IMG/VR virus record: IMGVR_UViG_3300005731_000047 | Span: 1 to 39,264 of that record | DNA from: a virus | Taxonomy: Duplodnaviria > Caudoviricetes | DNA length: 39,264 bases | Reading direction: 5' to 3' (one strand) | Part shown: piece by piece, positions 1 through 39,264 of the stretch | How positions within the stretch are numbered: the stretch's first letter is position 1 | Layout: every line of letters begins with the position of its first letter | Position numbers and translations under genes: made by a program | The notes under the pieces: model-generated | What the model was told of the DNA's origin: nothing | Databases searched by the model: none | Seen by the model: the letters and a program-made list of their open reading frames with translations, nothing else

Positions 1-50
1 CTGCTGTGTGGTTCCCTCGCCCGCTGGTATTGTGGCCTGTGTGGTGCCTG
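1..50. repeat. 50-bp terminal direct repeat (circular-assembly overlap), identical to 39215-39264
   Basis: ctgctgtgtggttccctcgc...gtggtgcctg is present at both ends; an ORF reads in frame across the junction. Confidence 0.97.
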
Positions 51-840
51 CCGTGGTGGCTGTTACTGTGATTTTCCCCTCATTAACGCCAGACGATCCC
101 GCCCTGAATAGGGCAACGCGGTTAACACCTAAGAATGTGCCGGTGGTTGTTACTGCAGACGTGCCATTCAGCAACACAACTTCTGTCTGAGACTTGCGAT
201 TAGCATCAATCCCATAAACCACAACGCCATGAGCGCCTGTGTCGCCGTCATCATCGTTGGCATCTGCCGAGACAATATCTAAGGTTTCAGCGCTGGTTAG
301 AAATGTCATATCCCCACCAGGCTCCCAGATCATTTCAGAGGCCCCTGTGTCAATGTCGGTGTTGTAGCCCCATTTGTGCCAAGTTGTATATCCTTGGCGC
401 TTACCAAGAGCAATCTCATCTCGGGGGTTGGTGGGCCTAACCACAATAGCATCGTAATCCTGCGCCATCGTGCCGTCGGTCGGGATGTTGAGGTTCTGCT
501 TAACACCCGTAAGGCTCTGAAGTCGGAAATAGGTCTGTGCTGTTGACCCATTCGTATAAACGATTCGGAAATACTTTCTAGCCACGGTAAAGCGGTGCGG
601 CGCGTTAATCCGCTCCGTTCTGTAGTAGCGCGTTAGCGTAGAATCGACGTTAGTCCCATCAGGGGAGAATTGAACAGCATAAGATCCGTCCTGATCGGTT
701 GTTACCGCAACGACAATGCTATCGGTGCTGGACACATCAACCCATGAACCCGTAAACACCCCGCCAATACCTAGCGCGTCGGTACTGCTGTTGCTGTCAA
801 CCACGGTGCCTGTGTTTGAGCCAGGATTAACGCCAGCCAT
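1..840 (-). CDS. 5' part of a 384-aa virion structural protein (possible head fibre) spanning the origin, continuing at 39214-38900
   Basis: ATG at 840 overlaps the portal stop (TAATG); reads open MAGVNPGSNTGTVVDS...HKWGYNTDIDTG...IPAGEGTTQQ and joins the 38900..39169 ORF in frame; absent from the ORF track because it is split. Confidence 0.85.
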   Translation of the reverse strand, partial: MAGVNPGSNTGTVVDSNSSTDALGIGGVFTGSWVDVSSTDSIVVAVTTDQDGSYAVQFSPDGTNVDSTLTRYYRTERINAPHRFTVARKYFRIVYTNGSTAQTYFRLQSLTGVKQNLNIPTDGTMAQDYDAIVVRPTNPRDEIALGKRQGYTTWHKWGYNTDIDTGASEMIWEPGGDMTFLTSAETLDIVSADANDDDGDTGAHGVVVYGIDANRKSQTEVVLLNGTSAVTTTGTFLGVNRVALFRAGSSGVNEGKITVTATTAGTTQATIPAGEGTTQQ

Positions 841-2798
841 TATTCATCACCTATCTTAACAGCGCGTCGTTGTTCGCGCTCTAGCTCTATTTCTTCGTCA
901 GCATGCTCTGCTTCGATAATCATGCCAGCCTCTTGTAGGCGCAACTCTGCTTCCCTGAGTGCTAGTTCAGCCTCTTTTATCTGGACATCAAGAGCGCCCA
1001 TTTCGCGCTTGTGCTGCAATTCGGCAGTTTTGAGGGCCACGTCAGCTTGTAGCTTCTGCTCTTCTAGCTGCGCTTTCTTCATTCCGGCCATTTGCTCTGG
1101 GCTTGGCTCAGTGTTCTGTGAAGACTGTTTAGCTATATTACCCATTTGCTCCAGAGCGTCTTCTGCCTGCTTGCCGAGGTTGAATTGACGCGCAAACGCA
1201 GAATACAGATCAACAACAGCGCCCGCCATTTGTGGGGCTTGCGCAACCACAGGGGCCATTGTGCTGAAGAATGAAGCCGTGCCATTAAGAAACTCGCCCA
1301 TCTCCCCCTTCATGCGGGTTAGGTCGGCCCTTACGGTACTATCGCTCTCAACATCAATGATATACTGTTCTACACCGCCCTCCATAACCGCCATAACCTC
1401 TTCGGTTGCTTGAATGCCCGTAATCTCTGTTAGGCGCTCAGGGGAGAAGTTCTTAGCGATAAGCTCGGATGTAATGACAAACAGATCGCGAACCTGACGC
1501 TCAATAAGGCGTTGCATCTTATTGATGCGCAGTGAACCCCATTGGGTTTTGATCTGCTGTGCTGTTGCCGTTTCGCCTGAATTAGACGAGCCGCGAACAA
1601 TGTCTGAAATGCCCGTAATCTCGTAGATAAGCTGCTTTGTCTGCTCACGTGATACCATAAGTTCACGGAGAACCTGGATAGCCATATCAACAGGCCACCA
1701 TATAATAGCCTTATCAAGTCCACCTGTTTGCGCTAGACCCTCAACATTGCGGATTGGAACAAGCTCATTGTCACCAGCATCAGCAACCGCCTGAATATTC
1801 TCAGCGTCGCCCGCAATACCACCACGGACACGCAGACCGTCAACGATAGCGTTAATGCGTCGGGTAATCTTATCAAGCTCCTCGGCTTGCTTGCGGTAAA
1901 CCTTATAAGGGTTAATAGGCGTTCTGCGTCCGGTTAGGCAAACAGGCTGCACAGGTCGATGAATAGGGAAAAAGCCCTTTAGTCCTAGCGGGTCATCCTC
2001 CATCTTCATCACAACGCCGTCATTCTCGCGTACAAACTTAACAGTGCGTGAATCCTTACACCAAATCTCCCATACGGTCATATCACCCGTATTGTCGCTT
2101 GGATCGTTATCAATGGCCTGAGAGGACATAAGCTCCTCGTCATAATCGGCTAGCATTTCTTGCGTGATGGTATGCTTAAAGGCAACCCACGGCAAATCCT
2201 CGAACCTAGACGCTGGACCCTCCAAGTAATCCCGCCAAGGCACAGTCTCGTAAAGAACCCGCTCGTTGCTTACTTGCTGATAGGTTACCTCCTCTTCGGT
2301 GTATTCGAAGGTAACAGGGTCTTGCATGACCTCAACTTGGGTAAACTCTTCAACGTCGCTATCCATGCGGACACGAACAATGCCGCGCCCCGCCAAGAAC
2401 GCATCTTGCGCGGAACCTTCAATCTCTGTGTCCAGCGAGTTATCGTCAATCTGAATTGCTACGGCACGCTCTAGAATGTCCGAAACCACCTTTACGGGGT
2501 CTTGCGCCTCCATGCCCTGCATCTCGTCAGGCATTTCGCGAGACCACTTGGGGCGAATGTCTGGCACTGGTGTTGAGTTGTAAATAGACGGGACAATGGT
2601 CTCAACGTTAGAATAGAGAATGTTGAAGTCTGGAACCTTGCCAGCATCCCCCTTCTCATTCATTGAATAGGTGCGTTCTGCTGCCCTTGCGTCCTTAAGC
2701 CAATCCTCGTCACGGCGCTGGGCGGTGCGAATGCGCTCCATCCACTTGCCGCCGATTTCTCTTAGCTCTGGTCCCTGTTTACCCGCGTCATCTATCAT
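840..2798 (-). CDS. Portal protein
   Basis: 652 aa directly after TerL; FNILYSNVET, YEITGISDIVRG and ETATAQQIK motifs plus a C-terminal coiled-coil barrel, typical of podoviral portals. Confidence 0.9.
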   Translation of the reverse strand: MIDDAGKQGPELREIGGKWMERIRTAQRRDEDWLKDARAAERTYSMNEKGDAGKVPDFNILYSNVETIVPSIYNSTPVPDIRPKWSREMPDEMQGMEAQDPVKVVSDILERAVAIQIDDNSLDTEIEGSAQDAFLAGRGIVRVRMDSDVEEFTQVEVMQDPVTFEYTEEEVTYQQVSNERVLYETVPWRDYLEGPASRFEDLPWVAFKHTITQEMLADYDEELMSSQAIDNDPSDNTGDMTVWEIWCKDSRTVKFVRENDGVVMKMEDDPLGLKGFFPIHRPVQPVCLTGRRTPINPYKVYRKQAEELDKITRRINAIVDGLRVRGGIAGDAENIQAVADAGDNELVPIRNVEGLAQTGGLDKAIIWWPVDMAIQVLRELMVSREQTKQLIYEITGISDIVRGSSNSGETATAQQIKTQWGSLRINKMQRLIERQVRDLFVITSELIAKNFSPERLTEITGIQATEEVMAVMEGGVEQYIIDVESDSTVRADLTRMKGEMGEFLNGTASFFSTMAPVVAQAPQMAGAVVDLYSAFARQFNLGKQAEDALEQMGNIAKQSSQNTEPSPEQMAGMKKAQLEEQKLQADVALKTAELQHKREMGALDVQIKEAELALREAELRLQEAGMIIEAEHADEEIELEREQRRAVKIGDE

Positions 2799-4194
2799 GC
2801 TGTCGTTTCCGCTTTATCATTAGGTCAATAGCCTCTCGGGCTGTCACGTTAGATTGAATGCGGCCCATTGCATCTACACTATACGTCAACTCTTTAGGCT
2901 TTTCAACGTCAGGCTTAACTTGTGGGGCTTCCTTCCACGCTAGGCCAAGATAACGCCACGCCGAGCCGATATGCTCTGCCCAATCCTTTACCGGATTCTC
3001 TCTGAATGTCTTTAGGTCGTCATCCCATTCGCGGCGATAGTTCTTAAGCCCATCAACGCCCATTTCACACTTGGCGGCATCGAATAAGGCGTTATTGATA
3101 GCCATGCGCCCAGCCTGCATACCGTCAGCCACCGAAACCCTAGCAATCCGCTTAGGGTTCATCTTGCGGTCAACCAGCCTATCAAACCGTGTTTTCTTAG
3201 TTCCCCATTCAGTCACCATGATGTCATGAGGAACGTAGGTGAAGCCGTTCCAGCCCCTAGCCCTCAATTCATCGCACCAATCGTCAAGGTCATCACTGTC
3301 TGGGCTGTAGAAGTCCACAATGCGCAGCCCGTCAGCTATTACCTGGAATAACCACACTGGATTGTTGCTTGTCTTACCAAGATCCATAACGCAATGAACG
3401 GGGTAGTTCTCATCTATATCAACGTCAGTTACCCTATTCTCACGCTCTGCCTTTGACATCTCAGCGCCAAAGTAAGCGCCAACCATAGCGCCGGCGAACG
3501 AGCATAGGTACTCCTGCTCAAAGTAAGCCCGCCCAAAGTCTATGCCATAGATAGCCTGATACTCCGCAAGGCTTTCCTCTAGCTGCTCTGCCGTCAAAGC
3601 GCCCGTATGCTCTACGTTGGATAGCTCTGCAAACCAGTTAGGGCTATCAAGCGCCATGTCGTACATTCGCTTACAGTGGTTATTCCCTCGAGGCGTGGTG
3701 ATGAATGCAGCCCAACCGTCATTCTCCTCAACCATTGGTCTGTGATAACCCCAAGCGCTCGGGTTAGCCAATGCCCACTCAGAGTAGACAATGCCCGCCA
3801 CGCCAGAGCCTACCGTGCTGTCATACCTATCAGAGCCGATGACCTGCCACGTTGAGCCGTTATTAAACTCTATGAACATCTCTTGATTATTGGTGGACTT
3901 GCGTAGCTCTTGGGGGAACGCCTCATCAATACGCTTCTTGCCTGTGTGTGGGTTAACCGCCGTCCAGATAGCTTTGCGCCCCTGTGCGTACTCAGGAAGG
4001 CAGTGCCAATACGATCCGACTCGGTTGAATAGGTGGTAGCGCGTGCCGTTTAGGCATATCTCATCCTTGCCCCATCGGCGGTGGGCTATCTCTATCAGAC
4101 GCCGCTTCTTGAGCTGGATGAAGGATTCGTGGAAGTCTCTCTGATACCATCTAACCCTAAAGGTGTGGTCAGTCACCCTTTGGCTTCTCCTCAT
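2788..4194 (-). CDS. terL: Terminase large subunit (probable start GTG at 4176)
   Basis: HRRWGKD Walker-A-like motif, VYSE Walker B, FITTPRG motif, EQEYLCSF, C-terminal nuclease MDLG. Confidence 0.95.
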   Translation of the reverse strand: MRRSQRVTDHTFRVRWYQRDFHESFIQLKKRRLIEIAHRRWGKDEICLNGTRYHLFNRVGSYWHCLPEYAQGRKAIWTAVNPHTGKKRIDEAFPQELRKSTNNQEMFIEFNNGSTWQVIGSDRYDSTVGSGVAGIVYSEWALANPSAWGYHRPMVEENDGWAAFITTPRGNNHCKRMYDMALDSPNWFAELSNVEHTGALTAEQLEESLAEYQAIYGIDFGRAYFEQEYLCSFAGAMVGAYFGAEMSKAERENRVTDVDIDENYPVHCVMDLGKTSNNPVWLFQVIADGLRIVDFYSPDSDDLDDWCDELRARGWNGFTYVPHDIMVTEWGTKKTRFDRLVDRKMNPKRIARVSVADGMQAGRMAINNALFDAAKCEMGVDGLKNYRREWDDDLKTFRENPVKDWAEHIGSAWRYLGLAWKEAPQVKPDVEKPKELTYSVDAMGRIQSNVTAREAIDLMIKRKRQHDR

Positions 4195-4555
4195 ACACCG
4201 TGTTGAATACCGGCGTCATTGAACGGTCCTCCGACTCGTGATTAAAGTCGTGCTTGTCGCGCCAATCGTCTTTGAAGCGGTTCTTCATGTTGAAGATGTA
4301 GGTTGTTGGGTTGCCGCTTTCCTTTAACCCTAGTGCCATCTCAAGGCCACTGCGCTCCCATAAAACTTGGGCTTTTTGCAAACCTCTTTTTACGGCGTCG
4401 GAAAACTCAGGGTGTATCTTCATCCATTCGTTGAGGGTTTCCCTGTGAATATCACATGCCTCCGCCATTGCCGCAAGCGTATCTCCTTGCTCGCCTACCT
4501 CAATCACGGTTTCGCAGAATTTAGGATCGTACTTACTTGGACGCCCTGCAGGCAT
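4169..4555 (-). CDS. terS: Terminase small subunit
   Basis: GRPSKY N-terminus, HTH, IFNMKNRF..WRD motif; overlaps TerL. Confidence 0.88.
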   Translation of the reverse strand: MPAGRPSKYDPKFCETVIEVGEQGDTLAAMAEACDIHRETLNEWMKIHPEFSDAVKRGLQKAQVLWERSGLEMALGLKESGNPTTYIFNMKNRFKDDWRDKHDFNHESEDRSMTPVFNTVYEEKPKGD

Positions 4556-4574
4556 GGCCCTCTACCCTCTATTG

Positions 4575-4793
4575 CTATACATCGGTGCGTTCGTTGTCGT
4601 CGCCGTAGAAAATCCCCTTGACCGCGAACATGCTTGCGGCCTCGATGTGAGTCAGAGAAATGGCGCGGCGTCGCTCGCTACCGTCTGGCAATTTGCTCAC
4701 CACCTCGGCAAGCTCGTTGGCGGCGGCCTTGATCGCGTCTACGAGATCGTTATTGGATGGGTTGAAGTCCTTGGCTGTTACGTCAGATTTCAT
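4575..4793 (-). CDS. Acb2/Tad1-like helical hairpin protein (putative nucleotide-signal sponge)
   Basis: GGAGA RBS before ATG 4793; FNPS..VDAIK and RRRAISLTHIEAASMFAVK resemble the Tad1/Acb2 hairpin motif. Confidence 0.55.
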   Translation of the reverse strand: MKSDVTAKDFNPSNNDLVDAIKAAANELAEVVSKLPDGSERRRAISLTHIEAASMFAVKGIFYGDDNERTDV

Positions 4794-4846
4794 GTTATTT
4801 TCTCCATTGGTTTGCGCGTGGATTGTACGCACGATTGATGTGTGGG

Positions 4847-5257
4847 TCAACTGACCTCGTTATCTTCGTTAAGGGTTACGCGATAGATGGTTCCGCCGTA
4901 GTCTTGCATGTAGTCAGCATCACTCCTGTTTTCATACACCGTCAGATCACCATGGCCATCGAGCAGAACGTATGCGACCTGCTCTGGCTTTACTTCGATT
5001 AAGTCATCACAATATTCTGTCTCTGTCGAATACCTACCATCTGCTCTCCACGACATGAGCACTCCACCCACAGACCCAATAACGGGGTGGTGTGGGTCAA
5101 TATCTACGCGGTTGCCATGCTTATCTAGGCGGTACAGGATATTGCCCTCACTATCCTCCACTCTACCACCCCGCAACTCCCAGCCCACATTTCGCGGCCA
5201 TAAATCAACCCATGTGCCGAGGCGGTAGATTCCTTCCATGGTAATTTTTTCGGTCAT
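4847..5257 (-). CDS. Hypothetical protein
   Basis: Start overlaps upstream stop (GTGATG) with GGAGG RBS; phage-type W.ADGRY...DDL motif. Confidence 0.65.
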   Translation of the reverse strand: MTEKITMEGIYRLGTWVDLWPRNVGWELRGGRVEDSEGNILYRLDKHGNRVDIDPHHPVIGSVGGVLMSWRADGRYSTETEYCDDLIEVKPEQVAYVLLDGHGDLTVYENRSDADYMQDYGGTIYRVTLNEDNEVS

Positions 5258-5616
5258 CACACTTCCTCCACTTCTGCTGTTACGGTTCCGTTGTCGAACA
5301 GTTTGATGTGGACAAAGCGGGTAGACCCATCGTTCACCATAGTCTCTGATAGACCGCCTTTCGTATACCGTGTTCCCCAAACGCCATCGTCAGACACCGG
5401 AACAAACCCCTCAGCCACCACCTTCGGCTCCTTCACTGTGCGGTAGGCGAAGATGTTTTGCCAACGCCAGCCACTTAGGCTGTAAGCAGTCTCTCCGTCG
5501 TCTTTAATTTGGTCTTCGGGGCTTTCGTCCTTCCACAACATTTGCCCCATCGTACCCTCTGGCGCTGGGCATTCATCGCTACCGTCGTGGATTTTCCATT
5601 CGTTGTATTCAGGCAT
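5257..5616 (-). CDS. Hypothetical protein
   Basis: GGAGG RBS; W..HDG.ECP...W...I.AYR motif common in phage small proteins. Confidence 0.7.
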   Translation of the reverse strand: MPEYNEWKIHDGSDECPAPEGTMGQMLWKDESPEDQIKDDGETAYSLSGWRWQNIFAYRTVKEPKVVAEGFVPVSDDGVWGTRYTKGGLSETMVNDGSTRFVHIKLFDNGTVTAEVEEV

Positions 5617-5668
5617 TTTCTTTCCTCCAAATTCGATTCCAACCTATACACACTACCCGCTAATGTAA

Positions 5669-5698
5669 TTAGACAATTTGTCGCACCTTTGCTATGAT
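5669..5698 (+). promoter_or_regulatory. Sigma70-like promoter TAGACA-N17-TATGAT (extended TG) overlapped by a 17-bp palindromic box (5669-5685)
   Basis: Hexamers at 5670-5675 and 5693-5698; box TTAGACA-ATT-TGTCGCA. Confidence 0.65.
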
Positions 5699-5723
5699 AG
5701 GGCGTTAGCAATGGAGATATATC

Positions 5724-5801
5724 ATGCCTGAAGAATACAAGAAATACATCCCGTTTGTCGCTATCGCCGTTATCGTAGTTATCGGCCTAGTTGCGGGTTA
5801 A
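5724..5801 (+). CDS. 25-aa single-TM peptide MPEEYKKYIPFVAIAVIVVIGLVAG
   Basis: GGAG RBS, upstream promoter, hydrophobic helix; stop overlaps the clpP stop convergently; below the ORF-track cutoff. Confidence 0.6.
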   Translation: MPEEYKKYIPFVAIAVIVVIGLVAG

Positions 5802-6379
5802 TAGGTCTCTAAGACCTCATCCGCTATTCGGAACTTAACGCACTCTTCTGGGGTTAGCCATACATCGGTTTCCCTCAGAAGGTGCTTACGAATGTATTTT
5901 TCCTTATACCCTGTGAATTTCTCGTAGTGCGCGATAATACTGGCGCTCATCATTTCGTGAGACTTGCGCCGCGCCTCTAGCTCCGCCTCTTTCCCCGCCG
6001 AACCGCTAGAATAGGTATGACTCATAACCTGCGCGTTATGACACACTATCCGCTTATGTCCCGCCATTAGGGTAATCACCCCACAGGACGCCGCCAATCC
6101 CTGCGCAATTGTCGTTACAGGAATTTTGGACTGCCGTATTGCGTCAATAAGCTGCCAGCAATAGCGAACCTCACCACCCTCACTGTTGATATACAGCTTG
6201 ATTTCGTCGGGCTTGTTTCCCTTTAGGTTTAGCTCGTGGATCGCGGAAACCAAAGGCGCGATGTTATCCTTATCGAATGGCCCTGATAGAAACAGCACGC
6301 CATTTTCTCGTAGTAGCATCCCTGGCGGCTTAGGTGGTGCTGGCGGTGCTACTGGTGCTTTGCTCTTCTTCTTACCCAT
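5798..6379 (-). CDS. clpP: ClpP-family serine protease
   Basis: LYINSEGG, GLAASCG (catalytic Ser), VMSH (His), ETDVWLT (Asp), IADEV; AAGGAG RBS. Confidence 0.92.
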   Translation of the reverse strand: MGKKKSKAPVAPPAPPKPPGMLLRENGVLFLSGPFDKDNIAPLVSAIHELNLKGNKPDEIKLYINSEGGEVRYCWQLIDAIRQSKIPVTTIAQGLAASCGVITLMAGHKRIVCHNAQVMSHTYSSGSAGKEAELEARRKSHEMMSASIIAHYEKFTGYKEKYIRKHLLRETDVWLTPEECVKFRIADEVLETY

Positions 6380-6389
6380 GTCTATCTCC

Positions 6390-6464
6390 TTAATACCAGC
6401 CTTGTGAAACCCAGATTGCCGTAGCTGTCCCAGCGCCTATCGCGAATCCTATTAGAAACTCCAT
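6390..6464 (-). CDS. 24-aa single-TM peptide MEFLIGFAIGAGTATAIWVSQGWY
   Basis: ATG overlaps the sbmA-like stop (TAATG); its TAA merges into the clpP RBS, exactly filling the gap; GxxxG-type TM. Confidence 0.6.
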   Translation of the reverse strand: MEFLIGFAIGAGTATAIWVSQGWY

Positions 6465-7447
6465 TATTCCATTCCCTTCACTTTATCCTCGAACTCACGC
6501 AATCGCTTATATACTGAAGCAAGCTCTACAATCGTAGGCCATGAATTGATTAGGTACTGCATAGAGTTTTCCACCTTACCAAAGGCACGTACAATCTGCT
6601 GCATTAACCCCAGCGTAATAACTCCACCCACAATAGCTGGGGCCAAGAAGATATACGCCGTTAGGACGTTTGCTTGATAGTATGTCAGACGCCCCACATT
6701 GAACCACAGATAACGCAAGTAATTTGTGTAATGGATTTCCCGAACGCCTTGGAATAACTCTTCAAACGTCTTAGGGCGCTTCTTGCCATCCTTTTGCGTG
6801 TGAACCAGCATGTCACGATATGCCGCCTCCTTGACCTGAATATCATACTCAACACCAACTAGACGCAAGGCCCAAGAAAGCAGAACCATAAACAACGTTC
6901 CGCCAACCGTCCAGATAACAGCGCCAGCGACCAACCCATAATCCCAATCACCGAAGAACGTTACCGGAATAAACCAAGATAGCTCTAACAGGATTGGATA
7001 GAACACGATTAGCGTCAGGATGCTTTCCACAAGCGCCGTACCTAAGCCTTCGATAATCCGGCTAAATTTCACCGTATCCTCTTGAACCCGTTGAGCGGCC
7101 CCCTCCAGCTTATACGCCTTATGGAAAACTTGGTGATACCAATCGACCATTGAAGTACGCCAGCGAAATAACCAATGCTGAGTCAGGAAGTTTGATAGCA
7201 ACTTAACTGCAATCCAAAGCGCCGCTATTCCACCAAACACAGCCAAGCTACCAAAGTACATCGCCAGACCGGATTCATCGTGTATATTCCCGTAAGATAG
7301 GAACACTTGAATCATGTCGTAGAACTCACCAAACCACTTATTAATCTTAGCGTCCAGTCTAACGCCAATATATAGGCTCAGAAGGATTACAACGGTTCCA
7401 CCCCATGACCACAGACGCCACTTAGGGTCTTTGAAAAAATCAAACAT
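6464..7447 (-). CDS. sbmA: SbmA/BacA-family inner-membrane peptide transporter
   Basis: INKWFGEFYDMIQ, HWLFRWRTSM, EGAAQRVQEDT and NSWPTIVELASVYKRLREFE motifs; multiple TM helices. Confidence 0.9.
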   Translation of the reverse strand: MFDFFKDPKWRLWSWGGTVVILLSLYIGVRLDAKINKWFGEFYDMIQVFLSYGNIHDESGLAMYFGSLAVFGGIAALWIAVKLLSNFLTQHWLFRWRTSMVDWYHQVFHKAYKLEGAAQRVQEDTVKFSRIIEGLGTALVESILTLIVFYPILLELSWFIPVTFFGDWDYGLVAGAVIWTVGGTLFMVLLSWALRLVGVEYDIQVKEAAYRDMLVHTQKDGKKRPKTFEELFQGVREIHYTNYLRYLWFNVGRLTYYQANVLTAYIFLAPAIVGGVITLGLMQQIVRAFGKVENSMQYLINSWPTIVELASVYKRLREFEDKVKGME

Positions 7448-8196
7448 TATTCATCCTCCTCGTATAACTCTGGGCGATCTTCTTCGCCGCTGATTCCAAG
7501 TGCAACCTCGCGGCGCTGCTTGTTCTGCAAGTCCTGAAGCTCTTTAGGTGGATAGATGCGCTCTAAGAACCACTCATAGAAGTCATCTTGCTCCATATCC
7601 TTAAAAAACTCAGGAATGTCGATATAATCATACGCAAAGTTGTATGGCGTTCTGACGTAGAAATGCCCCAATTCCTCCTCAGTCGTAAACACAAGGAAAT
7701 CAGAGGGGCTTGTTAGATCGTTTGTCATCCGAGCCAGCAGTAGATTATAACCGTTCTCTATCATCAGATAGGCGTCAATGAGGCCGAACACCTGGCCCAT
7801 CTTCATACCGTACCCATCTGGAATTTCAGCGCGGTTATAGGCGATATGAAAGCCCAAAATGCCGTCAATTATTTTATGACCACCACCAAGGAAGCCCACA
7901 GCGCAAGCACTCATGCACATATACCCTTTAGGGACTTCAACTGTCATTTGTGCTTGGGAAAGAACATTAGCAATAGCATATCCCTCCCTAGCATCTCCGC
8001 CCTGAGATGTCATGATGACCTTTTGAGGCTGATACACCAGAATATAGGTTCTGAGGCCGTCCGCATCGCCGCGTGACACCCCGCCGTAGTAGTGGAGTAT
8101 CGGCGCTTGGCCCTCGACCTCTTGGACGTTGATGCCCCCCGCGTTCGATACTGTTGCCGTTAGCAAGAGAACCCCTGCAATCAAATATTTAAGCAT
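7447..8196 (-). CDS. Secreted/periplasmic ClpP/crotonase-fold protein (COG3904-like), putative peptidase
   Basis: Signal peptide (..TVSNA); MTSQGG, CMSACAVGFLGG and LGFH motifs. Confidence 0.7.
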   Translation of the reverse strand: MLKYLIAGVLLLTATVSNAGGINVQEVEGQAPILHYYGGVSRGDADGLRTYILVYQPQKVIMTSQGGDAREGYAIANVLSQAQMTVEVPKGYMCMSACAVGFLGGGHKIIDGILGFHIAYNRAEIPDGYGMKMGQVFGLIDAYLMIENGYNLLLARMTNDLTSPSDFLVFTTEEELGHFYVRTPYNFAYDYIDIPEFFKDMEQDDFYEWFLERIYPPKELQDLQNKQRREVALGISGEEDRPELYEEDE

Positions 8197-8639
8197 TATT
8201 CACCTCCCTTAGTTTCTCCGGTGTTATCACCAACCCAATCATCAAAGATCAGGCCCGAGTCCGCGTCACCGTCTACGCCCCTCTCGTCTGTTTCAAATCT
8301 ACCCTGTTGTGGGGTTCCTTGCTGCTGGGCTTCTGCAAGTTCCTCTGCTGCCCTCTGGTCAAACGGGATAACGTAAAGCCTATGCCCCACGCCCTTAACC
8401 CAAGACCAGATAATTATATCCTCGCCTTGAATCTCATGGTGAATGTAGATGAACCCATTAGGGGGATTGCTCTCAATCGGTTTTCCCAGAGACGCCTTAT
8501 AGTGGCCCTCCAGCCCTAAACCTAAAGCGACCAGCCCGACTATAGCAATGGCCTTAATAACCCCGTAGGCTCGGCTTGTGTACGCCAGAACAGCAACTAG
8601 AAGCGCAAGGCTTACGAATGCTATATAGATAACTGTCAT
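8196..8639 (-). CDS. Two-TM membrane protein with a soluble C-terminal domain
   Basis: Two N-terminal hydrophobic helices, LGKP, I.IW...HRLYVIPF; stop overlaps next start. Confidence 0.75.
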   Translation of the reverse strand: MTVIYIAFVSLALLVAVLAYTSRAYGVIKAIAIVGLVALGLGLEGHYKASLGKPIESNPPNGFIYIHHEIQGEDIIIWSWVKGVGHRLYVIPFDQRAAEELAEAQQQGTPQQGRFETDERGVDGDADSGLIFDDWVGDNTGETKGGE

Positions 8640-8648
8640 AGTTCCCTC

Positions 8649-9284
8649 CTACGGTATATTTGGGGTGGGCGCTCCTGAAGCTGAAGCGCTAGACATTTGT
8701 GCGGACCAGCGTAGTTTTACTTCTACTTGCTGATCCCTTTCGACAACCCGACCATCTTTGACCAGGAACCGAATAAAGGTCTTTTCCTCTCGTCTACCAA
8801 GATCAAAAGTTCCCTCGTACACAATGCGATAGTTTAAGATGTTAGTTACTCGGATCGTTACCGTCTCATCTGGCCCAGTGAATAGGTGAGCATTAACTGT
8901 GTACCATCCGTCAGGCAGTGCCGTGAGTGTAGTTATCTCGTAGTTCCTTGGAAGGGCTACGGCCACTCCATCAATAACAACCTTGTCTGTTGATTTACCC
9001 AAATCATCCTTCTTTAGGGTGATGTAACCGTTAGACTTGTTGGCGTAGTAAATAACCTTACCGTCTGGCCCTCTGACGTATAGGTCAACGTCCGTATCTC
9101 GCTCGGAAGGCCATTGCGCCTCAACCATCATCGAAATTGGCGGGTCAATTACGCCATTCTTAGTAATTGGGTTTAAGAATGCAATCATAACCGCAACTAA
9201 AAATAGAAATGACATCGTTAGGATAAACGTCATATCAAGGGCAACAGCGTTGTTATCCCTCTTTATGATCCGGTGATTATCCAT
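8649..9284 (-). CDS. MotB/ExbD-like partner: single TM with Asp plus periplasmic YfaP/DUF2135-like domain
   Basis: ATG 9284 overlaps the upstream stop; LDMTFILTMSFLFLVAVMIAFLNP TM; W...DTDVDLYVRGPDG..IYY.NK, DDLG, NYE and PDGWYTVNAH motifs. Confidence 0.7.
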   Translation of the reverse strand: MDNHRIIKRDNNAVALDMTFILTMSFLFLVAVMIAFLNPITKNGVIDPPISMMVEAQWPSERDTDVDLYVRGPDGKVIYYANKSNGYITLKKDDLGKSTDKVVIDGVAVALPRNYEITTLTALPDGWYTVNAHLFTGPDETVTIRVTNILNYRIVYEGTFDLGRREEKTFIRFLVKDGRVVERDQQVEVKLRWSAQMSSASASGAPTPNIP

Positions 9285-9699
9285 CTCGAATGCTCCGCTT
9301 TTGGAAGTCCAACCAAAGCTGTAGAACAAGACCAGCTAGAGTGGTGGTCATAGCCACACCCATACCCGCCATAACCTCAACAACCAGAACCTTAACGTCG
9401 TCAACTGTTTCAAGGTCTACACTCGCCGCAGAACCAAGAGCAATCATGAATCCGATGATTGTACCCAAGAAGCCAAGGCGCGTCATAATCTCGGTGATGA
9501 ACTCGTGCCAATGCGTCCAGTTTTTGCCGATTGTGCTTGCCGATGTTGCGAGGGCTAGGGCAATCATTCCAAGCGTCATATAGGTCACGTCACGCGCCAG
9601 AATCTCGTTGACCAGATCAAAGCGATACCAACCCACACCGAAGCAGATTATACCCACGATGAACACGGTCCACCATTTCCAGAAGTTTGATACCCTCAT
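9277..9699 (-). CDS. MotA/TolQ/ExbB-family proton-channel subunit
   Basis: LGFLGTIIGFMIAL and GMGVAMTTTLAGL signature helices; four TMs; GGGGAG RBS before ATG 9699 (alternative start 9714). Confidence 0.85.
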   Translation of the reverse strand: MRVSNFWKWWTVFIVGIICFGVGWYRFDLVNEILARDVTYMTLGMIALALATSASTIGKNWTHWHEFITEIMTRLGFLGTIIGFMIALGSAASVDLETVDDVKVLVVEVMAGMGVAMTTTLAGLVLQLWLDFQKRSIRDG

Positions 9700-9703
9700 T
9701 AGG

Positions 9704-9838
9704 CTACTCCCCATTATTCGCTGCCAAGCGTTCCTTGGCGCGGTTGCGTTCTTCTTTTGTCATTGGTCGGATTTTGGGTTTCTGAGGAACATTGCCGCCC
9801 CGAACCCACATGTCGATATATTCTTTGGTAGTACACAT
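9704..9838 (-). CDS. 44-aa basic peptide, first ORF of the envelope operon
   Basis: Strong AGGAGGT RBS; MCTTKEYIDMWVRGG...NNGE; below the ORF-track cutoff. Confidence 0.6.
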   Translation of the reverse strand: MCTTKEYIDMWVRGGNVPQKPKIRPMTKEERNRAKERLAANNGE

Positions 9839-9863
9839 GGCACACCTCCTAATAGTACCTTAT

Positions 9864-9893
9864 AGCCTAGAGGAGGGGTTGTATATGTGTCAA
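9864..9893 (-). promoter_or_regulatory. Sigma70-like promoter for the envelope operon, TTGACA-N18-TAGGCT
   Basis: Consensus -35 at 9893-9888 and -10-like hexamer at 9869-9864, just upstream of the AGGAGG RBS. Confidence 0.55.
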
Positions 9894-10093
9894 TCGGTCG
9901 CGGTGTTTATAACCATTCTGCGGTATGCGGCCAGGTTCTTAATCTGAATAGCCATGGTCTTTAAATGCGGATCGCCGCTGCGTTCCATATCTCGAACGTC
10001 AGCAGCGAAATGTCTAGCTGTATAATTTACGTCAGCTATTGTTGGTGAATTGCGTAAAGCGTCTTTAATCTTCGTCGCTAGTGTCAGGCTCAT
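9890..10093 (-). CDS. Hypothetical protein
   Basis: ORF with GGAG RBS, co-oriented with neighbours. Confidence 0.55.
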   Translation of the reverse strand: MSLTLATKIKDALRNSPTIADVNYTARHFAADVRDMERSGDPHLKTMAIQIKNLAAYRRMVINTATD

Positions 10094-10259
10094 TCTCCGC
10101 CTTTACCATAGATTCAAATTCAGATTGTAGCTTTAGAGCGCCGGATACTAAAGCCGTTGGGTCGATTCCGCTTAGGCCCTGAATGCGTGTAGCGCCTACG
10201 CCGTTATCAGCCATTGTTAGAAGTGCTGAGATTTCTTCTTTTCGTAAGTCTAGTGTCAC
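10065..10259 (-). CDS. Small hypothetical protein (possible fibre chaperone)
   Basis: AAGGAGG RBS then GTG at 10259, directly after the fibre gene stop. Confidence 0.55.
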   Translation of the reverse strand: MTLDLRKEEISALLTMADNGVGATRIQGLSGIDPTALVSGALKLQSEFESMVKAENEPDTSDED

Positions 10260-10269
10260 ATTTCCCTCC

Positions 10270-11022
10270 TTATTTAGCGACCCATCCAGTATTTCCGGTT
10301 CCGCTTTCCTTAATGTATAGCGTGGTCGAGGCCCCCCCGTCTGTTCTGGTATACATTGAGCCAATACCAGCCGTGACCGAGGATTCCGGTGTTCCAGAAC
10401 CTGATAACCAGACAACGTCACTCGAAGACGTTGGCGCGAAGTACGCGCCGCCAGTCGTTGCGTTGGTGCCGAACGATCCTAGTGTTGAGCCATCTTCTCT
10501 AATTTCAAAAACAGAACCTGCGGAAGACATCCTGTTCAAATATGCGACCGCTCCTCCGTCACGCGATACGGCTAGATAAGAACTAGAGGCGTTATAGTGC
10601 AGCCCTTCCGTTGTTGAGGAGCCGGATATATCCGTCGTGCAGTTAACGGAAAGCGCTCCAGTATTTGAGAATCTAGCCCGTTCAGTGTAACTCGAACCGT
10701 TAACTAATATTAGATTTCCGCCCGCAGACGTGCCTAGATTGAGATTGTCGCTCGTGTCCATCCAAAGCGCTGTTCGCTCTGTAGAGCCTGAGTCTAAAAA
10801 CCTTACTTGCGCATTGTTCGGCTGAATTGTGTTACCGACCTTTGTGACGGCAAACTTAGACCCCCCACCCGTCTGTAGGTCCATCAACAACGAACCAGCA
10901 GCGGAGGCTGTGTCGGTGACGTTTATCTTAATGGCAGTGAAGGCGGTTGCGCCGTCATTCCAGACGATACTCATATCTGAAAGGCTCTTATCGGAAAACC
11001 TGCCCTCGAATGGACTCTGCAT
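10270..11022 (-). CDS. Tail/head fibre-like receptor-binding protein
   Basis: G/S/T-rich beta-repeat; C-terminal GTPESSVTAGIGSMY...LYIKESGTGNTGW module seen at tailspike ends. Confidence 0.7.
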   Translation of the reverse strand: MQSPFEGRFSDKSLSDMSIVWNDGATAFTAIKINVTDTASAAGSLLMDLQTGGGSKFAVTKVGNTIQPNNAQVRFLDSGSTERTALWMDTSDNLNLGTSAGGNLILVNGSSYTERARFSNTGALSVNCTTDISGSSTTEGLHYNASSSYLAVSRDGGAVAYLNRMSSAGSVFEIREDGSTLGSFGTNATTGGAYFAPTSSSDVVWLSGSGTPESSVTAGIGSMYTRTDGGASTTLYIKESGTGNTGWVAK

Positions 11023-11068
11023 TATCGCCTCTCATGCATAAATATGCGTTGAATTTCTACTCTCGCGC

Positions 11069-11097
11069 ATTTTAGCAAGAACGCGCCCCTAAAGCAA
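11069..11097 (-). promoter_or_regulatory. Sigma70-like promoter TTGCTT-N17-TAAAAT (extended TG) for the 10270..11022 gene
   Basis: Hexamers at 11097-11092 and 11074-11069. Confidence 0.6.
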
Positions 11098-11116
11098 TCA
11101 CTTGCTCACCCGACGC

Positions 11117-12982
11117 TTACACAGTCGTCCCGGCCGAATCCACCCAATTGCTCCCATCATACCAAATTGGCGTTCCTAGTGTTGTATCAAAATATGTCGC
11201 GCCAATAAACCCAACACCCGAGACGACGGCAGGGCGTGACGCCGTAACCCCCGCTAATGTAGGGATAACAGCCATCCATCCATTTTGATCGTAGCCTGTC
11301 GTTTTAACCCACTCGCGCTTTGTATACGAAGACGTGAAGGAGTGATGGTATCTTGTCCCCGGCCCCCCGAAGATAACCCCTTCCGGGGAAACAGTGTTCT
11401 TTTGGTGCGCCAGTATCGTCGCATAAGAGCCTGCTGTGCCTGTGAAATTTATCTGCTGGTTTTGGTTGTAATAGGACATATGCACACTCTCATCGACAAG
11501 GATGTGATCACAATCTGTCAGGCTGATATTTATAGGCCAATCATGGCTAGGCGTTAATGCCGCATAGTCGTCTGGCTCGTGAACGTTCAAAGTGTCAACG
11601 CCGATGATACTACCACCGATTACCGTGACTTGCTCACTGGCAGAAATTTGCATTCCATATCTAGTTACACCGTCAAGTGCGTTGTGGATGTTGTGGCAGT
11701 TAGCTACGGTTACATCTATAGCCTGTGTAACAGTAATCCCAAACTGCTCATTGTCGTAACTTAAAACGCCATTAGCTGTAACATTACGGCAACGCCCAAG
11801 CACAACGCCAGAACCTAAGTTATCATGGTATCGCCCACCTATCACCGAAATATTCGGTACTAGCGGGTCGGTAAGGCCGGACCCTGAGTGGCGTGTGATT
11901 TGGATGCCGTCCGTAGTGTTCAAATAGGAATTGCAATTACTGATAGTCATCTTCCCAAGAGCGCCTAACTCCGATTGGAGGGAAAGATTTGACTTAACAT
12001 AAACCCCAGCCCCCACATTCGAATAGCACTCAAGCCCGTCAACTAAGACCTCCAACCCGCCAGCAGAAATATCTATGCCGTTCCCGTTATTGCCTAACGG
12101 GTCTCCATTGTCGTGACTGGAGCCGCCCCTAACGACAATGCCATCATTATGTCCTCTTAGCTTTATCCCGTCTAAGGAGTTGCTGTACCCCTCAAAGTTC
12201 TCGATTAAAGCCTCGTCAGTAAACTGCACCCTAAGACCATAACCGCTTTTAGCGTTCGACCCACGGCAATTACTTATGCGTATCCTAGATACAGTCCCAG
12301 AAACCGCGCCCAGATCACCGTCAATCCAAAAGTTTGTTCCGAACCCATCAGCGGAAACACTCTCTAGAACAGCCCCTGACGCCGACCCTAAAACTTTAAC
12401 CCCAACAGTTCCTGAATCCGCGATATGTACTAATGATAAGTTTCTCACGGTTGTGTTAGACTTGTTGTCAATATTGACAAAGCCGTCACTCAAAGGGGTG
12501 GATGTAGTGCAGTGCAGAATTGCACCCCTACTAGAGGCTTCTAGTAGTTGACCGGACAGAAGCGTTATAGTGTCAGAAATTCCATAATAACCATCTGGCG
12601 TATAGATGTTCAATCCGCTCGCCGCTGCATCCTGAAACGCAGCCGTGTCATCCGTGCTGTAGAAGTATTCTGAACTAGAAACAGTCGTCGCTGCTGCCTC
12701 CGTGGTCTCCACCTCGGAGGCAGACGTAATGCTTGCAATCGTGGTTACAAGACCAACTCCAGCCGCGCCTGCCCCCGCGATGATTAAAACCTTGCCAACG
12801 TCACTTGAAGTGAATGCCCCCCCCGCAGACGTAAAGGTGTTGTCAGATGCCGTGATAGCCCCGTCAGAGGCGCTAATCCCATCCCCCTTAGCGCCGTATT
12901 CCTTAACGTTAATGGGCGCGCCTTCGACGCGGGTCTTTTCTGCTCGTGATAAGTGTCGCGGTCCAAATGGGCTGCGCGTCAT
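11117..12982 (-). CDS. Tailspike / polysaccharide depolymerase (right-handed beta-helix, pectate_lyase_3-like)
   Basis: INVKEYGAKGDG...DDTAAFQDA, IYTPDGYY, many N..DGI parallel beta-helix repeats, C-terminal YFDTTLGTPIWYDG module. Confidence 0.88.
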   Translation of the reverse strand: MTRSPFGPRHLSRAEKTRVEGAPINVKEYGAKGDGISASDGAITASDNTFTSAGGAFTSSDVGKVLIIAGAGAAGVGLVTTIASITSASEVETTEAAATTVSSSEYFYSTDDTAAFQDAAASGLNIYTPDGYYGISDTITLLSGQLLEASSRGAILHCTTSTPLSDGFVNIDNKSNTTVRNLSLVHIADSGTVGVKVLGSASGAVLESVSADGFGTNFWIDGDLGAVSGTVSRIRISNCRGSNAKSGYGLRVQFTDEALIENFEGYSNSLDGIKLRGHNDGIVVRGGSSHDNGDPLGNNGNGIDISAGGLEVLVDGLECYSNVGAGVYVKSNLSLQSELGALGKMTISNCNSYLNTTDGIQITRHSGSGLTDPLVPNISVIGGRYHDNLGSGVVLGRCRNVTANGVLSYDNEQFGITVTQAIDVTVANCHNIHNALDGVTRYGMQISASEQVTVIGGSIIGVDTLNVHEPDDYAALTPSHDWPINISLTDCDHILVDESVHMSYYNQNQQINFTGTAGSYATILAHQKNTVSPEGVIFGGPGTRYHHSFTSSYTKREWVKTTGYDQNGWMAVIPTLAGVTASRPAVVSGVGFIGATYFDTTLGTPIWYDGSNWVDSAGTTV

Positions 12983-13054
12983 GGCGTGTCTCCAGAATTA
13001 TTGATTGGTGACAATCTAACCTATTTCGCCAAAGAACAAAAGTGAAGCCACTAA

Positions 13055-13243
13055 TTAGTGCATCCCGCCAACCGTATCAAAACAAAGACTGACTTTAGCC
13101 GCAGCCACGAAGGCTAAATACAAATCCTGTGGGTCGGCCCCCTCAAGATACGCCTGATAAGCAAACTCGATAATTTCATCTGCCATTTCTTCAGCTTTGG
13201 TCGGCTCGTCTTCGGTGTGTTCTACGGGCTGATGCATGGTCAT
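13055..13243 (-). CDS. Hypothetical protein
   Basis: ORF in the operon with a purine-rich RBS. Confidence 0.55.
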   Translation of the reverse strand: MTMHQPVEHTEDEPTKAEEMADEIIEFAYQAYLEGADPQDLYLAFVAAAKVSLCFDTVGGMH

Positions 13244-13247
13244 AATT

Positions 13248-13439
13248 CTACCCCCTTGCAGAGCTAAATTCAACCTTTCCCTTACGCATGTTTTTCAGCA
13301 TTTGGATGCTGAGAACCCGTAACTCTCCCTTTGGGTATGCCTTTGTGATTCTTTCTTTTGCGTCCGCGCGGTCTTCTGCATAAACGCAGTGCTGGATCTT
13401 TTCAGCGCCACGCATGATGATTGCTCTATACTGCTGCAT
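13248..13439 (-). CDS. Hypothetical protein
   Basis: GGAGG RBS; overlaps the upstream gene. Confidence 0.55.
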   Translation of the reverse strand: MQQYRAIIMRGAEKIQHCVYAEDRADAKERITKAYPKGELRVLSIQMLKNMRKGKVEFSSARG

Positions 13440-13731
13440 TCTTTTCCTCCATTGGGTTGTATGTCCAAACATCGTTTGCCACTTGATCGGCCAGCTTGGA
13501 AAGATAAGGATTCGCCTCGGTCCTACTTACCGAATTTTTGAAGGACGTCGCGTCTCGACCAAAGAAGCCCATTATGTCGCGGTAATTATACCCGAACTCT
13601 TTAGCCACAGAAAGCGTGACGTGCCTTGCTCCGCAAATGCGAACATCTCGCCCTCGCCCGATTATATGGGTTTGGGGTACGCCAGTCCTTTTGGCGACCG
13701 CGTTTGTGATTTCCTCAAGTGTCGGTGTCAT
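13426..13731 (-). CDS. DnaA C-terminal-like HTH DNA-binding protein
   Basis: I...VA...GV....I.G..R...I..ARH.......G.....I...F.GRD.TS pattern of Bac_DnaA_C. Confidence 0.8.
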   Translation of the reverse strand: MTPTLEEITNAVAKRTGVPQTHIIGRGRDVRICGARHVTLSVAKEFGYNYRDIMGFFGRDATSFKNSVSRTEANPYLSKLADQVANDVWTYNPMEEKNAAV

Positions 13732-14186
13732 GTGTGCCTCCTAATATCTTCTTCTGTGACCATACCCGACTCCAATAGCTGACGGATTAAATCCGGCCTT
13801 GGAACTAAGTAGCTTGGCATAGGTTTTACAGCCTTAAACTCTTTTGCCCAATGTGACAGGGTGTCGCTGTCTGTCGGTTTTTGCTTGGATAGCTTGGATT
13901 CCACCACCTCGTCCAGAAACCTTTTCTTAGAAAGATATGTTGAAATGTGAGTATTCGCCGCCCCTATGCATTCCTCTTTTGTTAACCCTTGGAATGTCGC
14001 CAGCCTTTCACTCGCAAGAGTTTGCTCTGGTGGGGTTAGCTTACTCCACATCTTCTCAGCTTGACCTTTGTTGCCGTGCTTCTGGCCTTTGGGTATGGAT
14101 TGCCAGAAGGTTTCAAATGGGCTTGCTTGCTGGTCGGGCAGTGGTTGACCGCAGCACTCGCAGTGGGTTTGGAAAAGGTCGTTCAT
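13728..14186 (-). CDS. Putative phage replication initiator (C-terminal-domain type)
   Basis: FETFWQSIPK..GNKGQAEKMWSKL...HISTYL.KKRFLDE motif typical of phage replisome organisers; adjacent iterons. Confidence 0.7.
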   Translation of the reverse strand: MNDLFQTHCECCGQPLPDQQASPFETFWQSIPKGQKHGNKGQAEKMWSKLTPPEQTLASERLATFQGLTKEECIGAANTHISTYLSKKRFLDEVVESKLSKQKPTDSDTLSHWAKEFKAVKPMPSYLVPRPDLIRQLLESGMVTEEDIRRHT

Positions 14187-14193
14187 CTCAAGT

Positions 14194-14242
14194 CTTTCGT
14201 AGTTCTTTCGTAACTTACTTAATTTCTTTCGTAACCTTTCGT
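14194..14242. repeat. Four CTTTCGT direct repeats (putative iterons, replication origin)
   Basis: Copies start at 14194, 14205, 14226 and 14236 (spacing 11/21/10) in AT-rich DNA just upstream of the initiator. Confidence 0.65.
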
Positions 14243-14245
14243 TAA

Positions 14246-14262
14246 TACGGCAAGTTGTCGCA
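14246..14262. promoter_or_regulatory. 17-bp palindromic box TACGGCA-AGT-TGTCGCA (RegA/PrrA-like)
   Basis: Matches the motif recurring in six intergenic sites. Confidence 0.6.
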
Positions 14263-14300
14263 GTGAATAATAAAGCAAGTTTCTATAACTCATAGTTCCG

Positions 14301-14774
14301 CTACTCCTCGCGACCTATTGTAGACAGCCAACTATCAATGCCCCTGAAGTCGTCTTCGAAAACATTGCTCTTACCCATATTACAGTCATTGCAGAGGACC
14401 TGAAGATTCGCCACGTCCAACTCTAACGCGGGGTATTTCGAGCGAGGCTTAATGTGATCCACCACCAAGCGACCGCTTTTTGTATCACCTGGCGACCAAC
14501 CGCAACACTGACACCTGTGACCATACGCCCTTAATGCCTCATACCTGACAGACTTCCACTCCCACGACGAATAGAAGTTAGATGATTTTTTCCTTGGCGG
14601 ACTTTCGCCAGCCATTTCACTAGCCAACCTTCTTTTCCAACCCTTTTGGGGAGGCCACGGAACCCCCAAACTCAGAAGAGCCGCCTTTGAATAACCGCCA
14701 TTTTCTGTTATTAGTCGCTCGATTTCCTTATTCGCGAACTTCACAGACCTAACCTTACGTTTCCTGTTTGTCAT
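14301..14774 (-). CDS. HNH endonuclease with an N-terminal GVPWPPQKGW domain
   Basis: FY.SWEW..VRY, CQCCG, VDHIKPRS, NLQVLCNDCNMGKSN. Confidence 0.9.
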   Translation of the reverse strand: MTNRKRKVRSVKFANKEIERLITENGGYSKAALLSLGVPWPPQKGWKRRLASEMAGESPPRKKSSNFYSSWEWKSVRYEALRAYGHRCQCCGWSPGDTKSGRLVVDHIKPRSKYPALELDVANLQVLCNDCNMGKSNVFEDDFRGIDSWLSTIGREE

Positions 14775-15108
14775 CTCTTATCCTATTCAAACCTTATCTA
14801 AAGTCGTTCGAAAGACAGAATGCGACTTAGGGCCTAGGAATTAAAACCTAGCCAATCGCCCCGTCTATCGTAATCTTGCTTCAAACCTTAGAGCCAGAGC
14901 CGCTACGAATTGACACTGACCTCTTTTCCATCCGAAGCCAGCGGACCCAAATTGCTCGCCGCATAATGGTTGCAGCGGGTGCCTAGACCGTTGGGCCACC
15001 CCTAGGGGAATGCGTGGTCCTGCGCTTATGCACCGTTCCCGATAGCGCAATTACAAACACAGCCTCGGCAAGTCGTCCCGCTCAACTGCATTCTTATGTG
15101 GGAAAATG

Positions 15109-15137
15109 TTGCAAGCCTAAACCTTATCGGTTATATC
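15109..15137 (+). promoter_or_regulatory. Promoter TTGCAA-N17-TATATC driving a putative sRNA
   Basis: Hexamers at 15109-15114 and 15132-15137. Confidence 0.5.
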
Positions 15138-15143
15138 TTACTT

Positions 15144-15220
15144 GCGTCCGGTTCACTTCCCACAGATCGACGGACGTTCAGGCGGTTTGAGTCTTAGGAC
15201 TCGCCGCCGCTTTCTTTTCT
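15144..15220 (+). ncRNA. Putative ~75-nt counter-transcribed sRNA (two hairpins, intrinsic terminator)
   Basis: CGTCCG(15145-50)/CGGACG(15171-76) stem; GGCGG..GAGTC-TTAG-GACTC..CCGCC stem (15181-15208) then TTTCTTTTCT; no ORF. Confidence 0.55.
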
Positions 15221-15277
15221 ACAGCATATTTCCTGAAGTTCAAGGATTATTAATTGAACGCTTGTTCATTTCCTAAC

Positions 15278-15322
15278 TGCGACAATCTGCCCCTTGAATA
15301 CCCCTCTAAGCAATGCTAGATG
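15278..15322 (+). promoter_or_regulatory. Early-arm promoter TTGAAT-N17-TAGATG preceded by box TGCGACA-ATC-TGCCCCT
   Basis: Box at 15278-15294 abuts the -35 (15294-15299); GGAGG RBS follows. Confidence 0.6.
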
Positions 15323-15344
15323 TAATGCAAATGGAGGAAAGATT

Positions 15345-15485
15345 ATGACTGACAAATGTCAATATGACGTGTGGACCATAAATCGTATATATGACGCTGG
15401 GATCATAATTGCTATCTATGATGTGGGAGATCATATGAATATCTTAACGCGCTGCCGCGCCGCTCTGCGTGAAGGGGGTGAGTGA
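15345..15485 (+). CDS. Small hypothetical protein
   Basis: GGAGG RBS; first ORF of the plus-strand arm. Confidence 0.55.
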   Translation: MTDKCQYDVWTINRIYDAGIIIAIYDVGDHMNILTRCRAALREGGE

Positions 15486-15670
15486 TGAACGCCTGCACTG
15501 ATTGCGTGAACTACGAATACAACGAGGACTGCGACGATCATTACATAACCGCGAGTTGGGTTGAGTGTAAGGCGCGCCCCGCCTTGGCTAACCTCAAGCA
15601 GTTTCCTTTCAAGCAGACCAAATGCAACAGCTTTATTTTGCGCCGACCGAAGGAGACCCACAATGACTGA
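15482..15670 (+). CDS. Cys-rich small hypothetical protein
   Basis: CxxC...C...C; overlapping start/stop with neighbours. Confidence 0.6.
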   Translation: MMNACTDCVNYEYNEDCDDHYITASWVECKARPALANLKQFPFKQTKCNSFILRRPKETHND

Positions 15671-16301
15671 CACAACCCAAACCGAACTAGTTCCGTGCCC
15701 GTTTTGTGGGGGCAAATTGTTAGTTGTCCGCTTTGACGAGACGTGTTGCCCCGTGGAGCATGAAGCTTATGCGCATTGCGTTGATTGCGATGCGACTGGG
15801 CCAGTCGCTTACGGCCATGACACACAAATGGAGGCCCAAGCCGCAGCCATCACCGCATGGAACACCCGCCAGCCCACCGGAATAGCCGAAGATCTGCACC
15901 TGATGAAGACCGCAGGGATTGTTGAGGTTGCCGTTCGAAACCCCAGTGTCGCGGAATATATGGAGCATTGGGAAGGCCGAGCGATAAAGGCCGAGGCAGA
16001 GCGCGGAGTAGCCGCAGCGGCAGCGCTGCAAATGGCGGCGGAAGCATACCGCAAAACATTACCACAGACGGGAAGCACACAAACACCACGTGGGGTTCAG
16101 GTGATCCGCAACCTCATCGACCCTGACGCCCCGTCAATCCTAGCAGAACGGGAACGGGCCGCGAAGGTGGAAGGGGTGCGAGAGGTTGCCGCCCTTGTGG
16201 ATGCCCACACCGTTAAGGGCGCACAGGGTCATTACGTTCTAGATTACGACGAGTTCCGCAGGGCGTTTGAGCGCATCGCCGCAACCGAGGGGGAGGTGTG
16301 A
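15663..16301 (+). CDS. Lar-family restriction-alleviation domain protein (mosaic C-terminus)
   Basis: AAGGAG RBS; LVPCPFCGG...CVDCDATGP...AAITAWNTR. Confidence 0.8.
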   Translation: MTDTTQTELVPCPFCGGKLLVVRFDETCCPVEHEAYAHCVDCDATGPVAYGHDTQMEAQAAAITAWNTRQPTGIAEDLHLMKTAGIVEVAVRNPSVAEYMEHWEGRAIKAEAERGVAAAAALQMAAEAYRKTLPQTGSTQTPRGVQVIRNLIDPDAPSILAERERAAKVEGVREVAALVDAHTVKGAQGHYVLDYDEFRRAFERIAATEGEV

Positions 16302-16507
16302 TGGGCTGGCAACCGATAGAGACCGCGCCGAAGGATCACTCGCGTATTCTTCTTTACGTGCCGCCTTATGGGGTATCGACTGGGCATTTTGATTGCGTAT
16401 GGGACTGCGGAACACACCGCTGGATAATGCATTCTGTTCTAAACAAATCCGCCCACCCAACCCACTGGATGCCACTACCCACCCCACCAACAGACGAAAA
16501 GGAGTGA
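16298..16507 (+). CDS. DUF551-family protein
   Basis: WQPIETAPKD...PTHWMPLP. Confidence 0.85.
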   Translation: MMGWQPIETAPKDHSRILLYVPPYGVSTGHFDCVWDCGTHRWIMHSVLNKSAHPTHWMPLPTPPTDEKE

Positions 16508-16516
16508 GAGGGATGA
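16475..16516 (+). repeat. 42-bp direct repeat (2 mismatches) with 17615-17656, carrying stop, RBS and next start
   Basis: ctacccacc(c/a)caccaacagacgaaaaggagtga(g/t)agggatga. Confidence 0.9.
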
Positions 16517-16869
16517 ATATTCTTAAAAAACTAAAATCGCTAGACCTATTCAACACGCAGAAAGTTGCTCAGCTAGAAAAGGAGCTATCCAATGCCTTAA
16601 TGCGAACGCACTTCGATCAGGTAGCAACGAACTTCACGCTAACCCGCCTACCTGCCGATGTCTACGGGCAGATCGTGGAGGATATGAAGCCTTACGTCGT
16701 CCCTGAATTTCATAAATACTTGGAGGCAGTCACTCGGGAAGTTGATCGCCGATCTCCCTACGCTTTTGTGGCTGCCGCGCAATACGTCACTGCCGACGTA
16801 GTACGTCTGCGGGTCGAACTGCCAAGCGTCACCACTCACGTTGACATATCAGGAGACTTTTTCCGATGA
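16513..16869 (+). CDS. Hypothetical protein
   Basis: Starts in the boundary repeat; overlaps the next gene. Confidence 0.65.
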   Translation: MNILKKLKSLDLFNTQKVAQLEKELSNALMRTHFDQVATNFTLTRLPADVYGQIVEDMKPYVVPEFHKYLEAVTREVDRRSPYAFVAAAQYVTADVVRLRVELPSVTTHVDISGDFFR

Positions 16870-17429
16870 CCAATGACAAAAGCGAAGCGCCGGAGCGGAA
16901 CCCTGACAAGATTGATGAACTACGTTTTAAGGCGTTTAAAACGAACGACCGAGAAGATGTGGAGCGTTATTATAAGGCCGCTTCAGCGTATTTTCAGGAT
17001 CGCCACATTCGGGCAATGGAAAGAGAAAGCGCCGACCTAGCCCAGCCTATGTGCGCAGCGGTGAAGCCGTTGGTTTTTGAGGTGTTTGACAAGTGGACAT
17101 GCTGGGCTGAAACCGGAATGGGAAATTATAGCATTCGAACTAGGGATGACGGCGCGGTAATTTTGGAATTTCGCGGTGAAACTATTCGATATTTTGATGA
17201 GGATAATAAAGATTGGGGTGGGTGGCCGTCCATTGAGGCAGCGCAGCGAGGGGCCAACAATCACTACACCCGCCGCATCAACGAGGCACTGGACATGAAG
17301 ACCGTGGCGGAAGTGCGGGAAGAATGTGTTCAACGGGTGGCGGACTGGTTTGATCAATTTACAGCAGGAGAAGTGATGACCTGTGATTTCGAAGATTTAG
17401 CCCAAGCAATCCGAGAGGGAAAGACGTGA
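16866..17429 (+). CDS. Hypothetical protein, paralogue of 17862..18344
   Basis: Shares DKSE.PER, QPMCAAVKPL and HYTRRI.EALDMK blocks. Confidence 0.75.
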   Translation: MTNDKSEAPERNPDKIDELRFKAFKTNDREDVERYYKAASAYFQDRHIRAMERESADLAQPMCAAVKPLVFEVFDKWTCWAETGMGNYSIRTRDDGAVILEFRGETIRYFDEDNKDWGGWPSIEAAQRGANNHYTRRINEALDMKTVAEVREECVQRVADWFDQFTAGEVMTCDFEDLAQAIREGKT

Positions 17430-17647
17430 TGGAATACGATGTGAAACTAGACGCCAATCGACACTTACCTCAAGCAATCATGCGGAAAGTAATGCGCGAG
17501 GGTGTAACACCTCAGACCCTTCCAGACCTGCTCATCCCGACTATTATTGCCGGTAAATCAATTGGGATGGGGTTCGAAGAATTCTGTTCAGCCGCTCAAT
17601 CTGTGTGGGAGTACCTACCCACCACACCAACAGACGAAAAGGAGTGA
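17426..17647 (+). CDS. Hypothetical protein
   Basis: Ends with the same PT.PTDEKE tail as the DUF551 gene. Confidence 0.6.
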   Translation: MMEYDVKLDANRHLPQAIMRKVMREGVTPQTLPDLLIPTIIAGKSIGMGFEEFCSAAQSVWEYLPTTPTDEKE

Positions 17648-17652
17648 TAGGG

Positions 17653-17865
17653 ATGACTAGTGGATACGCGCCCGCATGGAGACGATTTTTACACAATTGG
17701 GCACCGTGGCTGTTTTGGAAATGCCCTGACGGAAACTTTCATTGGCGGTGGGATAACCGCGTTTGCTACTGCCGGATGGGTGGACATTGCGGCGATTGGC
17801 ACGGCGGCGTTTGGGTGGACGGTAAAGAGTATCACCCGCACAAAGAAAAAGGACCAAACCAATGA
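17653..17865 (+). CDS. Trp/Cys/His-rich small protein
   Basis: ATG within the boundary repeat; MTSGYAPAW...CYCRMGGHC. Confidence 0.55.
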   Translation: MTSGYAPAWRRFLHNWAPWLFWKCPDGNFHWRWDNRVCYCRMGGHCGDWHGGVWVDGKEYHPHKEKGPNQ

Positions 17866-18344
17866 CTGACAAAAGCGAAATGCCGGAGCGGATTTGGGCA
17901 ACAGCCCCTTATATCGGTGAATACTTGGCTGATCCACCTGTAGGCCCAATCGACCGCATGTATCTAACCGAGTACATCCGCGCCGCCCTATCCCAGCCTA
18001 TGTGCGCAGCGGTGAAGCCTTTGGAGTGGGAGCGCGAAGAAGATTGGCGGTATATTGGCAGACCACCTGTGAAACTAGGCGGCTACTGCTGTTGGGTGAT
18101 GCTAAATAATGGGGAATGGCGTCATCGGGGAAGGCCAGAGCGGTACGACACCCTAGAAGCCGCCAAAGCCGCCGCCAACACCCACTACACCCGCCGCATC
18201 ACCGAGGCGCTGGACATGAAGGCCGAAGCGGAAGTGCGGGTGACTGTTTGTGACGAAATTCTTGAGCACGTGCAAGACGACGACAGAGGTGTTACGATTG
18301 TTGATGCTGATATTATAGAAGCAATCAGAGAAGGGGAAGAGTGA
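17862..18344 (+). CDS. Hypothetical protein, paralogue of 16866..17429
   Basis: MPERIWA, EYIRA, VKPLEW, TLEAAKAAA motifs typical of alphaproteobacterial phage early genes. Confidence 0.75.
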   Translation: MTDKSEMPERIWATAPYIGEYLADPPVGPIDRMYLTEYIRAALSQPMCAAVKPLEWEREEDWRYIGRPPVKLGGYCCWVMLNNGEWRHRGRPERYDTLEAAKAAANTHYTRRITEALDMKAEAEVRVTVCDEILEHVQDDDRGVTIVDADIIEAIREGEE

Positions 18345-18673
18345 TGACGGGTAAGTTCGAACTATACGCCGACAAAGCTGGAGGGTTTCGCTTTAGGCTT
18401 AAAGCACCCAGCGGTGTTATCATTTTAGCCAGTGAGGTGTTTAAGCGAAAGTCTAGTGTAGAGAACGTTATTGAGAGTGTGCGTAAGAACTCCCAGAACC
18501 TCAGAATGTATGACTTCCGCATCCGTCTTGGCAGGATAAGCTTTAACCTCAAAGCAAAAAACGGGCAGGTTATCGGTACATCTGAAAAGTTCACAAGTGA
18601 GGAAGCACGGGATCACATGGTAGACGTGGTTAGACGTACTGCACCTGATGCAACCCTTGAGGACTTGACATGA
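18341..18673 (+). CDS. YegP/DUF1508-family protein
   Basis: Tandem FRFRLKA..G.IILASE and FNLKAKNGQVIGTSE repeats. Confidence 0.9.
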   Translation: MMTGKFELYADKAGGFRFRLKAPSGVIILASEVFKRKSSVENVIESVRKNSQNLRMYDFRIRLGRISFNLKAKNGQVIGTSEKFTSEEARDHMVDVVRRTAPDATLEDLT

Positions 18674-18713
18674 GAAACACCGCAAACACCCCACCAATAG
18701 AAGGAGGAGAGGC

Positions 18714-18923
18714 GTGATGAACATTGGCAACCAGCACACCCAAGACGGGGTAACGCTGGACGGTGAAGATCAATGGCCACTGTTCTTTCTGTCGTTCGAA
18801 TACGAAGGGCGCAAATATGCGCTGGACTTCTTTGCCCCAAACCAAAGCCACGCAGAGAAGATGGTGGACGCAATGAAATCCACCGCAACCTTCTCTGGAA
18901 AATTGGCGCAGCAACAACCCTAA
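18714..18923 (+). CDS. Hypothetical protein
   Basis: AGGAGG RBS upstream. Confidence 0.65.
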   Translation: MMNIGNQHTQDGVTLDGEDQWPLFFLSFEYEGRKYALDFFAPNQSHAEKMVDAMKSTATFSGKLAQQQP

Positions 18924-18941
18924 AGCAACCCAAGGAGAGAG

Positions 18942-19160
18942 GTGATGATCTGCAAAAGCCACAAATGCCGTAAAGACTTCACGCCAACAAACCACCGCGC
19001 CAGGTTCTGCTCAAAGTCCTGCAAAATCTCCCATGCCGATTGGGTAAAAACACGAGGGGGCGTTATTGTAAACCTCATGCTGTCAAATCCACCGGACCTT
19101 AAAGAGCAGCTAATGGAAAAACGTGATGCCTTGCTAAAAGAATTTAACAATACCCCTTGA
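18942..19160 (+). CDS. Zn-ribbon small protein
   Basis: CxxxxC..DFTP....ARFCSKSC. Confidence 0.7.
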   Translation: MMICKSHKCRKDFTPTNHRARFCSKSCKISHADWVKTRGGVIVNLMLSNPPDLKEQLMEKRDALLKEFNNTP

Positions 19161-19186
19161 TAATATGTTTGGGCGTGTTATATAGG
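19157..19186 (+). promoter_or_regulatory. Putative promoter TTGATA...TATATA/TATAGG
   Basis: -35-like hexamer at 19157, -10 candidates at 16-18 bp spacing, followed by AGGAGG. Confidence 0.45.
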
Positions 19187-19205
19187 GTTTAGGAGGAAAG
19201 AAATC

Positions 19206-19307
19206 ATGAAAAACGTTGATCTAACCGTATTTGCCGAGGCTGCAGGAATCGTCGCCTTTGCTGTAGTCTGCTTCTACGCAGTTCCTATCATTGGGGGGCT
19301 GGTGTAA
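19206..19307 (+). CDS. 33-aa membrane peptide
   Basis: AGGAGG RBS; MKNVDLTVFAEAAGIVAFAVVCFYAVPIIGGLV; stop overlaps next ATG. Confidence 0.65.
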   Translation: MKNVDLTVFAEAAGIVAFAVVCFYAVPIIGGLV

Positions 19308-19528
19308 TGTCGTATCGAACCCTGCACGCCCGCTATACAAGCGAAGAGAGTGAGATTGACGTTAAGTTTTCACAGACTTTCGTTTATGACCGCGACTTTA
19401 TCGAAGCCGTTGATAGCCAAGAGATTTACGAGCTTTACATCTGCGGGGTTGAGGTTAATGAATCTAACCTGCCGGAGAATTTAGTGAAGGCGATTCACGA
19501 TCTATCTGCGGGCCTTGATTGGGAATAA
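19307..19528 (+). CDS. Acidic hypothetical protein
   Basis: Coupled ORF. Confidence 0.65.
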   Translation: MSYRTLHARYTSEESEIDVKFSQTFVYDRDFIEAVDSQEIYELYICGVEVNESNLPENLVKAIHDLSAGLDWE

Positions 19529-19529
19529 C

Positions 19530-19546
19530 CGCGACAACACGCCACA
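19530..19546. promoter_or_regulatory. 17-bp box CGCGACA-ACA-CGCCACA upstream of the ERF gene
   Basis: Followed directly by TAGAAT-N17-TATGTG. Confidence 0.5.
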
Positions 19547-19595
19547 TAGAATCCCCTCGCATTAAAGGGTATGTGTGGGGCAAAGGAGAATGATA

Positions 19596-20411
19596 ATGGG
19601 TAATGTTGCGAAAATAGAACATGAGGAAGTCGTTACTACAATCGATCCCATGATTAGCATGATTGAGCGAGTGGCGGTAAATCCCGACGCAAACGTAGAA
19701 ACTCTAGCGCGAATGCTTGATATGAAGGCTCAAATAGACGCACAAAACGCAAAGGCTGCGTTTGACGGCGCGTTCGCTTCAGCGTCTTCGGAGTTCCCGA
19801 ATATCCCGCAGAACGGGAGGAACACACATAACGGGCAAAGCTACTCAACACTAAAGGATATATTGACGGTTCGCTCTGTGCTTGCCAATTATGGCCTAGC
19901 GCTATCTTTCGGGACGGTAGAGAGCGCAGGCGGTCTAACTGTAACCGCAAAACTTTCGCACATATCTGGTCATACTGAGGTTAACAGTATAACCTTGCCG
20001 CTTGATGACGGCCCTGGGCGCAATAAAGTGCAATCAATCGGCTCTTCGCAGACATACGGTCAACGCTACACAGCGCAAGCTATTCTAGGCTTATCTCTTG
20101 GGGAAGATGTGGAGGATGATGGTAGAGGTACTGGTAAAATTCAGGAAGAGCCACCACGGAAGAAAGGGCCAACATGGGCGCAAACCATTACTCAGGATTT
20201 ACCAGAAAACGCAAGCCCTAGAGATAATGCAGAGGCCATAGCAATAGCACTATGCAATCAATGGAAGCGCATGAAGGGCGTTAAGCAGTTATTCCTTGAG
20301 TGGGATAGGCGCGTTGAACTTATCGAAGGTCTTGAAAGCAAACATCCAGACTTGCACGAACAAGTAATTGATGGATACGAAATCCGAATGAACGAATTGC
20401 AGGAGAAGTAA
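19596..20411 (+). CDS. erf: ERF-family ssDNA-annealing recombinase
   Basis: LSHISGH..., QSIGSSQTYGQRYTAQAILGL...EDDG signature. Confidence 0.9.
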   Translation: MGNVAKIEHEEVVTTIDPMISMIERVAVNPDANVETLARMLDMKAQIDAQNAKAAFDGAFASASSEFPNIPQNGRNTHNGQSYSTLKDILTVRSVLANYGLALSFGTVESAGGLTVTAKLSHISGHTEVNSITLPLDDGPGRNKVQSIGSSQTYGQRYTAQAILGLSLGEDVEDDGRGTGKIQEEPPRKKGPTWAQTITQDLPENASPRDNAEAIAIALCNQWKRMKGVKQLFLEWDRRVELIEGLESKHPDLHEQVIDGYEIRMNELQEK

Positions 20412-20849
20412 ATGGCGGGATCGGTCAACAAAGTAATCATCATTGGCAACTTAGGGCGAGACCCAGAGGTGCGGAGCTTCCAGAATGGCGGCAAGGTGTG
20501 TAACCTTCGCGTTGCTTGCTCTGAAACATGGAAGGACAAGAGCACAGGTGAGAAAAAGGAGCGCACGGAATGGGTAAGCGTTGCCATCTTCTCAGATGGG
20601 CTTGTACGCGTTGCTGAACAGTATCTGCGAAAGGGTTCCAAGGTTTACATCGAAGGCAAATTGCAAACCCGCAAATGGCAGGACCAATCCGGCGCGGACC
20701 GATACAGCACAGAAGTAGTCTTGCAGGGCTTTGACGCCACGCTGATTATGCTTGATGGTCGTGGCGGTGACTCTGGCGGTCATGGTGGATATAGCCAAGA
20801 TCAACAAAACCCACCATCCCGCGACCTAGATGATGAAATTCCGTTTTAG
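20412..20849 (+). CDS. ssb: Single-stranded DNA-binding protein
   Basis: [44 protein letters not shown]. Confidence 0.97.
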
Positions 20850-20863
20850 ATCAAGGGGTTAAC

Positions 20864-21043
20864 GTGACCAAAGCTGAAATCATAAACACCTATAACGAGG
20901 TGGTCGAAGAGTGGGGCAAGCTTTTCGGTGATGTGGACTATAAGGAGGCGGCTATTTTCACTGCCGACTCCTTGGGGGTTCCGTATCAGGTGGTTAAAGA
21001 AGCCATTATTGAGGGCAGCGTTAAGTTCTTGGGGGCAGGGTAG
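20864..21043 (+). CDS. 59-aa hypothetical protein
   Basis: GTG start; fills the gap, and its stop overlaps the next GTG. Confidence 0.55.
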   Translation: MTKAEIINTYNEVVEEWGKLFGDVDYKEAAIFTADSLGVPYQVVKEAIIEGSVKFLGAG

Positions 21044-21486
21044 TGCCAAGGCGAGTCTGCAAATCACGCGATGACCTGCTAATGTGGTGTCGATACCTTG
21101 AGGGGATTAACGCAGATTTTCCCCTCACGGTATCCTGGACAAAGGGCGCTGATAGATCAAAAGATCAAAACGCTTTGGCGTTCAAGTGGTACAGGGAAAT
21201 AGCCGACCAAATGGGTGACCGTGAGCCGCACGAAGTACGCTCTCACTGCAAGCTAAATCACGGCGTTAAAATGCTTGTGACAGAAGACGAAGAATTTAGG
21301 GCTAAGTGGTACGCAATGATCAAGGACCGCTTTAGCTATGAGGAAAAATTAGCGCTTATGGTTGAGCCGTTTGATATGCCAGTTACAAGGCTGATGAAGG
21401 TTAAACAGATGTCGCGCTTCCTTGATGCAATTTACAATGAGTTTAGCACTCTGGGGGTTAGGCTAACTTTACCGGAGGTAATATGA
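21043..21486 (+). CDS. NinB/YbcN-like recombination protein
   Basis: RSKDQNAL..KWY.EIA, CKL..GV, VTRLM..KQMSRFLD. Confidence 0.75.
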   Translation: MPRRVCKSRDDLLMWCRYLEGINADFPLTVSWTKGADRSKDQNALAFKWYREIADQMGDREPHEVRSHCKLNHGVKMLVTEDEEFRAKWYAMIKDRFSYEEKLALMVEPFDMPVTRLMKVKQMSRFLDAIYNEFSTLGVRLTLPEVI

Positions 21487-21701
21487 TGGACTGGCAACCG
21501 ATAGAGACCGCGCCGAAGGATGGGACAAGAGTTCTTCTATACTGCGCGAAAGCAAGCACCCAGACGAAGTGGCGACAGGGAATGCAGGCGGTAGATTACT
21601 GGCGCACACGTGAAAACGCCGGTTTTGAGGGGTGGGGAAAGTTTAATAAGTCTCACTTCCCAGCAACCCACTGGATGCCACTACCCGAACCACCAGAATG
21701 A
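21483..21701 (+). CDS. DUF551-family protein
   Basis: WQPIETAPKDG...THWMPLPEPP. Confidence 0.85.
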   Translation: MMDWQPIETAPKDGTRVLLYCAKASTQTKWRQGMQAVDYWRTRENAGFEGWGKFNKSHFPATHWMPLPEPPE

Positions 21702-22063
21702 AGAGAACACCGCTTAAACGAGGGGGCAAGCCCATGCGTAAGGTCTCGAAAAAGAAGGCCGCGCATAGGGCGTCTAAAGCGGGGAAGGATGGCCTAGACT
21801 ACATGTTGGCGGTTAAGCAGCTTCCCTGTTGCATATGCGGCGCTCCGCCGCCCTCTGAGGCACATCACACAATATGCAGCCGCTTCGGGTCTAGGAAAAC
21901 ATCAGACTTTAACACCATTCCGCTCTGCGCTTATCATCACAGAGTAGGCCCAGACGCAATCCATAACGGAAAAGAATCATGGGTTGAAAAGTACGGCCCA
22001 GATACCGACTATATCGAACGAACAAGAAAGCTAGTAGAGGAACACTATGACAGATTCATATAG
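21698..22063 (+). CDS. DUF968/Ref-like HNH-type nuclease
   Basis: MKRTPLKR, LPCCICG, EAHH, TIPLCAYHH, AIH. Confidence 0.8.
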   Translation: MKRTPLKRGGKPMRKVSKKKAAHRASKAGKDGLDYMLAVKQLPCCICGAPPPSEAHHTICSRFGSRKTSDFNTIPLCAYHHRVGPDAIHNGKESWVEKYGPDTDYIERTRKLVEEHYDRFI

Positions 22064-22289
22064 AGTAATTGCAGACGAATTGCGCCAGTTTATTGAGCGC
22101 TACGAGCGCCTGGAGTTGGATAAGACCGACATTGCCAGCGCTCAGAAAGAGGTGTTGGGAGAGGCCAAATCACGCGGCTATGACGTTCCCACGATAAAGA
22201 AGATTATTGCAGAGCGCAAAAAGGCCGCCGATAAACGCGCAGAAGAGGCAGCAGTGTTTGAAATGTATGCCGAGGCTATAGGACTGTGA
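22047..22289 (+). CDS. gapR: GapR/DUF2312 nucleoid-associated protein homologue
   Basis: DELRQFIERYERLE.DK, EAKSRGYD...KKIIAERK, EEAAV.EMY.EAIGL. Confidence 0.9.
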   Translation: MTDSYRVIADELRQFIERYERLELDKTDIASAQKEVLGEAKSRGYDVPTIKKIIAERKKAADKRAEEAAVFEMYAEAIGL

Positions 22290-22329
22290 CATCCTGCCAC
22301 ATTGCAAATATTCCACTGGATAGTAGGTT
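22285..22329 (+). promoter_or_regulatory. Box TGTGACA-TCC-TGCCACA abutting promoter TTGCAA-N16-TAGGTT
   Basis: Box at 22285-22301, -35 at 22302-22307, AGGAGG RBS downstream. Confidence 0.6.
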
Positions 22330-22350
22330 TGCTATATAGGAGGAAACATC

Positions 22351-22638
22351 ATGGCATTAGAGGAATACACACCACCACTTGAGGAGCGTATCAAGGACAG
22401 TCTTGCGGATAGGGTAATGTTAAACATTGCCAAAGACGCTTGGTCTGTCATTCCGCACACATCGGCGCGTTCGCGTAAAGGGTGCGATGCGCCTGCCGTT
22501 CGAGTGGCTGAGAAAATGCATCAGTTGGAAATGATCGGCTTGATTGGGTTGCGCCTTTCCCAGCAAGGGCAAATCAAGGAGGCGTGGTTAACAGATCGCG
22601 GCTGGCAAGAGGTGGGCGATAAGCCTATTTGGATATGA
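22351..22638 (+). CDS. Hypothetical protein (possible winged-helix)
   Basis: AGGAGG RBS; LEMIGLI...WLTDRG pattern. Confidence 0.65.
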   Translation: MALEEYTPPLEERIKDSLADRVMLNIAKDAWSVIPHTSARSRKGCDAPAVRVAEKMHQLEMIGLIGLRLSQQGQIKEAWLTDRGWQEVGDKPIWI

Positions 22639-22733
22639 GATACTTTCTTGGCATAGCGTTTATTGCTACACTATGGTCAGCAGTTTGGATGGCGTGCATT
22701 CTAAAGCTGTTTGAGATTTGGGGGATGATGTGA
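22635..22733 (+). CDS. 32-aa membrane peptide
   Basis: ATGA overlap; MRYFLGIAFIATLWSAVWMACILKLFEIWGMM. Confidence 0.5.
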   Translation: MRYFLGIAFIATLWSAVWMACILKLFEIWGMM

Positions 22734-22918
22734 TCGTAACAGTTAAAACAGGCCCACACAGCCAAGCCCAAGGCCCCATTGTAGGCGAAACCATTACCCT
22801 ATATGGTAGGCAAGAGGGGATTGACGGGTGGAAGTGGCGCACAACGAGAATGTGGGCCGATACTCATGAGGTAACGATTCCAAAAGAATGGATTAAGGAA
22901 ATTGACGAGCGAAATTAA
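22730..22918 (+). CDS. Hypothetical protein
   Basis: GTGA-coupled ORF. Confidence 0.6.
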   Translation: MIVTVKTGPHSQAQGPIVGETITLYGRQEGIDGWKWRTTRMWADTHEVTIPKEWIKEIDERN

Positions 22919-23414
22919 GCTTCCATGGCCCCCTAAGTGCCTACACCCAAACAGCCGCAAGGATCGACGTTATTCAGGGGCTGAGCGAAGGGCGTATAAA
23001 GAGGCATGGTGGGCGCTCACAAAGGCCAGAAGGGACCGTAAGCGCACAAACCACCTACACATGCGGTTTTGCCCGCCAGACGGGCGGAAAAGAGACCTAG
23101 ACAACATGCTAGGGGCTGTGAAGTACGGAATTGACGGATTAGCTAACGCTCTAGGCGTTGATGATTATCATTTTAGCTTTACCATCGTGCGGGATGAGCC
23201 GGAAAGGCCGGATGGCGCGGTTTATGTTTCGTTCTTAGATGAAGAACATAGCGACGCAGAATCCCGCCTTAAACTAGCCATCAACCTGCTCACATACGCC
23301 AGAGCAAACGTCCCTGCTGATAGTGAGTGCCATGATGCGCTGAGGGGGTTTCTAGATCAGTACGCCGATATTTATCTTGAATCGGATAGCGTACAGGCAT
23401 TAGAAAAAGAATAG
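22902..23414 (+). CDS. rusA: RusA-like Holliday junction resolvase with C-terminal extension
   Basis: LPWPP..L.PN, FCPPDGRKRDLDNM...K...DG.A.ALGVDD. Confidence 0.82.
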   Translation: MTSEIKLPWPPKCLHPNSRKDRRYSGAERRAYKEAWWALTKARRDRKRTNHLHMRFCPPDGRKRDLDNMLGAVKYGIDGLANALGVDDYHFSFTIVRDEPERPDGAVYVSFLDEEHSDAESRLKLAINLLTYARANVPADSECHDALRGFLDQYADIYLESDSVQALEKE

Positions 23415-23442
23415 GGCCGACTTTCCTCCTCCACGGCCCTTA

Positions 23443-23482
23443 GCCCGACGTAGTTGATTAAGTTCCTGCGTCGGGCGCTTTA
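23443..23482. terminator. Hairpin at the convergence of the early and late arms
   Basis: GCCCGACG(23443-50)/CGTCGGGC(23469-76) followed by a T-rich tract. Confidence 0.65.
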
Positions 23483-23704
23483 TTTCCCACCATCAGCAGC
23501 TTCTAAAATATCAAAGAGAAACGCCCACGCTTGAGGCTCTCTGAAGGTAATCCCATCAACCTCAATTTGCGTCTTACCTTTCAGTAGCTGGGCAAGGATA
23601 AGCATAGCCACTGAAAGCTGTTCTTTCTTCTGGCTATACTCTTTGCGTGGCTTTCCGCCGTCGTATACTGTGACGGTTTCGAATTGTCTGCCGAAGTGGA
23701 TCAA
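23480..23704 (-). CDS. Hypothetical protein
   Basis: Coupled to the upstream gene. Confidence 0.55.
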   Translation of the reverse strand: MIHFGRQFETVTVYDGGKPRKEYSQKKEQLSVAMLILAQLLKGKTQIEVDGITFREPQAWAFLFDILEAADGGK

Positions 23705-24837
23705 TGGATTCCCACCGTATTTCTAACAACCTCACCGCGCTCCCTGTGTACCGTAATGGCCTTCATGGTTTGGCGTGCGATATAGCCGGAACCCGCAGCG
23801 TGGGCGTCCTTAGCCGCAATTGTTCTGTGACTCTCCCAGCTTACCCCGCCAATCTCTTTGCCGCTATCGTGGTGAATGTGGCCAGTGTCAAGGTAACGCC
23901 AATGAGTGCGCCCCCATAGCTCTGAATAGGCATCTGCGATCTGAAACACTAAACGCTCCGGCTTTGTTTTATCGCCGTGGTGCAGGCAGAGAAGGTTGCG
24001 GCCGAACTGTCTGGCGTAGAGTTTCGCGGGGTTCCAGATAATACTAACAGCCGGATCATTTTCGTATCGCATCATTAGGGCGATGGTTAGCCAATGGTTT
24101 TGGTCTGGATCGTGATTCCCGTTTACAGCCACATACTTTACCCTGCGGTGTTTTTTCTTGGCCGCTTCGATGCAGTAAATGAATGCCTTGGTTGTCTCTA
24201 TGGCAATCTTAGCAAATCGCCCATCCATATCTAGGATATGTCCATGCCCTGGCGTCATGTTTTTCTGATCGTTTGCGTGGAATGCGTCACCTAAGTTGCA
24301 AATAAGCCCCGTATCTGATGATGGGGCGGATTGTACTAGCATATCCATGCTGCTATGAAGTCGATCAGCGGCAATCTTTAAGTCATAGTCTGCGCCACTT
24401 TCCTTCGCCCACGCCATCATGCCGAAATGCAAATCAGTTAGCAGGTAGCGCGTTAGAAGGTCTGTATCTACTAAAGGCTCTTTTTTGCGCGGGGTTGATT
24501 TTTCAACGTCCCCAAAAGCCTCTTTGACCTGATCAACGTATTCCTCAAAGGTTTGTCGCGTGGCGTCCTCTTTGGGGAGTTGCCAATAAACATTGCCGAT
24601 CTTTTCGCCATTTTCGTCAAATTCGGTTCGCCATCCTGAGTGGCCCACCAACGCGTCAAGACCGGTGTTGTTTAGTGAAGATTGCACACCGGACGGAACG
24701 TCATTCCACTTTTGGGCGCGCTTGATTAGCGCTGAGACGGTCGATCTAGCCTTGCCAAGTCGATCCGCAACAGCCTGTTTCGTGCCAAGCTCTTGGAATA
24801 AATCCCAAGCCTCTTGCTGATCCGGTGTAATGCCCAT
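23701..24837 (-). CDS. HTH plus calcineurin-like metallophosphoesterase
   Basis: N-terminal HTH; DLHFG, GDAFH, GNHD, HHGD, GHIHH motifs. Confidence 0.85.
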   Translation of the reverse strand: MGITPDQQEAWDLFQELGTKQAVADRLGKARSTVSALIKRAQKWNDVPSGVQSSLNNTGLDALVGHSGWRTEFDENGEKIGNVYWQLPKEDATRQTFEEYVDQVKEAFGDVEKSTPRKKEPLVDTDLLTRYLLTDLHFGMMAWAKESGADYDLKIAADRLHSSMDMLVQSAPSSDTGLICNLGDAFHANDQKNMTPGHGHILDMDGRFAKIAIETTKAFIYCIEAAKKKHRRVKYVAVNGNHDPDQNHWLTIALMMRYENDPAVSIIWNPAKLYARQFGRNLLCLHHGDKTKPERLVFQIADAYSELWGRTHWRYLDTGHIHHDSGKEIGGVSWESHRTIAAKDAHAAGSGYIARQTMKAITVHRERGEVVRNTVGIH

Positions 24838-25121
24838 TATTCCCTCCGCTTTACATGCTCTGAATAAATCTTGCCCGAGTCTAGGCCGCGCTGCTTATCG
24901 GCCTCCATATAGCCTAGAATAAGGTTGTGTTGCTCTTCGATAACGTCGGTTAGGGTTTCAATTAGCCGTTCCCGCTCTTTCAATGTGTCGTTGAGGATGT
25001 GAACGTGTCTCGCGTCTCCCTCTAGTGACACGCAAAACTCCCTAAACTCATCGCAACTTTTTAGAACGCGGTCAACAGGTAGGCCTTTGCGCATTCTTCG
25101 GATAAACTCTTTTGCGTTCAT
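24837..25121 (-). CDS. Hypothetical coiled-coil protein
   Basis: ATG 25121 overlaps the upstream stop. Confidence 0.6.
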   Translation of the reverse strand: MNAKEFIRRMRKGLPVDRVLKSCDEFREFCVSLEGDARHVHILNDTLKERERLIETLTDVIEEQHNLILGYMEADKQRGLDSGKIYSEHVKRRE

Positions 25122-25366
25122 TCTTCGCCCTCCGGTGGGGTGGTTAGTGACATCCAGTGGGTGGGGTTTTCGTACCCCTCCCGCCACGCACCATCCCAGT
25201 AGCAGAACTCCCAGCCTTTCCATGAGTTTTCATTCCAAAAGGCGACAACGGGGCGCTTAACGTCAACTTTGTCATCACCCATCGGCTCTTCGGTGGTTTT
25301 ACCGCCACCAAGAATCACCCAAGTCCCATCCTTCGGCGCGGTCTCTATCGGTTGCCAGTCCATCAT
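25118..25366 (-). CDS. DUF551-family protein
   Basis: WQPIETAPKDGT...PTHWM. Confidence 0.82.
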   Translation of the reverse strand: MMDWQPIETAPKDGTWVILGGGKTTEEPMGDDKVDVKRPVVAFWNENSWKGWEFCYWDGAWREGYENPTHWMSLTTPPEGEE

Positions 25367-25602
25367 GAGCAAATCGCCTCGTAGGTTTCGTTATGAACCA
25401 CTACATCACGTAGGTGCTTGCGGTCGTTTTCCAGAAGATAATCAACCACGCGCTCGCCATCAAAAAGCATAGGCGAAGAAATAAGGCAATAATTACTTGT
25501 CGGAGGTTTTGCGCACCCAGCGGTTAGCAGAGTCGCGCAGATCGTCATCGCCCCGAGCGTCAACGCTCTCGCGGGCTTTTTTTGCAATGTAGACATCATC
25601 AA
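25363..25602 (-). CDS. Rz1-like outer-membrane lipoprotein (o-spanin); start uncertain
   Basis: Lipobox LLTAGC; overlaps the 3' end of the Rz-like gene; V..HNE...AIC tail. Confidence 0.7.
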   Translation of the reverse strand: MMMSTLQKKPARALTLGAMTICATLLTAGCAKPPTSNYCLISSPMLFDGERVVDYLLENDRKHLRDVVVHNETYEAICS

Positions 25603-25744
25603 GAATCTCCTCGTTCATGTCGTTTTCAACGGCCTCTCGGCCTCTGCGGTTGCCCATAACATAGCCAACCACCCCCAAGATAGGCAAGAGGATGGCTAGA
25701 AAGGCAATTGCGCTTGTTTTGATTTTGGACCAAATAGAGAACAT
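25493..25744 (-). CDS. Rz-like inner-membrane spanin
   Basis: N-terminal TM then charged helix, downstream of the endolysin. Confidence 0.7.
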   Translation of the reverse strand: MFSIWSKIKTSAIAFLAILLPILGVVGYVMGNRRGREAVENDMNEEILDDVYIAKKARESVDARGDDDLRDSANRWVRKTSDK

Positions 25745-25818
25745 TAGTAATCCCACAGAAGAGCGGTGAAGGCCAAGCCGAGAATAACGGCCATGATAAT
25801 CCAGATAATGCTAGGCAT
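25744..25818 (-). CDS. 24-aa TM peptide MPSIIWIIMAVILGLAFTALLWDY
   Basis: Stop overlaps the spanin ATG (TAATG); lies within the lysis cassette. Confidence 0.45.
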   Translation of the reverse strand: MPSIIWIIMAVILGLAFTALLWDY

Positions 25819-25897
25819 TGCTTAACCATCCGATAACAAGCGTAGAAACGCAAAGGAATATGACATATTTATGCTTTACCTGAAGGCGGTTATACCA

Positions 25898-25914
25898 TGT
25901 GGTAAATTGTCTCA
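25898..25914. promoter_or_regulatory. 17-bp box TGTGGTA-AAT-TGTCTCA at the end of the endolysin gene
   Basis: Matches the recurring palindromic motif. Confidence 0.4.
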
Positions 25915-26592
25915 CCCATTCCATTCTTTTACCTTATCTTTAGAGATAAGAATGAACGCCAGAGCAACAACGACGATTCCGCCAACCAATAGAAGCTGGG
26001 CGTTTTCCCCCAAGCTATCTGCAAATCGGCTTAGAAGCGTTGCGCCTGTTCCGGTCAAGCCAACCCCAACATTACGAAGCGTCTTAGATTGCGTCTTGCT
26101 GCGCTCTGGGTCTGCTTGGGGTGTGACCTCTGCAGCGGTATCAGTGAGAAATAGGACTTTCTCAGCGGCCCGCCTGCGGACCAAACCATTAAGCTTCTTG
26201 CCGCCCGCCTTGTTAAACCATGTTAGGGCTTCAGCGGCCCCCACAATGTCCCGAGCGTTGAAGCGCTTAAGGCATGTGGACTTAGCAAAAGCGCCGACCC
26301 CGATGTTGTAGGCTAGGGAAGTCATCGCGCCAAATTGGTTTTCGGTGGGGGTATATTCGCAATACTTCAGGACATCGTCGCCGTATCGCTGTAGGCCCTC
26401 GCGCAACATATCCTCCGCCATGCCTTCGGTCCACACATCACCCTCTTTAACTCCAGGCCCAAAGCTTGCACGCTCAGAGTAACCATAGCCTATCGTCCAG
26501 ACCCCAATTGGATCACGGTAGGCTTTTAGCTCTAACCCCTCGAACTGCTTAACAAGGTCAATTGTTGCTCTGTTGATTTTCACGTTAGACAT
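25912..26592 (-). CDS. GH24 lysozyme endolysin with C-terminal hydrophobic segments
   Basis: FEGLELKAYRDPIGVWTIGYG (E-D-T triad), NQFGA..SLAYNIG, GLVRRRAAE. Confidence 0.93.
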   Translation of the reverse strand: MSNVKINRATIDLVKQFEGLELKAYRDPIGVWTIGYGYSERASFGPGVKEGDVWTEGMAEDMLREGLQRYGDDVLKYCEYTPTENQFGAMTSLAYNIGVGAFAKSTCLKRFNARDIVGAAEALTWFNKAGGKKLNGLVRRRAAEKVLFLTDTAAEVTPQADPERSKTQSKTLRNVGVGLTGTGATLLSRFADSLGENAQLLLVGGIVVVALAFILISKDKVKEWNG

Positions 26593-26636
26593 AAATCACC
26601 TCTTTCGCCCAACCTATAAGGAATAATGAGGAAAAT

Positions 26637-26921
26637 CTACCCCTGACGGGTGAGGAGCGTCTTAATGTCGCTTTGCAATTCCTTGAATTGGTCGTTCATG
26701 TTATCCTCTAAGCGATCAAGACGCTGATCAACGCGCCCCTCGCTATCACGAATTTGCCCCTCGAGACGCGCAATCTCTGCCTTTCGGTCCTCCTTCTCGG
26801 ACTCAATATCTTTTGAGTTGGTTCTGGCCCGCCATCTAAGCTCACCATAACCAATAGCAGCGCCAATAATAGCGCTGATACTAAGCCCCCATTCCCTTAG
26901 GAGTTGTTCCGGCATAACCAT
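26637..26921 (-). CDS. Holin-like membrane protein (one TM plus coiled coil)
   Basis: N-terminal TM; directly upstream of the endolysin. Confidence 0.55.
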   Translation of the reverse strand: MVMPEQLLREWGLSISAIIGAAIGYGELRWRARTNSKDIESEKEDRKAEIARLEGQIRDSEGRVDQRLDRLEDNMNDQFKELQSDIKTLLTRQG

Positions 26922-26927
26922 TAGCCC

Positions 26928-27212
26928 TTATGCGTGGTCTACGTAGACCGTTGTAGGTTCTGCGCTACAAGGCTTTGCCCAGACGCGATCAGCGCCGGAG
27001 AGGTTGGTTAGGTCTCCGATTGCAGCGTCAAGCTCACCCGTAAGCTCTGGATAGTGCATCCCATTCTCTTCGGTTGGTGTTGTTGTATCGGCTGTGAACC
27101 GAATGAACGCCTGACCGCGTAGAACCTGAAAAGTGATGGACGTCGCGTCAGCATTGGTTAGCTGCGTCCATTCACCATCGGTTAGGTTAATTGATTGTTG
27201 ATCTTGTGCCAT
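26928..27212 (-). CDS. Hypothetical virion-associated protein
   Basis: Follows the tail fibre; beta-sandwich-like composition. Confidence 0.6.
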   Translation of the reverse strand: MAQDQQSINLTDGEWTQLTNADATSITFQVLRGQAFIRFTADTTTPTEENGMHYPELTGELDAAIGDLTNLSGADRVWAKPCSAEPTTVYVDHA

Positions 27213-27227
27213 AGTTTGCCTCTTTTG

Positions 27228-28169
27228 TTACCTTAGCTCTGCCCAAATGTCGATTGATCCGCCATTCATCCTGTAGTAGTGATTATCTGGGACGATTACC
27301 TGCCCGCCGTTCTGGTAGGCACCAGCAAGACCAGTTCGGCAAACATCAATCCAAGTTGCGTTATCAGTGCTAACCTGAATTTCTCTCACAGCGCTAGATG
27401 TAGCAACGTGGATTGATACAACAATAGGCTTTCCTGTGGTGTTTTGGTAGCTTGTGCTTACGGCTCTTGAGCCGCTTACGTCCTGCCATGTTTGACCAAC
27501 GCCCAAATCCTGATTGTCAGTATATGCTTTAATGCTCTGCTGCGTGGCTAGCTTGGTTGCGCTGTCTGAGGACATATCATCCTCGTCCAGAACCTCGTAA
27601 CCATCAACCAAATCGCCGTCACTATTCCATTTGGCGGTGTAATTGTTTGTGCCAGCCGTTCCGGTAACGATAGAAGCATCAGAGCCGCTAAATGCACGCC
27701 CCCTCGCCCCGTCAGTGTAGAACGTAGAGCCATCGCAAACAATGCGGGCTGTTGACCCGTCATTAATCGTTAGCGTAGACGCCCCGTCAATAGTTTCTGA
27801 GCCATCAGGGTCAACAGTAACATCGCCGCCGTCCGCGATGACATGAATAAACCAACCATCGGTCAGTGTCGCTGCTGCGGTTAGATCAAGAGTCAAAGCC
27901 GCCGTGCATCGGATTGTCTTAGAGCGATCCCCTAGAAGGGCGGTATAGCCGGCGGACTTGGCTAGAACCTTACCGTCAACCTCTAGGTTATCCCGAGCCG
28001 CTGTGGCGGTAGTCGCGCCCGTGCCACCCGCAACAACAGGGCGAGCGGTGTTCATATCCGTCTGTAGGTCTTCGAAAGGTCCGTTATGCTGTGTGGCTTC
28101 GATTGTCTGCCCAGTGGTGGCTAGGTAGCCTGCTGGGAGAGTATATGTGCCTGATCCGTCGCGCGACAT
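27228..28169 (-). CDS. Tail fibre / adaptor fibre
   Basis: MSRDGSGTYTLP anchor, GGTGATTATAARDNL, GVGQTWQDVSGSR...YQNTTGKPI C-terminal module. Confidence 0.85.
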   Translation of the reverse strand: MSRDGSGTYTLPAGYLATTGQTIEATQHNGPFEDLQTDMNTARPVVAGGTGATTATAARDNLEVDGKVLAKSAGYTALLGDRSKTIRCTAALTLDLTAAATLTDGWFIHVIADGGDVTVDPDGSETIDGASTLTINDGSTARIVCDGSTFYTDGARGRAFSGSDASIVTGTAGTNNYTAKWNSDGDLVDGYEVLDEDDMSSDSATKLATQQSIKAYTDNQDLGVGQTWQDVSGSRAVSTSYQNTTGKPIVVSIHVATSSAVREIQVSTDNATWIDVCRTGLAGAYQNGGQVIVPDNHYYRMNGGSIDIWAELR

Positions 28170-28232
28170 ATTAACGCACCCCTTTTATTTGGTTGCATGA
28201 TGTATATATTAAGGTCATGACAGAAGTAATAA

Positions 28233-29798
28233 TCATTGCTGCGGTCCTCCTGCTTGCTGTGCTAGCAGCGTTGAAATCGCCTGAATCCTAGACGGGCTTG
28301 CCTGCGAGGTCTGCTTGACGCCGCCCGACCTGATTAGGCGCTGCAATTCACGCACAAGTCTATCATCCATGACGCCGCCCGCCGTTTTTGCTGCTTGTCC
28401 AGCAATCATGGGGGCCAATAGCCACGGTTGATCCAGCGCCATAGCGCCCGCAAGCTGGCCTAATCCCGCCGTAGCCTGTAGGTTTCCAGTTGTGGGGGCG
28501 AACCTAGACGCTATACGCATGGCGTTTCTTGGCGTATTCCCCTTAACAATATCATTCATTGCGCTAACTTCGTCAGGCGTAAAGCCTTTGAGGAGTTTAT
28601 CGTTGTTCAGTATTGAATCGACCCGCTGCCTCACTGTGTTCATAATATTTCCGCCAGTACCTGAGCGGCTAGCCTGACGCTCAGCGCGATCAAGGTTGCG
28701 CTCTAGAAGCTCTGATTTTTTAATCTTCTGCGTGCTAGAACGACCTTCACGCAAAGCAGCCACAACGTCTGAGATGTCATCAGAGGCCCCGCCAGCAAGT
28801 GATTTCGCAGAGAGTCCGCTCATATACGAGTCAACCTCCCCTTGAAGCATCTTACCAATCCTAGCCTCCGCAGAATCCGCAGACGCCGCAACATTATCGC
28901 GAATAAATCTGCGAATATCCTCTAGGTCAGCAATTGATAAATCGCCCTCTTTAAGCCAATTGCGCACCTCCTCAACGGCACCAGAGGCTTTCGGGTGTAG
29001 TCTGTCAGACATTCTTACCTTAGCGGCCACCCCATCGAGTTGCGACATTAGGTCTTGAGCCGCATCCTGCCGAACTACAACAGGGGAGCTATCAACAACG
29101 CCATAAGCTTGCGATTGCGTCCTGCGAAGGTCGTCCATTGATGGCGCGTCTGGGCGTATTCTTGGGGATGCCAGCCCGCCCGCAGTAAGGCCACCCGCCA
29201 AAGCCCCCGCGACTTCGGCAATTGCGCTATCCGGCGCAACCTCCTGCGCTAGAGCCGCACCAGCGCCCGCGCCAACATCTGAAGCAACATCAGCGGCCGC
29301 AACCTTCGGAAACATTTGAATGGCCTGGGTTCCAAGTTCACCAATATATCCAGGCGCTCTCGCCATCGCGGCTGGTGCAGCAGCAATCAAAGGAGCGCCC
29401 GCGCCAACCTCTTCGCCAATACGCCGCGCAAATCGCTGTGGACCTGTTTGTGGCGGTGCGTCGCTGATGAATGGGGATAGCACGCCCTCAAGTGACTTGG
29501 ATCCGCCGATTGGGTCTGTAATCTCTGGGACATCAAATCCAGTGACCTTTTCAACTCCCCTACCCAAAAGGTTAACGCCAGAAGTCATTAGATCAACGGG
29601 AGCGCCGAAGGTTCTAGCTAGGCCGATATTGGTGCCAGTTCCGAGCTGGTCTAAGACGGAGGTTTGGGGCGGTGTTGATTGGGGCGCCGAATCACGCCGA
29701 GTTAGCGCAATCTGAGCCACCCTCTTAGCATCTTCAACCCTACCTGCTGCGTGCAATTCTCTGGATTGCAACATTAACTCTTCATACGTCGCTGCCAT
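28233..29798 (-). CDS. Internal virion / DNA ejection protein
   Basis: Ala/Gly-rich helical protein in the ejection-gene position of podoviruses. Confidence 0.7.
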   Translation of the reverse strand: MAATYEELMLQSRELHAAGRVEDAKRVAQIALTRRDSAPQSTPPQTSVLDQLGTGTNIGLARTFGAPVDLMTSGVNLLGRGVEKVTGFDVPEITDPIGGSKSLEGVLSPFISDAPPQTGPQRFARRIGEEVGAGAPLIAAAPAAMARAPGYIGELGTQAIQMFPKVAAADVASDVGAGAGAALAQEVAPDSAIAEVAGALAGGLTAGGLASPRIRPDAPSMDDLRRTQSQAYGVVDSSPVVVRQDAAQDLMSQLDGVAAKVRMSDRLHPKASGAVEEVRNWLKEGDLSIADLEDIRRFIRDNVAASADSAEARIGKMLQGEVDSYMSGLSAKSLAGGASDDISDVVAALREGRSSTQKIKKSELLERNLDRAERQASRSGTGGNIMNTVRQRVDSILNNDKLLKGFTPDEVSAMNDIVKGNTPRNAMRIASRFAPTTGNLQATAGLGQLAGAMALDQPWLLAPMIAGQAAKTAGGVMDDRLVRELQRLIRSGGVKQTSQASPSRIQAISTLLAQQAGGPQQ

Positions 29799-30469
29799 TA
29801 TTCAAGGCCCAACTGTTTTAGAAAATCTTCATCGCTAACCTGACGCTTGGGGACTAATTGATCTATATCAATATTAGCGGCTGTCAATTTTGGCTCAACA
29901 AGGTTTGTCATCATGCCGCGAACATGATCAAGATTTCCCAATAGGCGCTCCTCAACAACAGGGCCACCAAAGAACTCAACAACATGTGACGACACTTTTG
30001 CGGGGTCGATTAGAATCTGGTTCATAAGGTCCAAGTCTGGCCCGTTCAAAACACCCAGGTTAAAAAGCTCCTTCATTTGCATCTGAAGATTGCGATGGGC
30101 GGTTGATAGCCTATCCTTGCGCTCGTCAGGGAATATCGGAACGTCGCCAGACTGCAAATCGGACTTATAGGCGTCCATGTTCTTCATCAGTGTCCGGTAA
30201 GAGAACGCCGCGTCCTGAATGCCCTTCTCCTGACTTGAGCTAAAATCATCCGGCCCAATACCCGCAAGGTCTGCAACTCGCTTGGGCTGCTCCGCTGGCT
30301 GTGGCGGCATGAGATCCTGCGGCATTGGCCCGCTAAACTGAGGAAGCGCGGCGGGCTGCATACGGCGCTCCTCGCGACGTGGGCGCAGAGCGTCACCCAC
30401 CGCAGACAATCCATCGCCAACTTGCTGACGACTGTTTAAACTTTGTGCGATATTATTATAAAGTGCCAT
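29798..30469 (-). CDS. Internal virion / ejection protein
   Basis: KELFNLGVLNGPD motif; position between pilot and large ejection protein. Confidence 0.65.
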   Translation of the reverse strand: MALYNNIAQSLNSRQQVGDGLSAVGDALRPRREERRMQPAALPQFSGPMPQDLMPPQPAEQPKRVADLAGIGPDDFSSSQEKGIQDAAFSYRTLMKNMDAYKSDLQSGDVPIFPDERKDRLSTAHRNLQMQMKELFNLGVLNGPDLDLMNQILIDPAKVSSHVVEFFGGPVVEERLLGNLDHVRGMMTNLVEPKLTAANIDIDQLVPKRQVSDEDFLKQLGLE

Positions 30470-30470
30470 A

Positions 30471-31190
30471 TTAGACTCCCAATCCAAACAAACCACCAAG
30501 AGACGAAAGTAACCCTTGGCGCTGCTTCATTTGCTGGTCATATACGTCAACCTGTCGATTATAATTATCCCCAATCAACCCACCAACATCAACGGTAGGG
30601 ACGCGCGAAGGCTGAGAGAACCCAAAGTTAGGCGCTGCTCCCGATTGCGCTCCGAGTAGCGCTGAAATCTGCTGAATAGGTGCCATTTGCTCATTAATGG
30701 CCTGACCGCGCCCCGTAAGTAGAAGCTGGTTATATGCGTCATTCTGGCGTTGATTAAACGCGCCCTGCTCCGCTTCCCATGCTGCCGAACCTGGCTGCAA
30801 CCCGCGATCTGCAAGGCTCTGAGTGAGGCGGTTACGCTCCTGCTCTAGGATTGGGTCAAGGCGTTGGCGACCCATATCCATTAGGCGCTGGTCAACATCG
30901 CCACCCTGCCCAAGACCGCCCACAAGGTCGCCAATATGCCCTGTGATGCCCTGAAGCTCTGGCGCTAACTCCATATTAGCCGAGAATTGTGGAATGTCGT
31001 ATGTCTGCCCTGTGTAGGGATCCGTAATGGTTTGCATTCCGGTTTGATCGTAAGACACGGAACCCATAGGGCCTGTCTGCCCCGTTTGCCCCATAAGGGT
31101 GTTGGCAATGGCAGTGGAAATATTAGTTCCAGTTGCCGCCGCTGCGGTTTCTTGTGGGTCTGGTGGTGTAGGGGCTTGTGGCTTACCCAT
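30471..31190 (-). CDS. DNA transfer / pilot protein
   Basis: MGKPQAPTPPDP..TAAA.TGTN, Q-rich body, Gly-rich hydrophobic C-terminus. Confidence 0.7.
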   Translation of the reverse strand: MGKPQAPTPPDPQETAAAATGTNISTAIANTLMGQTGQTGPMGSVSYDQTGMQTITDPYTGQTYDIPQFSANMELAPELQGITGHIGDLVGGLGQGGDVDQRLMDMGRQRLDPILEQERNRLTQSLADRGLQPGSAAWEAEQGAFNQRQNDAYNQLLLTGRGQAINEQMAPIQQISALLGAQSGAAPNFGFSQPSRVPTVDVGGLIGDNYNRQVDVYDQQMKQRQGLLSSLGGLFGLGV

Positions 31191-31205
31191 GACGTACTCT
31201 CTCTG

Positions 31206-31709
31206 TTACAGATTACTAGAGTGCGCCATGCAGCCAGCATGTGTCACTGTAGCAATATTATTACCGTTTTTCAAGAAGGCCTTAGTAAAGCGGCCACCCC
31301 GCCAAGATTCTTCTCTCAAAACGCAAATCATCTCCGCCTCTTCCCTGCCACGAAGTCGCGGGACTCTTGTTATCTCATACCCATAGGCCCGCGCAATGCG
31401 TAACATACGGTCATTATTTTCAGACACTTGAAGCACAATTGCCTGACATCCAATCTCAAACGGGTAGGCGTGCATCCTATAAAGCGTCTCTTTGTCCAAC
31501 CACGGCCCGTCAGCCGCTGCTGACATGCAGATAGTTCCGTTCTCCGGCGCCCAATCGTGATAGACAACAGCCGCTATGAGTTTTGGCTTGTATATACCTA
31601 GAGAAACCGTGTTGATTACATCCCACCCCCTATCGTAGCCTAGCTTTTTCTGTAGAAATTCACAGTGTAGCTTGTGAAGCTGCGAGTCGGATGGTGAAAA
31701 GTGTATCAA
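31206..31709 (-). CDS. GNAT-fold acetyltransferase-like tail-module protein
   Basis: AAVVYHDW, M.AYPF, VSENN, G..E..L.. pattern; conserved position after the tail hub. Confidence 0.75.
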   Translation of the reverse strand: MIHFSPSDSQLHKLHCEFLQKKLGYDRGWDVINTVSLGIYKPKLIAAVVYHDWAPENGTICMSAAADGPWLDKETLYRMHAYPFEIGCQAIVLQVSENNDRMLRIARAYGYEITRVPRLRGREEAEMICVLREESWRGGRFTKAFLKNGNNIATVTHAGCMAHSSNL

Positions 31710-33256
31710 ATTATTCCGCCTTCCTGATAGACTAAATCCATTGATATAAGCTCTAAGTCCGGTTCCGTTGACCTATTGGACGGAATCCGAACCGCTGGAG
31801 CTAAAGCCGTGCCGATAGAGGTCACGCCCTGCCACTCAGAAACAGAAACCTTAGTGCTAGAACCTGCCCAAACATCAGCACCCCAAACGGCAGTACCCCA
31901 AACAGCGTCAGTTTCGGTAGCATTCGGCACAACGGTTGGGATGTTGTCTGGGGTTTCGTAATCAGCAAAGCACGCAATCCCCATATTGTATGAAGAAGAC
32001 GCGCGTCCCCTAAATCTAGCGTGAACGGCCATTTTCTGATTAAGCGTCGTTTCTGCGTATTTAGGTTGCCAAATGCCCGCATATTCTGCGGTCTGGTCTG
32101 ACCCCGTATCCTCCGCCTGCCAAATAGTTGCATCTTCTTGGCCGAAATACAGTGTATCATTGTAAATGGTGCTACATTGCACATCCCACCCCGTAAAGCG
32201 ACACCATGCACCCGTCCGAGCGTTAGCCACAAAACAAGCATCTGTACCGGCAACCGCGTTAGGCGCTCCAATCATTAGCATTGACTGGGAATGCCAAAGC
32301 GTCACAGTAAAGGGAAACGATGCTGACCTATTGGTGATAGCATCTCTCCATGCGTCCTCAATTGGGTATGTGATAGCAACCGCCTGTAAAGCGGCCTTAT
32401 CCTTGCGAAGCGCCTCTGAAAGCGGAATAATCCCGTCTTCTGTGAGAATGGCTAGATCGCCGCCCGCCTTAAAGTGTGCATTCTTTCCTAGCGGCACGCC
32501 AATGCGATAAACGCCCTGAAGCGCGAAGTTAGAACCAGGATCAGACCCCGTATAAACCGCAATTTCACCCTCAGTCGTTACAAATACGCAAACATCATCT
32601 AAGCCCTCGCCACTATCAAGCGACCATGTAGCCCCAAACAGAAGGCTGCCGCCAAGAGAGAATATACCACGCAACGGGAACTCAGTTGCTGCGCCGGAAA
32701 TGGCGCTAGAGGCTAGATACCACGCGGACTGTGTGTCCTTTTCAATGAAAAAGAGCCGGTCCTTAAATGCCCACGTATGGGAAAGGGTCGATGATGTCAC
32801 GCCCGTAATGCTCGGGGTGGACCATGAAGACCCGTCGTAATTCCGAACACTATCAGCACCATTGGCTAGAACAAGGTAATCACCGCCCGAATTAGAGAAC
32901 GGAACCACTGTCCAATCACCGTTGCTAAGGGATGAAACCGCCGCCGATGGGGATACATCAACATCAGCCGGAGATGTGATTTCGTAAATATCAGACGCAG
33001 ACGCTGCAAACAGCTTTTCAGCGCTGCCCGCCTTATAGCTGAATATAGACTTGCAAGCAGCAGCGATTGTGGCTTGCTTGGAGCGCCCCTTGCGAAGCCT
33101 TGCCCCTTGTGCTGTCGGAAAGATGTTATCAAGCACCTCTGCCCCGCCTGCGGTGGCCTGAGCTAGTGCCTCGTTCTTAATCCACCCCTTTACGGGCGCG
33201 GTATACTTAGCAATGCTGCTCTTGGGACGTTTAGCGGTAAGGCGGTTAAAATACAT
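31706..33256 (-). CDS. Tail hub / packaged-DNA stabilisation protein (P22 gp10-like)
   Basis: APVKGW, LDNIFPT, RLFFIEK..SAWYL, EIAVY.GSDP, TGAWCRFTGW beta-propeller-like motifs. Confidence 0.8.
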   Translation of the reverse strand: MYFNRLTAKRPKSSIAKYTAPVKGWIKNEALAQATAGGAEVLDNIFPTAQGARLRKGRSKQATIAAACKSIFSYKAGSAEKLFAASASDIYEITSPADVDVSPSAAVSSLSNGDWTVVPFSNSGGDYLVLANGADSVRNYDGSSWSTPSITGVTSSTLSHTWAFKDRLFFIEKDTQSAWYLASSAISGAATEFPLRGIFSLGGSLLFGATWSLDSGEGLDDVCVFVTTEGEIAVYTGSDPGSNFALQGVYRIGVPLGKNAHFKAGGDLAILTEDGIIPLSEALRKDKAALQAVAITYPIEDAWRDAITNRSASFPFTVTLWHSQSMLMIGAPNAVAGTDACFVANARTGAWCRFTGWDVQCSTIYNDTLYFGQEDATIWQAEDTGSDQTAEYAGIWQPKYAETTLNQKMAVHARFRGRASSSYNMGIACFADYETPDNIPTVVPNATETDAVWGTAVWGADVWAGSSTKVSVSEWQGVTSIGTALAPAVRIPSNRSTEPDLELISMDLVYQEGGII

Positions 33257-33265
33257 AACGCCTCC

Positions 33266-33994
33266 TTAAGACGATGGGATAACATCAGGTACAGGGTGAC
33301 GCATAGGGTGGCGGTAGTCGCCATTGCTACCAAAGATAATGCGCTGCGGTCCGCGCTGCCTGTTTGCCTGCGTAGCAATCCAAGCTTCATATTCTGCGTA
33401 GATGTCCTCAAACTGCAACCCCTTACGCTTACGGAAGCGCCAGATAGTGCCAAGCTCTAGGATTCTGCGGGGGTATAGCACAACGTCTCCAGCATCAGTG
33501 AAGGTGTTACCCTCAGCGCCGGCCGACGTGGCTTTCCATACGTTAGAAATGTAAGAAACGGTCACTGTGGAGCCGCTTTCCAGTGTTGGATAAAAGGAAA
33601 TGGTGAAATTGCCCTCATATCCTTCAATTTTGTAAAATCGAGCGCCGCCGCCCGTTCCAATCTCGTTGATGTGGGTCCACTCGCCATCCGACGCCACAGG
33701 AATACCCCTGCGCCGCGTTGTTCCGGTCTCATACACAGCATCATCTGTGTTGGCTAATCGGACAAAGTTAGAAGGTAGGGAATGGGACACTGTAGCCCCA
33801 TCACCCGTAATTGTCGTTTGCTTACCAATTGGCGAAGACCAATCAATACGCTTCTGAAGCTCGTCAACGGTTTCAAGCAGGAAGTCGTCCCGCAACTCCA
33901 CAGCCGCCGTGGCGGTAGCTGTAAGCCACGAAGAAGGCTCGTTAACGCTGCATTGACGTGCAGCCCGCTTTAAAACATTGACAACGGTAGTCAT
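33266..33994 (-). CDS. Head-tail adaptor / tail tubular protein A-like
   Basis: Position; LP..F.R and LG..WRFR..KGL motifs. Confidence 0.72.
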   Translation of the reverse strand: MTTVVNVLKRAARQCSVNEPSSWLTATATAAVELRDDFLLETVDELQKRIDWSSPIGKQTTITGDGATVSHSLPSNFVRLANTDDAVYETGTTRRRGIPVASDGEWTHINEIGTGGGARFYKIEGYEGNFTISFYPTLESGSTVTVSYISNVWKATSAGAEGNTFTDAGDVVLYPRRILELGTIWRFRKRKGLQFEDIYAEYEAWIATQANRQRGPQRIIFGSNGDYRHPMRHPVPDVIPSS

Positions 33995-34566
33995 TACGCA
34001 GCCTCAGCTTTCTTTGGGCGTCCTCGCTTAGGCATTGATGCCTCTTGCAACTCCGCGATAACGGCAAGCGCCGCTTCTAGCTTCTCGTTAGTTTCCGCTA
34101 GTTGCTCTGCCATCTCGTTAGCGCCCTTGCCGCCTACATACAAGTTGGCCTGCTCACGCAAGCGGCGAACGTCAGGAAGCTTAACGCGCCCCATTGCTGC
34201 GTCGGTGATGGTTGAAAGCTCCTCTACGGTGCGAATGCCCGCTTTCTTAAGCTCACGAGCCTGTGAGTCGTTTACGCCAGCCCATGCGGCCAATGCGGTG
34301 CCTTCCTCTGGGATTTCCTCACCCTTAAGCCATGCATTGTAATGCGGGCCAACAACTGACCACATAGCCTCCAAATGAAAGCGACGGTCACCTGCATTAG
34401 GGGCTTTTGAGCCGCCATCGACCTCTTTTAGGTTTTTGGGGTCAATATGATCTACGCGGTGCCACGTCTGAGACGTTTGAACCGAATGGGCGGGGGCAAT
34501 CAAAACCCAATCAAGGGGCTTATCTTTGCGGAATGTACGAGAAAATTCTAGAACGCGAATGTCCAT
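33994..34566 (-). CDS. Conserved head-module hypothetical protein
   Basis: GTALAAW, GIRTVEELS, C-terminal KRGRPKK. Confidence 0.7.
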   Translation of the reverse strand: MDIRVLEFSRTFRKDKPLDWVLIAPAHSVQTSQTWHRVDHIDPKNLKEVDGGSKAPNAGDRRFHLEAMWSVVGPHYNAWLKGEEIPEEGTALAAWAGVNDSQARELKKAGIRTVEELSTITDAAMGRVKLPDVRRLREQANLYVGGKGANEMAEQLAETNEKLEAALAVIAELQEASMPKRGRPKKAEAA

Positions 34567-34595
34567 TGTGGAGTCCGTTTGTTAGATATGGGGGA

Positions 34596-34616
34596 AGGGG
34601 GCCATTACAGCCCCCT
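34596..34616 (-). terminator. GC hairpin downstream of the capsid genes
   Basis: AGGGGGC-N7-GCCCCCT; U-tract weak. Confidence 0.45.
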
Positions 34617-34635
34617 AAGTTCTTTTATGTTCTAC

Positions 34636-35103
34636 TTAGAACGGGAAGTCACAGATAACTTCTTTATCCGAGATGTCGCCTGCATATGCGCAAACGTGGT
34701 CGGTAACATCCGCCGAAACGTCAAGCGTACCATCCGCCGAACCCGTTGGGGTCAGTGGATCGCCATCAGAACCTGCGGTCAGAGCGAGAGCCAGGGTTGC
34801 TGGGCCTTTGATCTGAATCCAACCGTATTCGTCATCAGACATAGCCGCCATAAGAACGCCTGCGCCGATTTCAACGCTGTCTGAAAGGTCCGAAGACACT
34901 TGGCTGTTTTTGTAGCCATCAAGGGTGTAGTAGTAAGCGACCTCGCTAGCAACACCATCGGTTGCTGCGGTGCCTTCTTTGTACTGCACGAACTTGTAGA
35001 CTTTGCCGCCTTTACCCCAAAACACGTCACCAAGGGCAGGAGTATTGCCATCGGTTAGCGCTGTGTAAACAGCAGTGAGATTTGCACCTGAAAGTAAGCT
35101 CAT
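34636..35103 (-). CDS. Capsid decoration / cement protein
   Basis: Directly after MCP; YKFVQY and YGWIQIKGPA motifs. Confidence 0.7.
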   Translation of the reverse strand: MSLLSGANLTAVYTALTDGNTPALGDVFWGKGGKVYKFVQYKEGTAATDGVASEVAYYYTLDGYKNSQVSSDLSDSVEIGAGVLMAAMSDDEYGWIQIKGPATLALALTAGSDGDPLTPTGSADGTLDVSADVTDHVCAYAGDISDKEVICDFPF

Positions 35104-35115
35104 TGTTTTATCTCC

Positions 35116-36084
35116 TTACGATGCGTCGATCAGCACGCCTTGCAGCGAGCGGTTTGTGCAGACCATGTTACCCATCCAGTAGATAGGAATAACAACAGCG
35201 TCTTGGTTGGTCGGACGCTTTTCTTCATCCGGTGTCCACTGCGCTTCGCGGTGCTGCGTTACGTACAGATAATCCGTATTCAAGAAATACGCTTTCTCTG
35301 CGGTGGTGCTGAAGTTGGTGTTATCGTCAAAGATAACGTCAGCGTCTTTGTACTTCAGGCTGGTGAAGCCTTCCGATGCGCTATCCTTATCTGCATAACG
35401 AGCGCGGTCCTCTACGCCACCCTCAAAGACCGAATAGAAGTCGTGAGACATTACAATCAGGTCAGGCCTATCAGCGCCGCGATTCAGTGGAAGCCATAAC
35501 TTGCCCATTTCGTCCTTAAAGGTCGATTTGGTATAAGCGTCGGTGCCAGTGATTTCGCGATACTGGTTCTGCCAGAATGAGAAAGTCGTAGAGTTGATGC
35601 CGCCAACAGTACCTGTGCCCGCTGTTTGCACGAGATGCGCCAAACCGCCGATTTGGTTGGTCAAGGTACCATCTGAGTACATGTCAATCGAGAACTGGTT
35701 TGCTGCGGTTTTCATCGCAACTTTCTTACGTGCCTCAACGAGATCAATCATGCGGGCTTTTGAACCCATGTTCATGCGAATCTCACGGCCCGAAGAAGTC
35801 ACGTGAAGCGCAACCTGCTGCCAGTCGAATTTAACCGATGTCAGAACGTCAGAAGCCGAAGTGTCCAGACCTTCATATCCAGAATAGCGCTGGTAAGTGC
35901 CATTCTCTGCATATTCAATCTGCTCTGCGATTTCATAGCCGCCGTCGACGGTTTTGATGTTGCCCTTTTTCTTCATGCGATTCAGAAGGGCGTTGTGGTC
36001 GCTCACGTTGTCTGTAACTTTTGACCCCCAAGCACGGTCAGTCGAAGTTACCATTTCCGTGAACACTGAAGAAGGAGTTGCCAT
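35116..36084 (-). CDS. Major capsid protein
   Basis: 322 aa after scaffold; DNVSDHNALL, YSGYE.L, YSDGT, GTVGGIN..T.SFW.NQ, YFLNT, W.GNM. Confidence 0.9.
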   Translation of the reverse strand: MATPSSVFTEMVTSTDRAWGSKVTDNVSDHNALLNRMKKKGNIKTVDGGYEIAEQIEYAENGTYQRYSGYEGLDTSASDVLTSVKFDWQQVALHVTSSGREIRMNMGSKARMIDLVEARKKVAMKTAANQFSIDMYSDGTLTNQIGGLAHLVQTAGTGTVGGINSTTFSFWQNQYREITGTDAYTKSTFKDEMGKLWLPLNRGADRPDLIVMSHDFYSVFEGGVEDRARYADKDSASEGFTSLKYKDADVIFDDNTNFSTTAEKAYFLNTDYLYVTQHREAQWTPDEEKRPTNQDAVVIPIYWMGNMVCTNRSLQGVLIDAS

Positions 36085-36096
36085 CTATCTTTGTCC

Positions 36097-37173
36097 TTAG
36101 CTTGCCATCATCCTATCCCATGCTTGCCCCATCTGATCACGTTCGCTCATTGGGGTTTGCTTAGTCTGGGATGACTTTACATTTACGGATTTAGCCTTAA
36201 TCGCTGCCTTGGTTCTCTTGGGGTCTGCCTTTGCCGGTGCCGCCTGTGGGGCCGGTTTTGGAGATGCCCGAAGGCCTTTAGCATCAATAGCCATGTCATA
36301 AGCTGCGCTCAATACGTCCGCATTGGAGGCATATTCGCCCAGCAGGTGCCTTGCAGCCGGAATAAGAGCGGGCATATCATTCTCTACTACTGCCCAATGC
36401 TCTCGGTCCTGTGCGAACGCCGCAACCTCTTGTTGAGTATCGCGAGCCGCTATCTGCTCTTGCACCATCGCCTCAACATTAACATTATTGTTAGGTTGAT
36501 TCAATTGCTGTTTAAGTTGCGCAATCTCTTGCTGCATCTGAATGGTTTCAACGTTGGAATCTTGCGGCTGCAAGCCAAGGCGTTGATATAGTTGCTGCAA
36601 TGAGCCCGTCTGCTGCGCTACCTGCAAAAGAGTGTTTACAGGGTCGCGGCGAAGGTTGGCGCGGGTGTTGGCTAGTTCGAAAACATCCTTTGCCACCTGT
36701 TCCGGTGTCATCTGTGCTAATTCTGGGAAGCTTTGAGTAGCCCGTTGGATTTCGCTAAGAATAGGGTTGAGGGCCTGCTGCTGGCGTCCCATGTTGGAAA
36801 GCTTAGCGCTCATCTCTTGGTGGGACTTGGCAATTGCTTCTCGCGCACCCTCTGGGATTTCTGCCCATACTTCTTGAACTGCGCCAGGAACATAATTAGG
36901 GGCGTGAACCTCCGCGACCTCTTCGGTCTCTTCAGCGGGTTGCTCTTGCTCCTGTACCTGCTCATTCGTGGCTTCTACCTCAACTTCTTCAACCACTTCT
37001 TCGGTAACTTCTTCTGCCACCTCTTCTGCGGTCTCTTTTGCTGTGAAGCGGCCAAGCTCGTCACGCGAACGATCTTCGGGTGTACTGTCTAGCTCGCCCA
37101 TCATGCGGTCATAGGCGTCACCCATGCTCGCTTCTTCACTAACAAATTCTTCTACTTGCTGCTCGTTATCCAT
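36097..37173 (-). CDS. Scaffolding protein
   Basis: Acidic N-terminus with RDELGRF, coiled coil, AYDMA, directly before MCP. Confidence 0.8.
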   Translation of the reverse strand: MDNEQQVEEFVSEEASMGDAYDRMMGELDSTPEDRSRDELGRFTAKETAEEVAEEVTEEVVEEVEVEATNEQVQEQEQPAEETEEVAEVHAPNYVPGAVQEVWAEIPEGAREAIAKSHQEMSAKLSNMGRQQQALNPILSEIQRATQSFPELAQMTPEQVAKDVFELANTRANLRRDPVNTLLQVAQQTGSLQQLYQRLGLQPQDSNVETIQMQQEIAQLKQQLNQPNNNVNVEAMVQEQIAARDTQQEVAAFAQDREHWAVVENDMPALIPAARHLLGEYASNADVLSAAYDMAIDAKGLRASPKPAPQAAPAKADPKRTKAAIKAKSVNVKSSQTKQTPMSERDQMGQAWDRMMAS

Positions 37174-37498
37174 TATTAGCCTCTTTTTGGGGAATATGGG
37201 GTTGGTCTTTATAGCGGTCACTAACAGTTAAGCCCCGCTTCTTCGCAAATTTTTCGTTTCTTATTTCGCCTCGCGTTGGAGAACCTAGTTCATTTGCCTC
37301 TACGCAGTTATGTTTCTTTAGGTTCGCGTTATGTTGCCCTAATGTTCTTATTTCTTTCCCCGTCACAGGGCAAGCGTAAGACTGGAATCCCATGATCTGT
37401 GGTGTTGCTGGCTTGCGTGACTTTTCGTCTTGGGAAAGCATTGGCTCGCCTGTGTCTTTATTCACTGCGATTCCGTTACGATAAACGTAGGTTGTCAT
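37166..37498 (-). CDS. Conserved head-module hypothetical protein
   Basis: Y.CPVTGKEI....H..NLKKHNC motif. Confidence 0.7.
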   Translation of the reverse strand: MTTYVYRNGIAVNKDTGEPMLSQDEKSRKPATPQIMGFQSYACPVTGKEIRTLGQHNANLKKHNCVEANELGSPTRGEIRNEKFAKKRGLTVSDRYKDQPHIPQKEANNG

Positions 37499-38667
37499 TA
37501 TTTACCTCCCAACTTTACGCCGTTTTTACTTAGAATGCCTAAAAGGCTGTCATCAAACACAACATAATTCCTTGAACCCTCGCCCGCCCCTCGTGAGCCT
37601 GCGTCTAGGTAGGATATGCCGGGAATGCCTGCACCTAATAATTCGTCGGTCATTCTGGATTGATCACCGCCATAATCCCACAGCCAATTCCTAACCTCAG
37701 CAACTCTCGGGACGGGAACGCCTGACGCATCTTGCGGCCTCCAGTCGCCCTCTGCTCCTCGCCATGCAGACAATGTGCGCTGACGCCTGCTCCCCTCCGG
37801 TAAATCGACCTCATCCATGCGCAGCTTTACCAAGTCCTGAAAGTCCTGCGGTGCGTCGCTTATGGGCGCATCCCAATCAAGGAAGTCTTCGGGGTTGGCG
37901 TCAATGTTGACTTCGTAGAGGTGTGAGCCGCTGCCCTGCATCCCCCGAACCTCGTCGGATACGGCGCGGTAAGCCGCGCGTGTTCCCTCGTCCAAATCAA
38001 CATCACCCGCCGTCGCAAGCAATTCGTCAGGCGTTTGGTGTAGCATCGCAGCCTCCCAAGCCTCCATAGCGTCGTAATCACCAACAGCCTCTGCCTGCTT
38101 GTAGCGTGACAGCATAATCTCTTCTGCATCAAAGTCGCGTGGCGCGTATCCCTTCGCAACATCCGCATTCTCAGCAAAATACAACCCGTGACCGTAAGCC
38201 TGAGCGCCCTCGCCTGTGCCGATATGCTCCATGCTGAACTTATCAAAGTCATGCGGCGAACCATGCCAGACGCGGATATTCCCCGCCTCATCAGCCCAGA
38301 ACCGCCCTAAGTCATCGCCAATCTGTTGCGTTGCGGGTGAACCGCCCAAAAGACCTTCCATAGTTGCCTGAGCGGGCGTCATGTACCCCTTAGCTGCCAA
38401 TCCGGCAGGGGCAACGGCGATAAGCGCCTCAACAGCCGAGTTTATGGCTGCGCTTCTGCGTGCTTCTGGTGATTGGTTCGGGTCTGTTGCAACGCCAAAT
38501 TGCGCCATGCTGTCTGACATGCCTTGAATCGGGTTCATCTGCGCCGCAAACTCTGCCGCTGGACGTAGGTTAGGCGGCGTTAGGTTGGTTAACATCCCGC
38601 CGATGGTGTTATCTAACCACTGCCTGCGCTGCTGCCCATTGCCAAGAAATTCGCCCAAGGTTGTCAT
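37498..38667 (-). CDS. Protein with an ADP-ribosyltransferase-like (ART-PolyVal-type) domain
   Basis: VWHGSPHDFDKF...IGTGEGAQAYGHGLYFAE...LYEV...GIPGI.YLD...NYVVFD. Confidence 0.7.
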   Translation of the reverse strand: MTTLGEFLGNGQQRRQWLDNTIGGMLTNLTPPNLRPAAEFAAQMNPIQGMSDSMAQFGVATDPNQSPEARRSAAINSAVEALIAVAPAGLAAKGYMTPAQATMEGLLGGSPATQQIGDDLGRFWADEAGNIRVWHGSPHDFDKFSMEHIGTGEGAQAYGHGLYFAENADVAKGYAPRDFDAEEIMLSRYKQAEAVGDYDAMEAWEAAMLHQTPDELLATAGDVDLDEGTRAAYRAVSDEVRGMQGSGSHLYEVNIDANPEDFLDWDAPISDAPQDFQDLVKLRMDEVDLPEGSRRQRTLSAWRGAEGDWRPQDASGVPVPRVAEVRNWLWDYGGDQSRMTDELLGAGIPGISYLDAGSRGAGEGSRNYVVFDDSLLGILSKNGVKLGGK

Positions 38668-38903
38668 CCCTCATACCTCCATCCTACAATCTGCGTGGCG
38701 TTAGTTCCGGTTGCTAGTATTTTGAGCGGCATAAACGCCTCAAATGTCGTATAGGGTGGAATATTCGGATAGGTGATCTGCGTGCCGTCGCGGTCCTCAA
38801 CAGCCAAATCGCCACCAGACACAACAACAATTGCTGTATACTTGGGCAATTCAGTGCTATCGCTTGGTGTGATTGTTTCGTGACGAAATACAGGCTCAAT
38901 CAT
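38664..38903 (-). CDS. Head spike-base protein (RcGTA Rcc01079-like)
   Basis: ITPSDSTELP, GGDLAV, ILATGTNATQIVG. Confidence 0.7.
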   Translation of the reverse strand: MIEPVFRHETITPSDSTELPKYTAIVVVSGGDLAVEDRDGTQITYPNIPPYTTFEAFMPLKILATGTNATQIVGWRYEG

Positions 38904-39214
38904 GCGTCCGCGTCCCTTACCTCAATACCCGAAAAGCGTAACTTGATTTCCGTGTTGTTTGTGTCAGTCTCTCCAGTGAAATACAGCACCGATTGCTCCC
39001 CAACAGGGAACGGGTTGTTAGGGCTATAGGTAACGCTATCCTCGCGCTGGGTGTCCATTACGTATCTAAACACCTCATACTTAGCGTTAGATACAAAGGA
39101 GCGCACCCACCCCTTGACCGTAACAATTGGATTGCCGCCACCGCTGGTCTTCACAACATTTATAAGCAAATCTTCTGCTAAGAGCTGGTGGTCGGCTTGC
39201 GTGAAGAATATCGC
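38900..39214 (-). CDS. 3' part of the origin-spanning 384-aa protein (starts at 840)
   Basis: In frame with 840..1 across the junction. Confidence 0.85.
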   Translation of the reverse strand, partial: AIFFTQADHQLLAEDLLINVVKTSGGGNPIVTVKGWVRSFVSNAKYEVFRYVMDTQREDSVTYSPNNPFPVGEQSVLYFTGETDTNNTEIKLRFSGIEVRDADA

Positions 39215-39264
39215 CTGCTGTGTGGTTCCCTCGCCCGCTGGTATTGTGGCCTGTGTGGTGCCTG
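39215..39264. repeat. Terminal direct repeat identical to 1-50
   Basis: Exact 50-bp match. Confidence 0.97.

Follow-up and report, generated by a model that had tools for sequence, protein, structure and literature searches.

In the window (the whole 39,264-nt stretch of DNA analyzed), the complete 39-kb genome of a marine-type, P22-like podophage, we detected a cassette encoding three subunits of a putative membrane motor (A, B, and C), a predicted exported serine peptidase (D), an SbmA/BacA peptide importer, and a ClpP-family protease. Gene neighborhoods indicate that the cassette is conserved across unrelated phages and is modular, consisting of two modules (A-B-C and D-SbmA-ClpP). The explanation we favor, at slightly less than an even chance, is that it turns protein back into amino acids that feed virus production, by combining breakdown with peptide uptake. 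No description of the cassette was found in the literature searched.

All eight open reading frames (ORFs), i.e. the six genes in the order A, B, C, D, SbmA, and ClpP plus two short ORFs, lie on the minus strand (Table 1). Their intergenic gaps are −11, −8, +9, −1, −1, −1, and +10 bp in order, in line with the tight, overlapping packing described in the original prediction. The promoter proposed ahead of them is plausible as the promoter of the cassette, yet unproven: the sequence is present, but it was not listed by a consensus promoter scan (its −10 element matches at just 3 of 6 positions), TTGACA occurs 17 times genome-wide, and the TGA inside this copy terminates the upstream ORF. Both short ORFs are preceded by RBS-like sequences. 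No homologues of them were found in the fetched loci using tblastn, a search that is weak for queries this short, and they look specific to the present genome. The shorter, proposed to be a transmembrane (TM) peptide, is hydrophobic but was not called by a 19-residue hydropathy scan. At the other end, the stop codon of a 25-aa TM ORF (5724–5801) overlaps that of clpP. Since none of 61 terminase relatives carries it, we regard the cassette as an acquired accessory in this genome. No integrase or repressor was found among the 53 ORFs scanned. An Acb2/Tad1-like anti-defense gene lies 1 kb downstream of the cassette.

Table 1. Features of the cassette and its borders.
Feature	Position	Strand	Remarks
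Promoter-like TTGACA-N18-TAGGCT	9864..9893	−	−35 overlaps stop of upstream 67-aa ORF; unproven
44-aa basic ORF, AGGAGG, no family	9704..9838	−	not found in related cassettes
A, MotA/TolQ/ExbB-like membrane subunit, 145 aa	9277..9714	−	profiles, motifs
B, single TM helix (11–37) and periplasmic TerD/YfaP-like beta-sandwich, 211 aa	8649..9284	−	
C, two N-terminal TM helices and small predicted periplasmic domain, 147 aa	8196..8639	−	
D, predicted exported ClpP/crotonase-fold serine peptidase, 249 aa	7447..8196	−	
SbmA/BacA peptide importer, short form, 327 aa	6464..7447	−	PF05992
24-aa hydrophobic ORF	6390..6464	−	not found in related cassettes
ClpP-family protease, 193 aa, Lys/Pro-rich N-terminus	5798..6379	−	PF00574
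Convergent promoter-like site TAGACA-17-TATGAT with TG, and 25-aa TM ORF	5670..5801	+	bounds cassette

The three subunits of the first module agree with the predicted MotA/TolQ/ExbB subunit, Asp-TM partner with a YfaP-like domain, and 2-TM protein. A itself matched PF01618 below the Pfam cut-off (E = 5e-4), though its chromosomal homologues pass it (E = 6e-8 to 8e-12), and D42 and G81-x-x-G84-T85-x-x-G88 are invariant, with T124 kept in 75 of 78 rows; on these grounds A belongs to the family. Its profile also gave weak matches to MotA and ZorA chains. Phage A is shorter than most chromosomal homologues and is missing most of the cytoplasmic domain. In B, whose length is counted from an ATG with an RBS-like sequence, the membrane Asp17 is invariant (78/78 rows), as are the periplasmic residues D65, D67, D93, D94, D100, N114, and E116, and these acidic residues suggest Ca2+ sites. 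B was annotated as YfaP/DUF2135-like by the atlas, and structure comparison of its model revealed a TerD-type fold (Z = 10.3 and 9.2; rmsd 3.6–4.0; 130–136 residues aligned), with no match to TerD chains in a sequence-profile search. The domain shares this beta-sandwich with TerD and YfaP/DUF2135 proteins; instead, it sits on a predicted membrane axle facing the periplasm, with no ter or alpha-2-macroglobulin genes nearby. C, the constant partner of A and B, displays G-x-P, W78, and R-L-Y motifs and matched no Pfam, PHROG, or PDB family. When the sequence profiles of B and C were compared with solved structures, no credible match emerged.

An ion channel was originally proposed, but a motor that includes a third subunit is the better interpretation of A and B. 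The 5:2 motors ExbB-ExbD-TonB, TolQ-TolR-TolA, and MotA-MotB, as far as described in the available part of PMC9389320, share with this module (i) the G-x-x-G-T-x-x-G and A-x-x-T-T motifs of A; (ii) an adjacent single-pass partner with an invariant membrane Asp, here B; and (iii) a third membrane protein in the operon, here C. This likeness is drawn from genes and motifs, and the A5B2 stoichiometry is predicted. The partners differ, however. B has no ExbD match and, unlike MotAB and ZorAB, carries no OmpA-like peptidoglycan-binding domain (motif in 0/78 rows; model all-beta and TerD-like). C has two TM helices, whereas TonB has one TM helix, a long linker, and a TonB C-terminal domain; it lacks the long linker of TonB and TolA and matched TonB in neither Pfam nor PDB.

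The second module comprises D, SbmA, and ClpP. The model of D (pLDDT 87.6) matched ClpP and 1510-N (ClpP/NfeD fold) in Foldseek, at 12–19% identity to solved structures. The predicted ClpP/crotonase fold of D was thus borne out, and D shares with these families the nucleophile-elbow Ser and the His (S96 and H117, 27/27 rows); with nucleophile and general base in place, peptidase activity is predicted. No conserved third Asp was seen in the alignment. In contrast to those families, D has a C-x-S-x-C motif (C94 and C98 in 26/27) and a signal-peptide-like N-terminus. The signal peptide was judged by eye, and the 19-residue hydropathy scan did not call it.

SbmA was identified as predicted (PF05992, E = 5e-113, residues 9–323 of 327, above the cut-off; E. 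coli SbmA, E = 1e-74) and has no nucleotide-binding domain. With SbmA/BacA (SLiPT) importers, as portrayed in the portions at hand of PMC8442886 and PMC12912959, it shares the six-helix core and the majority of the ladder and gate residues, including equivalents of the proton-coupling glutamates named in the former (E193, E203, E269, E276, and E378) and of Y116, R280, and Y368. It differs from them in being encoded by a phage beside proteases and in lacking TM0, as residue 78 is the first E. coli position in its alignment; homologues in hosts are just as short, and it is 61–63% identical to SAR11/SAR116-type host genes (323–330 aa). The present copy further differs at the equivalents of E287 and D288, which are Q218 and K219, and has not kept Y285. 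The Q218 and K219 substitutions, the first of which removes one proton-ladder glutamate, are confined to this copy; E287 is kept in 56/57 and D288 in 55/57 aligned rows. In E. coli, E287 to Ala blocks transport, according to the same part of PMC8442886. Because of Q218, and because B carries T23 and S25 at nearly invariant L and G positions, the present cassette may be impaired or retuned.

ClpP passes the PF00574 cut-off (E = 2e-28), and its full triad (S98, H121, and D172), intact as originally noted, occurs in 27/27 aligned rows, one of which is a distant ordinary ClpP. This ClpP belongs to a separate subfamily that accompanies SbmA instead of the head genes. A role as prohead protease, already considered improbable, was rejected: the portal-scaffold-capsid genes lie elsewhere and this ClpP occurs in 0/61 terminase relatives. 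ClpP without an ATPase partner handles only short peptides. As the window showed no ClpX/ClpA-type ATPase, ClpP alone would take only short peptides.

In phages, the motor branch was recorded in 264 viral stretches and in 1,431 clusters of proteins (90% identity), and cultured phages that carry B include Rhizobium phage 16-3, P10VF, RL38J1, and others. The proposed co-occurrence was recovered: of 49 B-anchored viral loci with enough flank, 27 contained all six genes, as did 13 of 34 after removal of near-duplicates; these loci come from podophage-sized genomes and from genomes over 130 kb, and span 25–49% B identity. Each module also occurs alone. Of the 34 non-redundant loci, 12 have A-B-C but neither SbmA nor a cassette protease, and of 40 SbmA-anchored loci, 14 have D-SbmA-ClpP but no A-B-C. 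Gene order and the strand of D differ among loci (L100, L113–L119, and the present window). A search for D in viral records found it in 2/5, both known cassettes; the other three records are 24–28% complete. In 20/58 non-redundant loci the cassette follows ribonucleotide reductase/PhoH genes, which is a lytic-metabolism setting.

On bacterial chromosomes, a profile search found B in 56 of 401 alphaproteobacterial genomes. Here A-B-C forms a stand-alone operon among housekeeping and metabolic genes, with no D, SbmA, or ClpP nearby in the 41 regions read. Conversely, inspection of up to 8 kb around 80 chromosomal SbmA loci revealed no A, B, C, or D. On the basis of these 41 regions and 80 loci, capture of an intact host operon was rejected; A-B-C and SbmA are of host-type origin. 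B and stand-alone SbmA shared a genome in 2/401 cases, i.e. did not co-occur (Fisher p = 0.55), and D was present in one of five chromosomes having A-B-C, far from that operon. Pattern scans of genome contigs with one phage B or with the ClpP of the window gave no match; both blanks reflect a sensitivity limit, given the profile result for B.

Further peptidases and catabolic genes were found beside both modules. An exported trypsin-like protease, unrelated to D, adjoins A-B-C in 21/25 rhizobial-type loci (annotated in GenBank for 16-3, RHph_X2_25, and RHph_TM3_3_14B). In 19/25 it lies at most about 1.1 kb upstream of A; these loci are kin and should be weighed as about one event. Elsewhere, it directly follows C, as an HtrA-like lipoprotein (L380), or lies 2.6 kb downstream (L357), and 4/25 loci, one of them cut, have no protease. 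Two unrelated folds are represented among the exported serine proteases joined to A-B-C; the pairings take at least three forms and lie on B-tree branches far from one another. Inserted beside SbmA/ClpP were (i) a Glu/Leu/Phe/Val dehydrogenase in six non-redundant loci; (ii) an M42 aminopeptidase (L027/L080); and (iii) an S8 subtilase lipoprotein (L084). ClpS adjoins C in five loci, and several large phages have HSP20 and ClpS on the flanks of A-B-C.

Phages have recruited unrelated peptidases, and an amino-acid dehydrogenase, again and again, which supports the cut-import-degrade logic of the single pathway originally envisaged, although the cassette consists of two modules that also occur alone. 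Protein would first be cleaved in the periplasm by D; the peptides would then enter through SbmA together with protons, and in the cytoplasm ClpP would complete their breakdown. The A, B, and C subunits would assemble into a proton motor of the 5:2 type in the inner membrane, with A as ring, B as axle carrying Asp17, and C as output partner. Acting in the periplasm, it would make substrate available to the protease; above all, we infer what the motor moves: it may pull on or loosen envelope protein, or open an outer-membrane entry. BacA import followed by proteolysis is described for rhizobia in the available part of PMC12912959. Of the three functions first suggested, nutrient recycling fits best, and the proton-coupling glutamates kept in SbmA and the lytic-metabolism setting speak for it, though A-B-C without protease or SbmA (12/34 viral loci and 41/41 chromosomal regions) counts against it. 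So do the failure of B and SbmA to co-occur in hosts, the four rhizobial-type loci with no protease, the lack of a ClpX/ClpA-type ATPase in the window, and the changed residues of the present SbmA and B. Phage 16-3 is temperate, an observation that likewise counts against recycling and agrees with exclusion as well.

A bolder version, which we consider rather unlikely, is that A-B-C is a proton-driven periplasmic unfoldase, the counterpart of ClpX-ClpP. C and the TerD-like domain of B would grip envelope or imported protein where ATP is absent, unfold or extract it, and feed it to the exported serine protease. Phages of marine and soil alphaproteobacteria would have captured A-B-C, combined it with unrelated proteases on three or more occasions, and brought in the importer, ClpP, and the dehydrogenase, turning the infected cell into a protein-eating machine.

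Similarly unlikely is superinfection exclusion, in which the motor would sense or grip the ejection or tail proteins of an incoming phage in the periplasm, the exported protease destroy them, and SbmA and ClpP clear the fragments. It would account for the recurrence of motor and exported protease as a unit in unrelated phages, for an insertion that resembles a moron, has a promoter-like site of its own, and is missing from the terminase relatives, and for the protease-A-B-C genes of 16-3 about 3 kb from immX. ZorA of the anti-phage motor Zorya is also among the closest described profiles to A (E = 4e-7); the two have a MotA-like membrane part in common, and a phage-related role is possible. 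However, the module lacks the ZorA tail, the OmpA domain on B, and ZorC/D/E (no like match in any of the eight ORFs), and lies in phages and on chromosomes outside defense islands. Membership in Zorya was rejected, as PADLOC matched none of the other seven ORFs and A has no long tail. D-SbmA-ClpP persists without the motor, chromosomal A-B-C sits away from defense genes, and dehydrogenase and aminopeptidase serve catabolism. Because trypsin-like protease, subtilase, M42 aminopeptidase, and amino-acid dehydrogenase were recruited, breakdown and uptake are favored over exclusion.

Slightly less probable still are separate jobs under a shared promoter, with A-B-C supporting the infected-cell envelope as in the host, D-SbmA-ClpP handling peptides, and no mechanical coupling. 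The modules' independent occurrence, their separation in hosts, and the variable order and strand fit this well; the repeated joining of A-B-C to unrelated serine proteases and the retention of the six-gene form over divergent B argue against it. Protection of the infected cell seems improbable: membrane-active peptides (antimicrobial peptides, defense effectors, or misfolded envelope protein) would be removed to keep the cell energized until lysis. The HSP20/ClpS flanks, the nearby Acb2/Tad1-like gene, and the detoxification of NCR peptides by BacA import and proteolysis in rhizobia (same part of PMC12912959) would suit it, but detoxification needs no dehydrogenase, and SbmA matched in 4 of 50,697 phage records, none rhizobial, though rhizobial hosts meet such peptides. 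Cobalamin uptake for a phage class II ribonucleotide reductase, through a Ton-like energizer and an SbmA/BacA-fold importer, is very improbable: two kinds of adenosylcobalamin-type reductase lie just upstream in many loci, and Rv1819c and ABCD4, two B12 transporters, are relatives of SbmA (E = 4e-6 to 1e-4), but the peptide transporter matched far better, C is short with no TonB match, the proteases are left unexplained, and the present genome, which is complete, carries all of the cassette but no reductase.

The main text of bioRxiv 10.64898/2026.10.24.761521 does not mention ExbB, MotA, TolQ, SbmA, or YfaP, though its supplements may list these families, and the available part of PMC10460002 does not discuss the 16-3 protease-A-B-C genes. 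Within the 5:2 motor class, A-B-C appears to form a hitherto undescribed branch of three genes, common on alphaproteobacterial chromosomes and in phages, and the phage gene neighborhoods provide the first clue to its function. The cultured phages carrying B (16-3, P10VF, and RL38J1) make the link between motor and protease directly testable. If recycling holds true, viruses that infect abundant marine bacteria would encode a full pathway for organic nitrogen, starting with cleavage in the periplasm and ending with the deamination of amino acids.

The expectation that the cassette genes would recur together was borne out in viral loci anchored on either SbmA or B, including loci with all six genes. 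Searching with the SbmA peptide importer of the window yielded 62 viral loci, 40 of which had enough flank for gene content. Near-duplicates included, these comprised 14 loci with D-SbmA-ClpP, 13 with D-A-B-C-SbmA-ClpP, six with SbmA alone, four with A-B-C-SbmA, and three other arrangements. An alignment of B (the membrane-Asp partner of the MotA/TolQ/ExbB-like subunit A) matched 264 viral stretches, and loci were analyzed for the best 80. Throughout these 80, B was flanked by A and by C, except in four stretches ending at a contig end. In the 49 with enough flank (again from the best 80 of 264), 27 carried all six genes, 17 only A-B-C, and five partial sets; without near-duplicates (n = 34), 13 were full, 12 A-B-C, and nine partial, in a set that, like the SbmA-anchored one, is skewed to close relatives of the window. 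The commonest order was D-A-B-C-SbmA-ClpP, from which the window differs in that D is shifted behind C. In a B tree (FastTree, 82 sequences, midpoint root), full cassettes formed one clade (0.956), shared with A-B-C-only and A-B-C-SbmA loci. The window B was sister to that of viral locus L001 (0.995), whose twin L002 has a ribonucleotide reductase nearby.

The window record is a complete virus genome and has direct terminal repeats. It encodes P22-like portal, capsid, tail, and ejection proteins, Erf/SSB/NinB/RusA recombination proteins, and lysis proteins; comparison of 53 ORFs with PHROGs and of 17 with Pfam revealed no integrase, repressor, polymerase, or ribonucleotide reductase. The relatives of its SbmA suggest a marine alphaproteobacterium as the probable host. 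Two fibre-like genes are found on one side of the cassette and the small terminase gene on the other; in GC and GC3 the cassette matches the remainder of the genome. Since its genes were absent from all 61 phages with a related terminase (36 with at least 7 kb upstream), the cassette was presumably acquired from another lineage. The eight tightly packed ORFs of the original prediction are present; so is the TTGACA-N18-TAGGCT site, which as a promoter is only putative. At its 3′ end the cassette is closed by a convergent element that could be a small membrane toxin, an exclusion peptide, or an antisense RNA source (see table). The spike and second fibre-like genes were unmatched in the terminase relatives, so this whole block is variable. 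The Acb2/Tad1 protein is likely a sponge for anti-phage signaling nucleotides. As for the two host-like small genes, we take the 80-aa product to resemble GapR/DUF2312 and the 110-aa product to be a YegP-like repeat protein.

Positions of individual features in the window and of one host locus
Feature	Position	Strand	Observation
Acb2/Tad1 hairpin protein (PF24729, E 3e-12)	4575-4850	-	Between cassette and small terminase
Promoter-like site with 25-aa TM ORF	5670-5801	+	Strong, extended -10; converges on ClpP
SbmA	6464-7447	-	Asp in place of Lys at 212 and, seven residues on, Lys in place of Asp at 219
Second fibre-like gene	10270-11022	-	Directly upstream of cassette, away from tail module
Beta-helix spike	11117-12982	-	Directly upstream of cassette, away from tail module
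Host-like small gene, 110-aa product	18341-18673	+	PHROG match unnamed
Host-like small gene, 80-aa product	22047-22289	+	PHROG match unnamed
A-B-C of SAR116 single-cell genome (L224)	G002:C3:155-1690		Phage-length A (152 aa), B, C at contig start, then metabolic genes

The window A matched MotA_ExbB below the cut-off and ZorA profiles weakly; its chromosomal homologues matched MotA_ExbB above the cut-off. Across 78 aligned rows, residues G81, G84, T85, G88, and D42 of A never varied; 75 of the rows had T124. Phage A proteins measure 136-187 aa, whereas most chromosomal ones have 180-270 aa, the gap being the stretch between hydrophobic segments 2 and 3. By position, the missing stretch would be a cytoplasmic domain, and the output of the phage motor is therefore likely not cytoplasmic. 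B was modeled as a single transmembrane (TM) helix with a beta-sandwich (pLDDT 82) closest to TerD proteins (Foldseek E 1.5e-4; VIA Z 10.3 and 9.2, next 6.3); a protein atlas ties it to YfaP/DUF2135. Invariant residues of B (78 rows) were D17 and seven others, each either acidic or Asn. No family was found for C, a protein with two TM helices. According to PMC9389320, described 5:2 motors have two B helices ringed by five A subunits, and a third protein, e.g. TonB, transmits force to the periplasm. A-B-C shares the first two hallmarks by sequence, plus a constant third gene, but carries another periplasmic domain.

D was modeled with a ClpP/1510-N-like fold (pLDDT 87.6), and its S96 and H117 were invariant. 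The Ser-His-Asp triad of ClpP, described earlier as intact, was conserved in 27 of 27 rows. Alignment of the window SbmA to E. coli SbmA begins at residue 78; among the residues tested in PMC8442886, E193, E203, E276, E378, Y116, R280, and Y368 are kept. E287 and D288 are replaced by Q218 and K219, and D212 replaces a Lys, changes found in the window alone among 57 rows. At the cytoplasmic gate, positions 212 and 219 seem to have exchanged charges, each change compensating the other.

Among 50,697 GenBank phage records, B matched 29, all Rhizobium or Sinorhizobium phages. A and C flanked B by profile in five of six cultured-phage regions; in the sixth (L068), A was matched by tblastn. In 16-3, RHph_X2_25, and RHph_TM3_3_14B, A is closely preceded by a trypsin-like protease gene, and RHph_N3_19 has one about 2 kb downstream; none was seen in the regions read of RHph_N34 and RHph_I1_18. 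Scans with two rhizobial-phage B proteins added 25 loci, all with A-B-C and 21 with a trypsin-like protease (in 19 it precedes A, in one it comes right after C, and in one it is at a distance of 2.6 kb). As these proteases start with signal- or lipoprotein-like sequence (by eye), a predicted exported serine protease of unrelated fold takes the place of D beside the motor. In other phages, the gene between or after SbmA and ClpP encodes a Glu/Leu/Phe/Val dehydrogenase (in six non-redundant loci) or else an S8 subtilase lipoprotein or M42 aminopeptidase, and in some large phages ClpS and HSP20 flank A-B-C. A Na/Pi-cotransporter-like membrane gene (PF02690) closely precedes A-B-C in four T4-like phage loci (L050, L051, L117, L128).

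SAR11, SAR116, and further marine alphaproteobacteria carry the short SbmA (61-63% identical) on their chromosomes, and phage and cell copies are interleaved in the SbmA tree. At none of 80 such chromosomal loci was SbmA accompanied by A, B, C, or D. Of 401 alphaproteobacterial genomes sampled, 56 contained B, mostly as a single copy, and two contained both B and stand-alone SbmA (Fisher p 0.55). All 41 chromosomal regions had A and B, 38 had C (37 by profile, one by clustering), and D, SbmA, and ClpP were absent from all 41. Hosts keep A-B-C and SbmA apart, so it was in phages that these separate parts of host type were combined into the cassette. The L224 locus possibly reflects phage-to-host transfer or the donor type. 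Chromosomal A-B-C neighbors were varied housekeeping and metabolic genes; PQQ-dependent dehydrogenase genes were near in nine of the 41 (L266, L267, L269, L270, L271, L274, L276, L293, L294), which, with the TerD-like acidic sites of B, is a hint that the role in hosts may involve Ca2+ or a periplasmic enzyme. In one operon group (L255, L256, L258-L264), a conserved 230-260-aa lipoprotein-like gene with a weak DUF3108-like match follows C and is a candidate fourth component.

All the genes that phages attach to A-B-C have to do with protein: they encode exported proteases with two different folds, a peptide importer, peptidases of the cytoplasm, and an amino-acid dehydrogenase. The most economical reading, which we favor tentatively, is that periplasmic or external protein would be recycled into amino acids during infection; the motor's part in this we only infer. 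Superinfection exclusion by the cassette is a less probable alternative. Many lone A-B-C loci and the missing host link weaken full coupling of motor and peptide genes and speak for two uncoupled modules, which we consider slightly less probable still. Protection of the infected cell is improbable. Among 58 non-redundant loci, 20 have a class II (B12-type) ribonucleotide reductase at most 1.5 kb upstream. A role in B12 uptake is very improbable.

With the exception of C, all parts of the cassette belong to or resemble known families; no description of the A-B-C family, or of its pairing with proteases and SbmA, was found in the open-access literature. The cassette is real, conserved, and undescribed, and phage 16-3 offers a system for testing it.
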